The notes under the pieces: model-generated
Seen by the model: only the letters and a program-made list of their open reading frames with translations
Databases searched by the model: none
What the model was told of the DNA's origin: nothing
Translations under genes and position numbers: made by a program
Shown here: positions 1 through 18,925 of the stretch, piece after piece
Layout: each line of letters starts with the position of its first letter
How positions within the stretch are numbered: the stretch's first letter is position 1
From: Candidatus Nanohaloarchaea archaeon
GTDB lineage: Archaea; Nanohalarchaeota; Nanosalinia; Nanosalinales; Nanosalinaceae
Direction of reading: 5' to 3'
Assembly: GCA_042217695.1 (NCBI GenBank)
Contig: JBDGSE010000044.1
Coordinates: forward strand, 1 to 18,925
Length of the DNA: 18,925 nt

Positions 1-1
1 C

Positions 2-2038
2 ATGCTTGACGACCTCTTCCTTCCTGAAAAAGTGGCAGTCGTAGGAGCCTCCAGAGAGGAGGGAAAAACCGGTCACGAGGTATTCGACAACCTGCTCCAC
101 GACTTCGAGGGAGAGGTGGTCCCTGTAAACCCGAACGCCGACGAGGTACACGGCGTAGAGGCAGAGGACTCGGTTCCGGGAGACACTGACATGGCTGTCA
201 TAGCGGTTCCTTCCAAGATAGTTCCGGAGATCATGGACGATCTGGCCGCGAAAAACGTTTCAGCGGCGATAATAATCTCTGCCGGTTTCTCCGAGACAGG
301 GAACGAGGATCTGGAGAAAGAGGTGCTGGAAAAAGCCGAGGATAACGATATCGCGCTCTTGGGTCCTAACGTGCTCGGACTCATAAACACGGAGAACTCG
401 ATGAACGCCTCTTTCGCCTCGAAGATGCCCTCCCCGGGCGATATATCCTTCATGTCCCAGAGCGGGGCTTTCTGCACCGCTATACTTGATTACGCGAAGG
501 CCGAACACCTTGGTTTCAGGCATTTCGTCTCGCTGGGAAACAAGGCGATGCTGAACGAGGTGGACTTCCTGAAAAAGTGGAGGGAAGACGAAACAGAGGT
601 GATACTTTCCTACACCGAGGGAATCGAAAACGGTCGGGAGTTCATGGAGGAGGCCCGGAAAACCGCCCGCCACAAACCTATCGTGGTTGTTAAATCCGGG
701 AGAACAGAGAAAGGCGGTGAAGCCGCCTCGACCCATACAGGCAGCATAGCGGGAAGCTACCAGGCCTATGAGGCCGCGTTCAGGAAGGCAGGGGTAATAG
801 AGGCTGAATCCAACCGGGAACTGGTGGATTTCGGCCGCGCTTTCTCATACCAGGACTTGCCCGAAGGAAAAAACGTTGCGGTCGTAACCAACGCAGGAGG
901 CCCGGGAGTGGTGACGGCCGACGAGATATCGGAGCACGGTCTTGAACTCGCGGAGTTCTCCCCGAAGACAGAGGAAAAACTGGAGGAGTTCATGCCGGAG
1001 GAGGCCTCGATACACAACCCTCTTGACGTTATAGGGGATGCAGGCCATGAACGCTACAAGAAGGCGCTGGAAACTGTTTCGGACGAGGAAAACGCTGACT
1101 CGGTTCTCGTGCTACTGACGCCGCAGGCCAACACCGAGATAGAGAAGACGGCGAAAACGATAGTCAAAGCCTCTGAAGAGACCGATAAACCGGTTTTCGC
1201 CTGTTTCCTGGGCGAGAGAGATGTCTCTGCCGGCGTGGACATACTTGAAGAAGGGGGTGTGCCCGATTTCCGGGACCCTGTGGACGCCGTTAAAACACTG
1301 AGGTCGATGAACCAGTACCGGCGCTTCCTGGAGGAGGAAGAGACTTTTGTCGAGGTAGAGCACGATGAAGAGAAGGTTTCGGAGGCGATGGAAGATGTTT
1401 CCCGCTACGAGAACGCCGAGAAACTGCTGGAGGCCTACGGTTTCGACTTCCCGCTTACGAAAGTAGCGGAGACTCCGCGGGAGGCAGAGGAAGCGGCCTC
1501 CAAGGTCGGGTACCCGGTCGTCCTGAAGATAGATTCTCCGGACATCAGCCACAAGACCGATGTAGATGGGATAAGGGCCGGGCTGGAGAGCCGGCAGGAA
1601 GTGAACCAGGGATACCAGGAGATAGTCGATTCGGTCTACGACAACAGGCCGGGCGCAGAGATAGAAGGTGTGCAGGTACAGGAGGAGATGGACGGGCTGG
1701 AGGTCGCGCTAGGCATGCAGAGAGACCCTCAGTTCGGCCCGATGGTGATGGCGGGCCTTGGCGGCATCTACATCGAGGCCCTTCATGACGTGTCGTTTGG
1801 TGTGGCGCCGATATCCGAGGAGGAGGCCGAGGAGATGATAGAGGAGCTCCGGTCCCACGAACTTTTCGAAGGGGTCCGCGGGGAAGAACACTCGATGGAA
1901 CCGGTGAAAGAGGCCATAATCCGGCTTGGAGAACTCGCTCTCGACAACGAGAACATCCGGTCGATAGACATCAATCCCCTGATACTGAAGCAGAAATCCG
2001 CCTACGTGGCCGATATCGAGATAGACCTGGAAAAATAA
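2..2038 (+). CDS. acdAB: ADP-forming acetate--CoA ligase (acetyl-CoA synthetase), fused alpha-beta subunits
   Basis: 678 aa. N-terminal CoA-binding fold (VAVVGAS...GHEVFDNL, LLGPNVLG), SQSGA, phospho-His segment ASTHTGSIAG, TNAGGPGV, NPLDV, and C-terminal ATP-grasp (GYPVVLKIDSPDISHKTDV, DPQFGPMVMAGLGG, DINPL). Confidence 0.95.
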   Translation: MLDDLFLPEKVAVVGASREEGKTGHEVFDNLLHDFEGEVVPVNPNADEVHGVEAEDSVPGDTDMAVIAVPSKIVPEIMDDLAAKNVSAAIIISAGFSETGNEDLEKEVLEKAEDNDIALLGPNVLGLINTENSMNASFASKMPSPGDISFMSQSGAFCTAILDYAKAEHLGFRHFVSLGNKAMLNEVDFLKKWREDETEVILSYTEGIENGREFMEEARKTARHKPIVVVKSGRTEKGGEAASTHTGSIAGSYQAYEAAFRKAGVIEAESNRELVDFGRAFSYQDLPEGKNVAVVTNAGGPGVVTADEISEHGLELAEFSPKTEEKLEEFMPEEASIHNPLDVIGDAGHERYKKALETVSDEENADSVLVLLTPQANTEIEKTAKTIVKASEETDKPVFACFLGERDVSAGVDILEEGGVPDFRDPVDAVKTLRSMNQYRRFLEEEETFVEVEHDEEKVSEAMEDVSRYENAEKLLEAYGFDFPLTKVAETPREAEEAASKVGYPVVLKIDSPDISHKTDVDGIRAGLESRQEVNQGYQEIVDSVYDNRPGAEIEGVQVQEEMDGLEVALGMQRDPQFGPMVMAGLGGIYIEALHDVSFGVAPISEEEAEEMIEELRSHELFEGVRGEEHSMEPVKEAIIRLGELALDNENIRSIDINPLILKQKSAYVADIEIDLEK

Positions 2039-2062
2039 ATACTGGTTTCTCCCATTAGAGTT

Positions 2063-2299
2063 GTGGCGGATACCCGGGACATCTTCGACAGGCTGGCCGA
2101 GGCCAAGCTCCAGGACTTCACAGATCCGGAACTGGTCGAGCTCCACATGAAGGCGGCAAACCACCTGGAGGAGGCAGTGGTCCAGGAATACGACGGCAGG
2201 GGCGACCAATCCGAATACGAGGCCCGGCTAGCGGAGAAAAGACTGGAAAGTTTCCGGTCGACAAGGGACTGGAAGGGTTCTCTCTACGACCGCTCCTAG
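2063..2299 (+). CDS. small acidic hypothetical protein (78 aa)
   Basis: GTG start 24 nt after the acd stop. Acidic, helical composition like the neighbouring genes. Fills the gap, and its stop overlaps the convergent gene's stop at CTAG (2296-2299). Confidence 0.65.
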   Translation: MADTRDIFDRLAEAKLQDFTDPELVELHMKAANHLEEAVVQEYDGRGDQSEYEARLAEKRLESFRSTRDWKGSLYDRS

Positions 2300-2709
2300 A
2301 AAGATGTCTCCCCTATCTCCACTTTTATGTCGCCGGTGAAAACCGGCATCTTTACAAGCTGGTCTATCCCGTAATCCCGGGCCTTCTCCAGGAAGGCCTC
2401 CCGCGACTCTCTCCCCGGTTCGAGCTCCTTACCGAACTCTGCCAGCTCGTCTACCGCCTCTGATCCCGGTCTTTCGTAGGCATATGGTTCGTCCATCACA
2501 TGTTCGGGTATCTCCTCGAGAGCCTGTCTGGCAAGTTCGAAACGGCCAGGTAGTTCGCCTTCAAGGGTTTCTTCCCGGAGCACCATGTACTCCGTGTAGT
2601 CCATCAGGCCTGTCCTGGCGGTCTCCGGGTATTCCCCGAGCGGCCGGGAATCGAACTGTAACAGGTCTTCCCCGTCCTCAAGGTAGAAGAAGACCGTGGG
2701 TTGTGACAT
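2296..2709 (-). CDS. acidic hypothetical protein (137 aa)
   Basis: ATG start, E/D-rich like the rest of the proteome, divergent from the malic enzyme gene across an AT-rich gap. No family recognised. Confidence 0.75.
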   Translation of the reverse strand: MSQPTVFFYLEDGEDLLQFDSRPLGEYPETARTGLMDYTEYMVLREETLEGELPGRFELARQALEEIPEHVMDEPYAYERPGSEAVDELAEFGKELEPGRESREAFLEKARDYGIDQLVKMPVFTGDIKVEIGETSF

Positions 2710-2766
2710 AGGATGTTCTGAGAGCCTGAATTATTTATCTCGCCCGGAAGAGTTTAGAAGTTTGAG

Positions 2767-3933
2767 ATGGATTTCCTGTCCATGGTAGACAGAGTAAAGG
2801 CGCTGGAGACACACTCTAAAAATCCTGGCAAGATATCCGTGGAGGCCTCCGTGGAGATAGAATCCCGGGAAGACCTTGACATGGTCTACACGCCCGGGGT
2901 GGCGGAGCCCTGTAAAGAGATCGATGCCGACAGGGAGAGTGTATACGAATACACCTCGAAGGGAAACCTTGTGGCGGTTGTGTCGGACGGTTCTGCTGTA
3001 CTCGGCCTGGGAGACATAGGGCCTGAGGCCTCGATGCCGGTTATGGAGGGCAAGGCCAACCTGATGAAGAAGTTCGGAGGCGTGGACGGTTTTCCCGTCG
3101 TTCTGGATGCCGATGGACCCGGAGAGATAGTTGAATCTGTTGAAAGGATGGCGCCGACCTTTGGAGCTATCAATCTCGAGGACATCAAGGCCCCGAGATG
3201 CTTCGAGGTAGAGCAGAGACTGAAGGAACGGCTGGACATCCCGGTTTTCCACGACGACCAGCACGGCACCGCCATAGTGGTTCTTGCGGCACTGGAGAAC
3301 GCGCTGGAACTTGTTGACAGGGATCTGGAGGAGGTCAGGATCGCTATCAGTGGGGCGGGAGCCTCAGGTATCGCTGTGGCAAACTTCCTGCTCGACGCCG
3401 GCGCTGGAGAGGTAGTGGTCTCTGATTCAGAGGGCATCCTCCAGGAAGACGATGAAAACCCGTACAAAGCGGAGCTTGCAGCCAGGACGCCCCAGGAGGA
3501 GGGCGGGCTCGAGGACGCCATGGAGAGAGCGGATGTCTTCATAGGGCTCTCTGCAGGGGGGATAGTTTCGCAGGAGATGGTTGAGTCCATGGGAGACGAT
3601 GCGATAGTTTTCGCGCTTGCCAACCCTGAACCGGAGATAATGCCTTCCGAGGCAAAGGATGCGGGAGCCGAGATAGTGGCCACAGGCCGCTCCGACTTCG
3701 AGAACCAGGTCAACAACTCTCTGGCGTTCCCCGGCGTCTTCAGAGGTGTTCTTGATGTAAAGGCCTCTGAGGTAAACGAGGAGATGAAGATAGCGGCTTC
3801 GGAGGCCATCTCGTCATCTGTGGAGCCTCGAAAAGATTCTATAGTCCCTGAGACCCTTGACCGGGAACTGGCAGAGGATATAGCCCGTGCGGTCAAGCAG
3901 GCCGCTCGGGAAACAGGTGTTGCGAGGGAGTAG
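2767..3933 (+). CDS. mae: NAD(P)-dependent malic enzyme (short type, no PTA domain)
   Basis: Motifs VYTPGVAEPC, VAVVSDGSAVLGLGDIGP, PVMEGKA, INLEDIKAPRCF, PVFHDDQHGTAIV, GAGASG, FALANPEPEI, ATGRSDFENQVNNSLAFPG. The start could be the ATG at 2782. Confidence 0.95.
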   Translation: MDFLSMVDRVKALETHSKNPGKISVEASVEIESREDLDMVYTPGVAEPCKEIDADRESVYEYTSKGNLVAVVSDGSAVLGLGDIGPEASMPVMEGKANLMKKFGGVDGFPVVLDADGPGEIVESVERMAPTFGAINLEDIKAPRCFEVEQRLKERLDIPVFHDDQHGTAIVVLAALENALELVDRDLEEVRIAISGAGASGIAVANFLLDAGAGEVVVSDSEGILQEDDENPYKAELAARTPQEEGGLEDAMERADVFIGLSAGGIVSQEMVESMGDDAIVFALANPEPEIMPSEAKDAGAEIVATGRSDFENQVNNSLAFPGVFRGVLDVKASEVNEEMKIAASEAISSSVEPRKDSIVPETLDRELAEDIARAVKQAARETGVARE

Positions 3934-3963
3934 GCCTTTAAGGAGCTTCGAGAATTTAAGGGT

Positions 3964-4365
3964 ATGGACGCTCCCGACGAATTTTCCGGCCAGCTCGACG
4001 GGCTTGACGCCGGACTAGTGGCTGATATAATAGAGGAGGTCTTTGATGGTTCTGAGCTGGAGCTGGGAGTTCTCTCACAGCAGGCCTTTGAGGACGTGTT
4101 TCCCAACTATGTCCGGTTTGGCTGGTCCAAGGTGCCTGGTGAAACGAATTATATCTGCCCCCATGGAAACAGGGCGGAGGCCAAGGAGGGATCCGGGTCA
4201 AGGGAGTGTGGCTGTCCATCGCCGGGAGCGGTCCATCCCGAGTCCTACAGGCGGACGTTGACACGGACAAAATCCTATTCAGATCTCCAGCAAAAGGTCG
4301 GGGAGTTACGGGATAACGGTGTTTCAAGGGAAGAGGGGGAACAGATGTTCCTCCCTGGATCTTAG
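3964..4365 (+). CDS. hypothetical protein (133 aa) with a Cys/His cluster
   Basis: ATG about 25 nt downstream of a TTTAAG element. Acidic N-terminus. Contains CPH-x16-CGC-x6-H. Fills the gap between mae and map. Confidence 0.75.
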   Translation: MDAPDEFSGQLDGLDAGLVADIIEEVFDGSELELGVLSQQAFEDVFPNYVRFGWSKVPGETNYICPHGNRAEAKEGSGSRECGCPSPGAVHPESYRRTLTRTKSYSDLQQKVGELRDNGVSREEGEQMFLPGS

Positions 4366-4415
4366 TCCTGGAGCGGTCATCGATTGGTTTAACTGTAAGG
4401 TGTTAATCTTACCGT

Positions 4416-5309
4416 ATGGAAGAAGAGGTAAAGCAGCACTACATCCGTGCCGGAGAGGCGATACAGAAGGCCCGGAAAACCGCGCGCGAAGTTGCAAAAC
4501 CCGGTACGAACCTGAAGGTCATCTCTGACACTATCGAGGACCAGATACGGGAGGCCGGGCTTGAACCCGCGTTCCCCGTGAACCTTTCGATCGATGACGA
4601 GGCCGCCCACTACACCCCTCCGCCGCAGGAAGACCGCGAACTGAAACCGGATGACGTCCTGAAGATAGATATCGGCGCACATTCTGACGGTTACATCGCA
4701 GATACAGCGCTCACGGTAAATCCCTCCGGGAGCCGCCAGGAGATGATAGACACTGTTGAAGAAGTGCTTGAAGCCGCCCTGGATTTCCTGGAGCCGGGCA
4801 GGACGGTCGAGGAGTTTGGCGCCCACGTCGAGTCCCAGATCCCCGACGGGTACGAACCCATACGGAACCTGACAGGTCACTACCTGGGGCGTTACACTCA
4901 ACACGCAGGTGTTTCGATACCCAACGTGGATAACGGTTCCAGCCACGTGTTCAGGGAGGGCGACGCTGTTGCGATCGAGCCTTTCCTCACGGATGGCAGC
5001 GGTCAGATAAAGGAAGGCGCTCCGGGAAACATCTACAAGATGGAGTCCGACAGGAACGTCCGTGGAAGGGTGGAAAGAAGAATGCTCGGCGAGATAAAGA
5101 CTTTCGACGGCCTGCCCTTCACCACTCGCTGGTTTGATTCCTACACGGGGAGGGAAAAGATGGCGATGAAGAAGCTGGTGGATGCCGGCATAGTACATTC
5201 CTACCCTGTCCTCAAGGAGATAAACGGCGGTACAGTGGCGCAGGCGGAGCACACCGTTCTTGTGGGTGCGGATGACGGCGAGAACGTGGTAACTACTCGT
5301 CAGGGTTGA
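4416..5309 (+). CDS. map: methionine aminopeptidase type II
   Basis: AFPVNLSIDDEAAHYTP, KIDIGAHSDGYIADTA, NLTGH, HAGVSIPN, AIEPF, type II insert (GLPFTTRW), YPVLKE...VAQAEHTV. Confidence 0.97.
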   Translation: MEEEVKQHYIRAGEAIQKARKTAREVAKPGTNLKVISDTIEDQIREAGLEPAFPVNLSIDDEAAHYTPPPQEDRELKPDDVLKIDIGAHSDGYIADTALTVNPSGSRQEMIDTVEEVLEAALDFLEPGRTVEEFGAHVESQIPDGYEPIRNLTGHYLGRYTQHAGVSIPNVDNGSSHVFREGDAVAIEPFLTDGSGQIKEGAPGNIYKMESDRNVRGRVERRMLGEIKTFDGLPFTTRWFDSYTGREKMAMKKLVDAGIVHSYPVLKEINGGTVAQAEHTVLVGADDGENVVTTRQG

Positions 5310-5814
5310 ACTCGCACAGGTCGGGGTCTCCAAGGTCGGACAGGTAGTAGAGCAGGAGAGCCAGGCCGCCTATCCTCACCAAGTCGCCGCTGAAAGGCAT
5401 CGCCGCCAGCGCCCCTGTGAAACCGAGAAGCCCGATTATTCCTGCTCCGCAGGAGGCGCAACCGCTTACCAGTATCCCTGGCAGTACACCAGCGAAGGCC
5501 TGCGCTCCTGAACGGGCGGAGATAGCGAAACTCACCAGGGCCACACCGGTCAGGGGAGCGTATAGTGCTGTTATGAAGAGCGTGTTGTAGCCCATGCTTG
5601 CCGCTATGTTCAGGCTGAGGTCTTTAACCGCTATCAAAGTCGGTAAAAACCCGGAGGAAATCATCTGCATGGAGTAACCTGGGAAGGAGCTCAGCACCAG
5701 CAGGGAATAGGCCACGAACGTTATGGCTGTGACGGAGAACAGTCTTTCTGGGCTGCGTCCCATCGCGCGGAACGAATCCTCTACCGCTCTAAAGCGTTTC
5801 TCCAGCAGAGCCAT
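5293..5814 (-). CDS. multi-pass membrane protein with CxxC motif (SGCASCG)
   Basis: 173 aa, 4-5 hydrophobic segments, GCASCG and a C-terminal DPDLC. The ATG lies 1 nt after the stop of the upstream DsbA-like gene. The 3' end overlaps map by 17 nt (convergent). Confidence 0.85.
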   Translation of the reverse strand: MALLEKRFRAVEDSFRAMGRSPERLFSVTAITFVAYSLLVLSSFPGYSMQMISSGFLPTLIAVKDLSLNIAASMGYNTLFITALYAPLTGVALVSFAISARSGAQAFAGVLPGILVSGCASCGAGIIGLLGFTGALAAMPFSGDLVRIGGLALLLYYLSDLGDPDLCEFNPDE

Positions 5815-5815
5815 T

Positions 5816-6733
5816 TTATTCGGCCAGTTCAGATTCTATGGCTTTTTGGAAGTTCATGAACGGCTGCGCCCCGACTATCTTCTGGTTCTCCACGAATACT
5901 GTCGGCGTGCCGCCTACACCCTTTCTCGATCCCTGCTGGAAGTCTTCCCGTACTTCCGGGAGTTCTTCTTTGTTGTTGTAGCACTGTTTGAACTGCTGGA
6001 CGTCGAGGCCTGTCTGTTCCGCCCACCGAACCATGGAACGGTCGAACAGCGTCTGGTTGGTCTTGTAGAGGTTGGTAAGCAGATCCTTGTTGTTGAAGAA
6101 CCCTTTCTGGAACGTCCAGAACGCCTTGACGTCCTGGTTGAGCGCGCATTCGGAGGCTATTGCCGCGTCCACTGCCCAGGGATGTATGTTGCTTAACGGG
6201 AAATGCTTGTAGAAGTACTGTACTTTCCCTTTGCTTATGTAGTTCTTGACTATGTCCTGGTAGGCGCCTTGGTGGTAACGATTGCAGAACGGGCATTCAA
6301 AGTCCTCGTAGGCCACCATGGTTACCTCTGCGTCCGGGTTCCCTATGTAGGGTTCTCCAGTCACCTTGGCGGTGAGGTTATCCATGGGCTCGGAGGAGTC
6401 CGCGATCCCTGTCGGGATGCCCTTGTAGGGGTATTCCGTGTTCTTCAGTTCCACGAGCCTCGAGTTGGATGGAGAACTACCGGCTTTACCGACATCTCCG
6501 GCCATGAGAGACATCCCGAAACCGCCGAGCACAAGTCCGAGGAAGAAAGATAGTGCGAGAGCCTGGTTCAGGCTGAGCACGAGTTTCTCTCCTCTTGGAA
6601 GTATGCCGGAACTGTTTCCTGTCTCGTCCATGCTTTTCTCATCTCCTTCATGTGCCTGTGATTTGTGGACCTTGAGTCCTCTCTGGGAGTCGAAACTCCT
6701 GCCGCATTCGTCGCACCGGTGTTCCTCGGCCAT
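5816..6733 (-). CDS. DsbA/BdbD-family thioredoxin-fold protein with N-terminal C2H2 zinc finger and membrane anchor
   Basis: CDEC-x12-H-x4-H at residues 7-28, TM segment ALALSFFLGLVLGGFGMSLM, GNPDAEVTMVAYEDFECPFC active site, KHFPL, AAIASECA, cis-Pro loop GVGGTPTVFV, GAQP. Confidence 0.92.
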   Translation of the reverse strand: MAEEHRCDECGRSFDSQRGLKVHKSQAHEGDEKSMDETGNSSGILPRGEKLVLSLNQALALSFFLGLVLGGFGMSLMAGDVGKAGSSPSNSRLVELKNTEYPYKGIPTGIADSSEPMDNLTAKVTGEPYIGNPDAEVTMVAYEDFECPFCNRYHQGAYQDIVKNYISKGKVQYFYKHFPLSNIHPWAVDAAIASECALNQDVKAFWTFQKGFFNNKDLLTNLYKTNQTLFDRSMVRWAEQTGLDVQQFKQCYNNKEELPEVREDFQQGSRKGVGGTPTVFVENQKIVGAQPFMNFQKAIESELAE

Positions 6734-6757
6734 GGTTTAATTCTGTTGTACCGATCG

Positions 6758-6765
6758 ATTAATAA
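6758..6765 (-). promoter_or_regulatory. putative TATA box (TTATTAAT) for the dsbA-like operon
   Basis: AT-rich octamer 25-32 nt upstream of the ATG at 6733, the spacing expected for a leaderless archaeal transcript. Confidence 0.5.
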
Positions 6766-6793
6766 GGGCGGGGTTACCTCCGGGTTACGCCAT

Positions 6794-9058
6794 CTAGGCG
6801 TAGTAATCCGGAGTTTCTTCCTCCCCGCTCTCGATCTCCTGCATCTTCTGTGTCATCCGGCGGTACTGGTCCATGTTCTGGTCGGTAGCCGTCGGGTTGA
6901 CCTCTTCGACCGCCTCCTCGAAGTCTTCCATCGTGACTTCCTCTCCTTCGCTTCTTATCGCATTCATGCCCGCCTCTCTACAGACGGATTCGATGTCACT
7001 GCCCACGAACTTCTCGGTTTCGGAGGCAAGCCTTTCGAGGTCGACGTCCTCCGCCAGAGGCATGTCACCGGTGTGTACGTCGAAGATCTTTCTCCGGGCC
7101 TGTTCATCCGGGACAGGTATCTCTACGGTACGGTCTATCCTTCCAGGCCGCATGATAGCAGGATCTATCATGTCCGGCCGGTTGGTCGCGGCGATGACTG
7201 TCACGCCTTCAAGGGACTCTATGCCGTCCAGTTCTGTCAGCAGCTGGTTTACGACCCGGTCGCCGACCCCGGAGTCCATCCGGGAGCCTCTTCTCGGCGC
7301 TATCGAATCTATTTCATCTATGAACAGGATGGTGGGTGCGACCTGCCGCGCCTTCTTGAATATTTCTCTGACCGCTTCTTCCGATTCCCCGACGTACTTC
7401 GAGAATATCTCCGGGCCCTTTATCGAGATGAAGTTGGCGTTCGCCTCGTTGGCCACGGCCTTCGCCATCATGGTCTTCCCGGTTCCGGGCATGCCGTAGA
7501 GCAGGATGCCCTTCGGGACCTCGATACCCATGTTGTCAAACCGGTCAGGGTATTTCTGCGGCCATTCGACCATTTCCCGGAGCCGGTCCTTGGTGTCTTC
7601 GAGGCCGCCTATGTCATCCCATGAAACCTTTGGGACTTCGACCATGACCTCTCTCATCTGGGATGGTTCGACCATCCGCATCCCCTCGATCAGGGCGTCC
7701 CGGTCGACCACCAGTCTTTCAAGCACGTCGCTGGGTATCTCCTCGTCCATGTCTATCTCGGGTAAAACTTTGCGTATGACAGACATCGCTGCCTCCTTGG
7801 CCAGCGCCTCGAGGTCTGCACCGACGTAGCCGTGGGTCTTGTCTGCTATCTCGTCGAGATCCGCGTCGTCGTCCATCGGCATGTTCCGGGTGTGGATCTG
7901 CAGGATCTCCTTTCTTCCGTCCCGGTTCGGCACCCCGATTTCGATTTCCCGGTCGAATCTTCCTCCTCTTCTCAGGGCAGGGTCGACCGCGTCGGGGCGG
8001 TTGGTCGCTGCTATGACTATGACGTTTTCGCGTTCCTCCAGGCCGTCCATCTCGCTGAGCAGGGTAGCGACGACTCTTCTCTCTACTTCTCCACCTGTTT
8101 CGTCGCGTTTAGGTGCTATGGCGTCGATCTCATCGATGAAGATGATGGCTGGAGAGTCTTCCTGCGCTTCCTCGAACTTTTCCCGCAGCTGTTTCTCTGA
8201 TTCGCCGTAGTACTTCGACATTATCTCTGGTCCGTCGATAGAGAGGAATGTGGCGTCTGCCTCGTTGGCCACGGCCTTCGCCAGCAACGTCTTGCCTGTG
8301 CCGGGCGGTCCCTGGAGTAAGACGCCGGATGGGGCGTCGATACCCAGCTGCTGGAAGACTTCAGGGTGTTTGAGAGGTAGTTCTATCATTTCCCGGACTT
8401 TCTGGACCTCGTCGTCGAGGCCGCCGATATCTTCGTAGGTTACATCCGGGACCTTTACCTGTGCTTCTTCAGGTTCTACCGCCTGCTGTTTCATCTCGAT
8501 CTCCGTTTTTTCGGTTATCTTTACCGGTCCGTCTGGCCGTGTTTTTACGACGGATAGCTTTGTCTCGCCGAAGCTGAATCGGAAGTCGCCTCCACCGATA
8601 TCGAACATGTCGTCGAAGAGTCCCTGCGTGGCGTCCTTGTCTCTTCCCGGGACGACGATGTCTCCGGACATCACCACGCGGCCTCCAAGACCGCGCTTGA
8701 ATATGTTCGGGTTGGATACCTGCATCATCACTCCCTCCTCCGCCGGGGCCAGGGTTACCTTGTCCGCCTCCTGGACATCGGCGGGCGACACCCTGACGGT
8801 CTCTCCCAGCGAGGTGCCGGCGTTCTTCCTCATGTAGCCGTCCATCCGGGCGATACCAAGCCCCTTGTCCGCTGGATAGCTCCTTGCGACTATACCTGCT
8901 GTTTCCCGGTCGCCCTCCAGGAGGACTGCGTCACCCTCGCGGACATCGAGTTCTTCCATGATTTTGCTGTCGATTCTGACGATTCCCTTCCCTACATCCT
9001 GTTGTGCGTTGGGAGGTACCTCTCCAACTCTCAGCTTGACTTCGTTTTCTTCAGACAT
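6794..9058 (-). CDS. cdc48: CDC48/VCP-family AAA+ ATPase
   Basis: 754 aa. N-domain (DVGKGIVRID, RMDGYMRKNAG), two AAA modules (GPPGTGKT / IFIDEIDAIAPKR; GMPGTGKT / LFIDEIDSIAPRR), SRH motifs, C-terminal YYA. Shine-Dalgarno AGGTGA at 9065-9070. Confidence 0.97.
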   Translation of the reverse strand: MSEENEVKLRVGEVPPNAQQDVGKGIVRIDSKIMEELDVREGDAVLLEGDRETAGIVARSYPADKGLGIARMDGYMRKNAGTSLGETVRVSPADVQEADKVTLAPAEEGVMMQVSNPNIFKRGLGGRVVMSGDIVVPGRDKDATQGLFDDMFDIGGGDFRFSFGETKLSVVKTRPDGPVKITEKTEIEMKQQAVEPEEAQVKVPDVTYEDIGGLDDEVQKVREMIELPLKHPEVFQQLGIDAPSGVLLQGPPGTGKTLLAKAVANEADATFLSIDGPEIMSKYYGESEKQLREKFEEAQEDSPAIIFIDEIDAIAPKRDETGGEVERRVVATLLSEMDGLEERENVIVIAATNRPDAVDPALRRGGRFDREIEIGVPNRDGRKEILQIHTRNMPMDDDADLDEIADKTHGYVGADLEALAKEAAMSVIRKVLPEIDMDEEIPSDVLERLVVDRDALIEGMRMVEPSQMREVMVEVPKVSWDDIGGLEDTKDRLREMVEWPQKYPDRFDNMGIEVPKGILLYGMPGTGKTMMAKAVANEANANFISIKGPEIFSKYVGESEEAVREIFKKARQVAPTILFIDEIDSIAPRRGSRMDSGVGDRVVNQLLTELDGIESLEGVTVIAATNRPDMIDPAIMRPGRIDRTVEIPVPDEQARRKIFDVHTGDMPLAEDVDLERLASETEKFVGSDIESVCREAGMNAIRSEGEEVTMEDFEEAVEEVNPTATDQNMDQYRRMTQKMQEIESGEEETPDYYA

Positions 9059-9068
9059 TGACGTTCAC

Positions 9069-9398
9069 CTAGCATTTTTTCCAGTGCATACGTTCGATGA
9101 TGTTTTCGTCCTCGATTATTACCGTGAATATGTGGTGTGTGACCTTTTCTTCCCATTTCTCGAAGTATTCCTCGACGGTGTCGATGTGGGGTCTTGCAAC
9201 GATGAATACCGAGTTGTCTATCCTTATGTTGGGTATCTCGTCCATGATGCCGCTTTTCTCGTATTCGTAGCGTTTTCCGTTGCGCTTCACAGTCTGCCGG
9301 TATCCGAACAAACCTCTGTAAAACTTGTTCCTCTCGTAGACCGAATCGAATTTCTTCTTTTCCGTGTTGTAAGTAAGCAGTGAGGCTTCCTCGGACAT
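9069..9398 (-). CDS. small hypothetical protein, possibly Cas2/VapD-like ferredoxin fold
   Basis: 109 aa ORF with a TTTAAA element 25-30 nt upstream. Its stop overlaps the cdc48 SD. Pattern LLTYNT...RNKFYRGLFG...RIDNSVFIV...VEEYFEKW...HIFTV. The fold call is by-eye inference. Confidence 0.8.
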   Translation of the reverse strand: MSEEASLLTYNTEKKKFDSVYERNKFYRGLFGYRQTVKRNGKRYEYEKSGIMDEIPNIRIDNSVFIVARPHIDTVEEYFEKWEEKVTHHIFTVIIEDENIIERMHWKKC

Positions 9399-9422
9399 AC
9401 ATCAGGATGTTTTTCCTTAACG

Positions 9423-9428
9423 TTTAAA
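9423..9428 (-). promoter_or_regulatory. putative TATA box (TTTAAA) for the 9398 ORF-cdc48 operon
   Basis: Lies 25-30 nt upstream of ATG 9398 in the AT-rich divergent gap 9399-9503 shared with radB. Confidence 0.55.
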
Positions 9429-9503
9429 TCAATTTTTAATCACGTCCGTAAAAAATTCTGTGAGTGGTCTTACAGATAAAAGATTTCAAGAGAATTATTC
9501 GAC

Positions 9504-10190
9504 GTGAAAGTCGAGCGCCTCTCGACAGGCTGCGAGCCGATTGATTCTCTTCTCGGGGGAGGGATAGAGAAGAAGGTTATAACCAATGTATACGGAGAGC
9601 CCGGTACGGGCAAGACTAATTTCTGTATCCAGGTCGCGGCTGAGGTCGCCTCCAGCGGCGACAAGGCGGCTTTCATAGACTCCGAGTCCGGTTTTTCCCC
9701 CGAAAGGTTCGTGCAGGTGGCTTCCGAGGACGCGCTGGAGAACGTCTTCGTGAAGAATCCTACCGACTTCGAGGAACAGCAGGAGGCCGTCGACTCTCTG
9801 GAGGGGCTGGTAGATGAAGAGGATATAGAGGTCATAATAATGGACTCCGCGGTCTCTCTCTACCGTCTGAAGGTAGACGGTGACAACGCCTCGGAGATAA
9901 ACCAGAAACTGTCCCGACAGCTCTCCACGCTGTCGCAGATAGCCCGCAAGAAAAACATTCCGGTGTTGATAACGAATCAGGTCTACACCAGTTTCGACGA
10001 GGACGACCTGGAGCTCGTGGGGCGCGACGTCCCAAAGTACTGGTCGAAATGCCTGCTCAGGGTCTCCGGCGATTCCGGTGTGAGGAAGATAACGGTGGAC
10101 AAGCACCGCTCGATACCTGAGGGAAGAAGCACCCAGTTCGAGATAACTGATAACGGGCTTGAAGAACCGGAAGAGAAAGGACTCTTCTAG
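9504..10190 (+). CDS. radB: DNA repair and recombination protein RadB
   Basis: 228 aa. STGCEPIDSLLGGG, Walker A GEPGTGKT, FIDSESGFSPER, Walker B IIMDS, ITNQVY, and the RadB basic patch KHRS. No RadA N-terminal domain. Confidence 0.93.
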   Translation: MKVERLSTGCEPIDSLLGGGIEKKVITNVYGEPGTGKTNFCIQVAAEVASSGDKAAFIDSESGFSPERFVQVASEDALENVFVKNPTDFEEQQEAVDSLEGLVDEEDIEVIIMDSAVSLYRLKVDGDNASEINQKLSRQLSTLSQIARKKNIPVLITNQVYTSFDEDDLELVGRDVPKYWSKCLLRVSGDSGVRKITVDKHRSIPEGRSTQFEITDNGLEEPEEKGLF

Positions 10191-10242
10191 AGATTTAAAT
10201 GACGGTGTGAAAAATTGTTGGCATGCGGAAAGAGGTACTGAA

Positions 10243-11013
10243 ATGAAAGTAGCGCTTCTGGGTCCCGCGGGCACATACACACATCAGGCCGCAGAGGAAT
10301 ACTTTGACGAACTGGAACCCGTGTTCCTATCCACTGTGAGAGAGGTGTTCGATTCCGACGTCGAGGTAAAACTTGTACCTGTGGAGAACTCTCTGGGCGG
10401 CGGCGTCACCGACACCGTGGATCTGCTGAGGGAGAGAGACGTTGAAGTAACCGGTGAAAAAGTGCTGCCCATCGAGCACTGTCTTATCTCGCCGGAAAAC
10501 TCGGTTGAAGACATCGAAAAAGTGAGGTCGCATCCCCAGGCGCTTTCCCAGTGTCAGGAGTTTATAGCCGGTCATGACTGGGAACAGGAGGAGTCTCCCT
10601 CCACCGCAGAAGCAACGGAAGACCTGTCTCCCGGGGAGGCCGCGATAGCATCTGAAGCCGCGGCGAACGGCCTGAACCTTCTCGAGGAAGGTATACAGGA
10701 CAGTGATTCGAACGTCACCCGTTTCCTAGTGCTGAACGGTGAACGCGGAAAAGGCGACAGGACATCCATTATACTGGAGCCGGGAGAGGACCGGCCAGGG
10801 CTTCTGAGCAACATGCTTTCATGTTTCTCCGGTCACGGGATAAACCTGACGCATATCCAGTCCCGCCCGAAAAAGACTGAACTCGGCGAATACTACTTCT
10901 ACGTGGAGGCCTCCGCGGGAGAACATGAACAGCGGTTCCAGGACGCGCTGCAGTGTCTGGAGACTTACGCCCGGGTCGAGGTCCTGGGCTCCTACACCGG
11001 TGACAGGATATGA
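10243..11013 (+). CDS. pheA: prephenate dehydratase (PDT + ACT)
   Basis: LGPAGTYTH, VPVENSLGG, SHPQALSQC, NVTRF, ACT domain EDRPGLL...INLTHIQSRP...YYFYVE. Start moved to ATG 10243, which has GAGGT at 10232-10236 and avoids overlap with radB. Confidence 0.93.
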   Translation: MKVALLGPAGTYTHQAAEEYFDELEPVFLSTVREVFDSDVEVKLVPVENSLGGGVTDTVDLLRERDVEVTGEKVLPIEHCLISPENSVEDIEKVRSHPQALSQCQEFIAGHDWEQEESPSTAEATEDLSPGEAAIASEAAANGLNLLEEGIQDSDSNVTRFLVLNGERGKGDRTSIILEPGEDRPGLLSNMLSCFSGHGINLTHIQSRPKKTELGEYYFYVEASAGEHEQRFQDALQCLETYARVEVLGSYTGDRI

Positions 11014-11351
11014 GAGACGCGATCGAAAACCTACGGCTTTCGATAAGAAAGGTTTCCGAAAAAGCGGCGGAACAGGACGACGTGGTCAGGTTCGACATAG
11101 GCCAGCCAAGCTTTGACACACCAGAACATGTGAAGGAAGCCGCCAGTGAGGGGCTGGAGCACAGACAGGGCTACTCTCCTGTTGCAGGGATCGAACAGCT
11201 CCGGGAGGCGGTCGCAGGAGAAGAGTCCATGAAGAAAGGTGTCGAAGTTGGGAAAGAACAGGTGATGATCACCACCGGCGGGATGGGCGCCCTCTATTCT
11301 GTGCTGGCGGCGGAACTCGGCCCTGAAGTCGTAGACGCTGCGGGCGTGTAG
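11010..11351 (+). pseudogene. truncated class I/II PLP-dependent (aspartate/aromatic) aminotransferase, N-terminal ~105 aa only
   Basis: SIRKV...FDIGQPSFDTPEHVKEAA...GYSPVAGIEQLREAVA...QVMITTGGMGAL...LGP is a typical aminotransferase N-terminus. Similarity stops at about 11324. No NP-NP-G, DE-Y or PLP-lysine motif follows, and only about 130 nt remain before topA. ATGA overlap with pheA. Confidence 0.85.
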
Positions 11352-11483
11352 AAGTACGATGTCGGGGTCCCTCTGGTTAAAAGCTGGATGCCGCAGCGGC
11401 AGATTCTCTTTCCTTTTTGTCTGATTTCTTTAGAAAGCTGCCGCAGCATGTAAAATTTTTCCGCGGGGTTGTTGATAAGGTTT

Positions 11484-13523
11484 TCAGTCCCAGTCGTCCT
11501 TTGTCGGGCAGTCCGGGTCTATGCACATCGAATACGGTTTCCTTCCTTTCCGGATGACCTTTATCCTCGGTGTGTGGCATTCGTCGCAGGTCTCGTCCAG
11601 GGACTCTATCTTTCCGTCTCCTGGCAGCGGGTAGGTGTTCTCGCAGTCCGGGTAGTTGGAGCAGCCCACGAATCGGCCCTTCTTCGTCTTGATGATTCTC
11701 AGGGTGCCGTCCTCACACTGGTCGCAGGGGCCGAGCTGCCTTCTTTTTTCGCGTTCGGCGTCGATAGTCTCCACCAGTTCGGCGCCTATCTCCTTCTCCT
11801 TCTTCTTGAAATTCTTGAGTATATCCTCCAGGTTTTCCCGGGCCTCGTCAAGCACTTCCTCTCTGGACTCTTTCTCCTCGCGGATGGCCTCCATCTTCTC
11901 CTCGAATTCCCGTGTCAGTGCCTCCGAGAGAACGTCGGGTGCGTAGTCCTCCAGCGTGTCCACTATGGTCAGTCCGAGGTCGGTCACCTCTATAGGTTCG
12001 TTATCGATGAAGTTCCTGTTGTACAGCCGGTCGACCACCTGAGCGCGTGTGGCCTTTGTACCCAGGTTCTTCTTTTCGAGTTCCGAGACTATGCCGGACT
12101 GCGAGTAGCGGTTCGGTGGCTGCGTCTCCTTCTCCGCCAGCTCGAACTCCTCTACGTCCAGTATCTCTCCCTCCTCCAGGTCAGGTAGTTCGGCCTCTTC
12201 TACCCGGACGTATGGGTCGTAGAGGTCGAACCAGTTTCTCTCCTTGGTGACCTTGCTGTTGGCATGGAACTCGTGCCCCTTGACCCCCAGTTTCAGGGTG
12301 AGAGACTGCCTTTTCGCGGCGTCCCCGAACACCGCGAAGAAACGCTTTACAACCAGGTCGTAGATCTTTCTCTGCTGTTTTGAAAGGCCGGAGGGGTGCT
12401 CACCTGTCGGATAAATCGCGGGGTGTGCGTCGTCCTCCTTCTTGCCCTGGCGGGTGTAGAGGTCGTCCTTGTCCAGTACCTTCTGCGCTAAATCTTCGTA
12501 GTTGTCCTGTTTCTTTAGTTTCCCGAGAAGGTTTTTGTAGCCGATTTTCGGCGGTAGTTTCTGGGATTCGGTCCTGGGATAGGAGATGAGGCCCTGTTCG
12601 TAGAGTTCCTGTGCCAGCTGCTGCGTTCTCTTGGGAGAGATGTTGAACTGGCTGGAGGCCTCCTTCTGGAGCCCTGTCAGGTTGAAGGGTATCGGAGGGT
12701 TGTGCTTGTAGTTGTTGACATCGATACCGAGGACCTCTGTCATGTCCTCTCCCTCGACCTGTGAAAATATACGTTCCGCTTCTTCTTCGTCCCATATCCT
12801 GTCTTCCTCTTCTCCCTGATACTTTGCCTGGAACTCCTCGTTGTGTAAAAATATCTCCCAGTATGGGTCTGGTTCGAACTCCTGTATCTCTCTTTCACGT
12901 TCCGCCAGGACTTTCAGCGCAGGACCCTGGACTCTGCCCGTGGAAAGAGTCTTGTAACGGTCGTTCTTCCTCACGGCCTTCATCAGCGCCCTTGAAACGT
13001 TGATACCGTAGTAGAAGTCGAGTATGTGTCTCGTTATACCGGCCTCGGTCATCCCCCGGTCGAATTCCTCCAGGTCGTCGAACGCGTTTCTAAGGTCCGA
13101 GGGGGTCAGAGTCGAGAACTTCATCCTCTTTATCTGGCTTTCGTCCGGGTCCGCCAGGTGTTTTATAACGTTCGCGCCGATGACGGAGCCCTCAAGGTCG
13201 AAGTCGCATGCGTTGATGTACTCGTCCGCCTTCTCTATCTGGTCTTTCAGGTTCCGATAGTACTTCTTGACGTAGCCTGCGTCGTCCTCGGTCTCGAATA
13301 TCGGAGCCCACTCTACGTCGAACACCGGATAGTCCCAGCCGTCGCTGACCTGTTCCAGGTTGAATATGTGGCCGACCGCGGGCGCGATGATGAGCTCGCC
13401 CTCGTCCGTCTGAATCCTGTAGTTTTTAACGCCCCGGTTTTTCTCTATCGAGTAGTCTCCGAGCGCGTTCGCGATACGGGAGGCTACTTTCGGCTTTTCG
13501 CCTATCATCACTCTGGTCGGCAT
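11484..13523 (-). CDS. topA: DNA topoisomerase I (type IA)
   Basis: TOPRIM (IGEKPKVA, PAVGHI, NACDFDLEG), STGRVQGPAL, catalytic GLISYPRTES, DAHPAIYPT, NLGTKATR, and two C-terminal C4 zinc ribbons (CDQC..CSNYPDC; CDEC..CIDPDC). Confidence 0.97.
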   Translation of the reverse strand: MPTRVMIGEKPKVASRIANALGDYSIEKNRGVKNYRIQTDEGELIIAPAVGHIFNLEQVSDGWDYPVFDVEWAPIFETEDDAGYVKKYYRNLKDQIEKADEYINACDFDLEGSVIGANVIKHLADPDESQIKRMKFSTLTPSDLRNAFDDLEEFDRGMTEAGITRHILDFYYGINVSRALMKAVRKNDRYKTLSTGRVQGPALKVLAEREREIQEFEPDPYWEIFLHNEEFQAKYQGEEEDRIWDEEEAERIFSQVEGEDMTEVLGIDVNNYKHNPPIPFNLTGLQKEASSQFNISPKRTQQLAQELYEQGLISYPRTESQKLPPKIGYKNLLGKLKKQDNYEDLAQKVLDKDDLYTRQGKKEDDAHPAIYPTGEHPSGLSKQQRKIYDLVVKRFFAVFGDAAKRQSLTLKLGVKGHEFHANSKVTKERNWFDLYDPYVRVEEAELPDLEEGEILDVEEFELAEKETQPPNRYSQSGIVSELEKKNLGTKATRAQVVDRLYNRNFIDNEPIEVTDLGLTIVDTLEDYAPDVLSEALTREFEEKMEAIREEKESREEVLDEARENLEDILKNFKKKEKEIGAELVETIDAEREKRRQLGPCDQCEDGTLRIIKTKKGRFVGCSNYPDCENTYPLPGDGKIESLDETCDECHTPRIKVIRKGRKPYSMCIDPDCPTKDDWD

Positions 13524-13546
13524 AAAGGTTCTGAGGCGTGTCTATT

Positions 13547-13554
13547 CTTAAAAA
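13547..13554 (-). promoter_or_regulatory. putative TATA box (TTTTTAAG) for topA
   Basis: 24-31 nt upstream of ATG 13523 in the AT-rich divergent gap. No SD visible. Confidence 0.5.
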
Positions 13555-13656
13555 CGTGAACCGTCTACTCAACAACAGTTGAGACGAAAAGCATATAATT
13601 GAAGACATCCAAATGTCGAAAGTGATAAATTTGTGTCACCATCAAGTAATAATGAG

Positions 13657-14853
13657 ATGGAGCAGTACGACGTTTCGCGTATAGAAGAATTCGAGGGGCC
13701 CTACAGGGTAACCGAGAACGGGATGGAACAGCTGACTTTTACAGAGCTGGCTGACTACTTTCTGGACCCGCAGTACGACCTCATCGAGAGAGACCTTGGA
13801 AAGAAGCGAGACCTTAAAAAGCGGCCGAAGACTCTCTACGGTAGCGCCCAGCCGATGTTCTCTTCAGAGCCCAACGAGTACGAGGAGAAAAAGATAGGAG
13901 AGTTCCGGGAGAGACGGGACGAAACTGATGCGTTCATGCGTGTAAAGGATGCCGGAGGCTGGAAAAGGTTTGACCTGAACATAAGACATGATGCGGACCC
14001 GTACTCTCCCGCCACACCATTCAGTATAATCACCGCCGATCACGATAGTTCAAACGCCCGGTTCGGCATCCGCATCGCGAGGAACTATGACACCGACCTG
14101 CTGGAGCTTAACGACGCCATGAACTCGCATCTTGTCCGTCAAAACCTACCAGAACAGGTCGATGAGGAGAGCGGCTACGACCCCTCCATGCTTGAAGGCT
14201 TTCGTTACTGGGCCCAGGAGCCCGAGCTTTTCGCTGCGGCCGATACGCCCGAAGGTGTAAACGATGAGATAATAGAGAACTGGCCGATGCTGGACCCAAT
14301 CACTGGTAGAGACTATCGTGTGGCCGAGCTTCGGGAGGACCCCCGGTTCGATTTCGCCGACTTCGAGATGGCGTTCCTCTACAACTGGGGTCACGACCCG
14401 TACGCCGGCGGTGTAACTCCGGAGAGAGCCTCCCAGTTCGCCAGGAGAATCGCGACGGATCACGCCCTGGGCATGGACAAGAGGCTGGACAGGAAACCCT
14501 TCGAGTATTTCACGGACGCTAGCTCGGAGCATGACAGGGGCTACATTACTTTCGGGGACAAGGAGTATATCTTGCTGACGCCGGAGGAGCATGACTTGGA
14601 AAGAGACCTGAGTGATGCGCTGCACCAGATAGGTGCGGGCATGGAAGAGATGTCCGAGATGAGTGCGGGAGCGGGAGACGAAATCCGGCGGGAGACTGTG
14701 GACAAGCGGAAGGACCAGATAAAAGACGAGCGCGACAGGATACTTGAAGAGGTAGACGAGGACATATCACATCTTATACCTGAGAACATCCCACAGAGTT
14801 TTGATCCTGACCTCTTCAAGGACGAGAGGCTTCTCGGCCCGGAGTGGGTATAA
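13657..14853 (+). CDS. large acidic hypothetical protein, possible atypical kinase-like fold
   Basis: Long ORF (398 aa from ATG 13657, or 406 aa from GTG 13633) with halophile-type composition. CGAAA plus GATAAATTT at 13617-13632 precede the ATG. Contains IATDHALG-x5-DRKPFEY-x13-TFGDKE-like segment. Function is speculative. Confidence 0.85.
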   Translation: MEQYDVSRIEEFEGPYRVTENGMEQLTFTELADYFLDPQYDLIERDLGKKRDLKKRPKTLYGSAQPMFSSEPNEYEEKKIGEFRERRDETDAFMRVKDAGGWKRFDLNIRHDADPYSPATPFSIITADHDSSNARFGIRIARNYDTDLLELNDAMNSHLVRQNLPEQVDEESGYDPSMLEGFRYWAQEPELFAAADTPEGVNDEIIENWPMLDPITGRDYRVAELREDPRFDFADFEMAFLYNWGHDPYAGGVTPERASQFARRIATDHALGMDKRLDRKPFEYFTDASSEHDRGYITFGDKEYILLTPEEHDLERDLSDALHQIGAGMEEMSEMSAGAGDEIRRETVDKRKDQIKDERDRILEEVDEDISHLIPENIPQSFDPDLFKDERLLGPEWV

Positions 14854-14870
14854 AAGAAAAAGAAAGAAAA
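14852..14870 (-). terminator. oligo-T archaeal terminator for the serS / small membrane protein transcript
   Basis: The minus strand reads TTTTCTTTCTTTTTCTTTT a few nt after the stop codon at 14875-14877. Confidence 0.6.
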
Positions 14871-14874
14871 TGAT

Positions 14875-15087
14875 TTAGTTCATCGATCCAGCGATCATGG
14901 ATGCGACTACTATGAGTGCGGCCGAGAGCGCCACGAAATCTCCGCTGGGGGACACGCCTGCAAGGGCGCTTCCTGTCTTCACCACGAAAACGGTGACGTA
15001 GAAGGACAGGATTCCCAGGATTATCAGGACTACGAAACCTACGACGCTCTCCACAAGGTTCTCAAGCGCTTCAAATACGGATGCCAT
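14875..15087 (-). CDS. small two-TM membrane protein (70 aa)
   Basis: Two hydrophobic helices (VVGFVVLIILGILSFYVTVFVV; FVALSAALIVVASMIAG) linked by GVSPSGD. GGTGA SD upstream. Directly downstream of serS. Confidence 0.8.
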   Translation of the reverse strand: MASVFEALENLVESVVGFVVLIILGILSFYVTVFVVKTGSALAGVSPSGDFVALSAALIVVASMIAGSMN

Positions 15088-15122
15088 CCTCTTTCACCTG
15101 TCCATGTTTTGGTTCCGGGGCA

Positions 15123-16403
15123 TTAATCAGTTTTCTGAAGTTCGATGTACTCCTGACCGCCCATGTAGGGCTGGACTGCTTCAGGGATTTCTATGCCGCG
15201 TTCTGTCTGGTTGTTCTCGATGATCGCGGTTATTATCCGGGATGTTGCGATGGCTGTCGCGTTCAACGTGTGTACCGTTACATTGTCGTCCTGCTGCCGC
15301 ATCCTTGTGTTGAGTTCCTCGGCCTGATAGCCGGTGCAGTTACTGCACGAGACGACCTCGCCGTATTCTCCCAGCGGGGGCCGCCAGACCTCGATGTCGT
15401 ACTTCTTCGCCGCAACGTTTCCCAGGTCGCCGGTGCATACGTTCACGACCCGGTATGGCAGGCCAAGCTCCTGCATTAGCTCCTCCGAGTTCTGGAGCAG
15501 CTCGTCGTGGAGTTCCCAGGAGTTCTCCGGCTTCGAGAATATGAACTGTTCAACCTTCTCGAACTGGTGTACTCTCCACAGACCCCTGGTCTCCTGGCCG
15601 TGTTTTCCTGCCTCTCTCCTGAAGTTGGTGGAGAAGCCGGCGTATTTCAGCGGGAGTTCATTCGGGTCCAGTATCTCGTCGTACTGCAGAGCCGCGAGTG
15701 TCTGTTCCGAGGTCGCTATCAGGAACCTGTCGTGACCCTCCAGCTTGTAGAGCTGTTCCTCGAAGTCCTCGAGCTCGACCGCGGCCTCCATCGGCGCCCT
15801 GTTCAGTATGTAGGGTGTCTGGTGCGGTTCGTAATCCCGTTCACGCATGAAGTCCATGCCGAACTGGATGAGCGCCTGGTTCAGCCTGAAGAGGTCGCCC
15901 TTCAGGTAGTAGGCTCTTTCTCCCGCGACCTCGGCGGCCTTCTCCTGGTTCCAGAGATGGTCGTTCTCCTCCAGAAGGTCGGCCGCAAGTTTGCCTTCCC
16001 CGGCCTTACCTTCATCTGGTTCCCAGTGCTTTATGGGGACGTTGTCGTCCTCGTCCTCGCCCTTGGGAACGGATTCGTGCATTATGTTGCCGACCTTGAA
16101 CCTTTCCTCGTCTCTTTCTTCTTTCAGGCGTTCGACCTCGTCCTCCAGCTCGTTGATCTTCTCCTTTACTTCCTGCATCTCATCGATCTTTTCTTCGGCT
16201 GATCCGCCTTCACGTTTGGCCGCGGCTATCTCGTCTCCGACCCGGTTCCTCTCCGCGCGGAGCTCTTCCAGCTCATGGAGTTTCTCCCTCCACTCTTTGT
16301 CGAGCTCTATCACCCGGTCGACTCTTTCCGGGTCCTTGTCGCGCTTTTTCTCTGATTCACGTATCCTGTCCGGTTCCTCGCGGAAAATCTCTATGTCAAG
16401 CAC
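15123..16403 (-). CDS. serS: serine--tRNA ligase
   Basis: N-terminal coiled coil, IATSEQ, motif 2 FRREAG...RGLWRVHQFEKVEQF, KKYDIE, EVVSCSNC, motif 3 HTLNATAIATSR. GTG at 16403 gives the typical MLDI start with SD GAGGTG at 16410-16415. The ORF track start at 16412 is the alternative. Confidence 0.97.
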   Translation of the reverse strand: MLDIEIFREEPDRIRESEKKRDKDPERVDRVIELDKEWREKLHELEELRAERNRVGDEIAAAKREGGSAEEKIDEMQEVKEKINELEDEVERLKEERDEERFKVGNIMHESVPKGEDEDDNVPIKHWEPDEGKAGEGKLAADLLEENDHLWNQEKAAEVAGERAYYLKGDLFRLNQALIQFGMDFMRERDYEPHQTPYILNRAPMEAAVELEDFEEQLYKLEGHDRFLIATSEQTLAALQYDEILDPNELPLKYAGFSTNFRREAGKHGQETRGLWRVHQFEKVEQFIFSKPENSWELHDELLQNSEELMQELGLPYRVVNVCTGDLGNVAAKKYDIEVWRPPLGEYGEVVSCSNCTGYQAEELNTRMRQQDDNVTVHTLNATAIATSRIITAIIENNQTERGIEIPEAVQPYMGGQEYIELQKTD

Positions 16404-16601
16404 GGGAGACACCTCTGCGTGCAGCGGGCTGTGATGGGGCCATGCAATCTACTGAGTGAGAAAGTTTTATCTAGAACAGGTTTTTCAGCGGTTGTAAACG
16501 TGGCCTGTGGAAAAACGTCCACCCTTCATTTGAATCACGGTAAAGTTTTTTTCGCGGCGGAGTCTTAAATAAATGGCCGGTGTCCGCGGTAATCGGTAAT
16601 A

Positions 16602-16609
16602 TTTATATT
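16602..16609 (+). promoter_or_regulatory. TATA box (TTTATATT) of 7-TM paralogue A
   Basis: 23-30 nt upstream of ATG 16632. Confidence 0.6.
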
Positions 16610-16631
16610 AAACAAAAAAAGAAACAGAGCT

Positions 16632-17279
16632 ATGGCGTATATATATGCTGTCTCCAGTGTAGTTGAGGGAGTGTTCTTCCTGGTGGCTGCGGCTTTTCTT
16701 TACTGGAAGTTAGGACGCAGAGAGTATGATATACGAGTTACGAGGCTAACTATGTACGTCCTGTTCCTCCTCGGACTGTTCCTGATTGGGGCGGGGATTT
16801 CCCTATCAGGGTTTTCCCTCACGCTGGTCATACTCCCCGCTGTACATATATTCATATTCGGCGCCATCGCCTATATGTGGAAGTTTCTCACCGCCTTCCA
16901 TTTCTCAGAACTGGAAAAATACTACCAGGTTTTCTGGGGTCTTGGAGTGCTGTCCGTGCTGATAGGACTGGGTGTTTTTGTCGATGTTCTTCCACCGGTG
17001 ACGGGTAAGATAGTAGCGGCAAGCATGGCGCCCTTCGGTATCGTAGTGGGTCTCCTCGGATATTATTCCGCCTACCGGTTTGGCGGAGCTGACGGACAGA
17101 AGCTGGCGATATTCACTACTGCAGGGGTCGACGCGCTACTTGCTGGCTCCCTTCTTAACAACCTATATCAGGTAGGTGTAATAGAGAACTCTTACCTTGT
17201 TATACTCAACAATCTGCTGTTCCTCTTTCTCTTCCTGCTGGCTGTTTTCTGGGGCCACTTAAAGGGTGTGAAATGGTGA
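16632..17279 (+). CDS. seven-TM membrane protein, paralogue A (215 aa)
   Basis: Seven hydrophobic segments with short loops and no soluble domain. Clearly homologous to the next ORF. Confidence 0.9.
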   Translation: MAYIYAVSSVVEGVFFLVAAAFLYWKLGRREYDIRVTRLTMYVLFLLGLFLIGAGISLSGFSLTLVILPAVHIFIFGAIAYMWKFLTAFHFSELEKYYQVFWGLGVLSVLIGLGVFVDVLPPVTGKIVAASMAPFGIVVGLLGYYSAYRFGGADGQKLAIFTTAGVDALLAGSLLNNLYQVGVIENSYLVILNNLLFLFLFLLAVFWGHLKGVKW

Positions 17280-17322
17280 TTTTCCGGCTGTCTCCCTGTA
17301 ATTGAAGAAGCTATTAGGGTGC

Positions 17323-17330
17323 TTTATAAA
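17323..17330 (+). promoter_or_regulatory. TATA box (TTTATAAA) of 7-TM paralogue B
   Basis: 23-30 nt upstream of ATG 17353, the same spacing as paralogue A. Confidence 0.65.
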
Positions 17331-17352
17331 GGAGAGTCTATTCTTGGTTAAC

Positions 17353-18006
17353 ATGTCGAAGCTCTACGCCCTTTCCCACGGCATTGAAGGCCTGCTTTTC
17401 CTCGCGGCCGCTTCGTTCCTTTACTGGCGTTTGAGGAACAGGGAGTATGATATCCGTGTTACACGCCTGACGATGTATGTCCTGGCGTTGCTTGGCCTGT
17501 TCTTCGAAGGTATCTACCTGGCAACCGGAGTCCTGGGTAACTCTCTGACAGCGGCCGTAATCCCGGTAGTACACCTGTTCGTCTTCGGGGCGATAGCCTA
17601 TATGTGGCAGTTTATCACGGCCTGGAGCTACTCGGAATATGAAAAGTACCACGGTGTGTTCTGGGCTCTGGGCGCCATAAGTGTGCTTGCAGGGTTCGGT
17701 ATATTTGCCGGGGTTATACCTCCAAAGGTTGGCCAGATAATCCCGCTGAGCCTGATACCTGCGGGGATAGCTATAGGAGCGATAGGATTCATGACGGCCA
17801 GCGAGATGGGTGGTGCGGACGGCCAGAAGATAGCGATATTCACGGCAGCGGGGATAGACGCCCTGCTAGTCTCCTCTCTCCTGAACAATCTCTTCCTGGC
17901 GGGAGTCCTGCCCAGTCCGTTTCCCGCTATCGTCAACAACCTGCTTTACGGCGGTCTGTTCCTGCTGGCGGTGTTCTGGGGCCATATAAAAGGAGTGGAG
18001 TGGTAG
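17353..18006 (+). CDS. seven-TM membrane protein, paralogue B (217 aa)
   Basis: Start moved to ATG 17353, which aligns with Met1 of paralogue A and fits the TATA spacing. About 58% identical to A by manual alignment (about 127/217). Confidence 0.9.
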   Translation: MSKLYALSHGIEGLLFLAAASFLYWRLRNREYDIRVTRLTMYVLALLGLFFEGIYLATGVLGNSLTAAVIPVVHLFVFGAIAYMWQFITAWSYSEYEKYHGVFWALGAISVLAGFGIFAGVIPPKVGQIIPLSLIPAGIAIGAIGFMTASEMGGADGQKIAIFTAAGIDALLVSSLLNNLFLAGVLPSPFPAIVNNLLYGGLFLLAVFWGHIKGVEW

Positions 18007-18007
18007 A

Positions 18008-18925
18008 CTAGAGGTAGTCCGGCTTCTCGTGGCCTGTTTCCACAAGTGGGTCGAGCAGTTCAGGTTCCTCCTTGAAACTCTCTCTTACAGGTTCCAGTCT
18101 TTCCACTATCTCTTCGGCGACAGCGTTCTTCAGGTCCTGGGGGTGGAGGTCCCCGGACTCGAAGTCCTTGGCCAGTTCTTCGTAGCTGGCGTATTCGACA
18201 TCTCCGCCGTACTTTTCCGGCCTCTCTATCTCCAGTTCACGGTCCGCCCCGAAGATGAAGAAGCGGGCGATTTCCGTGACAGGGTTTTCCTCTGTCTCGC
18301 CTTCAGGGCAGTATGCGTCCTGTACGGTGTTCCGGATCCTTTCCGGACCGGCGTGCAGAGGGAACATGGTGTTCTTCTTGGAGGAAGACATCTTCTCTCC
18401 GGTACCGCTCAGCGATGGTAGCATCGGGTAGTGCAGGCAGGTAGGCTTGTCGTAGCCGAGCTTTGGAAGTTTTTCGCGTGCAAGCATGTGTATCTTCCTC
18501 TGGTCGATGCCTCCGATAGCCATGTCCAGATCCAGGTATACGATGTCTAGGGCCTGCATCAGTGGATAGACGACCTGCGAGATGTAAGGGTTCTCCTGGT
18601 CCGAGGCCACCTCTCCCATGGCTCTTTCTCCACGCGGAATAGTGGTCTCTGAGGCCATCCGAAGCACGTCGTGGAAGTATTCGGTCTGCTCTTCGAAATC
18701 CCTGCCGTGCACGTACTCTGCATCAAGCCCAAGGGCCTCGAAAGTGGCCTGCCAGTACTCTGTCATCCGCTGAATCCATTCTTCGCTGCCTTTCTTGTTC
18801 AGGAATGTGTGGAGGTCCGCCCACATAACGACGGGCTGGAAACCTGCCTTCTGGACGTCCAGGAGTTTTCTAACTGATATCCAGTGCCCCAGGTGCGCGG
18901 GTCCCGAGGTCTCGTAGCCGACATA
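18008..18925 (-). CDS. tyrS: tyrosine--tRNA ligase, archaeal type (5' end outside window)
   Basis: The frame is open to the window edge: YVGYETSGPAHLGHW (HIGH), WADLHTFLNKK, VYPLMQALDI, IGGIDQRKIHMLARE, KMSSS, IERPEKYGG, LHPQDLK. Confidence 0.96.
   Translation of the reverse strand, partial: YVGYETSGPAHLGHWISVRKLLDVQKAGFQPVVMWADLHTFLNKKGSEEWIQRMTEYWQATFEALGLDAEYVHGRDFEEQTEYFHDVLRMASETTIPRGERAMGEVASDQENPYISQVVYPLMQALDIVYLDLDMAIGGIDQRKIHMLAREKLPKLGYDKPTCLHYPMLPSLSGTGEKMSSSKKNTMFPLHAGPERIRNTVQDAYCPEGETEENPVTEIARFFIFGADRELEIERPEKYGGDVEYASYEELAKDFESGDLHPQDLKNAVAEEIVERLEPVRESFKEEPELLDPLVETGHEKPDYL

Follow-up and report, generated by a model that had tools for sequence, protein, structure and literature searches.

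What do two small membrane proteins do that are encoded side by side in a Candidatus Nanohaloarchaea genome and consist of little more than seven transmembrane (7TM) helices? The genes, called A and B here, lie in the window that was analysed, the 18,925-nt contig C39 of genome G000 (757 kb, 83% complete), and are flanked on the opposite strand by genes that we take, from their sequences, to encode seryl- and tyrosyl-tRNA synthetase. An initial annotation had described A and B as adjacent paralogues of about 58% identity, stand-alone and lacking a soluble output domain, each with its own TATA box at the same spacing and with no kinase or transducer encoded nearby. This description is borne out by our analysis: the two tandem ORFs share 127 of 215 residues (59%) in a pairwise alignment, the 2-aa indel noted before in the TM2-3 loop is the only one, both proteins end after TM7, and no kinase gene is found near A/B in G000 or in G012, a genome in which the tandem pair is found again between the same neighbours. 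For B an alternative, longer TTG start is listed at 17302, and the ATG at 17353 is preferred on account of the alignment with A and the promoter spacing. TTTATA begins exactly 30 nt before the ATG in both genes, which is the ordinary promoter position in this genome (TTTAWA at -28..-32 precedes 32 of 462 ORFs of G000 vs 6 of 462 in the control window), so that a special promoter arrangement for A/B was rejected. The features of the locus are collected in Table 1.

Table 1. Features of the A/B locus, and related genes elsewhere in the genomes compared.
Feature	Position	Strand	Basis
7TM protein A, 215 aa, predicted GPCR-like fold, predicted N-out/C-in	16632..17279	+	alignment, model, fold search
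7TM protein B, 217 aa, 59% identical to A	ATG 17353..18006	+	sequence, alignment with A
TATA-like box TTTATA, 30 nt before the ATG of A	16602..16607	+	sequence and genome background
TATA-like box TTTATA, 30 nt before the ATG of B	17323..17328	+	sequence
A residues 30-44 (TM1-2 loop and start of TM2), identical in protein B, 8/15 codons synonymously changed	16719..16763	+
His72 in TM3, most conserved polar intramembrane residue of the family (45/49)	16845..16847	+
Cytoplasmic TM5-6 loop of A, GGADGQK; G152 in 45/49 and K157 in 44/49 family members	17082..17102	+
Small membrane proteins beside untailed SH genes	G000:C31:8259-9721, 10676-11544; C2:13706-14399; C22:7564-8505; L046-L048, L066

The stretches that are identical in A and B have been kept by selection, since synonymous codon changes are frequent within them and runs of identical DNA are short. 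In the TM1-2 stretch all 15 residues are the same and 8 of the 15 codons differ synonymously; over the whole length, codons differ at 71 of the 127 shared residues, and no stretch of identical DNA exceeds 12 nt. On these grounds gene conversion was rejected as an explanation for the identical loops.

The AlphaFold2 (AF2) model of A, built from 49 family sequences, has the seven helices that had been annotated (residues 2-28, 35-58, 64-87, 92-116, 123-150, 152-180 and 188-210; pLDDT 94, pTM 0.90). Lysine and arginine are more frequent on the side of L12, L34, L56 and the C-terminus in 49/49 aligned family members, which by the positive-inside rule predicts an N-out/C-in topology and agrees with the earlier placement of the conserved segments in the cytoplasm. 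When homologues were collected and conservation was mapped by membrane side, as had been proposed, the inner face exceeded the outer one at each level: identity between A and B is 0.70 inside and 0.44 outside (segment-label permutation p=0.001), and conservation is 0.39 vs 0.27 in 11 A/B-clade sequences (p=0.0003) and 0.32 vs 0.26 family-wide (49 members, p=0.045), with TM limits set by hand from hydropathy. Such an asymmetry alone does not single out receptors. The polar intramembrane residues reported to be shared by A and B fall in two groups. His72, N177 (38/49) and N194 (35/49) are found family-wide, as are W83 (42/49), G152 and K157, whereas the Glu in TM1 (7/49) and the Asp in TM6 (6/49) are peculiar to the pair or to its subclade rather than family features, and so is the REYD motif (R30 in 3/13 and D33 in 2/13 A/B-clade members). 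The terminal Trp is invariant in the A/B clade (13/13).

In a search of the A model against 48,161 PDB chains the top matches were two designed GPCR-like folds (Z 17.9 and 17.1), followed by the adhesion receptor ADGRL3 as the best natural match (Z 16.4, rmsd 3.4, 198 aligned residues), and by CD97 (Z 15.4), GABA-B (15.3-15.4), mGlu (14.4) and GPRC5D (within 14.4-15.4); the tool warns that Z values below about 13 are common for helical bundles, and the best microbial rhodopsin (Z 12.6) and AdipoR2 (Z 12.4) fall in that range. The comparison of folds that had been called for thus names GPCRs as the best natural matches, at Z 14-16. The model has the helix order and the N-out/C-in orientation of GPCRs, and it resembles the adhesion (class B2) and class C receptors over about 200 residues, including a conserved cytoplasmic face. 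It differs from them in its low identity (6-14%), in its very short loops and in its candidate partner, SH (see below), a 95-aa helical domain that has no GTPase fold. Neither A nor B contains DRY or NPxxY, which are motifs of class A GPCRs. The fold by itself is no novelty, as GPCR-like folds among archaeal 7TM proteins are already reported in PMC13581589. Microbial rhodopsins and heliorhodopsins are likewise stand-alone proteins of seven helices and similar size, but there is no Lys in TM7 (residues 188-210 in A, and the corresponding helix in B) and no rhodopsin Pfam match, so that A and B are indeed not retinal-binding rhodopsins, as had been stated.

At the sequence level the family stands apart from named families. 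No Pfam family scored above cut-off in the 49 members, NCBIfam gave no match for A, B or a third 7TM protein of the genome, paralogue C, and when PDB sequences were searched with profiles of 7TM and of SH, nothing scored below E 0.39. PF07695 (7TMR-DISM_7TM) matched 2/49 members weakly (E<=0.01), A itself giving E 0.0059 and 17 bits, below the 29-bit cut-off, and PF16927 (HisKA_7TM) matched 0/49 at E<=0.01. With both families A and B have in common seven helices, a length of about 210-230 aa and the N-out/C-in topology. HisKA_7TM is a sensor domain of haloarchaeal kinases (PMC5847659). Most structural neighbours of A in the ESM Atlas come from the N-terminal regions of kinase, GGDEF and AraC proteins (those above TM 0.5 range from 0.52 to 0.71); the nearest cluster with a family has PF16927 in 10% of its members (score 0.83), and TM 0.61 was found to a cluster with PF16927 in 19% of its members, a match under the bar of the tool. 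The Atlas also holds unnamed look-alikes of 217-240 aa in Bacillota and Promethearchaeota (score 0.94), from which it follows that stand-alone proteins like A are not confined to the nanohaloarchaeal lineage. The model of A therefore resembles a sensor domain with a GPCR fold, of the type found in HisKA_7TM and 7TMR-DISM, although by score A is a member of neither family.

A profile search of 1.84 billion representatives with the 7TM family gave 23 deep matches, 20 of them stand-alone and three of them intact fusions with SH (P0034, P0037 and P0044; SH profile E 1e-24 to 7e-21). SH was the sole domain fused to the 7TM region in these 23 matches, another difference from the HisKA_7TM and 7TMR-DISM families; no kinase, GGDEF or other enzymatic output was found fused in any of them. 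This bears on the reading that A and B serve a membrane histidine kinase in trans, as input modules detached from it, which is suggested by the kinases with an N-terminal 7TM region among the Atlas neighbours (TM 0.71). It is weakened by the observation that the only HATPase_c match in G000 (83% complete) is a CheA-type chemotaxis kinase on contig C4, a classical sensor kinase not being found there, and together with the 0/23 kinase fusions and the kinase-free surroundings of A/B in both genomes this makes such a role very improbable.

A tree of 57 rows, rooted at the midpoint and with several long branches, has fusions in each of its two deep branches. The A/B clade (13 rows, support 100/98) is nested, on a long stem (1.13), in the branch that holds two fusions and the C-type genes found in operons with SH. 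The clade is carried by 2 of the 70 genomes of the phylum, G000 and G012; a metagenome scan with the A/B alignment gave no relatives among 596 pattern matches, and a genome scan with the same alignment found one locus. Paralogue C, the third 7TM gene of G000 (C25:51822-52502), lies 4 nt upstream of a 103-aa SH gene and is about 22% identical to A, with different inner loops and C-termini. A broken 7TM-SH fusion, lacking TM4 and with a frame change, was seen in G022 (L054:1465-2377, G022:C37).

SH is a helical domain of about 95 aa that belongs to no named family and is present in six copies in G000. Its model (pLDDT 93) consists of a long helix, a beta-hairpin, two helices, a linker and a final helix (92-102). 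No Pfam family was found at cut-off in 42 SH sequences, a fold search gave nothing at Z>=8 (H-NOX at Z 6.1 and CARD at Z 5.5 being weak matches), and look-alikes were found in Patescibacteria (score 0.88, TM 0.67-0.69). A search for longer SH-containing proteins gave no matches among 8000 candidates; it was a weak search, as fusions do exist. PMC5847659 describes NitrOD2/4/5 as small helical domains, archaeal and death-domain-like, that occur in several stand-alone copies per genome and are tied to signalling. SH is also small, helical, multi-copy and signalling-linked, with a weak CARD-like match, but it has a central beta-hairpin, all its fold matches are below Z 8, and 0/42 SH sequences match the NitrOD, MetOD and HalOD families of Pfam (PF18550 and PF11537 included).

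Another important finding was the extent to which SH is associated with the 7TM family. Beside the 3/23 fusions, 16 of 27 distinct family genes at the loci fetched have an SH gene no more than 700 nt away (29 rows, after merging of one duplicate and of the two halves of a broken gene; one of the 11 genes lacking SH ends at a contig edge). Four arrangements were found: a downstream operon, a head-to-head pair (twice, in G049), the order 7TM-Roadblock-SH-7TM (in G047) and an SH-Roadblock-SH fusion directly upstream (G012:C2), so that two of the four include Roadblock. SH is found in 9 of the 10 genomes with a strong 7TM match vs 23 of 70 overall, a count that leaves out the weak 7TM match of G071 and to whose p-value we give no weight, the genomes being kin; the one 7TM genome in which SH was not matched, G044, is 78% complete. 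Furthermore, a C-terminal tail of the type K-A-E-x-F-A-S-A-L is present in 14 of 16 SH proteins adjacent to 7TM genes and in all three fusions. Of the 42 other SH proteins 3 have it, namely one next to Roadblock, one within a che cluster and one that fits the pattern loosely. The Fisher p of 7e-9 for the tail overstates the case, because 11 of the 14 tailed neighbours are orthologues from one subfamily, with which as query 8 loci were fetched, and because the regular expression used for scoring was written after inspection of examples; the adjacency and tail counts are both inflated by kin. We nevertheless consider it quite probable that 7TM and SH are functionally coupled at the level of the family, and SH is thereby a candidate for the co-occurring soluble partner that the initial annotation had proposed to look for. 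No earlier account of a 7TM-SH system was found in our searches of the literature on nanohaloarchaeal and archaeal 7TM signalling; SH may already bear an arCOG number.

The genes next to SH at the loci examined are mostly signalling genes: FIST (PF08495/PF10442), Roadblock, a V4R-like gene (a weak match), 3-4-helix membrane proteins and chemotaxis clusters, the che labels being in part our own assignments from sequence. All nine genomes with CheW also have SH. A strict tie of the 7TM family to chemotaxis was rejected, as 4 of 10 7TM genomes have no CheW match, two of these being at least 92% complete. Several observations were made around these genes. A chemotaxis cluster on C4 of G000 (about 11660-19730) comprises two CheY-like genes, CheW, CheB, CheA, CheC-like and CheD-like genes and a receptor-like gene of 683 aa, and CheW was found in just 3 of 49 other genomes of the same taxonomic family. 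The 3-4-helix membrane proteins have a GGxxG(R/K)A-type loop, are often paired and lie beside untailed SH genes (Table 1); they may form another sensor family, likewise unnamed, that belongs to the same hub. In L046, L047 and L048, pairs of small membrane proteins are followed by SH-like proteins that measure 185-198 aa and comprise one and a half SH repeats. Near an untailed SH gene on C31 there are perhaps three FIST-like genes or fragments, one of them confirmed by Pfam. Three KaiC-like ATPase genes surround a Roadblock gene in G000:C43:4-3783, and Roadblock and KaiC matches also occur together on G012:C22.

The GPCR-like fold is no proof of a receptor, since non-receptors share it (e.g. 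AdipoR2), and A and B might instead be small transporters, lipid-handling proteins or membrane enzymes built on the same bundle. Conserved polar residues inside the membrane (H72, N177, N194) would suit such a function, and so would the genomic context of the C-type 7TM-SH operons (L003, L058, L059, L061, L062, L064 and L065), which often adjoin genes that we presume to encode dihydrofolate reductase, thymidylate synthase and serine hydroxymethyltransferase-like proteins; this folate/thymidylate neighbourhood may be inherited synteny only. In membrane hydrolases of the PAQR/CREST type zinc is bound by three conserved histidines. A three-His metal site was not found in the 49 sequences, in which H72 is the only near-invariant His, no transporter or membrane-enzyme family scored above cut-off in Pfam (0/49) or NCBIfam, a check that had also been named at the outset, and the fused or adjacent partner SH goes with signalling genes (FIST, Roadblock, che). 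A role other than sensing is thus improbable, though less so than that of a detached kinase module.

For A and B themselves the connection to SH is indirect. It is drawn from their nesting in an SH-coupled family, from shared inner-face residues and from the A/B-type protein P0007 (56% identical to A, tag _00945), which is two accessions apart from the fusion P0037 (tag _00935), each being listed on a 5912-nt contig. The natural candidate for a partner in trans is the product of the SH gene in operon with paralogue C (G000:C25:51506-51817), as it is the only tailed SH of G000. Against the use of SH by A and B count the 0/5 A/B-clade genes with DNA examined that have SH within 700 nt, the low identity of A to C with its differing inner loops and C-termini, and the lack of an SH match in G044; SH was also absent at five genes of the other branch. 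A complex prediction for A with the tailed C25 SH gave a score of 0.00 in two runs, for which controls were not folded, and speaks neither for nor against binding. We put the chances as even that A and B make use of SH in trans, and likewise that they are separately promoted, predicted GPCR-like 7TM sensors, likely for outside molecules, that signal in this way.

Somewhat unlikely, but the closest competitor, is the reading that A and B are sensors whose clade has left SH and that they couple to each other as a heterodimer, to the chemotaxis array or to Roadblock/KaiC proteins. The missing adjacency, the long stem branch and the clade's own invariant terminal Trp argue for it, as does the presence of CheW and Roadblock in both A/B-clade genomes among the 70. 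Both genomes, however, also have a tailed SH, P0007 lies close to a 7TM-SH fusion, and W83, G152, K157 and W207 are common to the A/B clade and the SH-linked members; moreover, a promoter-like box for each gene would be needless in an obligate heterodimer.

If A and B do signal in trans to SH, a ligand would bind from the variable outer half, near His72, Asn177 and Asn194, upon which the conserved inner face (the start of TM2, W83, G152-K157 and W207) would change shape and engage the tailed SH, perhaps via the tail helix with its hydrophobic end. SH, found also beside FIST, V4R-like, Roadblock, 3-4TM and chemotaxis genes, might then relay the signal to a shared protein-interaction network, with motility control as a possible output. 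In GPCR coupling use is made of the C-terminal helix in which G-alpha ends, and the short terminal helix of SH with its hydrophobic C-terminus is reminiscent of it. From this analogy one may picture a kinase-free, GPCR-like nanohaloarchaeal pathway in which stand-alone receptors dock the hydrophobic SH tail in their cytoplasmic cavity as GPCRs dock the G-alpha C-terminus, untailed SH proteins serve FIST, V4R and 4TM sensors, everything feeds a single hub linked to Roadblock and chemotaxis, and A and B provide two additional inputs, which might help to locate the haloarchaeal host. We regard this extended picture as doubtful, and the docking of the tail in a receptor cavity, taken by itself, as slightly more doubtful still. 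If true, tail docking would be a prokaryotic parallel to, or precursor of, GPCR coupling.

On balance A and B likely belong to a real GPCR-fold, kinase-free family of 7TM sensors with an undescribed tail-bearing candidate adaptor, which would be a variant form of 7TM sensing in prokaryotes. Stand-alone proteins with a GPCR fold are common among archaea, and here the fusions, the four gene arrangements and the partner-specific tail name one small candidate partner, which is easily expressed and turns the question of the signalling partner into a binding experiment. The family is also a pointer to a layer of signalling in the host-dependent nanohaloarchaea that has gone unannotated. An early census listed no two-component system in the single complete nanohaloarchaeal genome (PMC5847659), and it has been suggested that nanohaloarchaeal chemotaxis genes aid host finding (PMC9765267).

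The receptor-like reading of the initial annotation holds in so far as the proteins are stand-alone 7TM proteins with a shared cytoplasmic face, are not rhodopsins, have no adjacent kinase and have, at the family level, a partner candidate in SH. Its simple rule of two receptors for different ligands fits poorly, because the two copies in G012, 57% identical in the N-terminal part, are 94% identical in the C-terminal half with the outer loops included. One-to-one orthology of A and B with the G012 copies is not supported, as the latter group together even on the N-terminal part (99/99). A 239-nt identical tract that is common to both G012 genes (L002:1498-2855, G012:C19) spans the outer loops, and is the result of either gene conversion or assembly collapse.

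Two further observations concern the remainder of the window. A protein encoded at 5816-6733 on the minus strand unites a C2H2-type zinc finger with a single membrane helix and a DsbA/thioredoxin domain; next after it, at 5293-5814, comes a membrane protein of several helices that has CxxC-like motifs. The ORF at 11010-11351 on the plus strand stops after 113 aa, looks truncated and precedes topoisomerase I; we take it to be aminotransferase-like, and it lies directly behind what is presumably a prephenate-dehydratase-like gene.
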